This document shows, piece after piece, positions 1-12,125 of a stretch of 12,125 nt of DNA. Numbering within the stretch: the first letter of the stretch is position 1; each line of letters opens with the position of its first letter. The notes under the pieces are model-generated. The model had not been told where the DNA came from, ran no database searches, and saw only the letters and a list, made by a program, of their open reading frames with translations. Origin of the DNA: a virus. Its lineage: Duplodnaviria; Heunggongvirae; Uroviricota; Caudoviricetes. Location of the stretch: positions 1 to 12,125 of IMG/VR virus record IMGVR_UViG_2534681700_000010; one strand, written 5' to 3'. The translations under genes were made by a program, and so were the position numbers.

Positions 1-996
1 TTACCCTTCAAACTCTTGCTCCACAGAATCATTATCTGCGCATACAAAACCAAGCGCCTCCCCAAATCTCTCACGCGGAAAACCAGATTTGGGCACCCCC
101 ATAGAACTGTATGAACATCCCGGCATATTGGGTTTTTTGTCAAAGAGATCTGCAACCTGGCGGATCCATGTAGAATTTGGCCCGATCATTTTGACCAAAT
201 ACCAAATAATACATATCGCACTATAAAGACGCTCACTCGCAGGGGCATCTATTCTCAGTGAATTGAAGAAGGTTGTATTTGGTATTGGGATTCCAGCATG
301 TTTTCTATTCCAGATTCTGGAATGATGCGCACAACGATTACGCAAAAGATTCAGACATTGCAACCATTTGGTTAATGTTTGTTTATTGTCGATATTTAAT
401 CTTTTAATTATTTTGGCTTGTATACCACCATTCAGCATCGCGTAATATTTTGACATTTGGCCAAAATCCCAGGCTTCAACAACTACCCAAAAAGGGATCT
501 CCTTCCCCTGATTCAAATGCCAAAGAATGCACTCATCCCGGCTATCTTCCAGCTTTTTATCAAGCTTTTTCTGCCATTTTGTAAACGTGCTGGGTTTTCC
601 ATCATTAAGATAACGCTGGTTTATGTAGGATTCCTTTCTGTAAGCAAGCGGATCATATCGCCCTAATTCATGAGCGATAACGGAACGAATATGAATCTCA
701 ATACGTTCCAGGGCATCCATCATTAACATTCGAAGTTTTTTATCAAAAAGATAAAGATCGTATGCCTGCTCGAATGTAGTACCAGGGAGAAATTCATCGC
801 TCCTGAATGAAAGGCCTTCATCATTACAGCGAATGACGCGCGACGTATACCAAAACCCGGACAAGCGATAATAACCAACCTGAGACAGTTTCCTCATGGC
901 TCGCTTACAATCTCTGATTACCATGCCACGACTCAATAAAATCTCAAGCTGCTCTGAATATTCCTTATGTGGCTTTGCGGCAATCATACTCGTCAC
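1..996 (-). CDS. Abi_2-family (AbiD/AbiF-like) abortive-infection protein
   Basis: Complete ORF, stop TAA at 1-3. N-terminal EQLEILLSRGMVI...YYRLSGFWY and C-terminal LRNRCAHHSRIWNR match the conserved motifs of Abi_2 proteins as I recall them. The track start at 996 is GTG; the first ATG is at 987; neither has a strong SD. Hand counts of sampled 60-nt lines give about 25-40% GC, against about 50% in int. Confidence 0.75.
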   Translation of the reverse strand: MTSMIAAKPHKEYSEQLEILLSRGMVIRDCKRAMRKLSQVGYYRLSGFWYTSRVIRCNDEGLSFRSDEFLPGTTFEQAYDLYLFDKKLRMLMMDALERIEIHIRSVIAHELGRYDPLAYRKESYINQRYLNDGKPSTFTKWQKKLDKKLEDSRDECILWHLNQGKEIPFWVVVEAWDFGQMSKYYAMLNGGIQAKIIKRLNIDNKQTLTKWLQCLNLLRNRCAHHSRIWNRKHAGIPIPNTTFFNSLRIDAPASERLYSAICIIWYLVKMIGPNSTWIRQVADLFDKKPNMPGCSYSSMGVPKSGFPRERFGEALGFVCADNDSVEQEFEG

Positions 997-1224
997 ATGT
1001 TTTTGACAATAAAAGGCCCGACCGTGAGACTCACAAACAAAAAAGTTACGGAGAAACAGGGGATCGGGCTCGGTTGCCGCTAAATCTATTCAATTAAAAG
1101 AAGATGTCAATAGGGAAAACGAAAAAAAACAATGCTGATACTGTCATAATTTGAACAAAACCACTATATGTAGTTTTAGTTCATGAGGTTATTCGCTACC
1201 AGATGCGTCAATAGTTTTTGACTA

Positions 1225-1416
1225 TTAATAATCCCTCTTTTCCCATGTTTTTCCATCGGGGTCTTTGCGCTTGTCACTACCTGGTAACTGCTGGTGGCGT
1301 TCCTGTTGCAGCACAACGGAAACAGGCGCTGAACACCTGTTAATTTTGCTTGCTGGTTGTTTGATTCCGGCAATGCTGCGGATCATCTCCAGCAAATCGG
1401 CTTCGGTGATGGTCAT
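1225..1416 (-). CDS. Hypothetical small protein (63 aa)
   Basis: ATG at 1416 preceded by AAGGTG with a 6-nt spacer. No family recognised. Lies between the TTGACAC repeat array and the Abi gene. Confidence 0.5.
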   Translation of the reverse strand: MTITEADLLEMIRSIAGIKQPASKINRCSAPVSVVLQQERHQQLPGSDKRKDPDGKTWEKRDY

Positions 1417-1446
1417 GGTTTACACCTTAGGAAATCTTAGGGGGCT

Positions 1447-1712
1447 GGTTGACACTTTCCGGCTTAAGACCTTAACAAATCTTAACATCGCAGGTTGACA
1501 CACTTGACACTTTTTCGCGAAAAACCTTATCAAACCTTAGCATTTCTAAGCATGGCAACTTGACACTTTTCGCGATTTTTTCGGCTTTTTGACGTGGTAA
1601 ATCTGGCGAAAGGCCAGTAATGGCGGGGCTTACAGCGAGGTTGACACTTTTTTCGCGTTCAGAGTGTAAAGTGTCAACCTGGCAAGCTGCTCAACTTGAC
1701 ACTTTTTGATGT
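1447..1712. repeat. Array of TTGACAC-T(4-6)-CGCG-like repeats: five direct, one inverted, plus a degenerate half-copy
   Basis: Seen directly: TTGACAC at 1449, 1495 (half copy), 1504, 1560, 1641 and 1696 on the plus strand, and inverted GTGTCAA at 1671-1677. Four copies are followed by TTTT(T)(T)CGCG. Irregular spacing (46, 9, 56, 81, 55 bp). Interspersed AACCTTA / CTTAAC short repeats at 1468-1540. Sits immediately 3' of the HTH-protein gene (stop at 1712-1714). Confidence 0.6.
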
Positions 1713-2239
1713 CATTGATGGTCTGATTTTTCCCATTCAGCCAGGGCGTTTAGCCCGGCTTCACTCCATGATTCCAGTTCATCGGGATAATCACCTGCAA
1801 CATAGCAGAGTTCGCAACGCAGCATACGAATTGCCAGCCTGGCATTACCCCGCAAATTGTATTTTTCAAAGTAATGCTGCCCTTCATCATCCTCAAGGCA
1901 GATAGCACCATCATCAAGAAAGTGCACTTCCCAGCCTAATTCCCCGGCTGCATCCTGCACACGCTGCTGTATGTCATCGTCCGTTGCCGGCGCAGGAATT
2001 TTTCCGTCTCTGGCCTTAACTGCTTTCCAGAACTCGCCCCACGTCATTTCCAGCGTTCTTTCTGGCCACATTTCAGAAACTGTGTCTTTTCCCTGTGCTG
2101 CTGGGCTGTTCCGCTGTTCTGTCGCTTCCACATCGATTTTTTTACCGGACATGACCACTTCGCCTTTCTCGATCCAGTCGTAAACTGTCTGGCGGCTTAC
2201 GCCTTTGTGTTTGGCATATTCTGCCTTGCTCATCAGCAT
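1712..2239 (-). CDS. HTH DNA-binding protein (175 aa); possible packaging-redirection (Rpp / small-terminase-like) or regulatory protein
   Basis: N-terminus MSKAEYAKHKGVSRQTVYDWIEKGEV is a classic helix-turn-helix signature. GGTGAG SD-like sequence upstream of ATG 2239. Separated by 6 nt from the stop of the upstream ORF (operon). Functional assignment is inference. Confidence 0.7.
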   Translation of the reverse strand: MLMSKAEYAKHKGVSRQTVYDWIEKGEVVMSGKKIDVEATEQRNSPAAQGKDTVSEMWPERTLEMTWGEFWKAVKARDGKIPAPATDDDIQQRVQDAAGELGWEVHFLDDGAICLEDDEGQHYFEKYNLRGNARLAIRMLRCELCYVAGDYPDELESWSEAGLNALAEWEKSDHQ

Positions 2240-2245
2240 TATGAC

Positions 2246-2917
2246 TCACCCTTCTTTTTCCAGTTGAGCCAGCCGCCCGGATATTTCTTCCAGTTTTTCC
2301 AGGGCTGGCTTGCAGGCCGCATCAATAACGTCCCGGACCATTCCGGCAAGCTGTTCTTCTGCTGTCGGCGTTGTTACTTCCACGCCCGATGGTTTCCCGC
2401 CCTTATCCCAAACACCAAGCGGCACGAGCGCAACGTGATCGATAAGAAATGGCGTACCCTCAATAAAAAAATTGTCCTCGCCCATTACATCAGGAACTTC
2501 AGCCCCACCGGACGCACCACAAAACACAACCGACGGGCTGGTGGATACCTCCCCCCGTGCTTTCTGGATGTAATCGATGATTTCCTGCCCGTAAATCCGG
2601 CATACGCCCCACACCTCGTCACCGCGAATATACGGCAACATGACGGTGCCAATAATGCGCGACCGTTCGCCCACGTCTTCAAGGGTTTTGCTTTCGGGAT
2701 GGTCGATAATGACGGGTACTCCGGCGCAACGTTCCAGGAACTGCGGATTGAGATAAGTTTGCGGTGAACGCCAGACAAATTCTTTTTCTTCGGCGCGGTA
2801 GGCCATTCCGGTTCCTGTGATACGCAGGTTAACCAGCCACATGTTGGAAAACTGATAAGGCGACGGTAGCTGTCCGTCCCGAATCTGCTTCGCCGCCTCA
2901 ATTTCTGTTAAAAGCAT
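2246..2917 (-). CDS. Hypothetical protein (223 aa)
   Basis: Long ORF in the same orientation as its neighbours and tightly packed against the downstream HTH gene. ATG at 2917 has only a weak SD. No family recognised. Confidence 0.65.
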   Translation of the reverse strand: MLLTEIEAAKQIRDGQLPSPYQFSNMWLVNLRITGTGMAYRAEEKEFVWRSPQTYLNPQFLERCAGVPVIIDHPESKTLEDVGERSRIIGTVMLPYIRGDEVWGVCRIYGQEIIDYIQKARGEVSTSPSVVFCGASGGAEVPDVMGEDNFFIEGTPFLIDHVALVPLGVWDKGGKPSGVEVTTPTAEEQLAGMVRDVIDAACKPALEKLEEISGRLAQLEKEG

Positions 2918-2981
2918 AATGTTATCCGGTTATAAGCAATAAGCCCCGCCAAATCCGGCAGGGCTGAACTCAGCACGTTTT

Positions 2982-3566
2982 TCATGCCCCCGCGAGGCTT
3001 GCAACGTTAATTTTGACCAGGCGACGGGGAGGGATTTTGAAGGCGTTCAGCCAGACGTTCGGATCTCCCTGATATTCAGTAATACGACGACCGGCTTCAT
3101 CCATTCTTACGGTTTTACCCAAATGGCCCGGCGTGTTTTCCACGGCCCACTGAGCACTTTCCTGAGCAGCCTTGTAAATCTGATCTTCCAGCACCGCCAG
3201 CGTTGCAGAATCTGAAACGGAACGAATATCCACATCACTGAATTTTTTAGCCAGCTTCTGTGCGCCAATTAATGCACGTTTGCGGTAATCCATCGACTTT
3301 TCACCAGCAAACGGGGCCGGAGCGCGACGCCCCATATTGCTGTATGCGGAATCCGCTTTAGCCTGGGCTTCTGCCAGTGAGGATTCATCTTCGACTGACG
3401 CGACGATGTTTTGATTCGCGTTATCCTCGTCTGCTTTTGTGAAATCCTGTGCGGGGATCGCATTCAGAATTTCGATAATCTCCTGCGGAGTGCTGCCCTG
3501 CGACTCTGACAGAGCGTTAACCACCTCCATCAGTTTTAATCGCAAATCTTCTTTGCTTGCTGGCAT
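2982..3566 (-). CDS. Hypothetical acidic protein (194 aa from ATG 3566)
   Basis: ATG at 3566 preceded by AGGTGG with a 5-nt spacer; the track start at 3575 is GTG. Acidic, Ala/Glu-rich protein with no recognised domain. Confidence 0.7.
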   Translation of the reverse strand: MPASKEDLRLKLMEVVNALSESQGSTPQEIIEILNAIPAQDFTKADEDNANQNIVASVEDESSLAEAQAKADSAYSNMGRRAPAPFAGEKSMDYRKRALIGAQKLAKKFSDVDIRSVSDSATLAVLEDQIYKAAQESAQWAVENTPGHLGKTVRMDEAGRRITEYQGDPNVWLNAFKIPPRRLVKINVASLAGA

Positions 3567-3605
3567 TGTTACCACCTCTCTTTTTTCACCAAAAAATCAC
3601 GACCA

Positions 3606-3779
3606 TCAGGCCGGACGTTCTACGGGATAAAGCGCCCGCTGCATTAAACGCCGGGCGACCTCATGAATGCTCGGAGCAATCCCCAGCGGAGAATTGCGGC
3701 GTTCCTCGTCCTGGATGCGCTGTAATGCTTCAATCTGATCACGAGCGAGTAAAACGGGTTTCACGCTGGCTTTTCTCAT
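3606..3779 (-). CDS. Small protein (57 aa from ATG 3779), possible DNA-binding
   Basis: AGGAGA sits 7 nt upstream of ATG 3779; the track start at 3803 is TTG. First gene of the leftward operon after the terminator cluster. The DNA-binding fold is a guess from the KPVLLARDQIEALQRI pattern. Confidence 0.5.
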   Translation of the reverse strand: MRKASVKPVLLARDQIEALQRIQDEERRNSPLGIAPSIHEVARRLMQRALYPVERPA

Positions 3780-3903
3780 AGTCATATCTCCTGAACAAAA
3801 CAATGATTATGATTGCACAAACTGAAATGACGATCTACATCATTGCAATTTATGAAACAATAACGCATGATGATCGCGTTCTTCCCATTGACTTCAATCA
3901 CCT

Positions 3904-3944
3904 GCAAAAATAAAACCCGCAACACTTCTGGCTGCGGGTTTTTT
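3904..3944. terminator. Bidirectional intrinsic-terminator-like hairpin
   Basis: AACCCGCA (3914-3921) pairs with TGCGGGTT (3933-3940) around an 11-nt loop. Flanked by TTTTTT on the plus strand (3939-3944) and by an A-rich run 3905-3915, which reads TTTTATTTTT on the minus strand. Confidence 0.55.
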
Positions 3945-3952
3945 ACTGGCAC

Positions 3953-3976
3953 AAAAAAGCCGGGAAAAATCCCGGC
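3953..3976 (-). terminator. Intrinsic terminator downstream of the PerC-like gene
   Basis: GCCGGGA (3959-3965) pairs with TCCCGGC (3970-3976) around a 4-nt loop, followed on the minus strand by a T6 run (plus-strand A6 at 3953-3958). Starts 6 nt after the stop at 3982-3984. Confidence 0.6.
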
Positions 3977-3981
3977 CTCCG

Positions 3982-4269
3982 TCACTGACTGCAATTTTTC
4001 GATCCAGGGTATTTCCTGAATGCCTTACCATTGGGCTGATGTAATCCCATCCCGGCATGTGCCCGGCTGATGGTTTCGCGCATCTCCCCGAAATTATCCT
4101 GCCTTGCTGGTGGGCGTGCTGCCTTGCGGATACATTCCGCGCGACGTTTTGCCGCCTGTTCCCGTGCCTTGTCATCATTCGCCAGCATGATGACCTCAGC
4201 CCACCGCGCCGCCGCTCTCCGGTACAGACCACGCGCTTCCAGTGCTTCCGCTTTGCTGTCGTGAATCAT
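3982..4269 (-). CDS. PerC/Pch-like small transcriptional regulator (95 aa), tentative family call
   Basis: ATG at 4269 overlaps the upstream stop (ATGA). The AEALEARGLYRRAAARWAEV motif resembles the E-x-x-G-L-W-R-R-A-A-x-R-W core I recall for PerC-family proteins. The family call is from memory only. Confidence 0.5.
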   Translation of the reverse strand: MIHDSKAEALEARGLYRRAAARWAEVIMLANDDKAREQAAKRRAECIRKAARPPARQDNFGEMRETISRAHAGMGLHQPNGKAFRKYPGSKNCSQ

Positions 4270-4808
4270 GCGCCTGTTTTCTCCTTTGCTGCCCGGCGCT
4301 GACGTTTGCGCTTCTCATTCAGCGCCACCAGCCGCGTTTCTGCGTCCTGTTGTTCCTGTGGTGTCACCTCGCCGCACGGCTGGCCTTTCAGGTCGTAACG
4401 TGCACCACCAGCCATTAAGGCGCGGTAATAGCGCGGAGACTGCGCATAAGATGCCAGCGTCGCACGTAATGCCCCTGGCCCGAATGCCAGCCCCCTGACG
4501 GCGAGATCCTGCATCAGGTCGTCGAATATCCCCACCTTAAGCGGCTTCGGTGCTTCCCGGCTGAATAATTCAGGCCACAACTCAGTGAGGCGGTTAACGC
4601 GCCTGCGGTTTTTGCGCTGGCGCTTGGTCATATGCCGCCACGGTGTCGCCCCTGTGGGCTTCTGCTGCGCTTTCTGGTTACCGGGCATCACTTTATGCGC
4701 CGACGTGGTTTTATCCTGCTCCTGTGCCGCCTGCGTCGTTTTCTGCGGCGTGCCATAAATGCCTTTCGGTTTTCTGTTAATGGTCAGCTTAGTCATGCTT
4801 TGCCCCAT
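4266..4808 (-). CDS. ProQ/FinO-domain protein (RNA-chaperone-like), 180 aa
   Basis: PLKVGIFDDL...LRATLASYAQSPRYYRALMAGGARYDLKGQPCGEV aligns by eye to the FinO-like domain of E. coli ProQ (PLKIGIFQDL...[35 protein letters not shown]). Basic, low-complexity N-terminus. Start ATG at 4808 or 4796; both have weak SDs. Confidence 0.7.
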   Translation of the reverse strand: MGQSMTKLTINRKPKGIYGTPQKTTQAAQEQDKTTSAHKVMPGNQKAQQKPTGATPWRHMTKRQRKNRRRVNRLTELWPELFSREAPKPLKVGIFDDLMQDLAVRGLAFGPGALRATLASYAQSPRYYRALMAGGARYDLKGQPCGEVTPQEQQDAETRLVALNEKRKRQRRAAKEKTGA

Positions 4809-4814
4809 CGTTAC

Positions 4815-5152
4815 AACTGTCTACCAACTGTCTACCGATATAATTGATTGATTTATTTAATGTTATTAACTCATAACAAAAAAACAATCTGCAAACTGTC
4901 TACTAACTGTCTACCGCATTAATACATTGATAATTAATGATTTTTTCAAAGTGGTAGACAGAGTAGACAGTTAAAAGAGAAATTTTAAAAATGAACCCTT
5001 AACTATCTGTTTTTATATACCCCCCGTGGTTTAGGAATATAGAAACAACTGTCTACTCTCTACCACATTTAAAAATATCTATATAATTCAATGACTTAGC
5101 CGGTAGATAGTTGGTAGAGGGTTAAGTATTACTGTCTACCAACCGTCTACCT
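4815..5152. repeat. Putative replication origin: AACTGTCTACC iterons in both orientations around AT-rich tracts
   Basis: Direct copies at 4815-4825, 4826-4836, 4894-4904, 4905-4915, 5047-5057, 5131-5140 and 5141-5152. Inverted copies (GGTAGACAG / AGTAGACAG) at 4953-4961 and 4962-4970. Degenerate copies at 5001-5010 and 5102-5119. Very AT-rich spacers. Lies immediately 3' of the primase/helicase gene (ends 5179). Confidence 0.7.
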
Positions 5153-5178
5153 TTACGTTTCAGCTTATAAATTTCGTA

Positions 5179-6984
5179 TTATGTTCTGTCGTTAATCCCT
5201 GTTGCTGCTGGCAACCAGCCATCAGCATCATCATCTAACAGAACATTTGTTATCACTCGCCCTTTATCTGGGCCTTTAGTGCATTTAGCCCGCTTATACT
5301 CCTTTCCGTATTCCGCCATAGCACCCGGCATATCAGTGCCAAAGCGTTTCAGTGATACTGGTTTTCCCAGGCCATGCGCTGACATATAGGCTAAATAAGC
5401 ATGATACAGATATCGTCTCGGGCTAAATGGCACTATTCCCGCATTGCCCACCATCATTCCTTCACATTTAACCAACGACATCAGATAGCCGCAAAAGTCC
5501 ACCAGTGAATCACCCTCGCGTTTTATCACCAGAGCCTCTTCTGATTTCTGCTGCTCATATAACAGACGTCTGGCTTCATCCTGGTCAGAAAAACGAGTAA
5601 GCAGGTGGCGAATCACTACCGCCAGTTCGCATTCTATCTTTTCCGCCAGCATGGGATCGCGTTCGTTCTCCGGTACGACCTCAGAGAAATTAAATATCAC
5701 CCTACGACGCGAGATCCCCCCGCTTCGGTCACTGAATGACATGGCGTTATTGTTTACCGCAAGCACTACTGCCGGAATACGTGTGGAGTAGGGGGCTTTA
5801 TGTTTCGGGTCAATTGCCACCTTGTCGCCGCCAGTAATTGCCTTAATTCCTGCACCATCGCCAGCGTAGCGAGTCATATCCGGCATGATAATCAGCGAAA
5901 AGCCAACTACTAACGCGCGTTCCCTTGCGTCTTCCAGCGCCTTCATGCTTGCCGATACTGTGTTGGCCTTACCCGCCAGCATGGTACAAATCTCAGCCAT
6001 CACACTTTTACCGCTTCCGCCTGGGCCTGTTACCTCAAGGAATAACTGCCAGTCGTACCGGTTCGCCAGTACCATGAATAATGCCGCCAGTACGCGATCA
6101 GCTTTACGATCATTATCTGCCACCGAACGACGCAGCCACTTCCAGAAATTCGGCGCATGTGTTGCCAGCGTTTCCCCCTCTGCTGGCGGGCTGAACGGTA
6201 ATTCACTGGCATTTAACAACCAGTCATTTTTGTTATGCTCCCGAAAATTTCCCGTCCGGGTATCAAATACCCCGTTACTGAATCCAATAAGATTCCTGTC
6301 TGCCCCGCCCATAACAGGCAGGCTCAATTTCATTGTGTCTACGGCAAATTTAATGGCGTTTTGCGAATAACTGATTCCAGCATCAATAAAAATCTTCGCC
6401 ATAGACCGCTGGAGTTCCTTATCAGATACAGGCACCCAGACAATTCCGTTGTAATGGTGAACTACATCAGAATCATCATTTATAGCCAGTGCTCTTCCAT
6501 AATATTCAAGTAACACTTCCCCTCTCTGGCTGGCTCCCATCTGATTTAGTGCTGGCCTGGGTAGGTCAATATTTTTTGTGGTTAATTTCATCGCTGAAAC
6601 TTCCCCACTCTCTGCCTGTTCGCGGATCCGTTGCAGGTAATCGCGCCAGTTCTCCGGCTCCCGGTCGGTGATACCTTTGTATAATTTCGCCTCCTGTACG
6701 CCAGCCAGCGCCAGTTTTTCAGCGATAGCGTTGATCTGGATTGGCTCTATCTCCCCCGCAAGATAGACACGTGCAAAGCGGCGTTTCTCGTCAATAATGC
6801 GGATATTCACCAGGTCTGCCAGTTGCTTCGGCCCCAGGTAAACAGGTGGCACGTTATCGCCGTGTTTTCGTCCTTCGCTTTCAATCCAGTGTTGAGCATG
6901 GGCGTAAGCATCCGTCCCGGCAAAAATGATTACCTCGGTGAATTTATCCTTCGGCTGATATTTTAAATTCGGTGCGTTTTTCAC
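5179..6984 (-). CDS. Primase/helicase replication protein (P4-alpha / D5-like, SF3 helicase P-loop), 601 aa
   Basis: Walker A GPGGSGKS present, with a typical phage/plasmid primase C-terminal architecture. GTG start at 6984 overlaps the upstream stop (GTGA) and is preceded by GGGAGGT with a 5-nt spacer. The N-terminal region has no obvious toprim motif by eye. Confidence 0.9.
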   Translation of the reverse strand: MKNAPNLKYQPKDKFTEVIIFAGTDAYAHAQHWIESEGRKHGDNVPPVYLGPKQLADLVNIRIIDEKRRFARVYLAGEIEPIQINAIAEKLALAGVQEAKLYKGITDREPENWRDYLQRIREQAESGEVSAMKLTTKNIDLPRPALNQMGASQRGEVLLEYYGRALAINDDSDVVHHYNGIVWVPVSDKELQRSMAKIFIDAGISYSQNAIKFAVDTMKLSLPVMGGADRNLIGFSNGVFDTRTGNFREHNKNDWLLNASELPFSPPAEGETLATHAPNFWKWLRRSVADNDRKADRVLAALFMVLANRYDWQLFLEVTGPGGSGKSVMAEICTMLAGKANTVSASMKALEDARERALVVGFSLIIMPDMTRYAGDGAGIKAITGGDKVAIDPKHKAPYSTRIPAVVLAVNNNAMSFSDRSGGISRRRVIFNFSEVVPENERDPMLAEKIECELAVVIRHLLTRFSDQDEARRLLYEQQKSEEALVIKREGDSLVDFCGYLMSLVKCEGMMVGNAGIVPFSPRRYLYHAYLAYMSAHGLGKPVSLKRFGTDMPGAMAEYGKEYKRAKCTKGPDKGRVITNVLLDDDADGWLPAATGINDRT

Positions 6985-7271
6985 TTCTTACCTCCCGCAA
7001 CCAACATTGCCCGGATTTTTTTAATATTCGTGGCTGCACGTCTTGCCACTGCCTGTTGTTTGTTTTCAACCAGAATAAAATCACGCTCAAACTGACGGCG
7101 CGGCATTACGCAGTCATATTCGTAAGCCTCACGGCGGTAGGTGATATTGCCTGGCGTAACGTGACGAATAACCACTCGTCCCCCACGTCTGGTGTCGCGG
7201 TAAATATCGCCGTGTCTGATTTCAGGTCGAGCGGGGCCGCTGGCAGTAAAGCCAGAATTTTTCTTTTTCAT
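6981..7271 (-). CDS. Hypothetical basic protein (96 aa)
   Basis: ATG at 7271 with AGGAG upstream. Stop overlaps the primase GTG start. No family recognised. Confidence 0.6.
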   Translation of the reverse strand: MKKKNSGFTASGPARPEIRHGDIYRDTRRGGRVVIRHVTPGNITYRREAYEYDCVMPRRQFERDFILVENKQQAVARRAATNIKKIRAMLVAGGKK

Positions 7272-7277
7272 GGTTTT

Positions 7278-7643
7278 TTACTCCTGCGTCTTGCTCTGAA
7301 TTACCTGATAACCGCAACTGGTCAGCAATTCGATAAATTCCGGCAGTGTTCCGAAACAGCAATTATCACGCAGCCGTTCGCGGGATACTTCAACGCCGTT
7401 TTCGTAGTGACTCACCATGCGTCCGGTAAAATGCAGATCATCATCGTGATGGCACGTTGACGGCTTAATCAGTCGCGCACGTTCTGCCAGCTCCAGCAAT
7501 GCTTCAACACTTCCGGCAATTGCACCATCCGGCAGGTGGTAATTACGCACTATGCGCCCGTTCTCCACATGGACCAGTAGCTGCCCGGTAAATTTCTCGT
7601 CAAACTGAATGCGGTTAAGGTCGGTAAGTGACAGGTTAATCAT
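7278..7643 (-). CDS. Hypothetical protein (121 aa)
   Basis: ATG at 7643 preceded by AGGAGG with a 6-nt spacer. Start overlaps the stop of the upstream small ORF (ATGATTAA). Confidence 0.65.
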   Translation of the reverse strand: MINLSLTDLNRIQFDEKFTGQLLVHVENGRIVRNYHLPDGAIAGSVEALLELAERARLIKPSTCHHDDDLHFTGRMVSHYENGVEVSRERLRDNCCFGTLPEFIELLTSCGYQVIQSKTQE

Positions 7644-7839
7644 GGCGTACCTCCTGACGAATACGGGCGGCGAATACCATCACGCAGCCATCAGGAGATT
7701 GCTGGCGTGCTTCCTGTTCGCTGGTGGCCTCGATGTGAATCACGCGCGGTTGTGCCGTGCTCAGAGCGATAAAACGCCAGATGTATTTATTCAGGTTGTG
7801 CGAGTCCCGCCCTTGCGGGTGTGTGGTATGATTTCTCAT
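7636..7839 (-). CDS. Hypothetical small protein (67 aa), first gene of the primase operon
   Basis: Internal ATG at 7839 of the long track ORF, preceded by GAGGT. Its stop overlaps the next start. Upstream of this point the same reading frame has antisense-like composition. Confidence 0.5.
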   Translation of the reverse strand: MRNHTTHPQGRDSHNLNKYIWRFIALSTAQPRVIHIEATSEQEARQQSPDGCVMVFAARIRQEVRHD

Positions 7840-7905
7840 AGCTACCTCGATAATCTTGCTATCGTTGGTGGTTAGAAGCCCTGCGAGTGGTAACGACACT
7901 TGCGG

Positions 7906-7992
7906 GGCTTTGCCTTTAAGGTGCAAGTCACCTTTGAGGGTTATGCTACTTTTAGGTGACTTGCACTTCAAGCCTTTTTTTATTTTTTTTTC
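7906..7992 (+). promoter_or_regulatory. Large hairpin (perfect 12-bp inverted repeat inside an extended stem) followed by a T7-A-T9 tract
   Basis: GTGCAAGTCACC (7921-7932) and GGTGACTTGCAC (7955-7966) are perfect reverse complements. Outer GGCTT (7906-7910) pairs with AAGCC (7970-7974). T-tract at 7975-7991. Sits between the divergent RHH-like gene and the primase operon start. Confidence 0.5.
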
Positions 7993-8032
7993 TACGTATA
8001 CTGAACGCCACCTAACAGTAAGGAGGCCAGTA

Positions 8033-8212
8033 ATGCCAACGGGTACAACCAACAACAAATCACAACAAAAAACGGCTAGAATCCCTCTAGAAGTTTTAAG
8101 CGAAATGAATTTGGTCAAAGAGGAAAACGAAACAGACGCGCAGTTTATCGTTACAGCCATGCGTGGCGAGATCAAACGCCGCCAGCGCCGCAAGGCCAAA
8201 GAACAGGAGTAA
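8033..8212 (+). CDS. Small ribbon-helix-helix-like DNA-binding protein (59 aa); candidate repressor
   Basis: TAAGGAGG ends 6 nt before ATG 8033. TATACT (-10-like) at 7997-8002. Protein is hydrophilic with common E. coli codons; TARIPLEVLSEMNLV looks like an RHH beta-strand plus helix. Conflicts with the 402-aa minus-strand track ORF, which I judge antisense here. Confidence 0.55.
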   Translation: MPTGTTNNKSQQKTARIPLEVLSEMNLVKEENETDAQFIVTAMRGEIKRRQRRKAKEQE

Positions 8213-8269
8213 CCATCACCAGCGCCGTGGTGTGAGGAACTACGGTGCATCGTTTTACAGGGCAGCGCC

Positions 8270-8449
8270 ATGACCAACAAAGAATCAACCAAAACACCAT
8301 CACCAACTCGTAAGAGACGACGCAAAAATATAGCGCATGAACATGAATCAGAAAGATTCGCACCTTGTTCGTTTGCTCTTGAGAAATTCCTTAAAGAGCA
8401 CAGGAAAAAGCTCTCGTTGCAAACCTTGGAACGAACCAAATCTGACTGA
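8270..8449 (+). CDS. Possible small basic protein (59 aa), not in the ORF track
   Basis: ATG 8270 to TGA 8447-8449, translated by hand as MTNKESTKTPSPTRKRRRKNIAHEHESERFAPCSFALEKFLKEHRKKLSLQTLERTKSD. Weak SD and several rare codons (AGA, CGA, ATA, AGG). Confidence 0.3.
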   Translation: MTNKESTKTPSPTRKRRRKNIAHEHESERFAPCSFALEKFLKEHRKKLSLQTLERTKSD

Positions 8450-8653
8450 TCACATTGCCCACCAGCCGCAAATGTGGCATTGTTGGTGATGCGTTCAAGT
8501 ATGTAGCTTTTCCACTGGCGGCTCTCTGCGGTCGCCTTTGTTTTATCCAGAACGAAATCAGACATCAGATTGATCAGCACCTGGCGACCTGACAAAATCG
8601 CATCAGTCGCGCCACCAGCAAAATTTTTTGCTTTCCGGACAGCGTGGCCAACG

Positions 8654-8672
8654 ATATTTTGCAGCAAAATAT
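8654..8672. promoter_or_regulatory. Perfect 19-bp palindrome ATATTTTGC-A-GCAAAATAT
   Basis: Read directly from the sequence: 9-bp arms around a single central base. Lies in the unresolved region between the antirepressor gene and the small plus-strand ORFs. Confidence 0.35.
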
Positions 8673-8836
8673 TCTGCATTTCTGGCGTGCTGTGGCGACG
8701 GTGATCAGCGCCTTCACATTGAACGAACTTGTCGCTAAAATTCACCCACATAGCAAACATCGCGGTGCTGTAGGTAATTCGTTCACAAAGGCGCTCCGGC
8801 AACGGGGCGCTTTCTCTTTTTGTAACGGTCAGAGCG

Positions 8837-9637
8837 TTACACATGGCTGTTTTCCTCCATGCGACGGGCTAACCAACGCTGCGAAAGACGAATTAATTCA
8901 GCCTTCCGCTGGTGGTAGTCCTGGCCTAACTCAATCAGCGTGATATTGCTCTGCTCAAGGTAAGAAAGGTGCTCAAGCTGCAACGTGCTCATGTGGTCGC
9001 GTGGTTCGCCTGTAATGCCGTTCGCCAGTGCCCACTGTTTTGCAGTCATGCCACCCAGCACGATACGCGCCAGCATGTTCGCTTCCGTGGTGTAGTGGTG
9101 CTGGAGTGTGTTTTTACCCAGTTCAGCCCGGTACGCCTCCAGCGCGGCACACATTGGCTTAAAGTAGCTGGCAACTGTGATACGGGCTTTCAGTTCCCGG
9201 CGTAACGCTGCGGAACGAACAGGCGCAACCTTGTGTAGCTCCTCCTCGCATTTGATAAAGTACTGGCGAACGGCGCGGCCCTGTTCGGTACGTTCGACCA
9301 TCGCCAGTTCTTTCGCCATGTTCACTGTGATGATGTACTCAAGAGCGGTTTGCTGGCGAGATTTTGCGCTCACCGGATCGGGTCGGCTCAAATATTCAAC
9401 AACCTCATAATCCACGCCTTCCGTGAACCCGTATTCTTCAATGCGCCCCTTGATCCACGAACGGAAAACGCGCCCTACACCTAACGCCTTATGTAACGCT
9501 CTGGCGCTAACAATAGTGGTTTCACTCCCGCCAATAACGCCGGAAATAATCGGGATAATTTCGCCGAAATTTTGCAGATTCTGGTTTTCAGGCCGAACGA
9601 AGCCCCGCCCCTGTACGGGCGTTTTTGGAAATTTCAT
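8837..9637 (-). CDS. Phage antirepressor, AntA-domain protein (266 aa)
   Basis: ITVNMAKELAMVERTEQGRAVRQYFIKCEE and the preceding IPIISGVIGGSETTIVSARALHKALGV match AntA/AntB-type N-terminal antirepressor domains. ATG 9637 preceded by AGGAG with a 5-nt spacer. Confidence 0.85.
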   Translation of the reverse strand: MKFPKTPVQGRGFVRPENQNLQNFGEIIPIISGVIGGSETTIVSARALHKALGVGRVFRSWIKGRIEEYGFTEGVDYEVVEYLSRPDPVSAKSRQQTALEYIITVNMAKELAMVERTEQGRAVRQYFIKCEEELHKVAPVRSAALRRELKARITVASYFKPMCAALEAYRAELGKNTLQHHYTTEANMLARIVLGGMTAKQWALANGITGEPRDHMSTLQLEHLSYLEQSNITLIELGQDYHQRKAELIRLSQRWLARRMEENSHV

Positions 9638-9714
9638 AAAAACTCCTGCTATCGAATTAAGTTACTTTTATTTGCTGGTGGATAGCTGGGGGCAATAGCC
9701 CCGTAGCCATTTAA

Positions 9715-9912
9715 TCAGGTAGCTGTTCCGCGTGATTCCGCAATACGCTGATTAATCCACTCGTCAATTTCACTCTCAACGAAAGCAATAGCTCGCGAGC
9801 CAATTTTTACAGGTTTAGGAAAACGCCCTTGGGCAATGAGTTTATAGATCCATGCCCTTCCATACCCTGTACGGCGCATGGTTTCTGGCATACGAATTAA
9901 AGATTGTGACAT
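9715..9912 (-). CDS. alpA: AlpA-family transcriptional regulator / excisionase-like protein (65 aa from ATG 9912)
   Basis: MRRTGYGRAWIYKLIAQGRFPKPVKIGSRAIAFVESEIDEWI matches the AlpA motif pattern. GGGAGA lies 8 nt upstream of ATG 9912. The track's longer version (start 9981) is probably an N-terminal over-extension. Confidence 0.85.
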   Translation of the reverse strand: MSQSLIRMPETMRRTGYGRAWIYKLIAQGRFPKPVKIGSRAIAFVESEIDEWINQRIAESRGTAT

Positions 9913-10026
9913 GATAATCGTCTCCCGTTGTTTATTGATGCCTACGGGAGACATTGAAGCAGGTAAGACATTGGATATCACCGCAATTGCGGTGAATGAT
10001 ACCGCAATTGCGGTATAGGACTACAA

Positions 10027-10782
10027 CTACGATTTAATTGATTTATTGGCTTCAGCAAACTTTGCTTCCAGCGTTCTTGAACTCATCCCCGGCTTACCTT
10101 CAAAATGCCCCAATAAATTACTAATAATAGAGCTTTGATTTTCGAATACAGATTGCTTAATACCAGCAGGTGAACGCCCTAACATTAGAAAAAGCAACCC
10201 TCCAATAATGTTTAAATATGTTGTTTCAGAACGTTGGTCAATGTTTTGCACGGAGTTATCAACCATTCGTCGTAGTGAATCACGTTCCCCTTGTAATTCG
10301 GAAATTTCATTTTTCTGCTGTTGAAAAGTCTTCATAGCATTATCTAAGCGAATATTAAGACGTTTGTTTTCAGCCTGAAGAGTTTGATATGCCTCGACTG
10401 TAATTCCAGCATGTAACTGCTGCTCAACAGCATCAAAAAGGAAAGCTGGTTTTTGGTTGGGATAGTTTTTTGACATCCATGATTTCAGATCGGAATGACG
10501 GACGGTTAAACGGTGCTTAGCAACCTGTTCTCCAGGTTGAACAGTTTTACCATCACGACCATAAGGAATTTCACAATTATGGATTGCATCTAAAATTTTC
10601 TCAGCATTAACACGCAAGCAAGGCCATTGAGGGAACATTCCAACGCTAGGTAAAACTCCATCTCCCACTCGCTCCAATATTAAAACTTCATGAGCAATTA
10701 AATTACACCAACGTAGCGCCGCTTCAATTGGAGTGTAATATGCCTTTTCAAGAGAACTACAGCTTTTTGAATTGTAAGTCAC
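10027..10782 (-). CDS. Hypothetical protein (251 aa) with central coiled-coil and one hydrophobic helix; AT-rich accessory gene
   Basis: GTG start at 10782 preceded by GAGGT; the first in-frame ATG is codon 49. Heptad-like segment LQAENKRLNIRLDNAMKTFQQQKNEISELQGERDSLRRMV followed by YLNIIGGLLFLMLG. Hand counts on two sampled 60-nt lines give about 33% and 42% GC, against about 52% in int. Confidence 0.7.
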   Translation of the reverse strand: MTYNSKSCSSLEKAYYTPIEAALRWCNLIAHEVLILERVGDGVLPSVGMFPQWPCLRVNAEKILDAIHNCEIPYGRDGKTVQPGEQVAKHRLTVRHSDLKSWMSKNYPNQKPAFLFDAVEQQLHAGITVEAYQTLQAENKRLNIRLDNAMKTFQQQKNEISELQGERDSLRRMVDNSVQNIDQRSETTYLNIIGGLLFLMLGRSPAGIKQSVFENQSSIISNLLGHFEGKPGMSSRTLEAKFAEANKSIKS

Positions 10783-10910
10783 TCTGTGCTACCTCGCACC
10801 CTCTGTAAAAGTGGCTGTGCCAGCCCGCAGAGGTGTACGGGTTTTCAGGAGCGACCCTAGACACAGCCTTTTCTTAATCGCTCAAAGTCTACTACTGTAT
10901 ACTCAACCAG

Positions 10911-12125
10911 TCACCCGCATTTTCCGAACTCACCATGCACCACATTTCCGCCATGCTCGAGCGAATCCATATAGTCGGCATACCACTGGAGCATCTCCCG
11001 GCGACCATCCAGATATTGCGCATGGTTGTATGTGCCACGAATTGAGTTTTTATCGACGTGTGCGAGCTGCGTCTCTATCCACGCGGTGTTATAGCCCTGC
11101 TCATGCAAAATGGTGCTCATGGTGTGCCGGAATCCATGACCAGTAACGCGCCCGGCATAGCCGATACGACGAATGAGCACATTCATCGCCATTTCACTCA
11201 TTGGCTTACTGTGGTGAATACGACCGGGGAAAATAAACTGATACTGGCCTGTCATGTTTTTTAACTGCTCCAGTATTTTTATCGCCTGTTCTGGTAATGG
11301 CACACAATGCGGACGGCGCATCTTCATTCGTTCTTTAGGCACTTCCCACAAACGATTATCAAAATCGATCTCCTGCCATTCTGCCTGCCGTAATTCCCCG
11401 GGTCTGACACCTGTCAGAATTAATAGCCGCATTGCCAGTTTGACGATCTGGCTTCCGGTGTACGTATTAAAAACGCGGAAAAATTCCGGCAGTTCGTCGG
11501 CCTTCAAATAGGCGTAATGCTCTTTTTTATGTGGAGCAAATGCGCTCACCAGGTCAGGGGCTGGATTATATTCGGCGCGTCCGGTGATGATTGCGTACCG
11601 GAACACCTCGCCGCATCGCTGGCGAACCTTACGCAATTTTTCAGTCGCACCACGGTCATTAAGACGGGAAAGAACCGCCAGCAATTCCATCGGCTTAATT
11701 TCTGCGATCGGCCTACCGCCAATGTACGGAAAAACATCTTTTTCAAACGTCTCGATCATTTCCTCGGCGTATGACGATGACCACCTGTCGATCCGCTTTT
11801 CGTACCATTCGCGAGCAATACCCTCAAAAGTATTGCCAAATTTGCTCGCCTGTTCTCGCTTTTGGGCTTTTCTGGCCTCACTTGGATTTATACCACCAGC
11901 AAGAAGCCTTTTAGCCTCATCCCTTGCCGCCCTGGCATCAGACAGAGACACATCAGGGTACACACCCAACGACAACATTTTGGGCTTTCCTGCAAACCTG
12001 TAGCGCAGTCGCCACCCTTTCGAACCGTTCGGCTCAATGAGCAACGAAAGCCCGTTACCGTCATTGAGTGTATAAGCCTTTTCTTTCGGCTTCGCGCGCC
12101 TGATGGCAAGGTCTGAAAGCAGCAT
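10911..12125 (-). CDS. int: Tyrosine site-specific integrase, P4/IntA family
   Basis: Close by-eye match to E. coli IntA-type integrases: N-terminal LSDLAIRRAKPKEKAY...DGNGLSLLI arm-binding region and C-terminal HGFRHT...RGTYNHAQY catalytic region. The ATG falls on the last three bases of the window, so the true start may be slightly upstream and outside it. Confidence 0.95.
   Translation of the reverse strand: MLLSDLAIRRAKPKEKAYTLNDGNGLSLLIEPNGSKGWRLRYRFAGKPKMLSLGVYPDVSLSDARAARDEAKRLLAGGINPSEARKAQKREQASKFGNTFEGIAREWYEKRIDRWSSSYAEEMIETFEKDVFPYIGGRPIAEIKPMELLAVLSRLNDRGATEKLRKVRQRCGEVFRYAIITGRAEYNPAPDLVSAFAPHKKEHYAYLKADELPEFFRVFNTYTGSQIVKLAMRLLILTGVRPGELRQAEWQEIDFDNRLWEVPKERMKMRRPHCVPLPEQAIKILEQLKNMTGQYQFIFPGRIHHSKPMSEMAMNVLIRRIGYAGRVTGHGFRHTMSTILHEQGYNTAWIETQLAHVDKNSIRGTYNHAQYLDGRREMLQWYADYMDSLEHGGNVVHGEFGKCG

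Follow-up and report, generated by a model that had tools for sequence, protein, structure and literature searches.

Positions 1-1110 (minus strand) of the window, the 12,125-nt stretch of viral DNA analysed here (IMG/VR record IMGVR_UViG_2534681700_000010, Caudoviricetes), probably form a self-contained, two-component type III toxin-antitoxin/abortive-infection cassette of the AbiF type with a divergent antitoxin RNA. We assign a probability of about 0.7 to this reading, which includes the mode of action proposed below. The cassette consists of an Abi_2-family gene (abi) preceded by a covarying structured RNA and a conserved promoter, and it is accessory cargo of a phage satellite. The kind of system and its place on a satellite are already known, and current understanding is not overturned. 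The features of the window are listed in Table 1.

Table 1. Position and basis of the features assigned in the window.
Feature	Position	Strand	Basis
abi gene (Abi_2/AbiD/F-family HEPN protein)	1..987	-	328 aa, ATG at 987
Conserved structured leader RNA, candidate antitoxin	1004..1079	-	covariance model R1 and covariation
Sigma70-type promoter of the RNA-abi unit	1083..1110	-	consensus scan, 10/12 matches
Two conserved boxes upstream of the promoter	1156..1229	-	alignment of orthologue upstream regions from unrelated contexts
Abi cassette as inserted (slot 1)	1..1287	.	backbone homology, cq9 comparison, GC
D5/P4-family primase-helicase, replication module	5179..6984	-	Pfam D5_N, DUF5906, Pox_D5
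AlpA-family regulator	9715..9981	-	Pfam Phage_AlpA, 2.5e-19
int-alpA RNA	10799-10867		Rfam RF02996, 49.8 bits, above gathering score
Tyrosine integrase	10911..12125	-	Pfam Arm-DNA-bind_3, Phage_int_M, Phage_integrase

The Abi protein and its family

The minus-strand reading frame of abi is uninterrupted from either of two starts, GTG at 996 or ATG at 987, to the stop codon at positions 1-3. The original prediction described a 331-aa protein. The in-frame GTG at 996 does yield this length, but the conserved start, kept by all orthologues and also chosen by RefSeq, is the ATG at 987, which gives 328 aa. When the protein was searched against Pfam, Abi_2 (PF07751, curated cut-off 25.6 bits) matched with 183.1 bits and E = 8.3e-54 over model positions 2-184 of 184, in agreement with the family named in that prediction. 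The PADLOC AbiD model (208 bits, E = 4.5e-62) and PHROG 2158, "abortive infection resistance protein" (8e-59), matched as well.

The protein contains a HEPN catalytic-type motif, R216-N-R-C-A-H221, which has the form RNxxAH and falls under the pattern R[NHD]xxxH. R216, N217, A220 and H221 are invariant across 25 aligned sequences including phiC2 AbiF, where the corresponding residues R202 and H207 are needed for toxicity (PMC12373285). Homology to PbAbiF (PDB 8VZ6) is near full length (E = 7.7e-31 over residues 5-306). The sequence comparisons confirm the abi product as an intact member of the Abi_2/AbiD-AbiF family, predicted to be a HEPN RNase toxin. Lactococcal AbiD, AbiD1 and AbiF belong to the same Pfam Abi_2/PADLOC AbiD family, and in these systems a conserved upstream region is reportedly needed along with the gene (PMC13064643). 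They are Gram-positive, plasmid-borne and distant in sequence, whereas the carrier of the window's abi is a chromosomal E. coli phage satellite. A literature search found no published anti-phage test of any proteobacterial Abi_2 protein.

The leader RNA and its promoter

Between the sigma70-like promoter and the abi ATG lies a structured leader RNA, which our analysis proposes as the candidate antitoxin of the Abi protein. It starts with a single-stranded 5' tail (CAACCGA), followed by a hairpin core (1016-1069). The core is built from an 8-bp GC-rich outer stem, a 3-nt CCC bulge, a U-A/G-C clamp and a 3x3 internal loop, and its interior consists of CUC/GAG and a variable apical mini-hairpin. 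A U-rich tail (CUUUUAUUG) follows the core. The abi ATG follows 16 nt after the end of the leader RNA and 28 nt after the hairpin core. The minimum free energy is -22.8 kcal/mol (z = -3.2), and 14/14 distinct leaders of the Enterobacterales clade adopt this architecture in their MFE folds, where the apical stem covaries. RNAs of the window clade have a long insert that is invariant in sequence; since it offers no covariation, its inner structure is an MFE prediction only. A generic terminator scan did not call the leader hairpin, probably because its rule demands a simple stem-loop. Tandem repeats were not found in 997-1290, and a ToxI-like tandem-repeat antitoxin was rejected because none lie upstream of abi.

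The leader is almost unchanged between orthologues that share only 64-84% protein identity. Searching with the RNA pattern alone recovered nine viral contigs, all nine with an Abi_2 gene 28-39 nt downstream, and the motif was present in 85 of 88 distinct Abi_2 upstream regions. Support for the fold is provided by covariation. Among 33 compact members, 90.9% of cells were paired compared to 69.7% in shuffles (0/500), compensatory pairs were seen at 12 of 14 positions, and the covariation score was 0.62 as against at most 0.15 for slid registers. RNAalifold arrived independently at the same fold. For 68 distinct sequences compensatory pairs were 14/17, and 0/500 shuffles matched any of the measures. 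A covariance model gave one match per gene at 98 of 100 related Abi_2 loci, on the strand of the gene and just upstream of it, with no off-target matches elsewhere in 356 kb. Model R1, which was built only from distant compact members, matched the window leader over its full length (39.2 bits, E = 1.2e-8). The diversity of related loci comes from alignment-based scans of viral and metagenome contigs; a genome-contig search with the single Abi protein gave 2 loci only.

Across relatives at 43-99% protein identity the unpaired CAAC-n-G, the C-CYC-UG bulge region and UAYG are (near-)invariant, while the stems vary freely. The RNA subtype follows the protein clade, with the extended form found only in the clade of 64-99% identity, and in nearly all members the GC-rich stem is directly followed by a U-rich tract. 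RNA-bearing Abi orthologues reside in lambdoid and other prophages without any common protein partner. Promoter and RNA copies that lack the toxin gene occur on related satellites (ETEC1738, SCU-171); among deposited phages, no RNA-only copies were found. The original prediction had placed possible partner genes of abi just left of the window. Further cargo is indeed located there, but those genes appear to be independent, and the candidate partner is the structured RNA upstream of the ORF. The leader RNA is inside the window and outside the interval 1-996 covered by that prediction; the functional unit extends to at least 1110.

The promoter comprises TTGACA (1110-1105) and TAGATT (1088-1083) separated by a 16-nt spacer, and transcription of the RNA-abi unit would start at about 1074-1078. 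Alignment of 17 orthologous cassettes, taken from differing genomic contexts, shows TTGACA to be invariant, TAnAnT conserved and the spacing fixed. Of the two conserved boxes further upstream, one (AACTACATATAGTGGTTT) lies at about 1156-1181 and the other (TTAATAGTCAAAAACTATTGAC) at about 1207-1229; in the aligned upstream regions, conservation of the mobile cassette reaches as far as these boxes on its 5' side. A palindrome beside the -35 element (GTGACATGTCAC) was considered as a general operator and rejected, as it is missing from the window's own cassette.

The Abi protein belongs to the same family as PbAbiF/AbiFr (8VZ6), from a Prevotellaceae bacterium, and AbiF-Cd/RCd22 of C. difficile prophages and has the same RNxxAH motif, with a protein identity of ∼30% to PbAbiF/AbiF-Cd. 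In AbiF/AbiFr and AbiF-Cd/RCd22 the antitoxin of the HEPN toxin is an RNA encoded in cis (type III TA), and such systems have been proposed as Cas13 ancestors; for PbAbiF, the structure with the ncRNA and the dependence on the R/H residues have been described (PMC12373285, PMC12737573). The layout is alike, with a promoter, a hairpin RNA, a U-rich tail and the gene 16-40 nt further on. The RNAs also have in common a CCC/GGG outer stem, with CCUCU following its 5' arm and AUG preceding its 3' arm. They differ in length (54-65 nt in the window type, 37 nt in the PbAbiF/AbiF-Cd type), and the window type has an extra inner helix, to which the window clade adds a further conserved insert. There is a single hairpin in the window RNA and there are two in RCd22.

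The Rfam abiF model (RF03085) gave no match at E ≤ 10 to window positions 940-1320, even with lax filters, nor to five orthologue loci. As the positive controls worked (phiC2, 37.6 bits; PbAbiF loci, 58.5 and 55.7 bits), the Rfam motif was rejected as the identity of the leader. Our own covariance model, run with filters off, gave weak matches at the PbAbiF RNA site (14-15 bits, E ∼0.01-0.03). Because Rfam abiF misses the leader, its equation with AbiFr is based on where it lies, on the frame common to both RNAs and on similarity that is reciprocal but weak. ToxIN and AbiQ, the classical type III abortive infection systems, are similar in that an RNase toxin is kept inactive by an upstream RNA, which a terminator-like element keeps in excess. 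In contrast, the toxin there has the ToxN/AbiQ fold and not HEPN, and the antitoxin consists of tandem 36-nt repeats processed by the toxin instead of a single hairpin.

The satellite backbone and its cargo slot

The backbone encodes, besides the integrase, the int-alpA RNA, AlpA and the P4-family primase, the proteins AntA, Icd-like, ProQ/FinO and PerC. The only packaging-type proteins are small, namely a TerS-like HTH protein and a protease-like one with DUF2213. The satellite ORFs scanned included no genes for capsid, tail or lysis, and none of the scanned ORFs matched Psu, Sid or Delta in Pfam, NCBIfam or PHROGs. A P4-like satellite was rejected on the latter grounds, with only the primase and the Icd-like ORF being P4-like; the match of the primase to the P4-family model TIGR01613 (9.5e-28) remained under the cut-off of that model. 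Likewise, a 402-aa ORF at 7636-8844 was rejected as a real gene: it has no family and is probably an over-extended Icd-like ORF.

The tRNA-Gly (glyU) att site lies ∼165 nt past the right edge of the window, as read from the 99.5%-identical end in TUM9812. With direct att repeats at both ends the satellite spans ∼13.7 kb, within the ∼10-15 kb of PICIs. The succession of AlpA after int, the primase module and the lack of capsid, tail and lysis genes also fit PICIs, and the gene content matches that of EcCIMP1 (PMC11773190). From these comparisons the carrier is assigned as a PICI-type satellite inserted at tRNA-Gly (glyU), next to the E. coli ETT2 island. The satellite backbone recognized in the original prediction is borne out by int, AlpA, the P4-family primase and the lack of capsid, tail and lysis genes, and abi is located at the end opposite int as described there.

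Of 5,426 complete E. coli genomes, 1,849 carry the backbone, its homology ending at 1288-1290, while Abi DNA is found in just one. In the cq9 sister satellite, at the same tRNA-Gly site, window positions -47 to 1287 are missing and both flanks are kept. Thus abi proved to be accessory cargo, as had been supposed. The Abi cassette runs ∼47 nt past the left edge of the window, and its junction with the backbone at about 1288 falls within a small terminal ORF (1225-1416). Its AT-rich character was likewise apparent, with a GC content of 40.9% for the cassette (1-1287) and 41.5% for the abi ORF compared to 49.1% for the backbone. Sister satellites hold SieB, a DUF4747 pair or nothing in this slot, which identifies it as a variable cargo hotspot.

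Left of the window, in contigs identical to it, a Panacea antitoxin gene (panA; SocA_Panacea domain, DUF4065, 2.1e-20) and a 145-aa ORF precede the att repeat. Thus there was more cargo beyond the left edge, as anticipated, and the att repeat lies ∼1.4 kb from the window edge, with no core chromosome immediately following abi. The repeat of 18-19 nt is a copy of the tRNA-Gly 3' end; the sequence TTCCCTTCGCCCGCTCCA at 12373-12391 of locus L002, which is identical to the window, corresponds to window positions -1385 to -1403. On the distal side of TUM9812 no att repeat was found with up to 2 mismatches. The start of the 145/147-aa ORF lies either 3 nt beyond the panA stop or 4 nt short of it. 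Its 145-aa product has no Pfam family. An AF2 model (pLDDT 82.6) searched with Foldseek gave top PDB matches that were all RelE/HigB/YoeB/YafQ toxins, although weak (E 0.04-1, target-normalised TM 0.5-0.6), and on this model the protein is a putative RelE/HigB-like toxin. The arrangement of the genes suggests that panA and the 145-aa gene form a module independent of the Abi cassette.

As in other satellite defence hotspots, a variable slot with a fixed junction holds defence or exclusion genes that differ by strain (PMC9122126, PMC13586616, PMC11364771). Compared with P4-like hotspots, the backbone here is PICI-like and the slot lies at the att-proximal end opposite int. The hope of a new context was not borne out, as satellites of the PICI and P4-like kinds are well known to carry defence genes (PMC9122126, PMC10085698, PMC11364771). 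The literature texts searched made no mention of AbiD/Abi2 as satellite cargo. For satellite biology, the locus offers a clean case of two slots, swappable independently of each other, at the integrase-distal end of a common E. coli PICI-type island.

Proposed mode of action and alternatives

We propose that the constitutive-looking sigma70 promoter transcribes a structured leader of ∼70-90 nt. A GC-rich hairpin followed by a U-rich tract suggests that most transcripts stop there, which would supply the small RNA in excess. Read-through would yield the mRNA of the HEPN RNase (1-987), whose ribosome-binding site is weak. On the pattern of PbAbiF-AbiFr and AbiF-RCd22, the Abi protein would dimerise, and one hairpin per monomer would block the composite Rx4H active site; the unpaired nucleotides that are conserved (CYC bulge, UAYG, 5' CAAC) would make the contacts. 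Shut-off of host transcription by a phage, degradation of the RNA or displacement of the RNA by a phage factor could free the RNase, which would go on to attack RNA of both host and phage and halt the cell before the phage cycle ends. By the same logic the cassette might act as an addiction module for its carrier. It is one of two independent accessory modules in the variable, integrase-distal slot, the other being PanA with the putative RelE/HigB-like toxin.

It is quite improbable that the upstream hairpin acts only in cis, as an attenuator/terminator holding expression of the toxic gene down, and that the Abi protein is controlled otherwise. The GC-rich stem and U-rich tract of nearly all members would fit such a role, and premature termination in the C. 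difficile leader has been demonstrated as part of its control (PMC12373285). Yet a plain terminator needs none of the conserved unpaired nucleotides (CAAC-n-G, C-CYC-UG, UAYG), and the RNA subtype follows the protein clade; moreover, the PbAbiF RNA in the homologous position was structurally shown to bind the protein (PMC12737573). Attenuator and antitoxin roles of the hairpin are compatible. That the cassette serves mainly to stabilise the satellite or any other carrier, with little or no phage protection, we consider unlikely. Combining a stable toxin with an RNA antitoxin that is labile is the classic recipe for post-segregational killing, the adjoining cargo is also a toxin-antitoxin pair (the 145-aa toxin being putative), and prophage maintenance was suggested as a possible role by the authors of the C. 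difficile study (PMC12373285). Lactococcal AbiD, AbiD1 and AbiF, however, were discovered by their anti-phage phenotype (PMC13064643), and the slot holds the superinfection-exclusion protein SieB in sister satellites, which points to anti-phage selection at this site. In addition, related satellites have persisted after losing the Abi ORF. Addiction and anti-phage functions can coexist.

A three-gene protein-protein system, in which the Abi_2 toxin works with the left-hand genes and is neutralised by the Panacea antitoxin, has very little to recommend it. Panacea antitoxins are known partners of many unrelated toxin folds, RNases among them (PMC8832971), and abi and panA are adjacent and co-oriented. 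But abi and panA stand 330 nt apart, with a spacer in the gap that cargo-less satellites have kept, as against an abutment or overlap of 0-4 nt between panA and the 145-aa gene, whose product appears toxin-like itself in the structural model. In TUM9812 the same Abi cassette is followed by SieB in place of PanA, and prophage Abi orthologues have no Panacea neighbour. PanA as the Abi antitoxin was rejected on this synteny, panA being coupled to its own downstream gene. Just as hard to credit is the notion that abi is an inactive relic. The gene is rare on this backbone among complete E. coli genomes (1/5,426) and deletion derivatives exist that retain the satellite, which suggests that selection for abi there may be weak. 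Nevertheless, the ORF shows no truncation against any orthologue, and its invariant residues, promoter and RNA are intact. The identical protein recurs in 153 blocks of public assemblies and also on several mosaic backbones, with a DNA identity of 98.6-99.7%.

If the RNA-antitoxin reading is correct, it matters for how such systems are counted and cloned. PADLOC and genome annotation take AbiD/Abi2 as a single-gene system. In E. coli and other Proteobacteria abi is accompanied by an unannotated, strictly linked RNA, so that counts of "single-gene" Abi systems overlook one component, and the ORF cloned alone would probably be a toxic or misleading construct. The RNA subtype carries the recently established principle of an ncRNA paired with AbiF, the proposed Cas13 ancestor, to a large clade outside the reach of the Rfam model, and a working covariance model for it is now available.

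A bolder and rather doubtful extension is that the RNA at 1004-1079 represents a separate, widespread class of AbiF-type antitoxin RNA and that the orphan satellite copies may be decoys. Such a class would comprise two-helix hairpins of ∼55-65 nt with a conserved CYC bulge that double as intrinsic terminators. It would accompany nearly the whole proteobacterial-type Abi_2 clade and be missing from Rfam and genome annotation. The promoter-RNA copies of ETEC1738 and SCU-171 would then disarm incoming or resident Abi_2 toxins, an RNA-based form of anti-defence or anti-addiction.

The Abi protein

The abi gene is a single minus-strand ORF that ends at the first base of the window. Its start is the ATG at 987 in all orthologues and in RefSeq, giving 328 aa; the original prediction of a 331-aa protein running to a stop codon at the window edge was right about the stop but not about the length. 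The predicted family was borne out by a match to the full Pfam Abi_2 model (PF07751; 183 bits, E = 8.3e-54), and the protein also matched PADLOC AbiD (E = 4.5e-62) and PHROG 2158, ‘abortive infection resistance protein’ (8e-59). As had been claimed, the ORF is AT-rich (41.5% GC vs 49.1% in the remaining window).

In an alignment of 25 relatives, among them phiC2 AbiF, which is of the C. difficile type studied by experiment, R216, N217, A220 and H221 were invariant. This block is the HEPN R-phi-x3-H motif, whose R and H are required for AbiF-Cd toxicity and for the activity of PbAbiF, a Prevotellaceae AbiF (PMC12373285). The sole solved relative is the PbAbiF-ncRNA complex (PDB 8VZ6; E = 7.7e-31 over residues 5-306; PMC12737573). 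Recent work has established the Abi_2/AbiF family as type III toxin-antitoxin systems, in which an upstream ncRNA bearing the ‘abiF motif’ (Rfam RF03085) binds and blocks the HEPN dimer (PMC12373285, PMC13064643, PMC12737573). Deposited phages held only distant Abi_2 relatives (<33% identity), all from Firmicutes, several Streptococcus satellites among them.

A structured leader RNA linked to abi

The two-component make-up is what this analysis adds, the leader RNA having been overlooked by current RNA and defence annotation. The Rfam abiF motif had no match upstream of abi, even at E <= 10 (381-nt slice), nor in five orthologue loci; the same model detected the phiC2 motif. The 5' region of abi is under strong constraint: it is nearly identical from E. 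coli to Proteus despite 64% protein identity, and its central mini-hairpin has wholly changed in sequence while the stem is retained. A DNA pattern derived from the leader matched nine viral contigs, and in all nine an Abi_2 orthologue starts 28-39 nt downstream. When 113 further loci were fetched (relatives with 31-99% identity), 85 of 88 distinct upstream regions shared the RNA design, which reads, 5' to 3', CAAC-n-G, a 7-8-bp GC-rich stem, CCYCUG, an inner hairpin, UAYG, the closing arm and a U-rich tail. The three misses were due to wrongly assigned start codons, and the RNA was later matched there by the model. Of 5,426 complete E. coli genomes, 77 had a related leader, in every case in DNA without annotation; in the example that was checked, it sits directly in front of a gene annotated as an Abi family protein.

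The leader RNA, which lies within the window but beyond 1-996, is a well-supported structured element. In an alignment of 33 compact members (A2), 90.9% of cells formed standard pairs compared to 69.7% after shuffling, and 0 of 500 shuffles reached 90.9%. Both sides had changed in 12 of 14 pairs, and the covariation score was 0.62, against 0.15 at most with the 3' partners slid by 1-3 columns. RNAalifold independently returned the same hairpin, adding C-G, U-A and G-Y pairs that leave of the internal loop only a 3-nt CYC bulge and one bulged pyrimidine. A covariance model (R1), built from the A2 sequences alone and thus from none of the window's clade, matched the window's RNA over its full length (39.2 bits, E about 1e-8). 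On 100 loci (356 kb, both strands) R1 gave 98 matches, all on the gene's strand and just upstream of it, and none elsewhere; the remaining two loci are one lacking upstream DNA and a 31%-identity outlier. Among 68 distinct sequences, in an alignment that was fitted to the model and so leans towards structure, 14 of 17 pairs were compensatory and no shuffle reached any of five measures. The window's RNA folds at -22.8 kcal/mol (z = -3.2), with the same MFE architecture in all 14 distinct leaders of its clade. Seventeen cassettes from unrelated contexts conserve TTGACA-16/17 nt-TAnAnT upstream, at a constant distance.

The PbAbiF sequence was rebuilt from the PDB alignment and traced through an identical protein (P0241) to its contig. 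There Rfam abiF matched 18 nt before the ATG (58.5 bits; 55.7 bits in a relative), which identifies the antitoxin of the solved structure as the Rfam motif. When filters were switched off, R1 matched both loci weakly at exactly the Rfam positions (13.8-15.2 bits, E 0.01-0.03), and likewise the outlier. The two RNAs have in common a CCC/GGG outer stem, CCUCU right after the 5' arm, AUG right before the 3' arm, a U-rich tail and their placement relative to the start codon. These shared sequence features suggest that the window's RNA is a longer, divergent subtype of the abiF antitoxin rather than an unrelated element.

Two boxes upstream of the cassette promoter, AACTACATATAGTGGTTT and TTAATAGTCAAAAACTATTGAC, are kept with the Abi cassette in unrelated contexts and may mark a recombination edge or a regulator site. 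Most orthologous cassettes (e.g. L072, L073, L074, L017) carry a palindrome, GTGACATGTCAC or GTGACnnGTCAC, directly 5' of the -35; it is absent from the window's own cassette and is possibly an operator lost there.

Proposed mechanism and alternatives

By analogy with the characterised systems, the leader RNA would bind the Abi dimer and block its active site. The hairpin and U tract would end most transcripts and so keep the RNA in excess; infection would disturb the RNA/toxin balance, and the released RNase would arrest the cell. The Shine-Dalgarno context before the ATG is weak, which fits low toxin output.

The leader might act as an attenuator only, or the cassette might be mainly addictive; both readings are compatible with the toxin-antitoxin model. 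A partnership of Abi with PanA would accord with the partner genes originally thought possible just to the left, and more cargo does lie there, but the cassette is independent of any protein neighbour and the linked RNA lies inside the window. A dead gene is improbable, the HEPN toxin-type gene, its promoter and its RNA all being intact. The hairpin RNA covaries, is strictly linked to abi, is driven by a conserved promoter and has conserved unpaired nucleotides; the cassette is carried as satellite cargo.

Two E. coli strains, ETEC1738 (satellite beside yejO) and SCU-171, keep promoter and RNA (R1 39.2 and 31.6 bits, respectively) but only the first 9-10 codons of abi, the deletions having a shared breakpoint at about window 957-961. 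Such orphans of this RNA subtype (two) outnumber the intact system (one) among complete E. coli genomes; in deposited phages no RNA without abi was found. The orphans could be deletion scars or retained antitoxins or decoys. The most far-reaching reading, in which the leader forms an antitoxin-RNA class of its own and its orphan copies serve as decoys, seems improbable.

In a Proteus mirabilis prophage region, tandem Abi_2 genes each have their own RNA copy (20.4 and 47.4 bits); the RNA duplicates jointly with the gene.

Cargo slots and satellite backbone

The exact Abi protein is present in many draft assemblies, and seven fetched contigs, 100% identical to window 1-10987, reveal the true left flank. 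As anticipated, the variable cargo region continues there with the PanA pair up to the other att repeat; the chromosome, a GH15-like gene followed by the ETT2 type III secretion island, begins only outside this repeat and not directly after abi. In E. coli TUM9812, 165 nt separate the integrase end from tRNA-Gly (glyU), beside actS. With a repeat of the tRNA-Gly 3' end at the left and tRNA-Gly at the int end, the element spans ~13.7 kb with the expected att logic.

Features of the satellite, its left flank and related loci
Feature	Position	Strand	Remarks
abi	window 1-987 (ATG) or 1-996 (GTG)	-	
Leader RNA	window 1004-1079	-	
Sub-slot 1	window about -47 to 1287		Abi cassette, one insertion
Sub-slot 2	L002 (contig with left flank) 11144-12230		PanA pair, second insertion
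PanA pair	L002 11318-12213	+	331-1226 nt left of window
SocA/Panacea antitoxin gene	after 330-nt gap past abi stop		Pfam 2.1e-20
145/147-aa ORF	next to antitoxin gene		abutting/overlapping
Arm-site-like repeat	next leftward		also near int
TTCCCTTCGCCCGCTCCA(A)	1,385-1,403 nt left of window		repeat of tRNA-Gly 3' end
AACTACATATAGTGGTTT box	window 1156-1181	-	
TTAATAGTCAAAAACTATTGAC box	window 1207-1229	-	
(G/A)NTTGACACTTT, ACCTTAnCAAATCTTA repeats	window 1417-1705	both	7-8 copies of (G/A)NTTGACACTTT
CAACTGTCTAC repeats	window 4814-4836, 4894-4914		two pairs, perfect 11-nt direct repeats
402-aa ORF	window 7636-8844	-	
251-aa gene	window 10027-10782	-	between int and alpA
int-alpA RNA (Rfam RF02996)	window 10799-10867	-	between int and 251-aa gene; 49.8 bits (gathering score 35.8)
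Tyrosine integrase	window 10911-12125	-	
AlpA, AntA antirepressor, Icd-like ORF, DUF4222 protein, D5/P4-family primase		-	backbone
ProQ/FinO, PerC, DUF2213 protease-like, small HTH protein		-	backbone; HTH protein with terminase-small-subunit-like N-terminus
SieB gene, 08-00022	L145 5286-5831	-	
DUF4747 gene and partner, L7_E1373	L146 4125-5617	-	
Orphan RNA, ETEC1738	L143 3048-3123	-	
Orphan RNA, SCU-171	L150 3544-3618	-	
Tandem RNAs, P. mirabilis	L019 1142-1219, 2898-2973	+	

The 145-aa protein, one of a widespread family without annotation (Enterobacterales to cyanobacteria), lacks a Pfam domain and matches NCBIfam only below threshold. Its AF2 model is confident (pLDDT 82.6), and RelE/HigB/YoeB/YafQ toxins alone recur among its structural neighbours, with weak E-values of 0.04-1. 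This module outside the window shares a Panacea antitoxin and a small adjoining ORF with PanA-PanT and fits that scheme (PMC8832971); on its modelled fold, the protein may represent a new family of PanT toxins.

Strain cq9 carries a sister satellite at the same tRNA-Gly site that is free of both Abi and PanA cargo and keeps the backbone to 1288, the 109-nt spacer that separates abi and panA in the window's island, and the att-proximal end. Flanks and spacer being kept without cargo, two sub-slots are indicated. In TUM9812 the Abi cassette is followed by a SieB-family gene, whose junctions coincide exactly with those of the PanA pair. The terminal slot holds a SieB superinfection-exclusion gene alone in 08-00022, a DUF4747 protein with a 199-aa partner in L7_E1373, and no cargo in Z1323CEC0013. 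This variation upholds the view of abi as accessory cargo opposite int. The slot acts like the defence/accessory hotspots of P4-like satellites and PICIs, with the same swapping of cargo (PMC9122126, PMC13586616, PMC11364771, PMC10085698). The Abi cassette is 98.6-99.7% identical on mosaic backbones with other replication proteins. In kind, abi is ordinary: it belongs to one of the commonest abortive-infection families and occupies a slot for variable cargo in a satellite that is common in E. coli.

The satellite backbone proposed originally was recovered with int, int-alpA RNA, AlpA and primase, and no capsid, tail or lysis genes were found in the window. Gene content agrees with published descriptions of Gram-negative PICIs, EcCIMP1 among them (PMC11773190). 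A backbone-related element was present in 1,849 of 5,426 complete E. coli genomes, with window homology starting at 1288-1290 in nearly all; only one of them, TUM9812, has Abi DNA.

In the backbone, the TerS-like HTH gene and the last small ORF flank (G/A)NTTGACACTTT copies and repeated ACCTTAnCAAATCTTA, which look like an iteron, operator or pac-type array. The gap with the CAACTGTCTAC repeats (34% GC), between primase and ProQ/FinO gene, is a candidate for the satellite's replication origin. The stop-free 402-aa ORF is Cys/Ser/Arg-rich and matches no family. It ends at the stop codon of the 67-aa Icd-like ORF, and small plus-strand ORFs run antisense to it; AT skew in this region is strong (+0.32). 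Gene callers disagree on it over identical DNA, some reporting and others omitting it; it is unlikely to be a gene, although 335 extra codons free of stops are unusual. The 251-aa gene matches no family of Pfam, NCBIfam, PHROGs or PADLOC. At 38.9% GC it is as AT-rich as the Abi cassette, its counterparts in sister satellites vary in length (237-265 aa), and its site may be a second variable position.

Follow-up and report, generated by a model that had tools for sequence, protein, structure and literature searches.

The window, the whole stretch of 12,125 nucleotides that was analysed, carries the following features, listed from the integrase end.

10911-12125, minus strand: tyrosine integrase, 404 aa (Pfam Arm-DNA-bind_3, Phage_int_M, Phage_integrase)
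10799-10867, minus strand: int-alpA RNA motif (Rfam RF02996; 49.8 bits, gathering score 35.8, E = 5e-8)
10027-10782, minus strand: hyp251 (‘X’), 251 aa, 38.9% GC, uncharacterised family
9980-10014, X stop to alpA start: exact 14-nt palindrome ACCGCAATTGCGGT present twice at a spacing of 21 bp, candidate operators
9715-9912, minus strand: AlpA, 65 aa (Pfam Phage_AlpA 2.5e-19; gene call in L060)
8837-9637, minus strand: AntA/AntB-type antirepressor, 266 aa (Pfam AntA 2.5e-23; PHROG anti-repressor Ant 2e-41)
8270-8449, plus strand: 59-aa ORF (gene call)
8033-8212, plus strand: YlcI/YnfO-like small ORF (NCBIfam YlcI_YnfO_N 1e-16; gene call)
7636-7839, minus strand: Icd-like small protein, 67 aa (NCBIfam phage_ICD_like 4.6e-20; phrog_6196; gene call in L060)
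7278-7643, minus strand: hyp121, leading by overlap toward the primase gene
6981-7271, minus strand: DUF4222 protein, its stop overlapping the primase start
5179-6984, minus strand: primase-helicase (pri-rep), 601 aa (Pfam D5_N, DUF5906, Pox_D5; phrog_864 DNA primase 5e-155)
4809-5178, directly after pri: replication origin, a 31% GC spacer with iterons AACTGTCTACC in both orientations and an AT-rich centre
4266-4808, minus strand: ProQ/FinO-domain protein (Pfam ProQ 1e-24)
3982-4269, minus strand: PerC-family regulator (Pfam PerC 2e-32)
3606-3779, minus strand: 57-aa ORF of the capsid-morphogenesis module
2982-3575, minus strand: hyp197 (phrog_6216; 59% identity to residues 280-422 of a Rac-SA53 protein)
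2246-2917, minus strand: DUF2213 protein (phrog_6216; 54% identity to residues 1-226 of the same protein)
1712-2239, minus strand: 175-aa terminase-small-subunit-like HTH protein (phrog_57 terminase small subunit 1.2e-7, residues 1-42 only)
1449-1704, immediately following the terminase-like gene: array of AAGTGTCAA in six copies, one of them inverted relative to the other five
1225-1416, minus strand: hyp63, the last conserved gene ahead of the 3′ variable segment
1-987 or 1-996, minus strand: AbiD/Abi_2 abortive-infection gene, 41.7% GC (Pfam Abi_2 8e-54, PADLOC AbiD 4.5e-62, phrog_2158)

The integrase gene is the first gene of the element. The int-alpA RNA forms a branched stem with a U-run and AGAGGG after it, and ends 16 nt before the hyp251 start. 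It is found at the equivalent position in the related loci L001, L004, L009, L037, L046 and L047. The X protein has an N-terminal winged-helix-like domain, a coiled coil of ~50 residues and a C-terminal helical domain. The ACCGCAATTGCGGT palindromes beyond its gene occur nowhere else in the island, and a promoter scan found no sigma-70-like promoter in the X-alpA spacer. AlpA is the regulator of the excisionase/transcriptional-activator type of Gram-negative phage-inducible chromosomal islands (PICIs). The plus-strand pair at 8033-8449, which contains a match to phrog_21027, comprises the sole ORFs opposed to all others, and each is followed by a terminator-like hairpin (8222-8248 and 8517-8536). 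The 402-aa reading frame spanning 7636-8844 is almost certainly spurious: its match to the Icd-like family is limited to the final ~67 codons (7636-7839).

The primase scores 96.9 bits against TIGR01613, under the cut-off of 108.7. Within the origin, CTGTCTAC is present in 8 copies against 0.12 expected, and the layout equals that of published PICI origins (PMC6092414). PerC homologues have been reported in E. coli PICIs (PMC11773190, PMC6092414). The hyp197 and DUF2213 proteins correspond to the C- and N-terminal parts of one phage head-module protein with their order swapped; the gene for the 430-aa protein of Rac-SA53 lies between portal-side genes and a putative capsid gene. That placement, seen in a single phage, may point to a scaffold or protease role for the pair, of which the DUF2213 Pfam match is modest (28 bits). 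The 175-aa HTH protein is a candidate packaging-redirection protein; it falls below threshold for Pfam HTH_17 and has no match in phage records or PDB sequences. The AAGTGTCAA array (6 copies against 0.12 expected), also present in L001, is a candidate packaging or regulatory site. A lambda-type cosN was not found in the element.

At the other end, hyp63 is kept in L001-L004 and L013, and similarity to most relatives stops at about 1288. A promoter-like TTGACA-16-TAGATT at 1083-1110, located by the promoter scan, accompanies AbiD, and a Panacea-type toxin-antitoxin pair lies just beyond the window. The 3′ slot is real defence cargo, consisting of AbiD and the Panacea-type pair. In relatives the slot holds AbiD with SieB, DUF4747 with a partner gene, or SieB.

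The window is very probably nearly all of a 13.7-kb PICI-type phage satellite, from int to AbiD, in an Escherichia chromosome. Identical copies (100%) are present in four NCBI assemblies (L060-L063, positions 4860-16984). In L060, a 19-nt direct repeat, TTCCCTTCGCCCGCTCCAA, occurs at 4678-4696 and 18370-18388. It is the 3′ end of tRNA-Gly(CCC), located at 4622-4695, and the island of 13.7 kb lies between the two copies. Sister assemblies part ways exactly at the second copy. The integration site of the PICI is the 3′ end of tRNA-Gly(CCC) (glyU), with attL and the tRNA gene 164-182 nt past the window end on the int side (164 nt from int in L060). The flanks in L060, with the chromosomal flank at 51.6% GC, comprise xdhCBA-actS and, at the opposite end, a variable set of non-phage genes; no phage structural genes were found in the island flanks of the assemblies holding the window. 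Among the ORFs of the element, Pfam and PHROG searches recovered no portal, major capsid, tail, lysis or large-terminase genes. The sequence-only reading, which had taken the region for a satellite and not a full prophage and had called for the att repeats and flanking tRNA to be located, is borne out on both counts. Of the PICIs and P4-like satellites with which it had proposed a comparison of synteny, only the former agree: the genes are ordered as in enterobacterial PICIs, and the element is not P4-like, capsid-forming or a prophage.

The same reading had contrasted AT-rich genes at 1-996 and 10027-10782 with a backbone of about 50% GC. The contrast is real. AbiD has 41.7% GC and a GC3 of 40.1% (Fisher p = 1e-8 against the other coding sequences) and hyp251 has 38.9% GC (p = 7e-11) and a GC3 of 28.6% (p = 7e-14), against 51.3% GC and a GC3 of 53.0% for the remaining 15 coding sequences pooled. 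The backbone value holds for this pooled set, with departures in the ori spacer at 4809-5178 (only 31% GC), in ProQ/PerC (57-59% GC, above the backbone; ProQ p = 3e-4) and in alpA (low GC3, 0.35). The placing of AT-rich cargo at both ends applies to 1-996 and not to 10027-10782, since int (10911-12125) lies farther out. All three start-stop overlaps that had been listed are present on the minus strand: plus-strand TTAATCAT at 7636-7643 reads ATGATTAA (icd-like stop and hyp121 start), TCAC at 6981-6984 reads GTGA (DUF4222 stop and primase start), and TCAT at 4266-4269 reads ATGA (ProQ stop and PerC start). Identical overlaps occur in the annotation of relatives. Overlaps of four or eight bases are more frequent than any other kind in bacterial operons, and translational coupling would be compatible with those seen here.

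The AT-rich stretches are exactly those replaced between relatives that are otherwise 93-99.5% identical, with breakpoints against L001 and L002 at 1287/1288, 7913/8182 and 9870/10810. GC content is 40.1-42.2% in the variable segments and 50.1-50.5% in the conserved ones. Of 5426 complete E. coli genomes, 1849 match the window somewhere along its length, whereas the AbiD segment is complete in one and the hyp251 segment (10027-10782) in eight. The idea of a conserved backbone with exchangeable slots holds for the slots and less so for the backbone, which is also mosaic: relatives occur with another replication gene, capsid module, integrase or attachment site. A core with AT-rich replaceable genes is an already published pattern for such elements, with five core functions and accessory genes placed both downstream of terS and in the interval from int to the regulator (PMC10085698), and immune systems at the 5′ and 3′ PICI ends (PMC11364771). 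What is demonstrated here is the boundaries, the gene content and order, the iteron origin, the derivation of the capsid-module pair from a phage head protein, and the coincidence of low GC with the segments replaced among relatives.

Both AT-rich genes had been read as cargo. For AbiD, a recognised defence gene, this stands; the segment at 10027-10782 is instead swapped together with the alpA control region. Leaving aside loci truncated by a contig end or too diverged for scoring, X always adjoins alpA, a neighbourhood spanning E. coli, marine Gammaproteobacteria and Comamonadaceae (Gamma- and Betaproteobacteria). In these distant taxa (about 35 loci) the family was never seen away from alpA, and it has no match among 50,697 phage records. 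Its identity to the window is 55% in L005, where Int has 45% and AlpA 31%, and again 55% in L009, where Int has 36% and the window’s AlpA finds no match. Over 14 non-independent loci, X identity correlates better with that of AlpA (Spearman 0.87) than with that of Int (0.62). In both allele types the slot gene comes immediately after the int-alpA RNA, and paired palindromes follow the X stop in 11 of the 11 X-bearing spacers read, the window included. Differences between the AlpA of the window and the L001 allele are confined to the first 33 residues. Besides the X gene, the swapped unit includes the palindromes of the alpA promoter and AlpA’s N-terminal half. L001 and L066 share the AlpA N-terminal type and differ in slot genes and repeats; the type of repeat therefore follows the slot gene.

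X is accordingly proposed as a regulator of alpA, the alternative being accessory cargo, and the chances are about even that it is part of an interchangeable control cassette and not free cargo. The cassette would combine the int-alpA RNA as leader with a DNA-binding protein acting as a dimer, a pair of palindromic operators and the half of AlpA that reads DNA, and would set the timing of alpA expression. Against it, L065 and EcCIMP1, of the same backbone or family, carry no gene between int and alpA, which indicates that X is not essential to the family. The lack of a sigma-70-like promoter in the X-alpA spacer also counts against the cassette.

The absence of X from L065 and EcCIMP1 would also suit a less probable explanation, in which it is ordinary exchangeable accessory cargo, such as an undescribed anti-phage gene, and its closeness to alpA is a matter of hotspot position only. 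The GC3 of X (0.286) is the minimum of the window, its segment is rare in E. coli genomes, and unrelated genes take its place where the integrase is 99-100% identical. The slot is occupied by three unrelated protein families (hhalign probability <1%), all of 39-42% GC, which is what foreign cargo would show, and accessory genes between int and the regulator have been published for PICIs (PMC10085698, PMC11364771). PADLOC, however, gives no match for X. Defence genes normally occur in many hotspot kinds, whereas X is confined to alpA across distant taxa and missing from phage records. The swapping of the palindromes and the AlpA N-terminal half along with X, and a conservation of X that exceeds that of flanking Int and AlpA, also argue against simple cargo.

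It is improbable that X is an excision or integration accessory factor (directionality or architectural) working with Int and AlpA, as in the Vibrio PICMI, where excision requires a gene that overlaps or adjoins int, lies between int and alpA and belongs to 13 unrelated families (PMC10803314). The conserved order int-X-alpA would fit such a role, but the palindromes stand in front of alpA only, with none near attL or attR. Furthermore, X in L050-L059 lies beside alpA, often without an integrase directly upstream, and functional relatives such as EcCIMP1 lack it.

A life cycle can be outlined by analogy with published Gram-negative PICIs (AlpA role, origin layout and PerC: PMC6092414, PMC11773190). 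A helper phage would turn on alpA; AlpA and Int would then bring about excision, with AlpA also driving a single long minus-strand operon. The primase would replicate the element at the iteron origin, and the split scaffold/protease-like pair and the terminase-like HTH protein may redirect helper capsids and packaging to the island. AbiD, expressed from its own promoter, would together with the Panacea-type pair shield the host from other phages.

A P4-like satellite or decayed prophage remnant is a most implausible identity for the element: int, alpA, the icd-like gene and a D5-type primase are common to P4-like elements, the primase matches the P4-family model TIGR01613, and SatelliteFinder scores a typical P4-like satellite as a three-component PICI (PMC10085698), but no ORF is a Psu, Sid, Delta or Epsilon homologue, the origin follows pri in PICI fashion, the capsid-module and terminase-like genes occupy PICI positions, and a remnant is at odds with 13.7 kb of intact ORFs, intact att repeats and conserved overlaps without tail, lysis, portal or capsid genes.

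By published layout, the element resembles the EcCI-type PICIs EcCICFT073 and EcCIEDL933 (Fillol-Salom et al. 2018, PMC6092414). Shared features are one-directional int, alpA, pri and origin, a pair of iteron sets flanking an AT-rich centre, a PerC-like gene, capsid/packaging-related genes, accessory genes at the ends, and a length of about 10-15 kb without tail or lysis genes. Unlike the EcCI type, the terminase-like protein of the window has no sequence match to PDB chains, RppC (6hn7) among them. The 6hn7 entry gives only a weak fold match, to a different protein. The lambda-type cosN, not found here, is a further difference. EcCICFT073 has capsid and decoration homologues (PMC6092414), whereas the window has the split, order-swapped pair.

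EcCIMP1 of E. coli MP1 (PMC11773190; NZ_CP139039 3565708-3585670), a PICI induced experimentally, has the same order of int, alpA, antA, DUF4222, icd-like, primase and PerC, with identities of 66% for Int, 76% for AlpA, 58% for AntA, 46% for PerC and 39% for Icd. It differs in its length of 20 kb, its site at tRNA-Thr beside proA, its TOPRIM/DUF927 primase (D5_N/DUF5906 in the window), its P22-like ejection-protein genes, and its lack of both an int-alpA intervening gene and AbiD.

Satellite defence hotspots at the PICI 5′ and 3′ ends (PMC11364771, which also cites the P4 hotspot of Rousset et al. 2022) likewise combine a conserved core with replaceable anti-phage genes near the ends. Here, however, the 5′ occupant is not a recognised defence gene and moves with the alpA control region. 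Abi_2 genes are also found at the end of Streptococcus satellite records. The RF02996 copy lies between int and alpA, matching the family name; here and in relatives it is directly upstream of the protein gene parting the two, and ends in the Shine-Dalgarno-like AGAGGG.

The PICMI satellites of Vibrionaceae (PMC10803314) share the core of int, unknown gene, alpA and primase. Their post-int gene comes from many unrelated families and is required for excision in PICMI115, and their defence genes are distal. They measure about 6 kb, have fis as their integration site and carry no capsid or packaging genes. In the window, the post-int gene does not overlap int and the RNA motif lies in between.

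The exact primase protein was looked up and led to four NCBI assemblies (L060-L063), which carry the whole window at 100% identity at positions 4860-16984, in reverse complement. In L060, a tRNA-Gly(CCC) gene lies 164 nt outside int, and the 19-nt sequence that closes the tRNA region, TTCCCTTCGCCCGCTCCAA, is repeated 13.7 kb away at 18370-18388. The island is bounded by these two copies, since the 19-nt repeat recurs and the sister assemblies diverge exactly at its second copy. Approximately 180 nt of the island lie beyond the window up to attL on the int side, and approximately 1.4 kb on the other. The flanks in L060-L063 are xdhCBA-actS on the left and variable non-phage DNA on the right, and no phage structural or lysis genes were found inside or beside the island. 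The att repeats were not found in TUM9812 (L001), the closest complete genome, whose copy is IS-rearranged, and were later found in the exact source contigs. Relatives from complete E. coli genomes share the glyU-actS site; others are located at tRNA-Thr/proA or beside abgR, with different integrases. E. coli 08-00022 (L066, 19081-24248) has another element directly beyond the satellite int, apparently in tandem at the same site, that brings its own integrase and a major capsid gene.

All genes are encoded on the minus strand except two small ones. The features are as follows.

Features of the window in gene order, starting from int
10911-12125, minus strand: int, an integrase with Arm-DNA-bind_3, Phage_int_M and Phage_integrase domains
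10799-10867, minus strand: int-alpA RNA motif (Rfam RF02996, 49.8 bits), second in order
10027-10782, minus strand: hyp251, a 251-aa gene, third in order, with a GTG start at 10782
9715-9912, minus strand: alpA (Phage_AlpA, 2.5e-19)
After alpA: antA-type antirepressor (minus strand), then 0.6 kb of spacer and a pair of small ORFs on the opposite strand
Between the opposed ORFs and the primase, minus strand: icd-like gene, 121-aa gene and DUF4222 gene
5179-6984, minus strand: D5-type primase-helicase (D5_N, DUF5906, Pox_D5)
4813-5150, in the AT-rich spacer (31% GC) 3' of the primase gene: eight CTGTCTAC iterons in both orientations
3982-4808, minus strand, after the iteron spacer: ProQ/FinO-domain protein and PerC-family regulator
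2246-3575 for hyp197 and DUF2213, minus strand: capsid module (small ORF, hyp197, DUF2213 protein)
After the DUF2213 gene, minus strand: 175-aa protein with a small-terminase-like N-terminal helix-turn-helix
1449-1704, in the spacer downstream of the terminase-like gene: array of six AAGTGTCAA repeats
After the array, minus strand: 63-aa gene, then AbiD as the last gene

PICIs are recognised in SatelliteFinder by five core components (PMC10085698). The island has an integrase, an AlpA regulator next to it (of the AlpA/MerR/Stl type expected there), a primase-replicase followed by an iteron origin, and a specific att site (the 19-nt repeats at the 3' end of tRNA-Gly(CCC)), with a size of 13.7 kb inside the usual range of about 10-15 kb. 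The gene order is the published Gram-negative PICI organisation of integrase, AlpA, pri-rep with iteron origin, capsid morphogenesis and packaging, with hyp197 and the DUF2213 protein as candidates for the capsid-morphogenesis component and the 175-aa protein as a candidate for the packaging component. Tail, holin, portal and head-tail connector genes are absent from the window ORFs, the rest of the island and the flanks. A prophage is rejected, as no structural or lysis genes occur within the element or contiguous with it. A P4-like satellite is rejected as no ORF matched Psu, Ogr_Delta, Sid or Epsilon in Pfam or PHROGs, and a capsid-forming PICI (cfPICI) as the same databases gave no major capsid, portal, head-tail adaptor/connector or large terminase of its own. 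The element is very probably a PICI. The sequence-only reading, which had proposed a satellite backbone with AT-rich cargo at both ends and had pointed to att repeats and a flanking tRNA as the features to look for, is right in substance, and the architecture it describes is already published.

A 402-aa ORF (7636-8844, minus strand) spans the antA-icd interval, and one assembly calls a gene there. It was rejected as a gene, since the Icd-like match is confined to the final ~67 codons and most callers place two opposed genes inside. These are the two small plus-strand ORFs (8033-8449), one YlcI/YnfO-like and one of 59 aa, each followed by a terminator-like hairpin. In the related locus L003 (6137-8175), extra genes, among them an SDH-family Clp-fold serine proteinase, lie between the replication gene and ProQ. 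This position corresponds to the third PICI accessory region, which adjoins pri (PMC11364771); the window is empty there. Downstream of alpA, a related IMG/VR element with a hyp251 homologue (L037, 4322-4549) encodes the antisense RNAs isrK and C4, like the P1 immI region. No C4/isrK antisense RNA was detected in the window, the corresponding place included, and its other Rfam matches (ncr1175, mir-9261) were sub-threshold and treated as chance.

The GC content in 400-nt sliding windows is ~39-42% at 1-1200 and 38-41% at 9800-10800, and mostly 47-56% elsewhere. AbiD (1-996) has a GC of 41.7% and a GC3 of 40.1% (Fisher p = 1e-8 against the other coding sequences), and hyp251 has 38.9% and 28.6% (p = 7e-11 for GC, 7e-14 for GC3); the remaining 15 coding sequences, pooled, have 51.3% and 53.0%. 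The predicted contrast between these two genes and the backbone is therefore borne out per gene as well as along the sequence. The composition of the backbone varies: the spacer 3' of the primase gene (4809-5178) has 31%, ProQ/PerC 57-59%, and alpA a GC3 of 0.35. The ProQ/FinO-domain and PerC genes (3982-4808, minus strand) are a high-GC outlier in the opposite direction to the cargo, and the ProQ of L001 carries a 0.3-kb deletion. The three start-stop overlaps, at 7636-7643, 6981-6984 and 4266-4269, are all present on the minus strand and annotated likewise in relatives. Overlaps of this kind are the commonest in bacterial operons; they are compatible with, but no proof of, the translational coupling proposed for the backbone operons, which is an ordinary remark.

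The window is 93-99.5% identical to the two closest complete E. coli genomes (L001, L002) except in three stretches, 1-1287 (against L002), 7914-8181 and 9871-10809. GC is 40.9, 42.2 and 40.1% in these stretches and 50.1-50.5% in the three conserved blocks; the low-GC segments are, base for base, the replaced ones. The stretch 7914-8181 (42% GC), within the antA-icd interval, is a third variable segment. Of 5426 complete E. coli genomes, 1849 match some part of the window, one holds the complete AbiD stretch and eight hold the 9871-10809 stretch. Those eight carry a RepA-type helicase or a capsid module of another kind, and one also differs in integrase and att site. In relatives, the 63-aa gene is followed by AbiD and SieB, by DUF4747 and a partner gene, or by SieB. 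The idea of replaceable segments holds, because the AT-rich stretches are replaced or rare among relatives and the 3' occupants vary; it fits the 3' end as cargo, but hyp251 is probably more than that. The backbone is itself a mosaic as well.

The content of the 3' end makes a solid case for cargo, putatively for defence. AbiD matches Abi_2 over its full length (PF07751, 183 bits, profile 2-184 of 184) and PADLOC AbiD at 4.5e-62, and Abi_2 genes also end Streptococcus satellite records. AbiD has its own TTGACA-16-TAGATT site; this was the only site noted from a sigma-70 scan, which was not used for operon mapping because it gave fewer sites than shuffled sequence. Outside the window and inside the island, at L060 17315-18210, lies a gene for a SocA/Panacea-domain antitoxin, which shares 4 nt with a 147-aa gene that no Pfam family matches. 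These two genes, after AbiD and just before attR, look like a toxin-antitoxin pair, so that two units of defence type are stacked in the 3' cargo.

The capsid pair has a phage counterpart. A 430-aa protein of phage Rac-SA53 aligns through its residues 1-226 with the DUF2213 protein, at 54% identity, and through its residues 280-422 with hyp197, at 59%. The Rac-SA53 gene follows terS, terL, a putative portal gene and one more gene, and precedes a putative capsid gene, which is the position of a scaffold/protease gene. By homology, the satellite pair (2246-3575, minus strand) descends from a phage head-module gene, split in two, with the C-terminal part (hyp197) encoded upstream of the N-terminal DUF2213 part. 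The SaPI protein CpmB mimics the capsid-binding end of the helper scaffold; by analogy, a free scaffold C-terminal domain such as hyp197 might compete for capsid protein. Rac-SA53-like phages are therefore candidate helpers, though only as a lead. The 175-aa protein matches phrog_57 (1.2e-7) only within residues 1-42 and has no homologue among phage or PDB sequences; PDB sequence searches with hyp197 and with the DUF2213 protein likewise yielded no meaningful hit. A lambda/phi80-type cosN (GGGCGGCGACCT, <=2 mismatches) is absent. The six copies of AAGTGTCAA, against 0.12 expected, are kept in L001 and possibly form a packaging or regulatory site.

The interval between int and alpA is the sole part of the island which could hold something new. 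Homologues of hyp251 number ~700 across Gamma- and Betaproteobacteria, with a uniform length of 251-255 aa. No match was found in Pfam, PHROG, PADLOC or 50,697 phage records, a profile search of PDB sequences returned coiled-coil noise only, and the NCBI label 'protein kinase' was supported by no search. Approximately 35 loci were read, including marine Gammaproteobacteria, Comamonadaceae and 24 IMG/VR contigs. The gene is followed by alpA on the same strand in all of them, barring contig ends and over-divergent sequence, and is usually preceded by an integrase. In the related locus L005 the identities to the window are 55% for hyp251, 45% for Int and 31% for AlpA; in L009 they are 55% for hyp251 and 36% for Int, and the window AlpA has no match.

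Similarity to L001 resumes at 9870, inside alpA, and the differences between the two AlpA alleles are confined to residues 1-33, the half that reads DNA. On the alignment, the swapped unit comprises more than the hyp251 gene alone. Directly after the hyp251 stop and upstream of alpA, the palindrome ACCGCAATTGCGGT occurs as two exact 14-nt copies (9980-9993, 10001-10014), 21 bp apart; it was found nowhere else in the island, att regions included. A palindrome pair is present in 11 of 11 spacers read next to hyp251 homologues, of CCGCAAnTGCGG types, as ACCCCAGTTGGGGT for Comamonadaceae or as ATTGCAnTGCAAT for the most distant group. Where the slot holds an unrelated protein of 255-265 aa, the pair is replaced by four to six repeats of the TACCCTnAGGGTA type. 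L066 has the AlpA N-terminal type of L001, yet a third slot protein and different repeats, so the repeats go with the slot gene and not with AlpA. The int-alpA RNA immediately precedes the slot gene whichever of the two allele types is present, and is also found in a Comamonadaceae island; its end, a U-run and AGAGGG, lies 16 nt before the hyp251 start. AlphaFold models (pLDDT 82-83) predict an alpha/beta domain at the N-terminus, then a coiled coil of ~50 residues, and helices in the C-terminal domain; a protein that dimerises through a coiled coil and carries a winged helix would be expected to bind palindromes. A C-terminal motif shared among the three slot proteins was dropped, as hhalign gave a probability of <1%.

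These data give roughly an even chance that hyp251 belongs to a control cassette rather than being free cargo. Against this, the slot is empty in L065 and EcCIMP1, and the three unrelated slot families are all AT-rich, as cargo would be; plain cargo is the next reading, less probable but with a substantial share. That hyp251 is an excision accessory factor has a precedent in PICMIs (PMC10803314) and is improbable here.

A wider form of the control-cassette reading, which we hold tentatively and consider rather doubtful, is that hyp251, the int-alpA RNA and the paired palindromes form a previously unrecognised master switch of AlpA-type islands. The protein would then be a dimeric operator-binding repressor or sensor gating alpA, and hence satellite induction, and would correspond in function to SaPI Stl, which Gram-negative PICIs are not known to possess. 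The other, unrelated AT-rich slot genes, each with its own repeats, would be alternatives setting helper-phage specificity.

Following published PICI biology, a helper phage would activate alpA, AlpA and Int would excise the island, and the primase would start replication at the iterons. The scaffold-like pair and the terminase-like protein would divert capsids and packaging, possibly acting on the AAGTGTCAA array, and AbiD and the Panacea pair would act in the integrated state. PMC6092414 (2018) did not settle how the alpA of Gram-negative PICIs is switched on by a helper phage; a conserved cassette of RNA, protein and operator at int-alpA would make this question testable.

The architecture itself adds little, as conserved-core PICIs with replaceable end genes are published and public genomes already carry an annotation of the element. 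It is useful as a clean worked example, with exact boundaries, low GC equal to replaced segments and two stacked 3' defence-type units. The island resembles EcCIMP1, the experimentally induced PICI of E. coli MP1, in gene order and in the identity of Int (66%), AlpA (76%), AntA (58%) and PerC (46%). It differs from EcCIMP1 in that the primases are unrelated and that EcCIMP1 has nothing between int and alpA.

Follow-up and report, generated by a model that had tools for sequence, protein, structure and literature searches.

In phage lambda, the gpNu1 binding sites (R sites) of cosB are arranged as R3-I1-R2-R1 beside cosN, with I1 being an IHF site. The pac site of P1 consists of two clusters of short repeats placed around a central region, the repeats being Dam sites (TGATCA/G). 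In the Rpp/cos1 system, Rpp forms a heterodimer with the helper TerS. Among satellites, the SaPIs bring their own DNA-recognition subunit together with a site for it, and their accessory genes are located downstream of the packaging site (PMC12829572). EcCICFT073 carries a helper-like cosN beside a private cosB, and Rpp proteins both block and redirect helper packaging (Fillol-Salom et al. 2019; PMC6739421); the sections consulted there mention no repeat structure. The present analysis concerns a repeat array in a stretch of viral DNA of 12,125 bp (IMG/VR record IMGVR_UViG_2534681700_000010, positions 1 to 12,125; hereafter, the window) and its comparison with these systems.

We identify the window as a PICI-type phage-satellite island. 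The order of features on the minus strand is the tyrosine integrase (10911–12125), the int-alpA RNA (10799–10867), the D5-type primase-helicase (5179–6984) with an AT-rich ori carrying GGTAGACAGTT iterons (4809–5178), ProQ/FinO (4266–4808), PerC (3982–4269), the capsid-protease-like genes encoding a 197-aa protein (2982–3575) and a DUF2213 protein of 223 aa (2246–2917), the gene of a 175-aa helix-turn-helix protein, HTH175 (1712–2239), the array (1417–1712) and the defence cargo. The first gene after the array is a 63-aa ORF (p63, related to phrog_1561; 1225–1416), and an AbiD-type abortive-infection gene is present at 1–996. In the closest complete genome, a tRNA-Gly adjoins the integrase and more defence genes are present at the far end, and in the O104:H4 island, genes for an AAA ATPase and a DUF4435 protein, a pair that we take to be PARIS-like, adjoin the module. 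The whole window gave no DNA-level match to phage records. The 197-aa and 223-aa proteins jointly match one phage family, phrog_6216, and the DUF2213 protein shares 54% identity with the protein encoded at the protease/scaffold position of phage Rac-SA53; this identity and the placement of capsid-morphogenesis-related genes next to HTH175 were counted in favor of a packaging function. The location of the array at the end of the late operon, at the border to the variable defence cargo, was counted likewise and resembles that of EcCICFT073 cos1. The p63 gene was found in most HTH175 loci. The protein shares 42% identity (BLASTP E 2e-10) with a 104-aa protein of the syntenic island L134 that matches phrog_1561 (E 7.5e-49), and in syntenic islands, a p63 homologue is likewise found behind the cos-terS module.

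The initial annotation had described six to seven copies of a motif clustered in about 260 bp, directly downstream of the HTH-protein gene and upstream of the 63-aa ORF. Both the clustering and the placement were confirmed, as all seven exact TTGACAC copies of the window were located within 1449–1702, between the stop codon of HTH175 (minus strand) and the ATG of the 63-aa ORF (minus strand). Six of these are on the plus strand and one is on the minus strand (1671–1677); 1.56 copies would be expected window-wide, and a count of seven was reached in 1 of 200 shuffles. The motif had been written as TTGACAC-Tn-CGCG, of which the TTGACAC core stood and the CGCG tail did not, since the tail was present in three copies only (CCGG replaces it in a fourth) and was not kept outside E. 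coli. Read on the coding (minus) strand, the repeat, hereafter the A site, is AAAGTGTCAA followed by C/G and then C/T. A repeat search recovered the same TTGACAC family plus a degenerate copy at 1417–1428. Overall, nine A sites were recognized, six as exact 10-mers and three as degenerate copies. In the direction of transcription, S1 (AAAGTGTCAA gt; 1696–1705, minus strand, exact) lies 7 nt after the HTH175 stop codon and is followed by S2 (AAAGTGTCAA cc, read on the plus strand; 1668–1677), the sole inverted exact copy, which forms an inverted pair with S1 and also with S3. A degenerate site on the plus strand (1661–1670) precedes S3 (AAAGTGTCAA cc; 1641–1650, minus strand, exact), which is located 5 nt before the central element described below. 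The right arm is opened by S4 (AAAGTGTCAA gt; 1560–1569, minus strand, exact) and continues on the same strand with S5 (1504–1513, exact), the degenerate S6 (AGTGTGTCAA cc; 1495–1504) that overlaps it, S7 (AAAGTGTCAA cc; 1449–1458, exact) and a degenerate site at 1419–1428. The A-site spacings (9, 46, 56, 81, 27, and 28 bp) are irregular, with one inversion. The conserved site reaches past a −35 hexamer, as AAAGTGTCAASY, and AAA is its invariant flank (94–97% among 66 unique sites from 17 arrays). An Rfam search gave no match inside the array, and its RNA fold z-score of −2.85 is attributed to the inverted repeats. Text searches of the literature for the array motifs returned nothing relevant.

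Two further components, both absent from the initial annotation, make the array composite, i.e., A sites in both orientations, three B motifs and a 22-bp central element. The B motif (YTWAG-N5-YTAAGG), with half-sites 10 bp apart, occurs in three minus-strand copies, each 8–9 nt after an A site: B1 (CTTAGAAATGCTAAGG; 1535–1550) 9 nt after S4 and with an extra TAAGG at 1525–1529, B2 (TTAAGATTTGTTAAGG; 1470–1485) 9 nt after S6, and B3 (CTAAGATTTCCTAAGG; 1425–1440) 8 nt after S7. The last copy shares positions with the Shine-Dalgarno sequence of the 63-aa ORF and with the degenerate A site at 1419–1428. A one-mismatch match to the IHF consensus at 1528–1540 is one of 18 such matches in the window and is not significant; it abuts B1, which it overlaps in 1535–1540 only, and mainly covers the TAAGG at 1525–1529. 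The central element (OCE, CTGTAAGCCCCGCCATTACTGG; 1614–1635, minus strand) is non-repeated, and by eye, it fits no consensus for IHF, DnaA, LexA, TyrR, Xer, Fis, sigma-54 or Ogr/Delta. The B motifs and the central element could perhaps have an architectural role, analogous to that of IHF site I1 in lambda cosB. The array had also been called unrelated to the origin iterons. That applies to the motif, as the ori uses GGTAGACAGTT, but not to the central element, which is of origin type.

The module was found in 166 of 5,426 complete E. coli genomes (∼3%), with at most four copies per genome, and in many genomes of Klebsiella, Serratia, Pantoea, Enterobacter and Yersinia. The intergenic region shows ≥90% identity in most of the 166 E. 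coli genomes; among 32 distinct E. coli versions, the A sites do not vary, unlike the S1–S2 spacer. An array follows the gene of the HTH175 homologue in E. coli, E. ruysiae, Rouxiella, Raoultella, Buttiauxella, Pantoea, Serratia, Erwinia, Citrobacter, and Scandinavium, and the layout next to these homologues is kept in at least 10 enterobacterial genera, in the order of a site right after the stop codon, an inverted site, the central element and site-plus-B units. The position of S1 is retained in Rouxiella, Raoultella, Buttiauxella, Pantoea and Klebsiella-type loci, and the inversion of S2 is retained across genera. Seventeen diverse arrays contained 67 exact A-site cores in 4.3 kb against 0.5 expected. 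B1 is kept as ATGCTTAGAAATGCYAGG in Raoultella, Pantoea, Erwinia, Serratia, Citrobacter, and Scandinavium, and CCCCCTAAGATTTCCTAA, at B3, is common to E. coli and Raoultella, with the loci diverging beyond it; sequence sharing between islands ends at the last B motif, followed by variable cargo. No other part of the array is as well conserved across genera as the central element, which is present at 0–4 mismatches in essentially all HTH175-class arrays. In the comparison of repeat units with spacers proposed in the initial annotation, the units were kept across genera and the spacers were unrelated between genera. A scan of viral contigs for the inverted A-site pair returned 66 loci, most of them on satellite-sized contigs of 10–20 kb with an HTH175 homologue next to the array; contig ends in IMG/VR fall outside the array. 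The array is a conserved entity that is constantly paired with this HTH domain of the terminase type.

HTH175, the presumed reader of the A sites, comprises a winged helix (residues 1–44), a disordered linker (45–56), and a new alpha/beta C-terminal domain. Residues 1–42 match phrog_57, a small-terminase family of PHROGs, with an E value of 1.2e-7, a point in favor of packaging. The N-terminal winged helix, with the recognition helix GVSRQTVYDW, is accordingly placed by its sequence in the Nu1/DUF1441 small-terminase family. The C-terminal half of the terminase, which serves oligomerisation and TerL binding, is missing from HTH175, a point against packaging. Pfam returned HTH_17 alone, below threshold, and PADLOC and NCBIfam had no match to the protein. 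In fold searches against PDB and viral models, the generic winged helix was the only match, and the C-terminal domain had no informative one. BLAST of HTH175 against 50,697 phage records gave no protein match, and neither the protein nor its family profile matched Rpp or TerS in sequence searches of PDB. Homologues of HTH175 were found in Enterobacterales only, with hardly any variation in the first 42 residues. Some of the database names include the word "repressor."

The A-site array and the HTH domain co-occur in three arrangements, with the array downstream of HTH175, upstream of HTH194, or upstream of a split version (L133). HTH194 represents a second family, found at seven loci, whose HTH is 46–54% identical and which has the array upstream and two paralogous genes alongside. 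In one of these loci (L053), p275, p173, the array and HTH194 are placed between the tail-fibre assembly (chaperone) gene and the tail-sheath gene, a position that we take to be a defence hotspot of P2-like phages. In the satellite L058, a full-length small terminase (phrog_57, E 2.7e-23, residues 1–180) with the recognition helix GVTRQTIYDW directly follows the A-site array. Homologues of this terminase with 47–57% identity are genuine phage TerS proteins in Salmonella and E. coli, with GpA-type terL, gpW, lambda-type portal, and S49 protease genes downstream. The recognition helix of the phage TerS is GV(D/H/N)RKTI(A/S/T)RW, and seven to eight TGTCCCA/TGGGACA repeats in both orientations are present within ∼150 bp upstream of the phage terS and nowhere else in 8.6 kb. 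The satellite helix (S/T)RQ(T/A)(V/I/L)Y(D/S)W goes with AAAGTGTCAA repeats; the L058 type has the repeat AAAGTGTCAA, and the L242 type, with the helix HRKTISRW, has ATGTCCCA. Within one terminase family, repeat motif and recognition helix thus change together between satellites and phages, and such covariation is the expected signature of cosB-type recognition sites. The conserved phage sequence GGGTCCTTCCTGA..CACGGGCATTGCGCG..GGTGTTTCAC precedes the phage arrays as well as the A-site arrays of the HTH194, L058 and L133 satellites. This phage-like cosN region of L133 is 92% identical to that of phage L242 over 61 bp, and a Gifsy-type cosN region is present in L133, L058, L061, L078, and L090. 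The location of an A-site array after a phage-like cosN region in the HTH194, L058 and L133 satellites corresponds to the EcCICFT073 pattern (PMC6739421) and also counts in favor of packaging.

Comparison of the slot occupied by HTH175 and the array, anchored on PerC, covered 43 loci. An HTH175 homologue was present in 39 of these, with the array inside the locus in 37 and cut off by the locus end in two; one of the remaining loci is truncated before the slot and three are without HTH175. All three hold a terminase-related module in the same slot, before the p63 homologue. In L134 and L135, the slot contains a lambda-like cos and a Phage_Nu1 terS (Pfam E 1.3e-69), and L134 has a second, inverted copy of cos. 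In L133, it contains a cosN-like region and GTGTAAA-type A sites around the central element, together with a split TerS. One part of the latter is a 136-aa protein that matches the terminase family in its C-terminal half, and the other is a 62-aa HTH protein with 56% identity to the N-terminus of HTH175.

We favor, as somewhat more likely than not, the interpretation that the array is a cosB/pac-like packaging-recognition site read by HTH175 as a terminase-derived specificity factor. A packaging site bound by the adjacent HTH protein was one of three explanations offered in the initial annotation; it is favored by the terminase-type HTH, the terminases beside the A sites of sister satellites, the helix-repeat covariation, and the slot equivalence, but no cosN-like site accompanies the HTH175 class. 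In this model, HTH175 would have retained the winged helix of the Nu1/DUF1441 family with an altered recognition helix, the C-terminal half of the terminase having been swapped for a new domain. Several HTH175 molecules would bind the approximately nine AAAGTGTCAA sites on either side of the central element and form a nucleoprotein complex comparable to that of lambda gpNu1 on the cosB R sites. The new C-terminal domain would then draw the helper terminase to satellite DNA and away from phage DNA, and packaging would run toward the accessory genes. We infer the binding by HTH175, the recruitment of the terminase, and the direction and place of cutting from these comparisons.

With respect to the cut site, lambda cosN was not found in the window at up to two mismatches (three-mismatch matches were at chance level and outside the array), P2/P4 cos was not found in the window beyond chance, and the Gifsy-type cosN region was found neither in the window nor in any HTH175-class locus; these negative results are points against packaging. 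In view of the missing cosN-like site, packaging may start in a pac-like (headful) manner, for example with a Rac-type helper. Terminase_2 TerS and Terminase_6N TerL, the types present in the candidate helper type, tend to go with headful packaging, so that a pac-like mechanism with no fixed cut site is plausible. Further observations speak against packaging. The HTH175 sequence shows no similarity to Rpp, and its C-terminal domain had no informative structural match. Both the A sites and the central element are missing from Rac-SA53, the candidate helper. The array is downstream of the HTH175 gene, whereas it lies upstream of the gene in the classes most clearly linked to terminases. The central element, a hallmark of replication origins, is not predicted by the packaging model, and this origin-type element is the part explained by no model yet.

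In comparison with the described systems, the array resembles lambda-type cosB, including the Gifsy/DUF1441-type cos of L240–L243, in having 7–9 short asymmetric repeats in both orientations over 150–300 bp, in the location of these repeats beside the gene for a Nu1-family winged-helix protein, and in a motif that tracks the recognition helix. It also shares with lambda cosB a non-repeated element between the repeat groups, where lambda has IHF site I1. Unlike lambda-type cos, the HTH175-class array has no adjacent cosN and lies downstream of the reader gene, HTH175 has lost the C-terminal half of the terminase, a B motif is interleaved in the array, and the central element is of origin type with no fit to the IHF consensus. 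HTH175 is similar to Rpp in having a TerS-like winged-helix DNA-binding fold, but differs from RppA, RppB, and RppC (144–153 aa) in length (175 aa), in the lack of sequence homology (phmmer and profile searches against PDB, which holds RppC as 6hn7, gave no match at E ≤ 1), and in its C-terminal domain. EcCICFT073 retains a lambda-like cosQ and cosN, whereas the HTH175-class island has none. Accessory genes are located beyond the array, and the satellite would supply both a DNA-recognition subunit and a site of its own, as in SaPI TerS/pac, but SaPI TerS is a complete small terminase pairing with the phage TerL, whereas HTH175 keeps the DNA-binding domain only. Two clusters of short repeats around a central region are also seen in P1 pac, from which the array differs in having no GATC, and the P1-like similarity is confined to the plasmid origin and does not involve pac. 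By analogy, the array system most likely works like Rpp/cos1 or SaPI TerS/pac and belongs to neither family.

The central element is at the root of the principal alternative. It was first found as a 26/28-base match to the oriR of P1-like phage-plasmids, where it lies between RepFIB-type iterons and GATC repeats plus a DnaA box. This 28-bp match was the sole DNA match of the array in BLAST against the 50,697 phage records and the main match in a plasmid search, in which five Borrelia records matched another part of the array weakly (E ∼0.9). The element is also present in ori/crr-like iteron regions after the primase gene in the sister islands L038, L039, L087, L089, L015, and L046. A scan of viral contigs with the pattern CTRNAAGCNNCGYCRTTACTGG returned at least 119 loci, with 101 new ones among the matches listed. 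It was located inside the Phage_rep_O gene, followed by a DnaB-like helicase and flanked by 5+5 CATGTGCGG repeats, at 53 or more loci, ∼200 bp after D5-type primase genes at 22 or more, beside a P1-like RepA at six or more and beside a Prim-Pol/PriCT_2 gene at one or more; the rest of the 101 have other or unknown contexts, including L201, from a GC-rich host, where the element immediately follows the gene of a primase-like protein of 687 aa. Among the matches listed, the element lies between initiator repeats of unrelated sequence in more than 80 origins, and by this distribution, it is a hallmark of origins with unrelated initiators. Like the iteron origins of O-type lambdoid phages, D5-primase PICIs, and P1-like RepA plasmids, the array has repeats flanking the identical 22-bp element at similar distances, with the nearest repeat 3–6 nt from its 5′ end, and an adjacent gene for the binding protein, which it follows as do D5-type origins. 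The occurrence of the element in origins, whose site-element-site layout the array copies, supports the view of the array as a second origin of replication, or as a cis-replication region comparable to P4 crr. The A sites would then be iterons, HTH175 a small origin-binding adaptor, and the 22-bp element a common origin core on which replication proteins of the host or helper act. We regard this as unlikely but worth keeping in mind. The array has 44% GC and no AT-rich stretch for unwinding, in contrast to 29% GC in the true ori of the island; it contains no GATC and no DnaA box at up to one mismatch; and no domain of a helicase, primase or known initiator was recognized in HTH175. A complete set of primase and ori (4809–5178) is already present on the island, the ori being without the central element. 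The HTH is of the terminase type, with sister-satellite A sites following phage cosN and preceding terminase genes, the element of L133 is inside a cos region, and the arrays of the HTH194 class have A sites without the element. In a combined reading, the element would be a near-universal and hitherto unrecognized origin core of phages, plasmids and satellites, shared by at least four unrelated initiator families and so presumably read by a replisome or architectural factor of the host. The satellite packaging site would have been built around it, and HTH175, as a terminase DNA-binding domain fused to a new adaptor domain, would assemble on this origin-like scaffold and couple replication start or replisome access to packaging. 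This seems to us distinctly unlikely.

The other explanations concern regulation and interference. The initial annotation had raised an operator array. In the form considered here, HTH175 would be a Cox/Xis/BldC-like factor that coats the array and represses or activates its own operon or the 63-aa ORF and the defence cargo. The nearest structural neighbours of the winged helix are indeed Xis, BldC, Cox, and AlpA-type proteins, known for binding to arrays of sites, weak matches to Cox-like and excisionase families were obtained, the array of the HTH194 class precedes the gene, where autoregulatory sites are usually located, and the database names noted above point the same way. This idea nevertheless fared poorly and is improbable: the promoter/terminator scan found none inside the array and no sigma-70-like promoter on either strand in 1400–1720, the sole one in 1000–2400 being at 1110–1083 (minus strand) ahead of the Abi gene; the spacing is irregular (9–81 bp) with mixed orientation, in contrast to head-to-tail Cox or BldC filaments; ∼290 bp with three conserved kinds of element exceed by far what an operator needs; and the terminase affiliation and slot equivalence favor packaging. 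The same scan bears on the bank of −35-like elements also proposed in the initial annotation, taken here as TTGACA hexamers firing on the plus strand. Six copies contain TTGACA on that strand, but this reading is extremely improbable. The scan showed no plus-strand promoter, and no copy has an acceptable −10 at 16–18 bp; the conserved site, AAAGTGTCAASY, exceeds the hexamer, retained variants such as GTGTAAA break the −35 consensus, and transcription would run antisense into the HTH gene. A role in interference alone, with HTH175, as a mimic of the terminase DNA-binding domain, and the array blocking helper packaging or titrating a helper protein and having no part in satellite packaging, would be in line with the defence cargo adjoining the module (AbiD here; AAA ATPase and DUF4435 in O104:H4), with the related module of L053 between the tail-fibre assembly (chaperone) and tail-sheath genes, and with the Rpp proteins, which block helper packaging besides redirecting it (PMC6739421). 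It is quite improbable all the same, as pure protein-protein interference needs no cis array conserved in at least 10 genera, PADLOC had no match, and satellites need a packaging signal, for which no other candidate was found in the window.

Islands bearing the module move anti-phage defence genes, such as AbiD here and the AAA ATPase with DUF4435 elsewhere, and if the array is a packaging signal, it would show the route by which they are mobilised. The packaging reading, if true, would add a third independent way to divert the helper terminase, after SaPI TerS and Rpp, and would provide a defined 290-bp fragment and one small protein for testing or engineering transducible DNA. The phage-satellite pairs constitute a natural specificity-swap series, with the same terminase family, a different recognition helix and a different repeat. 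The 22-bp element common to origins with unrelated initiators points, if not already described, to an unidentified shared step of replication initiation. Weak copies of the element were also seen 55–150 bp from the cos sites of P4, L134, and L135; the P4 copy (four mismatches, 54 bp from cosN) was considered as a link to cos and set aside as a weak hint, being absent from P2 and weak in 186. On the CFT073 chromosome, the guessed coordinates of EcCICFT073 corresponded to a lambdoid prophage only, which served as a cos reference.

The 22-bp sequence CTGNAAGCNNCG(C/T)C(A/G)TTACTGG, which forms the central non-repeated element of the array of TTGACAC-core repeats (window 1614–1635), was also found at L092 2504–2525 and at the loci L139–L239. 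Among the matches listed, the origins carrying the element have it placed between iterons, and their initiators are unrelated to one another, comprising Phage_rep_O with DnaB, D5-type primases, P1-like RepA, and Prim-Pol/PriCT_2 proteins. At L201, from a GC-rich host, a copy of the element is positioned directly past the gene for a 687-aa protein, a putative primase-like protein as judged from its sequence. A description of the element was not found in the searchable literature. The island harbors its own primase-associated origin at window 4809–5178. The GC content of this region is 29%, and it contains iterons of the GGTAGACAGTT type on both strands, at least seven in all. Unlike the related D5-type origins at L140, L046, and L089, this origin does not contain the 22-bp element.

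Defence cargo is located beside the array. The sole sigma-70-like promoter in window 1000–2400, TTGACA-16-TAGATT at 1083–1110 on the minus strand, lies directly upstream of the AbiD-type gene (1–996), and the expression of the cargo may therefore be independent of the satellite late operon. In the copy of this island family from the Escherichia coli O104:H4 outbreak strain 2011C-3493 (L002 3703–5659), the post-array cargo consists of an AAA ATPase and a DUF4435 protein, a putative PARIS-like pair. This cargo shows the array to be a boundary marker of a defence-gene hotspot.

The DUF2213 protein (223 aa; window 2246–2917) and the 197-aa protein (2982–3575), both encoded on the minus strand, matched a single phage family, phrog_6216 (545 positions), of which they cover the N-terminal and C-terminal parts, respectively. 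The DUF2213 protein also showed 54% identity to a 430-aa protein at the protease/scaffold position in phage Rac-SA53, a candidate helper-type phage. Judging from these matches, the pair appears to be a helper head-assembly protein that the satellite carries in split form, and it could serve as a capsid-size or assembly hijack factor.

In the sister satellite L133 (9043–9982), a terminase-like protein is split and permuted into three parts, in the order of a C-terminal-type protein of 136 aa, a 62-aa HTH protein, and a 107-aa protein paralogous to the first. The parts split in L133 are joined as a single 186-aa protein in the sister satellite L058 (2363–2923). The module of p275, p173, the A-site array, and HTH194, a second family with a related HTH, is flanked by tail-fibre assembly (chaperone) and tail-sheath genes on a 42-kb contig (L053 7700–11300), while at L061 7300–14800 it is present ∼5 kb from sheath genes. 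The module is either a moron located at a hotspot of the tail region or a satellite that lies within or next to a prophage of the myovirus type.

In Salmonella and E. coli prophages of the lambda/Gifsy-like type, seven to eight TGTCCCA/TGGGACA repeats are positioned directly upstream of a DUF1441-family terS gene (L240 3843–3995 and L242 3815–3959), and the cluster looks like a cosB that has not been described. The label "RNA polymerase subunit sigma-70", which is in wide use for these terS genes, appears to be a misannotation. Some PerC-type islands have their own lambda-like cos along with a complete Nu1-type terS (L134 9041–9260 and 9991–10061; L135 8388–8603). In L134, a second cos copy, partial and inverted, is located directly downstream of terS, reminiscent of the two cos sites reported for the E. 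coli PICI EcCICFT073. An int-alpA RNA (Rfam RF02996; 49.8 bits, E 5e-8) was identified on the minus strand at window 10799–10867, in the gap that separates the integrase gene from the gene that follows.

Follow-up and report, generated by a model that had tools for sequence, protein, structure and literature searches.

What does a compact operon of four uncharacterised genes do for the mobile element that carries it? The operon studied here lies in a 12,125-nt stretch of DNA (the window, meaning the whole stretch that was analysed), and a literature search found no description of this module. A sequence-only reading had described a leftward operon of four tightly packed genes, encoding proteins of 57, 194, 223 and 175 aa, between terminators and a TTGACAC array. 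It had put the operon forward as a candidate packaging-interference module of a satellite, with no assignable motif beyond a helix-turn-helix (HTH). The layout is borne out by the ORF list and a motif scan. As set out below, we find that the two middle genes correspond to the two ends of a phage head gene, and we propose that the operon may well act on capsid assembly in addition to packaging.

A late operon in a PICI-type satellite

The four co-oriented, tightly packed genes occupy positions 1712-3779 of the minus strand. From upstream to downstream, the features are as follows:

3912..3975, minus strand: a tandem pair of terminator-like hairpins with T runs, separating perC from the operon (sequence reading and hairpin scan)
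3806..3833, minus strand: promoter-like site TCGTCA-16-CATAAT (consensus match only)
3606..3779, minus strand: 57-aa gene, starting at an ATG inside a 65-aa TTG ORF, 8 nt after AGGAG
2982..3566, minus strand: 194-aa gene, starting at an ATG three codons inside a 197-aa GTG ORF (ORF list)
2246..2917, minus strand: 223-aa gene (ORF list)
1712..2239, minus strand: 175-aa gene (ORF list)

The intergenic gaps measure 39, 64 and 6 bp, and RefSeq annotates the same four CDS in the 98% identical island of E. coli A17. The hairpins lie 3' of perC at about 3975-3950 and 3942-3912, the latter with 12 pairs followed by ATTTTTGCAG in the terminator scan. The promoter-like site is flanked by a 9-nt direct repeat, ATSATTGCA, at 3809-3817 and 3839-3847. 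No Rfam family matched the operon near threshold.

All four genes are kept across genera under purifying selection. Against close relatives, dN/dS is 0 for the 223-aa gene, 0.07 for the 194-aa gene and 0.16-0.35 for the 175-aa gene; for the 194-aa/223-aa pair it is 0-0.2 overall, with 0.07-0.2 for the 194-aa gene. Orthologues in Klebsiella aerogenes, Pantoea and Enterobacter have intact frames at 43-65% amino-acid identity, a distance at which synonymous sites are saturated.

The window is a Gram-negative PICI-type satellite of E. coli and the operon is its late operon, so that the satellite nature of the element, already proposed by the sequence-only reading, is upheld by a PICI-type gene set. 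Its landmarks, together with an int-alpA RNA, are:

10911-12125: P4-type integrase
9715-9981: AlpA
5179-6984: D5-type primase-helicase
4813-5150: ori iterons
1-996: accessory Abi_2 gene

The element shows the arrangement of Gram-negative PICIs, namely int, alpA, pri-rep followed by ori, and terminal accessory genes, with no virion shell or lysis genes. Searches with Pfam and PHROGs found none of the genes that characterise cf-PICIs (major capsid protein, portal, TerL, head-tail connectors) among the window ORFs. The operon also occupies the position usual for satellite helper-hijack functions, as had been claimed.

The 194-aa and 223-aa genes match the two ends of a phage head gene

Homology searches contradict the claim that no motif beyond the HTH can be assigned. 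The 223-aa protein passes the threshold of a Pfam family of phage head proteins, DUF2213 (PF09979), scoring 28.1 bits over residues 39-168 against a gathering cut-off of 22 bits; this family is now named for Pa193 gp24, a putative scaffolding protein. Furthermore, the 223-aa protein is 54% identical to residues 1-226 of a 430-aa head protein of Rac-SA53-type phages (ALP46870), and the 194-aa protein is 59% identical to residues 280-422 of the same protein. Both also match phrog_6216 (545 positions), the 223-aa protein at 115-328 and the 194-aa protein at 402-544. Judged by these alignments, the 223-aa and 194-aa genes are both ends of a single Rac-SA53-type phage head gene, split and with their order swapped.

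The satellite pair does not contain the charged coiled coil of about 55 residues that serves as linker in the phage protein. In the 194-aa protein, homology to the C-terminal part of the phage protein covers the last ~130-150 residues (59-63% identity over the final ~130-145 residues of the phage protein), and the N-terminal ~40 residues are satellite-specific and conserved. A 90-aa protein of O104-type islands was considered as the source of this N-terminus and rejected, as the two show no similarity. In the phages, the gene order is TerS, TerL, portal, MuF-like, protease-scaffold gene, 205 aa and major head protein, and the terminase is of the headful type (Terminase_2 TerS, 363 aa, with Terminase_6N TerL, 442 aa); the major head protein of Rac-SA53 measures 342 aa. 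In the satellite the pair forms two separate genes, and no portal or major head protein gene was found in the window with Pfam or PHROGs. A 205-aa gene of the STEC005 island was likewise examined as a copy of the phage 205-aa gene and discarded for lack of similarity.

The split of the phage head gene goes back a long way and has been preserved. E. coli, K. aerogenes and Pantoea share the order 57 aa, ~195 aa, ~222 aa, and at 50-62% identity the pair retains intact frames in constant order in E. coli, Citrobacter, Enterobacter, Klebsiella and Pantoea. In Pantoea, a co-resident prophage has the gene in one piece, with 55-63% identity to the satellite copies.

The sequence-only reading had named clear homology to unrelated functions as what would speak against it, and no such homology emerged. 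RefSeq labels the 194-aa protein a 'NUDIX hydrolase', a label transferred from relatives in phages, which have an additional N-terminal NUDIX domain. A Pfam search shows no NUDIX domain in the 194-aa protein itself, and we reject the label. The same domain in phage members swamped the profile search with the 223-aa protein. The present analysis thereby corrects two misannotations, 'NUDIX hydrolase' and 'TolA', that have been propagated on hundreds of database entries.

A predicted protease domain in the 223-aa protein

The structure prediction and Foldseek search that had been suggested earlier point weakly to a fold for the 223-aa protein. The AF2 model (pLDDT 87.6) ends in a single long C-terminal helix, residues 186-222. 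Its top PDB matches are herpesvirus proteases and T4 gp21, which are weak (E 0.03-0.1, TM 0.3-0.4; best probability 0.93) and make up most of the top 35, the others being Mce1 transporter chains. Consistent with a protease, His73 and Thr126-Ser127-Pro128 are invariant in the alignment and His161 is nearly so; His73, Ser127 and His161 stand in the order expected for a His-Ser-His triad, as inferred from alignment order rather than superposition. PHROG families of head-maturation proteases match the 223-aa protein and the phage protein weakly. On these weak matches, the N-terminal domain of DUF2213/Pa193_gp24 models as a putative assemblin-like protease. Neither the 194-aa nor the 223-aa protein shows a sequence link to the deposited Pa193 gp24 fragment.

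The 175-aa and 57-aa proteins

The 175-aa protein consists of a winged HTH (residues 1-43), a disordered linker (45-56) and an alpha/beta C-terminal domain. The first ~41-43 residues are nearly invariant across the family, and this winged helix resembles the DNA-binding domains of lambda TerS and RppC. The match to phrog_57 is limited to residues 1-42 (profile positions 11-57 of 199), and Nu1-type TerS N-termini were the only phage sequences that the protein matched in tblastn. No relative of the C-terminal domain was found, and it resembles no TerS oligomerisation or TerL-binding region. The 175-aa protein matched no Pfam terminase family, has no full-length relatives among 50,697 phage genomes, and shows no sequence link to RppC, TerS or any solved structure.

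Sister satellites are informative about the place of this gene in the operon. In K. aerogenes and Pantoea satellites, two TerS homologues occupy the position of the 175-aa gene, one of them with an N-terminal HTH 48% identical to that of Rac-type TerS and a similar C-terminal tail. With TerS homologues in the same place in these satellites, we regard the 175-aa gene as occupying a slot for packaging genes.

The 57-aa protein has 36 representative relatives at E<1e-3. Their alignment shows KPVLL, a helix, G-x-A-P-S and a second helix, a strand-helix-helix pattern which, taken as an alignment pattern only, suggests a ribbon-helix-helix DNA binder. Searched alone or as a profile, the protein had no Pfam, PHROG or PDB match, and it has no full-length relatives among the 50,697 phage genomes. 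It is 68% identical to the O104:H4-type copy. The 175-aa gene almost always has the 57-aa gene as a companion, and among 80 related loci most have it upstream of the gene for the winged-helix protein.

A conserved repeat array beside the 175-aa gene

The array adjoins the 175-aa gene at the downstream end of the operon:

1417..1705, no strand assigned: eight copies of GGTT(G/T)ACACTTT, one of them inverted (motif search and conservation)

It begins 10 nt past the stop codon of the 175-aa gene, and its repeats are interspersed with CTTAG-N5-CTTAG-type pairs. All seven exact TTGACAC copies in the window fall within 1449-1702, compared with 1.56 expected for the whole window, and seven copies were reached in 1 of 200 shuffles; the eighth, degenerate copy lies at 1417-1428. 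The array motifs are also found downstream of 175-aa homologues in Klebsiella and Enterobacter and in the 80 IMG/VR loci, and the array is kept beside homologues down to 37% identity. The 175-aa gene always adjoins the repeat array. No counterpart of the array was found among the 50,697 phage genomes.

Two other roles for the array were considered and rejected. It is not the replication origin, since different iterons, AACTGTCTACC at 4813-5150, adjoin the primase gene and since the array persists in islands with different replicases. Nor do the repeats appear to be promoters, as the scan called none and six of the seven exact copies are oriented against the neighbouring genes. Neither a cos nor a pac cleavage site was identified, and no sequence in the window matched the lambda-like cosN GGGCGGCGACCT within 2 mismatches.

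Modularity of the operon and a candidate helper

To describe modularity, we counted 42 E. coli-type IMG/VR loci. The 194-aa/223-aa pair is present in 17 of them (4 with two further phage-derived genes), an unrelated cassette of 380-aa and 107-aa genes occupies another 17, seven have no cassette and one has no upstream sequence. The 57-aa-type and 175-aa genes are kept in every locus of this set with upstream sequence, and the array in every one with enough downstream sequence. The operon is therefore modular: its ends stay the same and its middle can be exchanged. In these IMG/VR loci, the 175-aa protein occurs as alleles (95% versus 82% identity) that vary independently of the cassette, which argues against tight matching to one helper terminase.

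Among 5426 complete E. coli genomes, the 175-aa protein and array occur in 167 (about 3%), the pair in 34 and the Rac-SA53 head module in 88. The pair and the head module are found together in at least 12 genomes, some of them clonal, against 0.4-0.6 expected (P <= 6e-14). We regard Rac-SA53-type prophages, some of which carry enterotoxin genes, as a candidate helper family. This putative helper is seen in only about a third of the pair-carrying genomes.

Proposed function and alternative explanations

We propose that the operon reshapes helper capsid assembly and marks satellite DNA for packaging, a reading to which we give a probability of roughly 55%; the biochemical activities and the effects on capsids and packaging are what we infer. 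The operon would be a late helper-hijack unit in which one gene supplies an alternative scaffold, a second a protease freed from its tether, a third a protein that binds the packaging site and the fourth a small regulator. The intact phage protein would comprise a protease domain, a long charged coiled coil and a C-terminal domain that, judging from Pa193 gp24, binds the inner capsid shell, and the satellite would have kept both functional ends as separate, swapped genes while losing the long linker. The 194-aa protein, a candidate counterpart of the capsid-binding hairpin of Pa193 gp24, would compete with the helper scaffold for coat protein, acting as a shorter internal scaffold like CpmB and Rcm in SaPIs. 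The 223-aa protein would supply the maturation protease, no longer tethered, and its C-terminal helix may dock onto the new N-terminal helix of the 194-aa protein. The expected outcome would be satellite-sized capsids and the loss of helper progeny. The 175-aa protein would bind the GGTT(G/T)ACACTTT array through its invariant winged helix and thereby mark satellite DNA for the helper terminase, either as an adaptor on helper TerS (an Rpp-like logic) or as a TerS surrogate, and the 57-aa protein may be a small regulator that binds DNA and accompanies the 175-aa gene. Compared with the packaging-interference module proposed from sequence, the helper-hijack position stands and the exclusive emphasis on packaging does not, as half of the operon appears to concern capsid assembly.

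Several alternatives have to be weighed against this proposal. The 175-aa protein and array could be unrelated to packaging and instead form a Xis/Cox-like directionality or transcription-control unit, or else a one-protein unit that maintains the excised satellite in a centromere-like way. This would fit the match at 3.5e-4 between the 175-aa protein and phrog_575 ('Cox-like excisionase and repressor'), the binding of direct-repeat arrays by Xis/Cox-like proteins, the independence of the 175-aa alleles from the capsid cassette and the company of a small putative DNA binder. However, the array is not in an att arm because 1.4-2.5 kb of variable accessory genes separate it from the island end, an accessory hotspot that holds Abi_2, a DUF3800 gene or a PARIS-like pair (AAA ATPase and DUF4435). 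The island already has an AlpA gene adjoining int and has no partition NTPase. Together with the orientation of the repeats, the lack of promoter calls and the TerS homologues in the same slot of sister satellites, this makes a role outside packaging unlikely in our view.

The 194-aa/223-aa pair might also be purely an anti-phage weapon, in which a dominant-negative scaffold fragment and an untargeted protease poison Rac-type head assembly with no role in satellite packaging or resizing. Its homology to a helper head protein and the loss of the linker are compatible with such a weapon. The pair is moreover optional, half of the related islands having other cassettes or none, and the phage is present in only a minority of carriers. 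Genes for interference and defence are a known part of PICI cargo (PMC6739421, PMC6092414). Against this, satellite spread needs helper capsids, both halves and the candidate catalytic residues have stayed intact across genera over a long time, and the pair sits in the late operon with a putative packaging factor, not in the accessory hotspot past the array. We find a purely destructive role rather improbable.

It is very unlikely that the 175-aa protein is a true Rpp-family protein that forms a heterodimer with a lambda-type TerS and directs this TerS to a satellite cos site. The likeness drawn by the sequence-only reading holds for the winged helix and fails for family membership: phmmer and a 44-sequence profile, run against all PDB chains (including RppC, 6hn7_A), gave no RppC match at E up to 1 and 10, respectively, and the protein measures 175 aa against 144-153 aa for Rpp. 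Its C-terminal domain has an alpha/beta fold in place of the three-helix dimerising coiled coil of Rpp (PMC6739421), the window holds no lambda-like cosN, and the co-occurring phage type has a Terminase_2 TerS, not Nu1. We conclude that the 175-aa protein is not a member of the Rpp family. Finally, that the pair consists of functionless, decaying fragments of a captured phage gene is hardly credible: the genes are indeed pieces of a longer gene in non-native order, but the low dN/dS, the intact frames in constant order across five genera and the conserved satellite-specific N-terminal segment already contradict decay.

Returning to the proposed capsid and packaging unit, we put forward a more specific version only tentatively, as a possibility that we think somewhat doubtful as a whole. 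It holds jointly that (a) the satellite has dismantled a helper protease-scaffold gene whose products reassemble non-covalently, the C-terminal helix of the 223-aa protein on the N-terminal helix of the 194-aa protein, into a shorter unit with which a headful phage's coat protein is assembled into smaller shells, and (b) the 175-aa protein and array form a third kind of device for satellite packaging specificity, distinct from both TerS and Rpp and freely combined with different capsid cassettes. If the general proposal is true, a second, fairly common enterobacterial satellite lineage would resemble the staphylococcal islands in having a scaffold mimic and a packaging factor, with parts of different origin. 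The 194-aa/223-aa pair would also amount to an experiment of nature in which a prohead protease has been separated from its scaffold, and a packaging role of the conserved protein-and-array pair is open to simple deletions.

Comparison with known systems

The closest parallels to the 194-aa protein are CpmB of SaPIs (with CpmA) and Rcm of SaPIpT1028, in which a satellite protein likewise has the coat-binding end of the helper scaffold and a shorter, different remainder; the late operon shared with a packaging-specificity gene and a headful helper are further points in common (PMC12409344, PMC6893505). In contrast to these systems, the homology of the 194-aa protein is strong (59% over ~145 residues) and that of CpmB and Rcm is confined to a short C-terminal helix. 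The donor here would be a protease-scaffold fusion whose protease half is kept as a separate gene, and the present system is known from genes alone.

With the Pa193 gp24 or DUF2213 head proteins of PB1-like and Rac-SA53-like phages, the likeness is one of sequence: the 223-aa protein scores above the Pfam threshold, and the pair covers both ends of the Rac-SA53 member. The satellite gene differs in being split and swapped, in having neither the coiled coil nor the NUDIX domain of some phage members, and in not being flanked by portal and major head protein genes.

P2 gpO and lambda C/Nu3 encode protease and scaffold in one gene. The donor phage protein is similar in that it seems to join a prohead protease at its N-terminus to a scaffold or coat-binding part at its C-terminus, whereas the satellite has both putative activities uncoupled into separate genes. 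P4 Sid, PLE TcaP and SaPIbov5 Ccm share the proposed outcome, the diversion of helper coat protein into smaller shells. However, Sid and TcaP work as external scaffolds, Ccm is homologous to the coat protein, and none of them derives from a protease-scaffold gene.

Among packaging factors, the Rpp proteins (RppA/B/C) of E. coli cos-type PICIs resemble the 175-aa protein in their TerS-like N-terminal winged helix, in a conserved DNA-contacting part with a variable rest and in the proposed binding of a satellite-specific site (PMC6739421, PMC9026076). They differ from it in sequence, in the C-terminal fold and in acting with a lambda-type cosN; moreover, the 175-aa gene adjoins a multi-copy array and the Rpp site is a single R3-like one. 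EcCICFT073, the one E. coli PICI with characterised late functions in the literature covered, has Rpp, full-size capsids and no capsid morphogenesis genes (PMC6092414, PMC6739421). The small terminases of satellites, such as SaPI TerS, are like the 175-aa protein in that the late operon ends with their gene, which confers packaging specificity (a proposed role for the 175-aa gene), and the 175-aa gene lies next to a repeated candidate recognition site, as is the case for phage TerS. Unlike those terminases, the 175-aa protein has no match to TerS profiles beyond its first ~45 residues.

Layout of the element and its four-gene operon

The whole 12.1-kb window can be read as a single mobile element of the Gram-negative PICI type, encoded on the minus strand.

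Features of the element (window coordinates, strand)
10911-12125, minus: P4-type tyrosine integrase, right end of the element
10799-10867, minus: int-alpA RNA motif (RF02996; Rfam 49.8 bits, gathering score 35.8), between the integrase gene and the next gene
9715-9981, minus: AlpA
between the integrase and DUF4222 genes, minus: AntA-domain protein
between the AlpA/AntA region and the primase-helicase, minus: DUF4222 gene
5179-6984, minus: D5-type primase-helicase
4813-5150: 11-nt iterons AACTGTCTACC, at least 10 copies in both orientations around an AT-rich core, directly past the primase-helicase gene; likely replication origin
between the iterons and the operon, minus: ProQ/FinO and PerC proteins
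3606-3779, minus: 57-aa gene
2982-3566, minus: 194-aa gene
2246-2917, minus: 223-aa gene
1712-2239, minus: 175-aa gene
1419-1548: CTTAG-like pentamer pairs 5 nt apart, e.g. CCTTAGGAAATCTTAGG, interleaved with TTGACAC repeats and conserved in Enterobacter
1-996, minus: Abi_2 accessory gene, left end, beyond the repeat array

No convincing gene was found at 7640-8840, where a 402-aa minus-strand ORF lacks a family match and Rfam gave no match at E up to 1. The equivalent region of related islands is occupied by an Icd-like gene and a plus-strand YlcI/YnfO gene. The AT skew leaps to +0.32 at 8001-8500.

The operon is compact, with intergenic gaps of 39, 64 and 6 bp. Sequence reading and a scan placed two hairpin-plus-T-run terminators after perC, and the 57-aa gene is preceded by a promoter-like site and a good ribosome-binding site. 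RefSeq annotates the same four coding sequences in the E. coli A17 island, which is 98% identical. The genes are under purifying selection against close relatives (dN/dS 0, 0.07 and 0.16-0.35), and the frames are intact at 43-65% amino-acid identity to the Klebsiella, Pantoea and Enterobacter copies, where synonymous sites are saturated. The sequence-only reading had packed four genes between terminators and a TTGACAC array; that layout is confirmed.

The middle genes are two ends of a phage head gene

The 194- and 223-aa genes (the pair), in which no motif had been seen from sequence, proved to encode parts of one phage head protein. The 223-aa protein scores above the Pfam cut-off for DUF2213, and both products match a single 545-position PHROG (223-aa at 115-328, 194-aa at 402-544). 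A tblastn search of 50,697 phage genomes returned 14 phages with relatives. Both align with one 430-aa protein of Escherichia phage Rac-SA53, the 223-aa protein with its residues 1-226 (54% identity) and the 194-aa protein with 280-422 (59%). Because both align to this one protein, the satellite carries both ends of a single phage head gene. The order is swapped, with the C-terminal piece encoded first as a separate gene, and the ~55-residue lysine/glutamate/alanine-rich coiled coil that joins the ends in the phage is absent.

Versions 221-229 aa long, ending past the first helix, were found in E. coli, Salmonella, Citrobacter, Enterobacter, Pantoea and Klebsiella, and K. aerogenes and Pantoea keep the order 57 aa, 190-199 aa, 221-224 aa. 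Aligned members of the 194-aa family share ~40 N-terminal residues peculiar to satellites (MPxxKEDLKAKLLEVVxALA...), an acidic linker, and a C-terminal domain common to phages in which PFSGEK, DSATL, AGRRI and GDP are invariant. In a Pantoea genome the satellite adjoins a prophage bearing an intact 438-aa gene, and the copies in the satellite share just 55% and 63% identity with it. This divergence makes the capture ancient; the split arrangement is old and maintained. Some porcine ETEC genomes (ETEC1747, ETEC4077, ETEC4090, ETEC1738) have three or four separate pair copies, meaning several related satellites in one chromosome.

Hundreds of RefSeq and UniRef entries (among them P0115-P0205) bear the labels 'NUDIX hydrolase' (194-aa) and 'TolA' (223-aa). 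We reject both names, as neither domain is present in the window proteins; the first label arises from an extra N-terminal NUDIX domain in longer phage relatives and the second from their charged linker. Many phage members have this NUDIX domain fused to the DUF2213 head protein (P0254-P0270; Klebsiella phage Chronis gp4, L003:3599-5212), an unusual pairing of an enzyme domain with a scaffold/protease protein.

In the phage head module the gene order is TerS, TerL, portal, MuF-like protein, DUF2213 gene, 205-aa protein and major head protein. RefSeq names the Rac-type portal (Phage_portal_3, phrog_146; STEC005 L014:6252-7688) 'anti-CBASS protein Acb1 family protein', probably a misannotation. 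In Pfam, PF09979 now bears the name of Pa193 gp24, a putative scaffolding protein of 478 residues from a Pseudomonas phage; its gene adjoins decoration and capsid genes. The AlphaFold model of the 223-aa protein (pLDDT 87.6) has a beta-rich domain followed by one long helix (186-222), and its top 35 Foldseek matches in the PDB are mostly herpesvirus assemblin proteases and the T4 gp21 prohead protease, all weak (E 0.03-0.1, TM 0.3-0.4). Weak matches to PHROG head-maturation-protease families were obtained as well. An alignment of 26 homologues from satellites and phages has no variation at His73, Thr126-Ser127-Pro128, Glu101 and Glu153 and almost none at His161, giving, in alignment order alone, the His, Ser, His order of the assemblin triad. 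Given the Pa193 gp24 naming, the weak protease-fold matches and this residue order, we read the phage protein as a putative protease-scaffold fusion, the pattern of P2 gpO and lambda C/Nu3.

A candidate helper

Rac-SA53-type phages are the candidate helper of the satellite. The pair is present in 34 of 5426 complete E. coli genomes and the Rac-SA53-type head module in 88; at least 12 of the 34 also appear among the 60 listed phage-positive genomes, where 0.4-0.6 would be expected (hypergeometric P ≤ 6e-14). As some strains are clonal, independent events are fewer. The hosts are nevertheless diverse: otter, baboon, cattle, pigs, goats and crow, as well as water. The STEC005 satellite is 6 kb away from a Rac prophage at ttcA with a Rac-SA53-type head module. 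The terminase of these phages is of the headful kind (Terminase_2 TerS, Terminase_6N TerL).

Two satellite-prophage junctions were also seen. In Pantoea agglomerans (L010:8140-14973) the satellite ends in two TerS homologues, after which come the final 111 codons of a Rac-type terL (80% identity to residues 332-442), then portal, MuF-like, intact 438-aa DUF2213, 208-aa and 342-aa head genes. Since the terL remnant directly follows the satellite genes, the satellite either borders on the left part of a helper-type prophage at terL or has taken its place. The second junction, inside packaging/head genes, is in Klebsiella (L005/L006, ~9000-18500). Here a satellite with a 171-aa homologue of the 175-aa protein and the array precedes a DUF5681 gene or remnant (in L006 read from translated DNA, and putatively TerS), a DUF2184-type major capsid gene that is cut short, and the complete E217-like tail gene set; neither terL nor portal was found in this stretch.

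The 175-aa protein and its slot

The 175-aa protein has 114 relatives, all from Enterobacterales and none with a protein name; residues 1-41 are nearly invariant and the remainder is variable. Its model (pLDDT 88.8) consists of a winged helix (1-43), a disordered linker (45-56) and an alpha/beta domain (60-170). It had been proposed as an Rpp-like HTH protein. Rpp proteins are 144-153 aa long, have a three-helix dimerising C-terminus and act with lambda-type cos sites (PMC6739421, PMC9026076). Family membership fails because phmmer and profile searches found no sequence similarity to RppC, the C-terminal fold is alpha/beta rather than three-helix, and no lambda-like cosN was found in the window. 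The protein could work in a manner similar to Rpp.

No full-length relatives were found in the phage collection, the sole matches being weak ones to the N-termini of Nu1-type TerS. The slot that follows the protease gene is filled, in the K. aerogenes and Pantoea satellites, by two TerS homologues rather than a 175-aa-type gene; one of them has an N-terminal HTH 48% identical to that of Rac-type TerS and a similar C-terminal tail. Mainly because sister satellites hold TerS homologues there, we read the slot, by analogy, as a putative packaging-specificity slot. Among IMG/VR loci the 175-aa alleles do not follow cassette type, which weakens the claim that the protein is matched to one helper terminase.

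The repeat array

The seven exact TTGACAC copies in the window all lie within 1449-1702, against 1.56 expected for the whole window. A degenerate copy brings the array to eight GGTT(G/T)ACACTTT units, one inverted (AAAGTGT(C/A)AA(C/G)C on the gene strand). This motif and paired CTAAG-N5-CTAAG recur 3' of the Klebsiella (56% identity) and Enterobacter (37%) homologues, and the CTTAG-like pairs may be the site of a second protein. We collected 80 IMG/VR loci with the 175-aa family profile. All E. coli-type loci with enough downstream sequence carry, within 650 bp, 5-7 copies in forward and 1-2 in inverted orientation, and 0-4 in their other 8-14 kb. By this distribution, the array belongs to the 175-aa gene.

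The array is not a replication origin, since it is kept in islands with other replicases (RepA-type helicase, DUF927) and is unlike the ori iterons. An att arm is unlikely because variable accessory genes separate the array from the island end: Abi_2 in the window, elsewhere a DUF3800 gene or an AAA ATPase and DUF4435 pair. These sets vary by island (window 1-996, minus; L013:8703-10659; L001:7178-8370; L007:7507-8877), the DUF3800 gene being paired with an unassigned gene. An Enterobacter island has a KAP NTPase on the other side, directly upstream of the winged-helix gene. The spot past the array looks like a defence-gene hotspot.

An exchangeable cassette between constant ends

The 175-aa gene and array occur in 167 E. 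coli genomes, five times as many as have the pair.

Cassette types in E. coli-type IMG/VR loci
13/42: window architecture
4/42: pair with added 205-aa and 679-aa lytic-transglycosylase genes
17/42: unrelated 380-aa and 107-aa cassette, also in O104:H4 2011C-3493 (L013:11275-14569)
7/42: no cassette
1/42: no upstream sequence

The added genes lie between the protease gene and the 175-aa gene, and both have phage relatives. This arrangement is seen in STEC005 (L014:40267-45098) and in L015, L047, L053 and L056, with a 205-aa protein (phrog_11810) and a 679-aa protein with a lytic transglycosylase domain (phrog_7694). The 380-aa and 107-aa cassette, whose proteins have no family match whatever, takes the place of the pair between perC and the 57-aa-type gene. 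Every locus with upstream sequence combines the 175-aa gene with a 57-aa-type gene. Between the two E. coli types of this protein identity is 68%, and the aligned family pattern of a strand (KPVLL), helix, G-x-A-P-S and helix suggests a ribbon-helix-helix protein; neither Pfam nor the PDB gave a match backing this fold.

Comparison with known satellites

From homology and context, the reading with most support is that of a late operon whose ends are constant and whose capsid cassette can be exchanged. The 57-aa protein would be a small regulator at one end, and the 175-aa protein an array-binding winged-helix protein at the other, together with its array. The cassette here would be a dismantled copy of the helper's protease-scaffold, with the 194-aa protein as alternative internal scaffold and the 223-aa protein as its accompanying protease. 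The packaging-interference module proposed from sequence is partly supported, half of the operon being, by homology, concerned with capsid assembly. As the island is ~14 kb and the phage 47-52 kb, a smaller shell for the satellite would make sense.

A literature search found no published description of this module. EcCICFT073, the studied E. coli PICI, is without capsid morphogenesis genes (PMC6092414), and one survey's only remark on the subject is that a serine protease is occasionally present in PICIs (PMC10085698). The effect proposed here would resemble that of CpmB or Rcm of SaPIs. Helpers of SaPIs with CpmB or Rcm package by headful (PMC12409344), and the putative helper here is, by its terminase genes, of the headful kind as well.

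Follow-up and report, generated by a model that had tools for sequence, protein, structure and literature searches.

What does an RNA-chaperone gene do beside the replication origin of a phage satellite? FinO-domain proteins constitute the third major class of bacterial RNA chaperones, and each member studied so far on a mobile element (FinO, FopA, PcnR) sets how aggressively that element replicates or spreads. We analysed a 12,125-nucleotide stretch of viral DNA (IMG/VR record IMGVR_UViG_2534681700_000010, positions 1 to 12,125; hereafter the window), in which the initial annotation had placed a ProQ/FinO-domain protein next to the origin. RefSeq already names the product 'ProQ/FINO family protein', and the domain call is thus known at the annotation level; what is new here is the constant slot of the gene across replicon types, its nature as an optional, bare ORF, and the lack of a linked RNA. 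In agreement with the initial annotation, we found no characterised role for the family in a phage satellite in the literature. The family review mentions phage- and plasmid-derived homologues in chromosomes in general terms only (PMC9977716), two papers on phage-inducible chromosomal islands (PICIs) treat PerC and leave FinO unmentioned (PMC11773190, PMC6092414), and according to a comparative genomics study of 2026 that did no functional work, one Enterobacter cloacae PICI counts a ProQ/FinO-like chaperone among its accessory genes (PMC13612085). This experimental neglect is owed partly to the model island, EcCICFT073, lacking the gene.

The minus-strand ORF (4808..4266 in the ORF list, 180 aa) is intact. 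The profile search that had been proposed as a check on the domain call matched it to Pfam PF04352 (ProQ/FINO) with 87 bits (E 1e-24) against a cut-off of 27 bits, residues 68-172 covering model positions 5-108 of 109. Such a match is far beyond chance, and the ORF is a genuine, intact member of the FinO/ProQ family. The true start of the gene is probably the second ATG, at 4796 (MTKLTINRKPKG...), because homologues and RefSeq proteins begin there and a GGGG Shine-Dalgarno sequence lies 6 nt upstream; this start gives 176 aa. With a computed mass of 19.9 kDa and pI of 10.7, the protein falls within the range described for the family, whose members are small (14-27 kDa) and basic (PMC9977716). 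Its N-terminal extension contains 10 K+R versus 2 D+E, and the alignment to the NCBIfam FinO model begins at residue 35.

Comparison with solved structures confirmed the assignment. The sequence matched the N-terminal domain of ProQ (5nb9, E 1.6e-12) and FinO (1dvo, 4e-11), as well as NMB1681 and RocC. An AlphaFold2 model built on 34 homologues reached pLDDT values above 90 across residues 58-165, and residues 1-50 stayed below 50. It contains helices at 58-73, 90-101, 107-118, 121-129 and 146-175 and strands at 132-134 and 140-143, that is, the helical bowl and two-stranded beta hairpin of the family. FinO (1dvo), RocC (7rgt/7rgu) and NMB1681 were the best Foldseek matches of the model in the PDB; the probability was 1.00 for FinO, RocC, NMB1681 and Lpp1663, with an rmsd of 2.0 A over 102 columns against 1dvo and a TM-score of up to 0.84 (on target) against RocC. 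Residues K88, K91, R115, R126, Y127 and R137 align with R32, K35, R58, R69, Y70 and R80 of E. coli ProQ, which are its RNA-binding residues. K91, Y127 and R137 do not vary among 13 homologues that range down to 55% identity, and 11 of these 13 sequences retain R115. The Tyr/Arg pocket for the 3' end of RNA is conserved.

Truncated or frameshifted copies of the gene are found in other, non-PICI islands (L006, L007, L016-L018), as would be expected if it were a decaying remnant without current function. In the window, however, the ORF is intact with invariant pocket residues, and full-length copies have been kept in many lineages and genera. Purifying selection acts on the gene: in comparisons with 29 diverged copies, dN/dS has a median of 0.19. 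For the copy in the window, the selection and conservation data effectively refute the remnant reading. We infer that its product is a functional RNA-binding protein, small and basic, with a FinO domain, and that the gene is carried as optional cargo by enterobacterial PICIs.

The satellite protein is 30-34% identical to FinO, FopA, PcnR and ProQ, and its scores against the NCBIfam models for FinO (NF010317, 67 bits) and ProQ (NF003434, 61 bits) lie below the respective cut-offs of 136 and 127 bits. Because of this low identity to the named members and these failed cut-offs, the satellite FinO proteins examined form a separate, island-borne clade, which includes copies in capsid-forming PICIs and in O157:H7 islands. 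All 120 homologues listed by a first search carry PF04352, and relatives above 55% identity are all chromosomal, in Escherichia, Shigella, Salmonella and Citrobacter; the matches listed by a second, profile-based search were close family members and did not extend to the named FinO and FopA clusters. By blastn, homologues are present in 1,184 of 5,426 complete E. coli genomes, at up to nine places per genome; all 1,670 places are chromosomal and none is on a plasmid. Leaving aside a few misfiled chromosomal pieces, relatives on plasmids do not exceed 45% identity in the domain; a phage collection yielded 6 weak matches only, and a scan of genome contigs (one genome per species) yielded 2 loci.

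From its gene content, we regard the host element as a Gram-negative PICI of E. coli. The main genes of the window are all on the minus strand and follow the usual order of such islands (Table 1). The element has int, alpA, a pri/rep gene with an iteron origin and a packaging-redirection gene within about 10-15 kb, and is devoid of lysis and tail genes. The closest complete genomes annotate an identical gene order, integrated beside tRNA-Gly, and backbone and gene order are also those of EcCICFT073.

Table 1. Features of the window, with the evidence for each.
Feature	Position	Strand	Evidence
Tyrosine integrase	12125..10911	-	
int-alpA RNA motif	10867..10799	-	Rfam RF02996, 49.8 bits vs gathering score 35.8
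251-aa ORF	between int-alpA RNA and AlpA	-	
AlpA	after 251-aa ORF	-	Pfam Phage_AlpA
AntA-type antirepressor	after AlpA	-	
Candidate antisense RNA unit	8713..8822	+	promoter/terminator scan, conservation, fold
Control region	8840-7840		
59-aa ORF (orf59)	8270..8449	+	
ylcI/ynfO, strong Shine-Dalgarno	8033..8212	+	phrog_949
Icd-like gene	7839..7636	-	phrog_6196
121-aa ORF	between Icd-like gene and DUF4222	-	
DUF4222	7271..6981	-	
P4-type primase / D5-family helicase (replicase)	5179..6984	-	Pfam D5_N, DUF5906, Pox_D5; TIGR01613
Iteron replication origin, AACTGTCTAC	4813..5150	.	repeat families D1-D3, inverted pairs
Ribosome-binding region GGGGCAAAGC before ATG 4796	4797..4806	-	sequence; GGGG-N6-ATG also in L138
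FinO/ProQ-family gene, 176 aa	4266..4796	-	ORF list, PF04352, homologue alignment, RefSeq starts
Basic N-terminal extension, ~50 residues, predicted disordered	4644..4793	-	pLDDT, charge, NCBIfam FinO alignment
FinO/ProQ domain, residues 68-172 (180-aa numbering)	4293..4607	-	Pfam envelope, phmmer alignment to 5nb9 and 1dvo, fold match
PerC-family regulator	3982..4269	-	Pfam PF06069, 111.6 bits
Two tandem intrinsic-terminator hairpins ending the finO-perC transcript	3903..3978	-	terminator scan, RNA fold
Second unit: 65-aa ORF, two protease/scaffold-like ORFs, TerS-like HTH protein	after the terminators		
Abi_2 defence gene	after TerS-like HTH protein		

The proximity of the gene to the satellite origin was borne out. 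The origin lies directly between the stop codon of the primase/helicase gene (5179) and the start of FinO. Between 4815 and 5150 it contains nine copies of the iteron AACTGTCTAC, against 0.38 expected by chance; they are spaced at 11 bp and grouped in two sets, direct and inverted, on either side of an AT-rich stretch. A distance of 17 nt separates the first iteron from the FinO start codon. This layout resembles that of published PICI origins (PMC6092414, Fig. 2 legend). A promoter and terminator scan predicted no terminator or promoter between pri and finO, and no independent minus-strand promoter in the origin; finO is therefore probably transcribed with the replicase gene, through the origin. 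At its other end, the FinO stop codon (4268..4266) overlaps the perC ATG (4269..4267) as ATGA, which suggests that FinO and perC are translationally coupled.

We compared about 160 loci from RefSeq genomes, an assembly index and IMG/VR, using a reference set and tblastn to label them. FinO occupies the same slot in every PICI-like locus, after the replicase, the origin and an optional SSB, and before PerC or capsid genes. The order is DUF4222, replicase, an optional 85-aa ORF, optional SSB, FinO and PerC, and in many relatives ssb stands between the origin and FinO. FinO and PerC are neighbours in most loci. Downstream variants have an 82-aa ORF and then capsid genes (in capsid-forming PICIs), or a 138-aa ORF and then PerC; in a few loci the order is reversed and PerC precedes FinO. 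The slot is fixed in classical and capsid-forming PICIs alike and is kept with four replicase types (D5_N/DUF5906 primase, primase-like, RepA helicase and DUF927). This constant place beside replicase, origin and ssb would suit a replication accessory that works with SSB and primase, perhaps by binding RNA primers or the 3' ends of R-loops at the origin, and not a post-transcriptional regulator. Such a role is nevertheless very unlikely: no FinO-domain protein is known to work in this way, the gene is missing from half of the islands that have these replicases and ssb, and from the replication-proficient EcCICFT073, and a cloned pri-ori segment of the latter suffices for replication (PMC6092414).

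FinO was present in 36 and absent from 35 of 71 sampled islands, all anchored on DUF4222 and with enough downstream sequence, in a sample that leans towards the relatives of the window. It is optional cargo, outside the core PICI gene set. The cassette is a bare ORF: comparison of L138 with L129 and L150 delimits a 550-bp insertion running from the ssb stop codon up to the following gene's ribosome-binding site, and no RNA gene travels with FinO between these boundaries. In other islands, the slot holds perC or nothing. A search for 18-mers enriched in FinO-carrying versus FinO-lacking capsid-forming islands recovered essentially the FinO gene alone, and no other sizeable sequence. In EcCICFT073, the experimentally characterised E. 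coli PICI, ssb is followed directly by perC; this island is nonetheless capable of excision, replication and transfer, the last at 1e5-1e6 per ml (PMC6092414, Table 1). Since the gene is an optional bare-ORF cassette and EcCICFT073 can be transferred without it, FinO is not obligatory for the control of replication or transfer, and is at most a modulator of the satellite cycle.

The same distribution can be read as that of cargo acting in trans, FinO, often together with PerC, reprogramming host or helper-phage RNAs and not those of the satellite. The protein might stabilise, sequester or out-compete ligands of the ProQ/Hfq type, such as terminator-bearing sRNAs, prophage antisense RNAs or the FinP of resident F-like plasmids, and helper development or host physiology would be tilted in favour of the satellite. 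We consider this possibility nearly as likely as regulation of the satellite by its own FinO protein, because the bare cassette has an optional distribution, shares its slot with perC and is associated with perC: PerC is encoded by 33 of the 36 FinO-carrying islands versus 10 of the 35 without FinO (Fisher 3e-8, relatedness ignored). PerC is a regulator that acts on host virulence genes (PMC11773190), and PICI-encoded PerC homologues act on host LEE promoters (PMC11773190; PMC6092414). Action in trans is also in line with the variable slot in which the bare ORF comes and goes, with the absence of a cis partner travelling with FinO, with the up to 9 copies per genome, and with the largely sequence-independent recognition by FinO domains, which crosses systems (PMC9977716): Neisseria ProQ represses F transfer, and RepX and RocRp hijack foreign FinO and RocC (PMC9977716). 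On the other hand, the gene is inside an induction-dependent replication operon with no independent minus-strand promoter predicted in the origin, so it may be silent in the lysogen, and the characterised mobile-element members are all self-regulators. A bolder and rather unlikely reading is that the satellite carries its own FinO-type chaperone as a swappable cassette without a cognate RNA gene precisely because the protein works in trans on RNAs supplied by others, be they helper antisense or late-control RNAs, host ProQ/Hfq ligands or the FinP of co-resident F plasmids.

We then considered RNAs of the element itself. The initial annotation had linked FinO to a candidate antisense arrangement at the leader of the primase operon. 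The arrangement exists: between antA and the icd-like gene, a plus-strand unit comprising ylcI and orf59 opposes the main operon, and its divergent promoter region contains a 15-bp inverted repeat. Further on, the plus strand has a promoter-like TTCACA-17-TAAAAT at 8713-8741 (10/12 match; two relatives have a perfect TATAAT) and, after it, a GC-rich terminator of 11 bp at 8788-8813. The hexamers and the terminator are conserved, while the spacer between them diverges. This candidate unit would yield a transcript of roughly 75 nt, running antisense to the 5' portion of a minus-strand ORF whose start is at 8844. Two FinO-carrying relatives (L003 and L008, the latter from O157:H7) have isrK and a C4-type antisense RNA in the same control slot, immediately upstream of the icd-like gene at the head of the replication operon, which makes it plausible that RNAs control this operon in the satellite family. 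The link to FinO, however, did not hold, since islands without FinO have the arrangement as well. Icd is present in 32/32 FinO-carrying and 32/32 FinO-lacking islands, YlcI/orf59 in 31/32 versus 28/32, and the 8788-8813 terminator hairpin in 66/92 versus 17/35 loci. We thus rejected the antisense region as the specific partner of FinO. The RNA-based immunity of P1/P7 (C4) and P4 (CI) and the IsrK-type RNAs of prophages are among the closest known systems; where L003 and L008 carry isrK and C4, the window has the divergent ylcI/orf59 unit and no C4 match. No need for a FinO protein is known in those RNA systems, which occur without FinO too.

Searched over the whole window at E<=1, Rfam gave no FinP, Inc/CopA-like or C4 match, and returned only the int-alpA RNA plus weak chance-level matches. 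One of the latter was isrK, at 20.6 bits, over the perC terminators. A CTGGC-N6-GCCAG hairpin at the start of DUF4222 is invariant. Considered as a leader target in the style of PcnR, it is uninformative for FinO, being present in FinO-lacking islands as well and showing no covariation.

A second candidate ligand lies at the end of the finO-perC message. The two tandem terminators, 4-80 nt downstream of perC, fold at -38.1 kcal/mol (z -5.0), have A-tract and U-tract flanks, and would present in cis the hairpin with a 3' U-tail that FinO domains bind. By binding these hairpins, the protein might block 3' exonucleases, stabilise the pri-finO-perC message and raise the output of PerC and replicase. 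The strength of both terminators and the translational coupling of FinO and PerC are consistent with such a role, and protection of mRNA 3' ends is a documented activity of ProQ, for example on cspE mRNA (PMC9977716). Stabilisation of its own message is nonetheless unlikely to be what the protein is kept for: this 3'UTR is restricted to the subgroup of the window type (26 loci), other FinO-carrying islands differing downstream or having capsid genes there, and the binding rule fits almost any intrinsic terminator, so that the match is unspecific. The double terminator was accordingly discarded as a universal ligand.

How far do characterised FinO-domain systems resemble the satellite gene? With FinO of F-like IncF plasmids, it has in common the domain and fold, its location on a mobile element, and a layout made of a basic, disordered N-terminal extension, the FinO domain and a long basic C-terminal helix, although identity is only about 30%. 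Plasmid finO stands at the end of the tra operon of a conjugative plasmid and is paired with FinP/traJ, whereas the satellite gene follows a phage-satellite replication origin, lies in chromosomal islands at all its places in E. coli genomes, and has no FinP match in its window. ProQ of E. coli and Salmonella has an N-terminal FinO domain 34% identical to that of the satellite protein, with the equivalents of R32, K35, R58, R69, Y70 and R80 kept, and the two may share a terminator-hairpin recognition rule. The satellite protein nevertheless has neither the linker nor the Tudor-like C-terminal domain of ProQ (PF04352 being its sole Pfam match) and stops 8 residues past the C-terminal helix of the FinO domain; it is accessory and island-borne, whereas proQ is a core gene.

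FopA (YafB, of the IncI1 plasmid pCol1B9) and PcnR (of IncI2 plasmids), whose sequences we took from plasmid records, are likewise FinO-domain proteins of mobile elements. In these records, fopA and pcnR lie within a few kb of the rep gene. Both proteins act on a structured RNA of the rep leader and thereby restrain the copy number of their element (PMC9977716; PMC8053102), and they provide the best functional analogy for a gene beside a replicon. The satellite protein does not belong to their clade: identity is 31% (FopA) and 30% (PcnR) within the domain only, and the N-terminal regions are unrelated. The replicons differ too, the satellite having a primase/helicase and an iteron origin in place of the RepZ/RepA leader peptide and pseudoknot of the plasmids, and Rfam detected no Inc-like antisense RNA in the window.

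The most likely reading, to which we assign a probability of roughly 0.4, is that FinO modulates the early/replication operon of its own satellite. We rank it first because FinO, FopA and PcnR restrain their own element, pcnR and fopA being located near rep; all three characterised FinO proteins of mobile elements repress replication or transfer of that element through structured RNAs that it encodes (PMC9977716; PMC8053102). Proteins of the family bind a helix with a single-stranded 3'-OH tail, usually a terminator, and protect it from RNases, while their basic flanks aid RNA-RNA pairing (PMC9977716). By analogy with FinO, FopA, PcnR, RocC and ProQ, the concave face and the Tyr127/Arg137 pocket of the satellite protein would grip an RNA hairpin with a single-stranded 3'-OH tail, typically an intrinsic terminator; RNases would be kept off the bound RNA, while the basic extensions at both ends of the protein would promote its pairing with a complementary RNA. 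The targets would be backbone transcripts of the satellite, with the convergent and antisense transcripts of the antA-ylcI-icd region and the tandem-terminator 3' end of the finO-perC message as candidates. After induction, FinO may then damp or time the early/replication operon, as FinO, FopA and PcnR do for plasmid transfer or copy number.

Self-regulation is supported by the domain, fold and pocket residues, by purifying selection and by a size and charge typical of the family. It is also supported by the fixed slot after four unrelated replicase types in about 160 loci, by the ATGA overlap with perC, and by the candidate ligands in the element (the 8713-8822 unit and the perC tandem terminators) together with the C4 and isrK RNAs of relatives. 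Against it stand the bare-ORF nature of the cassette, with no other sequence enriched in FinO-carrying islands, the equal presence of the antisense region, Icd and YlcI in islands without FinO, and the restriction of the tandem terminators to one subgroup. About half of the relatives, including the transferring EcCICFT073, are without FinO; F itself, however, illustrates that an element may lose a modulator of this kind and keep its antisense system. Finally, a slot shared with perC, a regulator of host genes, fits cargo directed at the host or the helper just as well.

The natural presence or absence of a bare ORF in otherwise similar islands provides a ready genetic comparison. If the cassette does act in trans, FinO and PerC would form a two-layer module, transcriptional and post-transcriptional, hijacking helper or host expression, and this would be the first RNA-chaperone-based strategy in satellite-helper conflict. 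Should FinO tune the replication of the satellite, or act on RNAs of the helper or the host, satellite-helper biology would gain a post-transcriptional layer, and in many pathogenic E. coli the RNA-binding landscape would include several further FinO-domain proteins.

The DUF4222 gene and the start of the replicase overlap in every replicon type found among the relatives. Codons 6–11 of DUF4222 form an invariant hairpin or palindrome (CTGGC-N6-GCCAG), preceded by a conserved ribosome-binding region, GGAGAATAAAAACC. The stem shows zero synonymous variation, whereas the codons alongside vary freely. These features may serve to control how the replicase is expressed; they occur in islands both with and without FinO. 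At the related locus L001 (strain ETEC6335), a RepA-helicase replication module takes the place of most of the P4-type primase (L001:9281-12210), and a C-terminal primase fragment, the origin, FinO and PerC are retained. The replicase has thus been swapped upstream of a constant origin-FinO-PerC block.

Coordinates of the features discussed (in the window, unless a locus is named)
Feature	Position	Strand	Remarks
Abi_2 (abortive-infection-like) gene, far end of island	1-996	-	Pfam, 183 bits
197-aa ORF and DUF2213 ORF, packaging unit	2246-3575	-	both match phrog_6216
DUF4222 gene start, hairpin/palindrome region	7240-7271	-	window and 73 unique relatives
Stop-free 402-aa ORF covering the entire control region	7636-8844	-
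ylcI/orf59 two-gene unit, between antA and the icd-like gene	7840-8450	+
15-bp inverted repeat, divergent promoter region	about 7925-7970
ylcI/ynfO (DUF3950)	8033-8212	+
59-aa ORF (orf59)	8270-8449	+
Candidate antisense RNA unit, promoter-like hexamers and terminator	8713-8822	+
Strong terminator of the candidate unit	8788-8813	+
Two copies of palindrome ACCGCAATTGCGGT, immediately upstream of alpA	9981-10014		start-to-start distance 20 bp
int-alpA RNA motif	10799-10867	-	Rfam RF02996, 49.8 bits vs 35.8
EcCICFT073	L166:17931-28655		NC_004431 1377930-1388654

The slot held by ylcI and orf59 in the window is filled in other islands by isrK and the C4 antisense RNA (L003:4242-4430 and L008:11187-11376), so that two alternative control cassettes exist ahead of the replication operon. 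The promoter-like hexamers (TTCACA-17-TAAAAT in the window, with TATAAT in the related loci L001 and L002) and the terminator of the candidate antisense unit are kept across relatives. Their conservation despite a diverging spacer points to an antisense RNA of ~75 nt that would be complementary to the beginning of the minus-strand ORF at 8844. Islands of the L010 type carry a 54-nt stretch covering the right half of the terminator hairpin, located between a convergent Bro-N gene and ylcI/orf59, where it may act as a terminator for the latter unit. The 402-aa frame passes antisense through ylcI and orf59, and its start, with a strong Shine-Dalgarno sequence (GGAGG), overlaps the antA stop. Both the first ~135 aa and the Icd-like final 67 aa resemble genuine genes, and the middle looks like non-coding sequence. 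The ORF as a whole could represent a fusion, or else a shadow frame.

Further upstream, the int-alpA RNA motif lies between the integrase stop and the following ORF. It forms a closed structure with multiple stems, after which come UUUUA and the AGGG belonging to the downstream gene's ribosome-binding site, and is also present in three related loci (L002, L004 and L009). The paired ACCGCAATTGCGGT palindromes look like an operator for a controller of the master activator.

In the packaging unit, the 197-aa and DUF2213 ORFs match separate parts (402-544 and 115-328, respectively) of a single 545-aa PHROG family, with a weak head-maturation-protease match. They resemble a protease/scaffold-like pair that is either split or modular. 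The Abi_2 gene, absent in most relatives, is probably anti-phage defence cargo.

The experimentally characterised EcCICFT073 shares the backbone of the window (int, alpA, ylcI, icd, DUF4222, primase, an 85-aa ORF, ssb, perC and the capsid gene c1499). It lacks the FinO gene that the window carries, which is probably why this gene has escaped experimental attention.

Follow-up and report, generated by a model that had tools for sequence, protein, structure and literature searches.

A repeat array behind a P4 alpha-like initiator gene is very probably the replication origin of an E. coli-type PICI

The repeat array at positions 4815-5151, directly behind the initiator gene, is very probably the replication origin of an E. 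coli-type PICI. The DNA analysed here (12,125 bp, hereafter the window) extends from the integrase gene to the accessory end of the island. Four observations point to origin function: the published test of the related island EcCICFT073, the homology of the initiator to the origin-binding domain (OBD) of P4 alpha, the co-variation of a loop in this domain with the iteron sequence, and the constant linkage of array and initiator gene. Origin function is supported through homology to an initiator, that of EcCICFT073, which is only 44% identical to the one encoded in the window.

The iteron is 11 bp long and contains the core TGTCTACC. The 12,125-bp window contains 17 copies of AACTGTCTACC with up to two mismatches where 1.9 are expected; none of 200 shuffles reaches 17, and 12 of the copies lie inside 4815-5151. 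Local shuffling of this A+T-rich segment alone yields 0.15 copies on average and two at most. Three copies are perfect (4815, 4826, 4905), six carry one mismatch (4894, 4962, 5047, 5102, 5130, 5141) and three carry two (4953, 5054, 5113). The original prediction had counted about eleven copies; the repeats are real and lie where it had placed them, but at this threshold they number twelve. Its description of tandem pairs in both orientations holds, with six pairs of which four are on the plus and two on the minus strand (Table 1). The pairs also bracket three spacers of 78-81% A+T, in agreement with the very AT-rich tracts it had described, and the first iteron of pair 6 follows the stop codon of the initiator gene by 27 bp, which confirms the proposed position directly 3' of the replication gene.

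Read in gene orientation, the pairs are arranged as << >> AT << 74 bp >> AT << AT <<, whereas the commoner order in relatives is >> AT << >> << > AT << with a length of about 230 bp instead of 337 bp. Among seven close relatives, 84% of iteron columns and 76% of spacer columns are invariant, a difference that is not significant (chi-square ~3.5). About 100 complete E. coli genomes carry this intergenic array at 88-93% identity, always flanked by genes annotated as 'DNA primase family protein' and 'ProQ/FINO family protein'. No open reading frame of 40 or more amino acids lies wholly within 4848-5178. A full-text literature search with the iteron sequences returned unrelated primer matches only, and the supplements of Fillol-Salom et al. 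(2018; PMC6092414) contain no iteron sequences. In E. coli FDAARGOS_1302 (locus L091), an IS3-family element is located in the origin and the lost part corresponds to window positions 4809-4924, that is, pairs 1 and 2.

Table 1. Coordinates of genes, protein domains and origin elements, annotated or predicted, in the 12,125-bp window.
Feature	Coordinates	Strand	Remarks
Tyrosine integrase (int)	12125..10911	-	
int-alpA RNA (Rfam RF02996)	10799-10867	-	49.8 bits; between int and a 251-aa ORF
AlpA	9981..9715	-	
AntA-type antirepressor	9637..8837	-	
DUF4222 protein	7271..6981	-	
Initiator/helicase (Pri-Rep, P4 alpha-like)	6984..5179	-	601 aa; D5_N, SF3 helicase (DUF5906), Pox_D5 C-terminal domain
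N-terminal TOPRIM-like domain (aa 1-128)	6601..6984	-	without canonical E / DxD residues
Origin-binding winged-helix domain (aa 491-592)	5209..5514	-	PDB 1KA8 (P4 alpha OBD), E=8.4e-20
Loop CTKGPDKGR (aa 568-576), probable wing	5257..5283	-	between two predicted strands; +5 aa relative to P4
Whole origin, very probable (six iteron pairs and A+T-rich spacers)	4815..5151	.	337 bp
Iteron pair 6	5130..5151	+	11-bp step
Iteron pair 5	5102..5123	-	inverted; 11-bp step
Spacer 3	5065..5101	.	37 bp, 78% A+T; contains the window's second least stable 30-mer
Iteron pair 4	5047..5064	+	7-bp step, so that copies overlap; relatives have an 8-bp step
Central spacer	4973..5046	.	74 bp, 70% A+T
Iteron pair 3	4953..4972	-	9-bp step; inverted relative to pairs 1 and 2
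Spacer 2	4916..4952	.	37 bp, 81% A+T
Predicted IHF-consensus match TATCAATGTATTA	4920..4932	-	exact match, spacer 2
Iteron pair 2	4894..4915	+	11-bp step
Spacer 1	4837..4893	.	57 bp, 81% A+T; least stable 30-mer of the window at 4839-4868; candidate unwinding element
Predicted IHF-consensus match AATCAATCAATTA (consensus WATCAANNNNTTR)	4841..4853	-	exact match, spacer 1
Iteron pair 1	4815..4836	+	two perfect AACTGTCTACC copies, 11-bp step; one base varies among seven relatives
ProQ/FinO family gene	4808..4266	-	likelier start 4796; outside origin; varies among relatives
PerC	4269..3982	-	
DUF2213 protein		-	
TerS-like HTH protein	2239..1712	-	
Abi_2 protein	996..1	-	accessory end of island

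The DNA between the iteron pairs is the least stable of the entire window. G+C content falls to 24-35% across the array compared to 50-63% in the adjoining genes, and of all 30-mers in the 12 kb the three with the lowest stability fall in spacers 1, 2 and 3. The central spacer contains, in the middle of the A+T-rich origin, the G+C block CCCCCCGTGG (5020-5029), which is invariant in seven relatives. The window holds only two exact matches to the IHF consensus, both within origin spacers and on the gene strand, compared to 0.04 expected from local shuffles (P ~0.001). In seven E. coli and E. ruysiae relatives, substitutions in these sites occur only at N positions of the consensus. Similarly, 45 loci of the Xenorhabdus/Photorhabdus group possess one IHF-consensus site at a fixed place, about 79 bp (range 78-118) behind the stop codon, again with varying N positions. 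Matches to the DnaA box (TTWTNCACA) do not exceed chance, with a single one-mismatch match in the region.

The origins of Gram-negative PICIs are located immediately 3' of pri-rep and consist of iteron sets around an A+T-rich region (Fillol-Salom et al., 2018, ISME J, PMC6092414). The array studied here has the same layout, lying immediately 3' of pri-rep (stop codon 5179-5181) with iterons flanking A+T-rich DNA. In EcCICFT073, a pri-ori fragment keeps a thermosensitive plasmid at the restrictive temperature; deletion of pri abolishes colony formation while deletion of ori lowers it significantly without abolishing it (PMC6092414). We located EcCICFT073 in the CFT073 chromosome and found its iterons to be CTGTCTACC, CTATCTACC and CTCTCTACC, all with the core TGTCTACC that is also the core of the window iteron. 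The two islands are alike in type and gene order, in the location of the origin 3' of pri-rep, in having iterons in both orientations and in the A+T-rich DNA. They differ in the recognition-helix and loop sequences of their initiators, in tandem step (11 bp in the window, 9 bp in EcCICFT073), in origin size (six pairs and three A+T tracts over 337 bp in the window, about 230 bp in EcCICFT073) and in the genes downstream (ProQ and PerC compared to a small ORF, SSB and PerC). Since core and position are shared, the kind of feature, its position and its core motif are already published and tested in this sister island. As an origin, the array consequently adds little and represents a correct but ordinary finding.

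The gene order int, alpA, antA, pri, ProQ/FinO, PerC, TerS-like and Abi identifies the island, at the level of sequence, as an E. coli-type Gram-negative PICI. All window genes are on the minus strand, and int, alpA, transcription from one strand and PICI-type accessory genes are all present. An identical helicase sequence occurs in 72 E. coli contigs, and syntenic E. coli islands were found. The SaPI/PICI organisation proposed originally stands with respect to PICI gene order, but the mechanism is closer to that of P4 (alpha protein, type I iterons and crr) than to that of SaPI. tRNA and Rfam scans returned nothing in the array region and the int-alpA RNA as the sole match in the window. The Abi_2 gene, which is abortive-infection-like, is likely anti-phage cargo. 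The product of a 402-aa ORF at 7636-8844 on the minus strand resembles non-protein sequence except for an Icd-like C-terminus. The 402-aa ORF is probably spurious, since related annotated islands carry several small genes at the equivalent location, among them an Icd-like gene and, on the opposite strand, YlcI/YnfO.

The initiator combines a helicase core and a P4-type winged-helix origin-binding domain with a short TOPRIM-like N-terminus. Residues 146-592 are 50% identical to P4 alpha, with the match beginning at residue 146. In the HMMER alignment to 1KA8, five extra residues in the loop CTKGPDKGR represent an insertion relative to P4. The binding domain was also modelled with AlphaFold; the model has low confidence (pLDDT 52.6), was used for strand and loop positions only, and places CTKGPDKGR in a loop joining two short strands, suggesting that it is the probable wing of the winged helix. 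The P4 domain resembles Rfx, which contacts DNA via helix 3 and the wing (PMC2777425). Residues 1-128 match no Pfam family and belong to a PHROG of unknown function. In the family alignment, strand 1 is followed by an invariant Ala-Gly and strand 3 by a near-invariant Ala-Gly, at positions where TOPRIM enzymes have Glu and Asp-x-Asp, respectively. The domain consequently looks like an inactivated TOPRIM. P4 alpha, in contrast, begins with a zinc-finger/TOPRIM primase, and the short window domain does not match an active primase of this kind. Because the catalytic acidic motifs are absent, primase activity is unproven; of the primase/helicase label in the original prediction, the helicase and initiator role is supported whereas 'primase' is unsupported for the N-terminal domain.

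The repeats themselves also resemble those of P4. The window iteron ACTGTCTACC and the extended P4 type I iteron ACTGTTCACC are identical at eight of ten positions, the central TC of P4 being CT in the window. The core TGTCTACC agrees with the P4 octamer TGTTCACC at six of eight positions and is not itself a P4 octamer. Relatives with 70-73% identical proteins do use TGTTCACC; one of them, at 73% identity, is the induced capsid-forming element vB_KppS-Ant, whose gene is directly followed by P4-type iterons of this sequence. In P4, crr lies immediately 3' of alpha and contains type I iterons in both orientations (annotation of NC_001609), and the window array occupies the same position. The P4-like binding domain, the two-base iteron variant and the crr position together lead us to assign the window origin to the P4 type I iteron system, as a variant in sequence that occupies the place of crr. 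There are differences: crr consists of two 120-bp direct repeats, and no such long internal duplication was found in the window array.

P4 requires two separated sites in cis, crr and ori, the latter being a second cluster 2.3 kb upstream of the alpha start. The window array, at exactly the crr position, could by analogy be a cis enhancer with the start site elsewhere, possibly at a second repeat array (1417-1705), but we consider this very unlikely. The window's own iteron forms no second cluster elsewhere in the window. In a count over 84 loci that required four exact copies per cluster, 74 have a single cluster immediately behind the gene, nine do not reach four copies and only P4 (L002) has two. 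In addition, the EcCICFT073 pri-ori fragment suffices alone to maintain a plasmid (PMC6092414).

The second array is located 3.1 kb from the origin, between the TerS-like HTH gene and a 63-aa ORF near the right end of the island. It comprises 7-8 copies of [GA][GC]TTGACAC[TA]TT, one of them inverted (1669-1679), together with CCTTA[AGT]C sub-repeats. On the minus strand its core reads TGTCAACC, a single base away from TGTCTACC, which would suit a bipartite arrangement as in P4, but its repeat extends to a longer unit, TTGACACTTTTTCGCG, unlike the origin iterons, and it adjoins the TerS-like gene rather than the initiator. The array is 90-99% conserved in 166 E. coli genomes. A locus with a 98% identical initiator (L006) has no TTGACAC copy within its 4-kb flank, although the flank may end too early. 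The E. coli PICI locus L092 combines an array of the 1417-1705 type with a CFT073-like initiator; its iterons share the TCTACC core, and the case is therefore non-discriminating. Judged by its repeat unit and surroundings, the 1417-1705 array is probably a separate site that is packaging-related or bound by TerS.

To compare iterons with initiators, we collected 80 of 427 tblastn-confirmed loci for initiator relatives, drawn from one-genome-per-species contigs. The set was completed by P4, vB_KppS-Ant, two further records from phage collections and E. coli loci. The 450 bp behind the stop codon contain, in 84 of 85 loci, a repeated motif belonging to one of five iteron classes. The loop segment compared is the stretch of the binding domain from 'EYGKEY' to 'xxSN'. 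Class TTCACC (66 loci) occurs with a loop without insertion (K-x-G-I-R-S-N), class CTCCAC (8 loci) with a loop longer by one residue (KGNMRSN) and class GTCTAC, which includes the window (7 loci), with a +5 loop containing PDKGR. Class GTCCGC (3 loci) has a different +5 loop (KKATRGR) and class GTCCAC (1 locus) a third (GPSKGN). Each class pairs one-to-one with a single loop variant across 84 loci, a co-variation that, because the five classes represent few lineages, amounts to about four evolutionary events and not to 84 independent observations. In contrast, the segment aligned with the recognition helix (S-L-x-R-F-G-x-D-M-P-G-A-M-A-E-Y) hardly varies across loci.

Three unrelated N-terminal architectures are found among the initiators, namely the short MKNAPN...FAG type of the window, the MSDALFSCVY type and the full P4 zinc-finger/TOPRIM primase. 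The GTCTAC and TTCACC classes each occur with all three, and the pairing of loop and iteron holds throughout. The module of helicase, binding domain and iterons is common to these three architectures (L015, L018, L030, L016, L036 and others), and a shared module under three N-termini indicates apparent domain shuffling.

Downstream of the array, a crude ORF call yields 55 families in 77 loci while the array stays with the initiator gene. Co-variation with the loop and the variable downstream gene together argue that the repeats would be read by the initiator's own C-terminal domain and not by a regulator of the downstream gene. The same evidence makes it highly improbable that the repeats serve mainly as a transcriptional operator without origin function, be it for autoregulation of pri or for control of ProQ/PerC, since the co-variation speaks against another binding protein and the downstream gene differs in most relatives. 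Such a role would fit the distance of only 6 bp between the array end and the first ATG (4808) of the ProQ/FinO ORF, and iterons of plasmids can double as operators. One promoter-like match on the plus strand makes use of the iteron half GTAGACA, which is similar to a -35 hexamer. A scan of 4600-5400 nevertheless detected no sigma-70-like promoter on the gene strand, and promoter-like matches did not exceed expectation (one compared to 1.9). Two further facts speak against an operator: nowhere in the window is the DNA less stable than between the repeats, and the homologous module replicates (PMC6092414). No terminator was found between pri and the array in the same interval, whereas P4 has one between alpha and crr. 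Lacking both a gene-strand promoter and a terminator after pri, the array is probably transcribed through from the AlpA-dependent operon.

Repeated protein-binding sites are also typical of cosB/pac and centromere-like sites. PICIs of this group carry cos sites (PMC6092414). We nevertheless give almost no credence to the array being a packaging (cos/pac) or partition site instead of an origin. A lambda cosN-like sequence is absent from the window, the repeats are variants of P4 type I iterons tied to an origin-binding domain, and the TerS-like gene with its own adjoining repeat array is located elsewhere.

If the array acts as an origin, the following sequence of events can be proposed. A helper phage would trigger AlpA-dependent transcription of the operon, leading to production of the initiator, whose C-terminal domain would dock on the iteron pairs. 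The 11-bp step would set two domains on the same face of the helix, and IHF would probably introduce bends at its two consensus matches within the spacers. One of the A+T-rich spacers would then melt and receive the SF3 helicase part, which could load itself as a hexamer independently of DnaA, in the manner of P4 and the SaPI Rep proteins. Subsequent autonomous replication would make the island a substrate for packaging.

This scheme can be compared with two other kinds of replicon. SaPI systems (SaPIbov1, SaPI1; Pri/Rep) likewise have a satellite origin 3' of rep with two iteron sets around an A+T melting region, and their initiator is a self-loading SF3 helicase. Similarity of the window helicase core to the SaPI Rep structure (PDB 7OLA) is weak (E=8e-10), iteron sequences and DNA-binding domains are unrelated, and the SaPI host is Gram-positive. 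SaPI induction proceeds by Stl de-repression, whereas AlpA activation is expected for the window island (PMC6092414). Iteron plasmids (pSC101, R6K, RK2, P1) share repeated initiator sites beside an A+T-rich unwinding element and, judged by the two consensus matches, may also share IHF sites inside the origin. Their Rep protein, however, recruits DnaB whereas the window initiator is itself the helicase, they have one direct array where the window has many inverted pairs, and the DnaA boxes found beside plasmid iterons have no counterpart above chance in the window.

The survey allows a broader but tentative reading, to which we lean slightly less than to its opposite. The wing loop, and not the helix aligned with the recognition helix, may set iteron specificity; enterobacterial satellites may hold at least five orthogonal initiator/iteron modules; and the cluster behind the gene may be ancestral and P4 ori derived. 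This reading would cover PICIs, capsid-forming PICIs and P4-like elements, with modules travelling under different N-terminal domains, and the window array, with TGTCTACC and its +5 loop containing PDKGR, would be one specificity group. A universal code in which loop length equals iteron class was rejected, since EcCICFT073 pairs the same TGTCTACC core with an uninserted loop and a different helix. If the tracking of loop and iteron were confirmed, it would explain how co-resident satellites avoid cross-talk between their origins and would provide a compact specificity module that can be swapped between orthogonal replicons. For the island itself, the array marks it as probably replication-competent and gives a defined initiator/iteron pair.

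The E. coli PICI at L092 possesses two origin modules side by side, at 12417-12894 and 13303-13618. A CFT073-like pri with TCTACC iterons is adjoined by a pseudogene fragment of a RepA helicase, which is followed by six copies of the unrelated iteron AAAGTGGGGA.

Follow-up and report, generated by a model that had tools for sequence, protein, structure and literature searches.

A candidate immunity cassette with a predicted repressor, a predicted antisense RNA and an eta-like frame in the early operon of a P4/PICI-type satellite

The interval 7840–8212 probably serves a satellite as the immunity and control cassette for its early (replication) operon, and would combine a repressor, an antisense RNA and an override. 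It is part of a 12,125-nucleotide stretch of DNA (the window), and was compared with about 180 related loci. Because the interval lies inside a conserved stop-free minus-strand frame, which resembles eta of phage P4 and ends in a homologue of P4 Kil, it is not simply intergenic. The features found in it are far beyond chance expectation. Most likely, the repressor and the antisense RNA would keep the kil–primase operon silent, and translated read-through from upstream would override them.

The window derives from a PICI/P4-type satellite, the main genes of which are all on the minus strand. Pfam and PHROG assignments identify int, alpA, an AntA gene, an Icd-like gene, a DUF4222 gene and a D5-type primase, and the late genes resemble an Ogr/Delta-type activator, a head protease and a small terminase. 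As in Gram-negative PICI/P4-like satellites, int, alpA and primase are co-oriented, the late genes are of the helper-exploiting kind, and there is no full set of virion genes. The int–alpA RNA motif is present, and E. coli islands in RefSeq display an identical gene order beside a tRNA. The search of the window did not turn up sid, psu or delta of the P4 type as such; the window is perhaps not the whole element. In PMC13612085 and PMC10111431, AlpA is presented as the activator or master regulator of Gram-negative PICI-type satellites, and YlcI/YnfO and Icd-like proteins are listed merely as accessory or ‘prophage-associated’. The silencing of these satellites is poorly defined.

Judged by its sequence, the first gene of the leftward operon (7636–7839, minus strand, 67 residues, Shine-Dalgarno GAGG at 7845–7848) is a homologue of phage P4 Kil, a relationship absent from the preliminary description of this DNA. 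The protein matches the NCBIfam family NF033153 (phage_ICD_like, 3.8e-20). P4 Kil aligns with the profile of the Icd-like family with an hhalign probability of 97.9% (E = 3e-13) and is 53% identical to the family member at locus L085 (blastp, E = 4e-16), but when compared directly with the protein in the window it shows only 28% identity (E = 0.13). The end of the gene, with its stop codon, shares 8 nt with the beginning of the one that follows. No homology to P4 epsilon was detected for the 121-residue product of this second gene.

According to the account of P4 in PMC10111431, over-expression of Kil kills cells. The homology between this lethal protein and the product of the first gene is one of two arguments for a type I toxin–antitoxin system, in which the antisense RNA would serve mainly as an antitoxin against a leaky, toxic Kil/Icd-like peptide, with host protection or addiction as its purpose in place of satellite immunity or control of replication, and the ribbon-helix-helix (RHH) protein would be merely a local autoregulator. 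The other argument is geometry. The SymR/SymE pair, as it is outlined in PMC1891008, has the same arrangement, in which an antisense promoter is located just inside the target coding sequence, within its first codons, and the RNA covers the 5′ UTR, the Shine-Dalgarno sequence and the AUG of a potentially toxic small protein. The two systems are unrelated in sequence, however, SymR/SymE involves LexA instead of an RHH protein, and the target in the window heads a long operon. The kil-like gene is the first of a set of overlapping genes that extends to the primase, so a block of its translation should also hit the replication genes, and the operator-like sites bracket the promoter of the entire operon. 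The toxin–antitoxin interpretation is for these reasons unlikely, though it is the best of the alternatives; its biochemical mechanism is identical to that of the silencing cassette, and the purpose alone differs.

The kil-like gene forms the end of a much longer open frame of 402 codons (7636–8844, minus strand), which the preliminary description likewise lacked. The ATG of this eta-like frame overlaps the antA stop codon (ATGTGTAA) and is preceded by GGAGGA 8 nt upstream. From there the frame passes, in antisense, through the two small plus-strand genes and all of the control region, and its last part is Kil. It contains no stop codons, compared to 16 and 25 in the other two minus-strand frames of the same region. 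In 96 distinct loci, the median number of stop-free codons upstream of the kil-like ATG is 222 in this frame and 6 and 1 in the other two; 100 or more stop-free codons are found in 70 of the 96 loci, against zero or one locus in the other frames. The constraint extends to the sequence of ylcI, the repressor gene: 77 of 78 ylcI genes are stop-free in this antisense frame, whereas 32% would be expected from resampling of synonymous codons.

A long frame opposite a gene could be a shadow of plus-strand coding or base composition, untranslated and without a role. In agreement with this, its translated sequence does not resemble a protein and shows conservation only where other features constrain it (e.g. 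in the part antisense to ylcI), and the frame is broken in 26 of the 96 loci. The stop-free run includes non-coding promoter DNA, however, and the test of synonymous codons in ylcI speaks against a shadow. The start codon overlaps the antA stop and has a Shine-Dalgarno sequence; at loci L096 and L043, the eta-like frame is fused to the N-terminus of an upstream AntA/Bro-type gene; and the eta/kil pair of P4 is a homologous precedent. A mere shadow is slightly less probable than a toxin–antitoxin system. As in P4, the first gene of the operon is a Kil homologue that ends a longer in-frame ORF. This ORF starts before the internal promoter is reached, and its start is coupled, to judge by the overlap, to the gene ahead of it. 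When transcription comes from the alpA–antA operon, ribosomes already engaged on the eta-like frame would carry it through the cassette, in the manner described for P4 eta and kil, which would constitute the override.

The gene that faces the operon (8033–8212, plus strand) encodes a 59-residue protein and has its ATG at 8033, its stop codon at 8210–8212 and the sequence AAGGAGG at 8020–8026. It is followed by a terminator-like hairpin, called by a consensus scan, at 8222–8248 on the plus strand. Residues 9–50 of the protein match the YlcI/YnfO family (NCBIfam NF041551) with 62.9 bits, the family cut-off being 30 (E = 2e-17), and the orthologues carry the YlcI/YnfO name in RefSeq as well. In an AlphaFold2 model of the monomer, residues 1–18 are extended and residues 19–28 and 35–58 form helices; the β-strand cannot form in a monomer model. 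In the family consensus, helix 2 is preceded by G-E-S/T, at a point where RHH proteins are expected to have a turn of the G-x-S/T/N type. Neither Pfam at threshold nor a sequence search of the PDB gave an RHH match for the 59-residue protein. Taken together, the fold and the profile weakly suggest that it may be an RHH-like protein of the Arc/MetJ/CopG type. Six loci have, in place of the repressor gene, unrelated small RHH-looking genes, which are accompanied by repeats of their own.

The region between the two divergent transcription units contains a perfect inverted repeat of 13 bp, with the arms GTGCAAGTCACCT at 7921–7933 and AGGTGACTTGCAC at 7954–7966. The 12-kb window contains exactly two copies of the 12-mer GGTGACTTGCAC and no further copy with up to two mismatches, and when the 373-nt interval was shuffled 300 times (Markov), no perfect inverted repeat exceeded 11 bp. 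Conservation does not extend to the inverted arrangement. Most relatives have these two sites as direct repeats, and the arms are predicted to be two binding sites and not the halves of a hairpin. A single hairpin formed by both arms and followed by a T-run terminator was also considered and rejected, given the direct repeats in most relatives and the location of the T-run between two divergent −35 regions.

These two sites, O1 and O2, and a third one, O3, are all 13 bp long and are found at fixed positions relative to promoter hexamers. The leftward promoter, P_L (minus strand), is made up of a −35 element TTGAAG at 7966–7971, conserved as TTGAAG, TTGACG or TTGAGG, and a −10 element TAGCAT at 7943–7948. 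Of 84 distinct control regions, 82 have the pattern TTGAnn, 17 or 18 nt, TAnnnT in this place. A simple consensus scan called no sigma-70 promoter in the interval, and P_L scored 8 of 12 matches in it. O2 (GGTGACTTGCACT, 7955–7967) fills the P_L spacer, and each class of YlcI β-strand has an O2 core of its own. O1 (GGTGCAAGTCACC, 7920–7932) is an exact, inverted copy of the O2 core at approximately +4 to +16 of the leftward transcript; relatives have a site matching O1 at 22–24 or 35–36 bp from O2. Upstream of the P_L −35 element is an A-tract, the T7-A-T9 tract at 7975–7991, which separates the two promoters, reads KKIKK in the eta-like frame and varies in length among close relatives. The rightward promoter of the repressor gene, P_R (plus strand), has its −10 element TATACT at 7997–8002, 30 nt before the ATG; this hexamer is found at the same position in most of the 84 control regions, and no clear −35 element of P_R is recognisable. 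O3 (ACTGAACGCCACC, 8000–8012) overlaps the end of the P_R −10 element. It is degenerate in the window, with four mismatches in the 10-nt core, but many classes have an O3 identical to O2. In all classes, O2 and O3 are 45 bp apart, and O3 is 31 nt from the ATG.

The sequence of the operator core follows the repressor. The β-strand heptad (residues 11–17) maps one-to-one onto the core in about 15 classes, and a single left-hand module pairs with up to three operator classes. Residues 11–17 of the 59-residue protein are predicted to read the core, and QQKTARI would be expected to go with GGTGACTTGCAC and QQLNARF with GTGAATCGCAC. Tight physical linkage of the repressor gene and its sites could contribute in part to the co-variation. 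The preliminary description had proposed that the inverted repeat, given there as 12 bp long, could be an operator. The perfect repeat is real, and its arms belong to a set of three operator-like sites, but its symmetry is not shared by most relatives. The small gene with a near-consensus Shine-Dalgarno sequence and an RHH-like product, described at the same time, has stood up with respect to its start and ribosome-binding site, the RHH fold being the weakly indicated part.

The 13-bp sites adjoin a replication operon, and P4 origins are annotated as carrying short repeats, so the sites could be iterons or other origin elements used by the primase/replicase, or binding sites of another island protein. 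This is very unlikely. Replication iterons were rejected on the comparison with primases, as 63 pairs of loci with primases at least 95% identical carry sites of different classes. Furthermore, the cores track the YlcI residues and not the primase, the sites keep a fixed register to two promoters and their −35 and −10 hexamers, and loci with a different small RHH-looking gene carry different repeats. As operators, the sites would work as follows. The Arc/CopG-like RHH protein, made from P_R, would bind the 13-bp sites of the form GGTG-N5-CAC. Its binding to O2, in the P_L spacer, and to O1, just past the start point, would block transcription of the kil-like, DUF4222 and primase genes, and its binding to O3, at the end of the P_R −10 element, would limit its own synthesis.

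The second predicted effector is a cis-antisense RNA of about 80 nt (7838–7919, plus strand), which was delineated from its fold, covariation and a covariance model; its ends are approximate in that they are inferred. It consists of a 5′ stem-loop that carries an anti-Shine-Dalgarno CCUC (7839–7874), a conserved GGUUAGA junction, a terminator stem (7875–7911), in which 7875–7889 pairs with 7897–7911 in 15 bp including two G·U pairs, and a U-rich tail, UGCCUUUAAG (7912–7919). The plus-strand RNA 7838–7920 (83 nt) folds with −40.4 kcal/mol (z = −6.5), and none of 200 shuffled sequences was as good; the minus-strand copy reaches −22.7 kcal/mol (z = −2.6). In 71 distinct sequences (RNAalifold and pair counts), 97.9% of the cells are paired and 16 of the 21 pairs are compensatory, none of 500 shuffles was as good, and slid controls are 33–48% paired. 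G·U pairs occupy 261 cells when the plus strand is read and three when the minus strand is read, and because of this asymmetry the structure is assigned to the plus strand.

The DNA directly 3′ of the 7875–7911 hairpin is TGCCTTTAAG. In the 71 sequences, the 10 nt past the stem contain 4.5 T on average on the plus strand and 1.2 on the minus strand. A simple consensus scan did not call the hairpin a terminator because the T-run is interrupted; the element has a covarying 15-bp stem, as an intrinsic terminator might, and a tail that is only moderately U-rich and escapes a strict consensus. The putative promoter of the RNA is an extended −10 element, TGgTATGAT, at 7824–7832 (plus strand, hexamer 7827–7832), placed inside codons 3–5 of the kil/icd-like gene. 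Of 54 distinct upstream sequences, 52 have a hexamer of the form TAnnnT. Opposite A(−11) there is invariably the third-position T of CAT, TCT, TGT, TTT, AGT, GAT or TAT, and the conserved −10 element is maintained at a synonymous site. Its distance to the first helix of the RNA is a constant 8 nt, irrespective of the length class of the N-terminus of the kil-like protein. No −35 element is recognisable.

The same hairpin is located in the 5′ UTR of the P_L transcript, and the minus strand can form a weaker version of it, so it could stabilise the leader of the mRNA, be recognised there by RNase III or work as an attenuator, without any separate antisense RNA. This is highly improbable in view of the G·U asymmetry, the difference in folding energy, the U-rich tail on the plus side only and the −10 element fixed 8 nt from the plus-strand structure. 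Least probable of all is a role of the plus strand as single-stranded DNA (e.g. as a priming or packaging signal), for which one could cite the adjacent primase operon and the tolerance of DNA hairpins for G·T pairs, which would produce the same strand asymmetry, but a transcription unit is what the −10 element, with its constant spacing, and the T-rich tail point to, and the complementarity coincides exactly with the AUG of the first gene and its ribosome-binding site.

The sequence is best read as encoding a short cis-antisense RNA that overlies the beginning of the leftward operon, because the structure belongs to the plus strand, the plus-strand tail is the U-richer one and a conserved −10 element is found 8 nt upstream. 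Both the terminator-like hairpin and the antisense RNA of the preliminary description are borne out to this extent. Its suggestion of a countertranscript-style control of replication is retained with respect to the antisense arrangement; control of replication may be inferred only, the direct target being the start of the kil-like gene and not the primase. The RNA would start rightward at the −10 element within the first codons of the kil-like gene and stop at its own terminator just before O1. Its complementarity spans the leader, the ribosome-binding site and the start codon of the first leftward gene, and pairing with the P_L transcript, to which it would be fully complementary in these elements, would block translation of the kil-like protein. 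Because the genes of the operon overlap start to stop, the downstream genes would also be shut off, through loss of translational coupling and Rho-dependent polarity.

The covariance model of the RNA, R1, scores 85.4 bits at this position and has no other match in the window. All 79 loci retrieved by way of the Icd-like protein contain a match, in every case in the same place and antisense to the gene; a single protein served for the retrieval, as an alignment of diverse Icd-like proteins has no conserved block. Of 5426 complete E. coli genomes, 1405 (about a quarter) contain the region of the RNA, in up to six copies per genome; the carriers include many O157:H7 strains among other E. coli. 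The region is also found across Enterobacterales, from Yersinia to Xenorhabdus. No Rfam family corresponds to it, no ncRNA is annotated there among the E. coli matches listed, and searches of the literature (full text and the supplements of EHEC Hfq-CLIP work) yielded neither a paper describing the RNA nor transcript data.

The immunity region of P4, as PMC10111431 presents it, comprises the promoter P_LE, the CI RNA with seqA and seqC, the nested kil and eta genes and Rho-dependent termination. The cassette in the window occupies a syntenic position (a homologue of alpA/vis, eta ending in kil, further genes, primase), and in both systems an RNA, here a predicted one, is aimed at the translation start of kil. 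The RNAs differ. The P4 CI RNA (Rfam C4) and seqA (isrK) are processed from the same strand and act through short complementarities, whereas the RNA in the window is predicted to be an opposite-strand transcript with its own promoter and terminator. Furthermore, the window adds a divergent gene of a protein repressor and its operators, antisense inside eta. P4 has no match to covariance model R1. RNAs of the P4/P1 type, which would be expected in the leader of an Icd-like first gene, were sought and are absent: at the gathering score, the window contains no match to C4 (RF01695) or isrK (RF01394) of Rfam, and within 7500–9000 there is none at E values up to 10 either. The same search detects both in P4 (74.9 bits for C4 and 60.8 bits for isrK). 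In two relatives, RNAs of the C4/isrK type are found downstream, so the two types of immunity are not strict alternatives.

Pairs of a small repressor and an antisense RNA are familiar from plasmids, e.g. the RHH repressor CopG and the countertranscript RNA II of pMV158/pLS1, and CopB and CopA of plasmid R1. In pMV158, as is predicted for the window, an operon of replication genes is under dual control, by a small RHH repressor at its promoter and, at the level of translation initiation, by a short antisense RNA that has a terminator hairpin, and the 13-bp pseudo-symmetric element of the CopG operator resembles the sites described above. Unlike copG, which is co-transcribed with repB, the repressor gene of the window is divergent and lies antisense inside another ORF; the antisense RNA would directly target a kil-like gene and not an initiator, and the element is an integrated satellite and not a plasmid. 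The likeness carries no claim of sequence homology. The immI region of phage P22 contains two RHH repressors, Mnt and Arc, and the sar antisense RNA, which is directed against the ribosome-binding site of ant. Its target genes and organisation are different, and homology to Arc does not reach a confident level. The immI region of P1 and P7, with c4 RNA, icd and ant, shares with the window a first gene of the Icd family and the principle, predicted for the window, that translation controlled by a small RNA gates the genes that follow, but the C4 RNA of these phages is read from the same strand, ahead of icd, and is a member of the Rfam C4 family, which is absent in the window.

With some reserve, it may be proposed that many enterobacterial satellites carry an unrecognised three-layer switch, which consists of a swappable repressor cassette and a new, widespread family of cis-antisense RNAs against the kil-like gene, both located antisense inside a translated eta-like ORF selected mainly to stay stop-free, so that ribosomes coming from the helper-induced alpA operon override both. 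On the present evidence, the uncharacterised YlcI/YnfO family receives a testable function, that of an operator-specific RHH repressor, and a new small RNA family is predicted. The kil/eta design of P4 is a general one, able to host different effectors, the CI RNA in P4 and, as predicted, an RHH protein with an antisense RNA here. The specificity classes are shuffled independently of the replication genes, which suggests immunity groups among co-resident satellites. If the proposal is true, at least 15 YlcI-like specificities would define such groups, and the repressor gene would be a true dual-coding gene in which both strands are constrained.

The control region (7840–8212) is flanked by the Bro and replication zones of the element. 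All large genes of the window are on the minus strand: integrase (10911–12125) is followed by a 251-aa ORF, AlpA (9715–9981), an AntA-family protein (8837–9637), an Icd-like protein, a 121-aa ORF, DUF4222 and a D5-type primase (5179–6984), with Ogr/Delta-type activator-like, head protease-like, small terminase-like and Abi protein-like genes to the left of the primase. This gene order corresponds to the published layout of Gram-negative PICIs (integration, Bro, replication and late zones; PMC10111431), and it is identical in E. coli islands that adjoin a tRNA gene in the RefSeq annotation. The only Rfam family that reaches gathering score in the window is the int-alpA RNA (RF02996, 49.8 bits; 10799–10867, minus strand), located between the integrase and the neighbouring 251-aa ORF; three related loci (L015, L020 and L062) have this motif too. 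At the late end, a partial ORF (1–996, minus strand) is assigned to a family of abortive-infection proteins (phrog_2158, E = 8e-59) and is likely an anti-phage cargo gene.

The small gene, ylcI, starts with an ATG at 8033, ends with a stop codon at 8210–8212 and encodes 59 residues; the near-consensus Shine–Dalgarno sequence ascribed to it in the preliminary description is AAGGAGG. The protein belongs to the NCBIfam family YlcI_YnfO_N (62.9 bits, cut-off 30), has no Pfam match at threshold and gave no match in a PDB sequence search. A ribbon-helix-helix (RHH) structure, proposed earlier, is the best reading of its fold because the AlphaFold2 model consists of an extended N-terminus and two helices (pLDDT 80.8), a profile comparison finds Arc (E = 7e-4, with a probability of just 26%) and the top sub-threshold Pfam matches are RHH families. 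Membership of the superfamily is tentatively supported but not proven. The family takes its name from ylcI of E. coli K-12 (L184, record positions 580251–580445), which resides in the lambdoid prophage DLP12 between ybcW and the small-terminase homologue nohD and has no Icd-like gene annotated adjacent to it, indicating that the control module is confined to the family's satellite branch.

Within Enterobacterales, 114 homologues of the small protein were found. Twenty loci from distinct species were fetched (including Cedecea, Citrobacter, Dickeya, Pectobacterium, Morganella, Proteus, Xenorhabdus, Sodalis and Yersinia), and further samples comprised 80 loci from viral contigs and 80 anchored on the Icd-like protein. 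One architecture is common to all relatives 5' of the small gene. From left to right, it begins with the start of the first leftward gene, the Shine–Dalgarno sequence of that gene, a small stem-loop, GGTTAGA, a long hairpin and site 1; it continues with a −10 element, site 2, CTTGA, a T-rich stretch, TATACT, site 3, a Shine–Dalgarno sequence and the ATG.

The inverted repeat, initially described as 12 bp long, is in fact a perfect repeat of 13 bp (7921–7933 with 7954–7966). Its 12-mer occurs at those two places only within the 12 kb, and in the shuffled interval the longest inverted repeat never exceeded 11 bp. The sites have the form (G/A)GTG-N5-CAC, with an invariant frame around a class-specific centre (e.g. 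TGAATCGCAC, TGGACTCCAC, TGGCACCCAC and TGTGGCCCAC; TGACTTGCAC in the window). Their register is fixed, with 45 bp between sites 2 and 3 and 31 nt between site 3 and the ATG, and the distance between sites 1 and 2 is 22–24 or 35–36 bp in relatives. The site centre maps one-to-one onto residues 11–17 of the protein (QQLNARF, QKLQARA, QKMSARV, QALKARV, QQKTARI and others), which align with the DNA-reading strand of Arc. A single left-hand module (first gene and hairpin) is paired with up to three site classes, and one site class occurs alongside many left-hand modules. Primases that are at least 95% identical accompany different site classes in 63 locus pairs, and thus the sites move together with the small gene, independently of the replication proteins.

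Of 84 distinct regions, 82 have the pattern of the leftward promoter P_L (TTGAnn, 17 or 18 nt, TAnnnT on the minus strand), with site 2 occupying the spacer and site 1 placed at or just past the start point. In the window, the −35 element is TTGAAG (7966–7971), the −10 element is TAGCAT (7943–7948) and transcription would start near 7935. Site 3, which is degenerate in the window, abuts TATACT (7997–8002, plus strand), the conserved −10 element of the rightward promoter P_R. A simple consensus scan called no promoter in the interval. Given this geometry, the RHH-like protein would repress P_L by binding to sites 1 and 2 and curb its own promoter via site 3.

The second component is a putative antisense RNA. 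The long hairpin of the preliminary description (7875–7911) is real: the plus-strand RNA of 7838–7920 folds with −40.4 kcal/mol (z = −6.5) versus −22.7 kcal/mol (z = −2.6) for the minus-strand RNA. RNAalifold analysis of 71 distinct sequences gives a plus-strand structure composed of a 5' stem-loop followed by a long terminal hairpin, with 97.9% of cells paired and compensatory changes in 16 of 21 pairs; none of 500 shuffles was as good, and slid controls were 33–48% paired. The 261 G·U cells on the plus strand, against 3 on the minus strand, assign the structure to the plus strand. As to its terminator-like character, the stem covaries and the plus side has the T-richer tail (on average 4.5 Ts in the 10 nt past the stem, compared to 1.2 on the minus side); a simple consensus scan did not call the hairpin as a terminator.

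A TAnnnT hexamer is located 8 nt before the first helix in 52 of 54 distinct sequences, and the candidate antisense −10 element of the window is TGgTATGAT (7824–7832, plus strand). Opposite A(−11), the most critical base of the hexamer, stands the third position of a variable codon (CAT, TCT, TGT, TTT, AGT, GAT or TAT), which is always T; assuming E. coli codon usage, we roughly estimate the chance of this at about 1 in 100. Spacing between the hexamer and the RNA structure is constant even where the start codon is shifted by two codons. The only match in the window to R1, a covariance model of this element, is at 7832–7924 (85 bits), and the model finds 79 of 79 Icd-anchored loci, with every match in the same position and on the strand opposite the gene. 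Of 5426 complete E. coli genomes, 1405 contain the element region. None of the E. coli matches listed coincides with an annotated ncRNA, and neither an Rfam family nor a paper describing the element was found. One related locus, L127, carries the element twice (673–764 and 1418–1508, minus strand), 745 nt apart. Six Icd-anchored loci (L120, L124, L162, L174, L177 and L181) keep the element, while ylcI is replaced by unrelated, small, RHH-looking genes (e.g. MRLPEEFRAQLEEAAKADGDTSLATWIKRILRKEL), each with its own repeats, which looks like a non-orthologous swap of the repressor cassette.

The RNA is complementary to ~80 nt of the ~96-nt leader, including GAGG (7845–7848) and the AUG, and may block translation of the kil-like gene (the Icd-like gene). 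Expression of the primase operon would be lowered as well, by lost translational coupling and Rho-dependent polarity, because the downstream genes overlap start-to-stop.

Two further features go beyond the preliminary description: the kinship of the Icd-like gene with P4 Kil and a long open frame that ends in this gene. The Icd-like family takes in P4 Kil (hhalign probability 97.9%, E = 3e-13). The Icd-like frame is stop-free for 343 codons 5' of its ATG, with 16 and 25 stops in the other minus frames; the median over 96 distinct loci is 222 stop-free codons versus 6 and 1. Furthermore, the antisense frame is free of stops in 77 of 78 distinct ylcI genes, where synonymous resampling expects 32%, and the spacing between the ylcI and Icd-like start codons has a constant phase in 62 of 83 loci. 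The resulting eta-like ORF (7636–8844, minus strand, 402 aa) has an ATG that overlaps the antA stop codon, 8 nt past GGAGGA. In relatives L096 and L043, the N-terminus of the AntA/Bro-type gene upstream and this frame are fused. In L096, a single 466-aa minus-strand ORF shares its N-terminus with that gene, extends across the antisense strand of ylcI, a truncated icd and a Phage_ASH region, and has a complete Kil-like end. In L001 (RefSeq NZ_CM143726.1), a 158-aa PGAP 'Icd-like protein' (4035–4511) overlapping the ylcI start on the opposite strand represents part of the eta-like frame that was annotated as a gene, so current annotation handles the nested arrangement inconsistently.

A second 59-aa ORF (8270–8449, plus strand; phrog_21027, E = 3e-15), 57 nt past the ylcI stop codon, is also antisense within this frame; its position is conserved in 32 of 102 loci, which represent different ylcI classes, and a terminator-like hairpin (8222–8248, plus strand) separates it from ylcI. 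The T7-A-T9 tract at 7975–7991 is within the eta-like frame and encodes KKIKK on the minus strand. Its length varies in close relatives (T8-A-T10 in L026, T7-A-T8 in L031), and the frame breaks near the tract in L026 and further upstream in L031. These differences could reflect a slippage-prone frame switch or sequencing errors.

In P4, according to the summary of Forti et al. (1999) in PMC10111431, kil is the end of a longer ORF, eta, whose translation on transcripts from an upstream late promoter prevents premature termination and renders them immunity-insensitive. Similarly, read-through from the alpA–antA operon, translated as the eta-like frame, would override both controls. Computation supports the anatomy and its conservation, the RNA covariation, the joint variation of operator and protein, and the homologies; DNA binding, synthesis and effect of the RNA, Rho dependence and the override are inferred from these. 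The likeness to P4 immunity comprises an RNA aimed at kil and the nesting of kil and eta. At the corresponding position and on the same strand, P4 encodes the CI and seqA RNAs (Rfam C4 and isrK), but the window contains neither C4 nor isrK, a membership test did not place the element with the C4/CI RNAs, and P4 has no match to R1. In L096 (2033–2699) and L025 (2383–2470), both on the minus strand, C4, isrK and c4-a1b1 RNAs are found 3' of the first Icd-like gene; these relatives also carry the module of YlcI and antisense RNA, and thus two immunity systems can be stacked. The combination also resembles plasmid pMV158 control (CopG, an RHH protein, and a countertranscript) and P22 immI (Arc and Mnt with sar RNA). 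The region provides a predicted new RNA family and a predicted function for an uncharacterised protein family, with the repressor gene embedded antisense in a frame proposed to be translated itself.

What the first reader, a model, noticed from the sequence alone, without database searches (positions are those of the whole stretch)
8213..8844. Unresolved coding status between the antirepressor and the RHH-like gene; improbably long antisense-open frame
A minus-strand frame is open for 1.2 kb from an ATG at 8844 that overlaps the antirepressor stop (ATGTGTAA). It runs straight through the plus-strand small genes, the hairpin and the T-tract, where its translation has antisense-like composition (rich in Ser, Cys, Leu and Arg). 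Either a real gene starts at 8844 and its end is obscured (frameshift, recoding or sequencing error), or about 600 bp here is non-coding or encodes only small plus-strand proteins. Either would be unusual for so compact an element.
Basis: seen in the sequence. Interest (0 to 1): 0.45.

Follow-up and report, generated by a model that had tools for sequence, protein, structure and literature searches.

The report
Read-through frame nested with icd
The 402-codon antisense frame is real and is kept free of stop codons by selection in dozens of related satellite islands. Only its last 67 codons (an Icd/Kil-like gene) look like a conserved protein, so it is most likely a P4 eta/kil-type frame translated to carry induced transcription across the island's repressor region.

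Summary
The minus frame 7636-8844 (402 codons) starts at an ATG overlapping the antA stop (ATGTGTAA). It crosses two plus-strand small genes and a promoter/operator region, then ends at the stop of a 67-aa Icd-like gene (ATG 7839, own SD).

It is not chance or error. In 35 of 36 related loci the frame is unbroken despite mosaic sequence and lengths of 283-598 aa. Across 1431 non-redundant codons there are 0 stops, against 83 and 94 in the other two frames. The same layout occurs in Klebsiella and, unfused, in Edwardsiella.

Amino-acid selection is seen only in the icd part. The first 131 codons and the promoter region show no codon periodicity, and AlphaFold2 confidence is below 50 for residues 1-353. 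Over the plus genes the pattern fits the plus strand.

P4's Kil carries the same Icd-like domain and is nested in the longer eta frame, whose translation is reported to let late transcripts escape termination. I read this ORF as an eta/kil-type nested pair in a Gram-negative PICI. The difference is that P4's CI-RNA immunity is replaced by an antisense repressor-like gene with variant-specific operator repeats. The anti-termination step is inferred. I class it as a new variant of a known kind.

The parts
7636..8844 (-). Long eta-like open frame of 402 codons. Its ATG overlaps the antA stop, and it shares frame and stop codon with icd.
   Evidence: The frame is open in 35 of 36 segment-A-anchored loci and in 70 of 76 icd-anchored loci. 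There are 0 stops in 1431 non-redundant codons.
8854..8858 (-). Shine-Dalgarno GGAGG, 9 nt upstream of the long frame's ATG, lying inside the last codons of antA.
   Evidence: The junction sequence is near-identical in 37 distinct loci.
7636..7839 (-). Short nested gene, Icd/Kil-like, 67 aa, with its own SD (GAGG, 7848-7845). Its stop overlaps the ATG (7643) of the next gene.
   Evidence: NF033153 at E 7e-19. P4 Kil/Eta hits the same model at 1.4e-20. Codon periodicity is 0.17/0.16/0.42 and pN/pS is 0.16. AlphaFold2 pLDDT is 57-68 here and nowhere else.
8450..8836 (.). Spacer ('segment A'). It is conserved at the nucleotide level and stop-free in the minus frame, but shows no amino-acid-level selection on either strand.
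   Evidence: Positional entropy is flat at 0.20/0.19/0.19. pN/pS is 0.58-0.67 in all three phases. There are no Pfam, NCBIfam or PHROG hits. The spacer is absent from Klebsiella and from antA-less relatives.
8033..8212 (+). YlcI/YnfO-family small protein that looks ribbon-helix-helix-like. It is the candidate repressor of the icd promoter. SD AAGGAGG at 8020-8026.
   Evidence: NF041551 at 2e-17 and phrog_949 at 1e-18. Variability at plus codon positions follows pos2 < pos1 < pos3. Its alleles travel with different operator repeats.
8270..8449 (+). Small basic protein of unknown function, the second gene of the plus-strand operon.
   Evidence: phrog_21027 at 3e-15. PGAP annotates homologues of this gene in related loci. 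Codon periodicity is consistent with plus-strand coding.
8517..8546 (+). Plus-sense intrinsic-terminator-like hairpin with T run that ends the plus operon. Read antisense it gives the conserved 'DKTKATAExRQW' motif of the long frame.
   Evidence: The motif is invariant in alignment A1 and is present in Klebsiella, Edwardsiella and the antA-less loci.
8788..8823 (+). Plus-sense terminator-like hairpin with T run next to the antA stop. On the minus strand no T run follows it.
   Evidence: In 7636-8844 all terminator-like sites are on the plus strand.
7943..7971 (-). Predicted early promoter of icd inside the long frame: -35 TTGAAG at 7971-7966 and -10 TAGCAT at 7948-7943.
   Evidence: A TTGAnn-N16-18-TAnnnT motif sits at the same position in 23 of 25 distinct region variants. 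This is a motif match only; no transcription start site has been mapped.
7916..7971 (.). Inverted pair of about 13-nt operator-like repeats (AGGTGACTTGCAC). A third partial copy lies at 8002-8020.
   Evidence: Other variants carry 2-3 direct or inverted copies of their own 12-13-nt repeat at the same place.
7876..7919 (+). Conserved plus-sense RNA hairpin with a U-rich tail, just beyond the icd start region. Its function is unknown.
   Evidence: 99% of cells pair in the plus sense, 3 pairs covary, and 18 cells are G.U, which would be mismatches in the minus sense.
7975..8002 (+). T-tract and -10-like TATACT (7997-8002) upstream of the RHH gene. This is an A/T-rich spacer between divergent promoters, not a terminator tail.
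   Evidence: The T-tract is kept in variants whose repeats are direct and form no hairpin.
8837..9637 (-). AntA/AntB-type gene whose stop overlaps the start of the long frame.
   Evidence: PF08346 at 2.5e-23.
9715..9981 (-). AlpA-family regulator and presumed head of the inducible operon that reads into the long frame.
   Evidence: PF05930 at 2.5e-19. In antA-less relatives the long frame starts 8-10 nt after this gene's stop.

Best explanation
The window is a Gram-negative phage-inducible chromosomal island. On the minus strand it carries int, alpA, antA, icd, a D5-type primase, proQ and perC.

The 402-codon frame is the counterpart of the eta/kil nested pair of satellite phage P4. There are two forms:
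- The short form (67 aa, ATG 7839, own SD) is the Icd/Kil homologue. It would be made from a local promoter at about 7943-7971, flanked by operator-like repeats and facing a divergently transcribed small RHH-like gene.
- The long form starts at ATG 8844, coupled to the antA stop. It can only be translated on transcripts arriving from the upstream alpA-antA operon.

Those transcripts must cross about 1 kb that is antisense to the RHH operon and would otherwise be untranslated. Ribosomes running the long frame keep the RNA covered, so Rho cannot terminate. They then deliver translation in frame through icd into the overlapping downstream genes up to the primase.

Selection therefore acts on the absence of stops and frameshifts, not on the amino-acid sequence.

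Shown: the frame, its conservation, the lack of protein-level constraint outside icd, homology of the short gene to P4 Kil, and start-codon coupling to the upstream gene.

Inferred: read-through transcription from alpA, translation of the long frame, Rho as the threat, and the RHH protein as repressor.
For: 1. Conservation of openness. All 120 best database homologues listed are 283-503 aa, and most cover 100% of the query at 57-100% identity. In a sample of 36 viral-contig loci anchored on segment-A motifs, 35 are unbroken, with lengths of 283-598 aa. In an icd-anchored sample blind to openness, 70 of 76 loci have at least 147 stop-free in-frame codons upstream of the icd ATG.

2. Stop-codon statistics. 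In 1431 codons that are less than 75% identical to any earlier sequence in the set there are 0 stops, against 83 and 94 in the +1 and +2 frames. The composition-based probability is about 1e-32.

3. No protein-level selection outside icd. Positional entropies are:
- segment A: 0.20/0.19/0.19
- promoter region: 0.99/1.00/1.07
- icd: 0.17/0.16/0.42

pN/pS in segment A is 0.58-0.67 in all three phases. The true frames of antA and icd give 0.32 and 0.16. AlphaFold2 pLDDT is below 50 for residues 1-353.

4. The start always abuts the upstream gene:
- ATGTGTAA overlap with antA in 37 distinct loci
- ATGA overlap with a Bro-like gene in Klebsiella
- 8-10 nt after the alpA-like stop in antA-less E. 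coli loci

5. Fusion to icd is not required. In Edwardsiella and in L118 the covering frame ends 16-20 nt before the icd ATG.

6. P4 comparison. P4's 214-codon frame 8168-8812 ends in the same Icd-like domain and starts at the end of vis/ORF88. The published account of eta/kil is summarised in PMC10111431, citing Forti et al. 1999. It says that full-length Eta is translated only from the upstream late promoter, is coupled to the alpA homologue, and that its translation prevents termination.

7. Strand asymmetry. All terminator-like sites within 7636-8844 are on the plus strand and none is on the minus strand. From antA to the primase, every gene junction on the minus strand is an overlap or a 6-nt gap.

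8. AlpA is the helper-induced activator in Gram-negative PICIs, and these islands are transcribed unidirectionally (PMC6092414).
Against: - No transcript, ribosome or Rho data exist for this element, so the mechanism rests on analogy and on selection signatures.
- The feature is not universal. L113, L117 and L120 have no long frame; there the antisense operon holds a 241-aa gene. L105 is split and L033 has a frameshift.
- In 16 icd-anchored loci the frame is open for 214-360 codons but lacks an early ATG, so initiation there is unclear.
- Over the two plus genes the third codon positions coincide. Selection on the two strands cannot be cleanly separated there: pN/pS is 0.30-0.43 for the plus frame and 0.34-0.49 for the minus frame.
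- The almost constant in-frame fusion to icd could mean that the long protein itself matters.
- The primary P4 paper could not be read here.
Confidence: 0.7

Rival explanations
1. The long frame encodes a functional 402-aa protein, an N-terminally extended Icd or 'Eta-like' protein. The product itself, not the act of translation, is what selection preserves. In that case the locus holds true antisense-overlapping protein genes.
For: A strong conserved SD and ATG. The frame is fused in frame to icd in almost all E. coli and Klebsiella loci. NCBI annotates many full-length versions as proteins. Over the plus genes, pN/pS in the minus frame is also below 1.
Against: Segment A and the promoter region show no frame-specific constraint. 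The middle part is made of unrelated cassettes in different variants. AlphaFold2 pLDDT is below 50 for residues 1-353. There are no family hits outside icd. Edwardsiella and L118 cover the region with an unfused frame. Over the plus genes the least variable position is plus-strand codon position 2.
Confidence: 0.15
2. The frame is a chance or compositional 'shadow' ORF. It is open only because it lies antisense to real genes in a phase that is poor in stop codons.
For: Third codon positions of the plus genes and of the long frame coincide in every variant, and this phase is relatively stop-poor. The middle part has an antisense-like composition.
Against: The same phase carries 0.033 stops per codon in 13 genes of this window, which gives P about 0.017 for 120 codons. 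The frame is also open over about 280 codons that are not antisense to any gene. It stays open across unrelated cassettes and about 20 length classes. All 24 Tyr codons counted in the listed plus-gene variants are preceded by purine-ending codons. None of the 152 His/Gln codons is preceded by a T-ending codon.
Confidence: 0.03
3. A sequencing or assembly error, a pseudogene, or programmed recoding hides the true end of a shorter gene that starts at 8844.
For: Nothing beyond the odd length. One relative (L033) does carry a frameshift.
Against: The identical 402-aa product is on record from 74 contigs (P0001). The frame is intact in independent assemblies of several species. No homologue shows a stop at the end of segment A.
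Confidence: 0.02
4. The frame is kept open for a reason other than blocking Rho. One possibility is that ribosomes must disrupt the minus-sense complement of the hairpin or an antisense RNA at the icd start. Another is that translated convergent transcription silences the RHH operon.
For: A conserved plus-sense hairpin lies opposite the icd leader. The long transcript is fully antisense to the RHH operon. In P4, immunity also acts at the kil translation start.
Against: No promoter for a plus-sense small RNA could be identified consistently in both icd N-terminal variants. These effects would add to anti-termination rather than replace it.
Confidence: 0.1

Closest known systems
eta/kil nested genes of satellite phage P4 (Forti et al. 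1999, as summarised in PMC10111431)
   Same: A short toxic gene with the Icd-like domain sits at the 3' end of a longer in-frame ORF. The long ORF starts at the end of the upstream alpA/vis-type operon and contains the early promoter. It is followed by tightly coupled replication genes.
   Different: P4's eta is about 200 codons and encloses same-strand immunity RNAs: Rfam C4 at 8420-8507 and an isrK-like element at 8615-8692. This frame is 402 codons and lacks both RNAs. Instead it runs antisense through a two-gene plus-strand operon, its terminators and a protein-type operator region. It is coupled to antA rather than directly to alpA. It has no Phage_ASH match (compare).
immI operon of phage P1 (c4 RNA, icd, ant); from my own knowledge
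   Same: The Icd family gene sits at the head of an operon. Translation of icd is needed for expression of the downstream genes, and blocking it causes Rho-dependent polarity.
   Different: In P1 the order is c4-icd-ant, and control is by a same-strand processed RNA. No long upstream in-frame ORF is described. No C4 RNA was found here.
Gram-negative PICIs such as EcCICFT073 and EcCIMP1
   Same: Gene content and order are shared: int, alpA, antirepressor, Ash/Icd, primase and perC. Transcription is unidirectional and AlpA is the helper-induced activator.
   Different: The published descriptions that I read treat the Icd/Ash gene as an ordinary protein gene and call a global repressor 'unclear'. 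In the papers I read, the long read-through frame and the antisense RHH/operator module are not described.
Long antisense 'shadow' ORFs and overlapping antisense genes
   Same: A long ORF lies opposite annotated genes, in the phase where third codon positions coincide.
   Different: Here openness is conserved across unrelated sequence cassettes and across non-coding DNA, with no amino-acid constraint. This fits neither a chance shadow ORF nor a second protein gene.

Membership tests
P4 eta/kil-type nested read-through ORF | The short 3'-terminal gene is homologous to P4 Kil (Icd-like domain) and has its own start signals. | tested here: met
   NF033153 at 7e-19 on residues 354-397. P4's frame hits the same model at 1.4e-20. 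ATG 7839 with GAGG at 7848-7845 is conserved in all variants.
P4 eta/kil-type nested read-through ORF | A longer ORF in the same frame shares the stop codon and begins upstream of the early promoter. | tested here: met
   ORF 7636-8844. The predicted promoter at 7943-7971 lies inside it and is positionally conserved in 23 of 25 variants. The promoter is a motif match only.
P4 eta/kil-type nested read-through ORF | The long ORF starts at the 3' end of the upstream inducible operon gene (translational coupling). | tested here: met
   ATGTGTAA overlap with antA. The start is 8-10 nt after the alpA-like stop in L044 and L045. There is an ATGA overlap in Klebsiella.
P4 eta/kil-type nested read-through ORF | The immunity RNA CI (Rfam C4) and its seqA target (isrK-like) are encoded inside the long ORF. 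| tested here: not met
   Neither family matches in 7600-8900, even at E up to 10. The positive control in P4 found both.
P4 eta/kil-type nested read-through ORF | Translation of the long ORF prevents Rho-dependent termination of late transcripts. | not testable with these tools
   Indirect support only: selection against stops without amino-acid constraint, and no minus-strand intrinsic terminators.
Pfam Phage_ASH (PF10554) | A profile match in the part of the ORF upstream of the Icd domain. | tested here: not met
   The 402-aa product has 0 Pfam families. P4's frame matches at 4.5e-23.
Icd-like host cell division inhibitor (NF033153) | A profile match above the curated cut-off. | tested here: met
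   67.7 bits against a cut-off of 25. Inhibition of cell division itself was not tested.
YlcI/YnfO family (NF041551), acting as an RHH-type repressor | A profile match, plus DNA binding to the adjacent repeats. | tested here: inconclusive
   The profile is met at 2e-17. The RHH fold and operator binding are inferred from the sequence pattern and from the co-variation of protein alleles with repeat alleles. Neither has been tested.
True antisense-overlapping protein-coding gene | Frame-specific purifying selection on the amino-acid sequence of the minus frame. | tested here: not met
   The signal is flat in segment A and in the promoter region. Over the plus genes the result is inconclusive but leans toward the plus strand.
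Gram-negative PICI | int, alpA and a primase/replicase, with co-oriented transcription and a size of about 10-15 kb. | tested here: met
   Pfam hits for the integrase, AlpA and a D5-type primase, all on the minus strand. Helper-dependent mobilisation was not tested.

The most novel reading that the evidence does not exclude
The locus is a two-promoter switch in which an ORF exists only to be translated.

In the quiescent state a small RHH repressor, encoded antisense inside that ORF, shuts the internal icd promoter. A short plus-sense RNA ending at the conserved hairpin 7876-7919 may also cover the icd start, as a cis-encoded replacement for P4's CI RNA.

After helper-induced AlpA expression, ribosome-protected transcripts run antisense through the repressor operon. 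They bypass the repressed promoter and at the same time silence the repressor by convergent transcription, which commits the island to replication.

This would supply the 'missing' repressor of Gram-negative PICIs. It would also be a clear natural case of selection on the reading frame without selection on the protein.
Probability: 0.3. Interest if true: 0.75.

Novelty: new variant of a known kind. Interest (0 to 1): 0.6.

Why it matters
- **Annotation.** Public annotation of this gene is inconsistent. The same locus is called as an 'Icd-like protein' of anything from 67 to 435 aa in NCBI records, and the frame itself runs to 598 aa in some relatives. PHROG labels it a 'transcriptional repressor'. 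The Pfam Phage_ASH match in P4 lies over the stretch that holds P4's two immunity RNA elements. Recognising the eta/kil logic gives a rule: annotate the short icd and flag the long frame as a read-through ORF.
- **Biology.** This is a large, well-replicated example of a reading frame conserved for translation itself. It persists across non-coding DNA, promoters, operators and the antisense of real genes.
- **Satellite regulation.** It points to a concrete immunity module: an RHH-like gene with allele-specific operator repeats at an internal promoter. In this family of islands the existence of a repressor has been called unclear.
- **Testability.** It predicts how AlpA-driven induction reaches the replication genes.

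Tried and rejected
- **P4-type immunity RNAs.** Rfam scans of the whole window (E up to 1) and of 7600-8900 (E up to 10) found no C4 or isrK in the region. Only unrelated weak hits appeared.
- **Primary P4 paper.** Forti et al. 1999 is not held. The P4 mechanism is therefore cited second-hand from PMC10111431 and from my own knowledge.
- **Phage searches.** tblastn of the long product against phage records gave one weak partial hit. tblastn of the RHH protein gave none.
- **Promoter scan.** The consensus scan did not report the icd promoter, which matches only 8 of 12 positions. I found it by comparing variants.
- **Strand assignment over the plus genes.** I tried to separate the strands by pN/pS. 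Third codon positions coincide, so the two frames give nearly the same values. One class of the regular-expression collection was contaminated with false hits.
- **Plus-sense promoter for the hairpin.** A possible extended -10 (TGGTATGAT, 7824-7832) exists in one icd variant but not in the other, so I left this open.
- **Segment A as a domain.** I considered it as a protein domain and rejected that.
- **The T-tract as a terminator tail.** Rejected, because variants with direct repeats keep the T-tract without any hairpin.
- **Rho-utilisation signal.** The C/G ratio of the minus-sense RNA peaks at 1.3-1.6 around 7800-7920. This is suggestive only.
Full report
**1. What is in the sequence**

The ORF list gives a minus-strand frame 7636..8844 of 402 codons starting with ATG. 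On the minus strand the start reads ATGTGTAA. The ATG is at 8844-8842, and the TAA at 8839-8837 is the stop of the 266-aa AntA/AntB-type gene 8837-9637 (PF08346, 2.5e-23). A GGAGG lies 9 nt upstream of the ATG.

The frame then crosses the following, in order:
- a 390-bp stretch with no annotated gene (8450-8836, 'segment A')
- the antisense of two plus-strand small genes, 8270-8449 and 8033-8212
- a 190-bp intergenic region with an inverted repeat and a T-tract
- 67 codons that hit the NCBIfam model for Icd-like host cell division inhibitors (NF033153, 7e-19, residues 354-397)

That last part has its own ATG (7839) and GAGG (7848-7845). Its stop overlaps the ATG of the next gene (7643).

The wider window is an integrative satellite of the Gram-negative PICI type. 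All of the following are on the minus strand:
- integrase 10911-12125
- an int-alpA RNA motif
- AlpA 9715-9981
- AntA
- DUF4222
- D5-type primase 5179-6984
- ProQ/FinO
- PerC
- Abi_2

**2. Is the open frame more than chance?**

In the window the other five frames of the same interval carry 9-28 stops.

The plus genes and the long frame are phased so that their third codon positions coincide. This phase is relatively poor in stops. Even so, in 13 real genes of this window it carries 0.033 stops per codon, and every gene has at least two. That gives P about 0.017 for the roughly 120 codons opposite the two small genes alone.

The comparative evidence is much stronger:
- Three related E. coli chromosomal loci (83-92% nucleotide identity, with indels) have the same frame open for 419, 435 and 528 codons.
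- The protein database holds over 2000 hits. The best 120 are 283-503 aa, and most cover the whole query at 57-100% identity.
- An alignment of 18 of these shows a mosaic. The middle part consists of unrelated cassettes and insertions of 17 to more than 100 codons, all of them stop-free.
- In 36 viral-contig loci found through two peptide motifs of segment A, and therefore chosen blind to the state of the middle, 35 have an unbroken frame of 283-598 codons. One (L033) has a frameshift.
- After removing redundancy (sequence less than 75% identical to anything already counted), 1431 codons upstream of icd contain no stop in frame. The +1 and +2 frames of the same bases contain 83 and 94. The composition-based probability is about 1e-32.
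- A second sample of 80 loci was anchored only on the Icd domain. Of the 76 not cut by a contig end, 70 have at least 147 stop-free in-frame codons upstream of the icd ATG.

The architecture also occurs outside E. coli:
- Escherichia ruysiae: 336 codons.
- Klebsiella pneumoniae: 324 codons, with an ATGA overlap with a Bro-like gene and an antisense YlcI-like gene inside.
- Edwardsiella hoshinae: the covering frame ends 16 nt before the icd ATG instead of being fused.

**3. Which parts are protein-coding, and on which strand?**

I built a codon alignment of 37 distinct long frames and measured variability at the three codon positions.

| Segment | pos1 / pos2 / pos3 entropy |
|---|---|
| icd | 0.17 / 0.16 / 0.42 |
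| Segment A | 0.20 / 0.19 / 0.19 |
| Promoter region | 0.99 / 1.00 / 1.07 |
| Opposite the RHH-like gene | 0.54 / 0.66 / 1.07 |
| Opposite the second small gene | 0.36 / 0.42 / 0.58 |

- The icd part shows the classic coding pattern.
- Segment A and the promoter region are flat. This argues against amino-acid-level selection in any frame of either strand.
- Opposite the two small genes the least variable position is minus position 1, which is plus-strand position 2. That is what a plus-strand protein gene predicts.

Pairwise pN/pS gives the same picture:
- antA: 0.32 in its true frame, against about 1.45 in the shifted frames.
- icd: 0.16 in its true frame.
- Segment A: 0.58-0.67 in all three phases.

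Over the plus genes the two strands cannot be separated by pN/pS, because the wobble positions coincide (0.30-0.43 against 0.34-0.49).

Other evidence agrees:
- AlphaFold2 on the 18-sequence alignment gives pLDDT below 50 for residues 1-353 and 57-68 only over the Icd domain. The alignment is shallow, so this is weak support.
- Segment A has no Pfam, NCBIfam or PHROG match.
- The plus genes do have support. The first hits NF041551 (YlcI/YnfO) at 2e-17 and phrog_949 at 1e-18. The second hits phrog_21027 at 3e-15.
- The first plus gene has a strong SD. Plus-sense terminator-like hairpins follow the genes at 8222-8248 and 8517-8536.

The conserved peptide 'DKTKATAExRQW' of the long frame is the antisense reading of the 8517-8536 terminator. 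It marks the start of the long frame in Klebsiella and in the antA-less E. coli elements.

**4. The intergenic 'hairpin and T-tract'**

I compared 25 distinct versions of the region between the icd ATG and the RHH gene ATG. The comparison shows four things.

- **Operator-like repeats.** The window's large inverted repeat (7916-7933 / 7954-7971, with a third partial copy at 8002-8020) corresponds in other variants to two or three copies of a variant-specific 12-13-nt repeat. Examples are AGGTGTTGAACAC, AGGTGTGGCCCAC, GTGTATACACA and GTGTACCCCCAC. They may be direct or inverted and are often 23-25 bp apart. They behave like operators. Each repeat allele travels with a different allele of the small RHH-like protein, which differs mainly in its N-terminal strand region.
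- **A conserved minus-strand promoter motif.** A sigma-70-like motif TTGAnn-N16-18-TAnnnT sits 129-141 nt upstream of the icd ATG in 23 of 25 variants. In the window it is TTGAAG at 7971-7966 and TAGCAT at 7948-7943. An early promoter therefore probably lies inside the long frame.
- **The T-tract is not a terminator tail.** It persists where the repeats are direct and form no hairpin. It lies between this promoter and a -10-like TATACT (7997-8002) upstream of the RHH gene, so I read it as an A/T-rich spacer between divergent promoters.
- **A separate smaller hairpin.** The hairpin at 7876-7910 is conserved with three covarying pairs. It is 99% paired in the plus sense, and 18 of its cells are G.U, which would be mismatches in the minus sense. 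It is followed by a U-rich run. I could not assign it a promoter, and it remains unexplained.

**5. Mechanism proposed**

P4's frame 8168-8812 ends in the same Icd-like domain (1.4e-20). It starts at the 3' end of ORF88/vis, the AlpA homologue. Inside it, on the same strand, lie the CI RNA (Rfam C4, 8420-8507) and an isrK-like element (8615-8692).

PMC10111431, citing Forti et al. 1999, summarises the P4 mechanism as follows:
- A promoter internal to eta gives transcripts that are quickly terminated.
- Kil is the truncated form of Eta.
- Full-length Eta is translated only from the upstream late promoter and is coupled to the alpA homologue.
- Its translation prevents termination, so that late transcription reads through to the downstream genes.

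The window has every structural element of this design except the RNAs:
- The Kil homologue has its own start.
- The longer in-frame ORF contains a promoter.
- The start abuts the upstream operon gene.
- From antA to the primase, every gene junction is an overlap or a 6-nt gap.

In antA-less relatives the long frame starts 8-10 nt after the alpA-like gene, exactly as in P4.

It is established knowledge that Rho terminates untranslated RNA, and antisense RNA in particular. A roughly 1-kb untranslated passage antisense to the RHH operon would be an obvious target. Continuous translation would protect it. This explains why selection removes stops and frameshifts but ignores the encoded amino acids.

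It also explains why the frame is either fused to icd or ends just before its ATG. Either arrangement hands ribosomes on to the coupled downstream genes.

AlpA is the helper-induced activator of Gram-negative PICIs, which are transcribed unidirectionally (PMC6092414). This fits the upstream operon as the induced route.

All of the dynamic steps are inferred: read-through, translation, Rho sensitivity, and repression by the RHH protein.

**6. Exceptions and limits**

The frame is not universal:
- In L113, L117 and L120 the antisense operon holds an Arc-like RHH gene plus a 241-aa gene, and there is no long frame.
- L105 is split in two.
- L083, L118 and L123 cover the region with a frame that is not fused to icd.
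- In 16 icd-anchored loci the frame is open for 214-360 codons but has no early ATG.

These cases show that the device can be lost or built differently. They also leave room for a role of the long product where it is fused.

**7. Comparison and novelty**

The closest known system is P4 eta/kil. Four defining features are met here. The enclosed CI/seqA RNAs and the Phage_ASH match were tested and are absent. The anti-termination function cannot be tested with these tools.

I therefore describe the locus as working like eta/kil and as a variant of it, not as the same module. The immunity determinant appears to have been exchanged for a protein repressor with operators. As a result the read-through frame has to run antisense through real genes.

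Hybrid loci exist. L031 and L033 carry a stretch that by eye resembles P4's eta (Phage_ASH) region, followed by a second Icd-like domain, inserted inside icd. L031 is still open for 533 codons.

The PICI papers I read list Icd/Ash, AntA and YlcI/YnfO as ordinary or accessory genes. They call a global repressor unclear. PMC10111431 notes CI/seqA homologues in PICI Bro zones but does not describe this antisense arrangement.

**Verdict:** a real, strongly selected feature; a new variant of a known kind; interest about 0.6.

Noticed in passing
window 7876-7919 (+): A conserved hairpin with a U-rich tail that pairs only in the plus sense (99% of cells paired, 18 G.U cells, 3 covarying pairs). It lies opposite the icd leader, just beyond the icd SD. 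It could be the terminator of a cis-antisense RNA or an insulator. No consistent promoter was found for it.
   Followed up: partly
window 7916-8020; L001 3336-3371; L002 3287-3340; L003 3464-3567; L006 3803-3875: Variant-specific 12-13-nt repeats in 2-3 copies flank the predicted divergent promoters. They co-vary with alleles of the small RHH-like protein, as expected of an immunity-specificity module.
   Followed up: partly
window 10799-10867 (-): A full-length match to the Rfam int-alpA RNA motif (RF02996, 49.8 bits, E 5e-8), lying between the integrase gene and the 251-aa ORF.
   Followed up: no
L043 (phage P4) 8329-8704: The Pfam Phage_ASH match on P4's eta frame (residues 37-161) covers the DNA that encodes the CI RNA (Rfam C4) and the isrK-like element. 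The 'protein family' may therefore largely reflect conserved RNA genes. The PHROG label 'transcriptional repressor' for Icd-like proteins looks like a legacy of P4's old 'cI protein' annotation.
   Followed up: partly
L031 3001-4599; L033 3001-4577: These are hybrid loci. A stretch that by eye resembles P4's eta (Phage_ASH) region, followed by a second Icd-like domain, is inserted after the first 18 codons of icd. The frame is still open in L031 (533 aa), while L033 has a frameshift in the promoter region.
   Followed up: partly
L113 1417-2361 (-): In this relative the antisense operon holds an Arc-like 64-aa RHH gene plus a 241-aa gene of unknown function, and the long read-through frame is absent. 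This is a natural 'loss' variant that would be useful for comparison.
   Followed up: partly
window 8200-8212 and 8437-8449 region; In related loci both plus-strand small genes end in the same ...KEQE* tail, and in the window the RHH-like gene does. The antisense reading is 'YSCSL(A/T)L'. This suggests a duplicated 3' end or terminator module.
   Followed up: no
window 8713-8823 (+): A plus-strand promoter-like site (TTCACA-17-TAAAAT, 10 of 12 matches) lies about 45 nt upstream of the terminator-like hairpin 8788-8813. This could define a roughly 75-nt plus-sense RNA antisense to the first codons of the long frame. The promoter part lies in a region that has two alleles.
   Followed up: no
window 4892-4974: A long imperfect palindrome with repeated AACTGTCTAC/GTAGACAGTT units lies between the primase and proQ genes. 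It gave spurious miRNA hits on both strands. It may be an origin or iteron region.
   Followed up: no
window 3909-3992 (-): Two tandem terminator-like hairpins lie downstream of perC. They give weak sub-threshold Rfam hits (ncr1175, isrK).
   Followed up: no
L001-L003, L044, L045 (RefSeq annotation): PGAP calls the same Icd-like gene with lengths of 67, 134, 158 or 190 aa in different genomes, overlapping the YlcI/YnfO gene. It leaves about 400 bp next to antA unannotated. Other NCBI records call the full 400-435 aa.
   Followed up: yes
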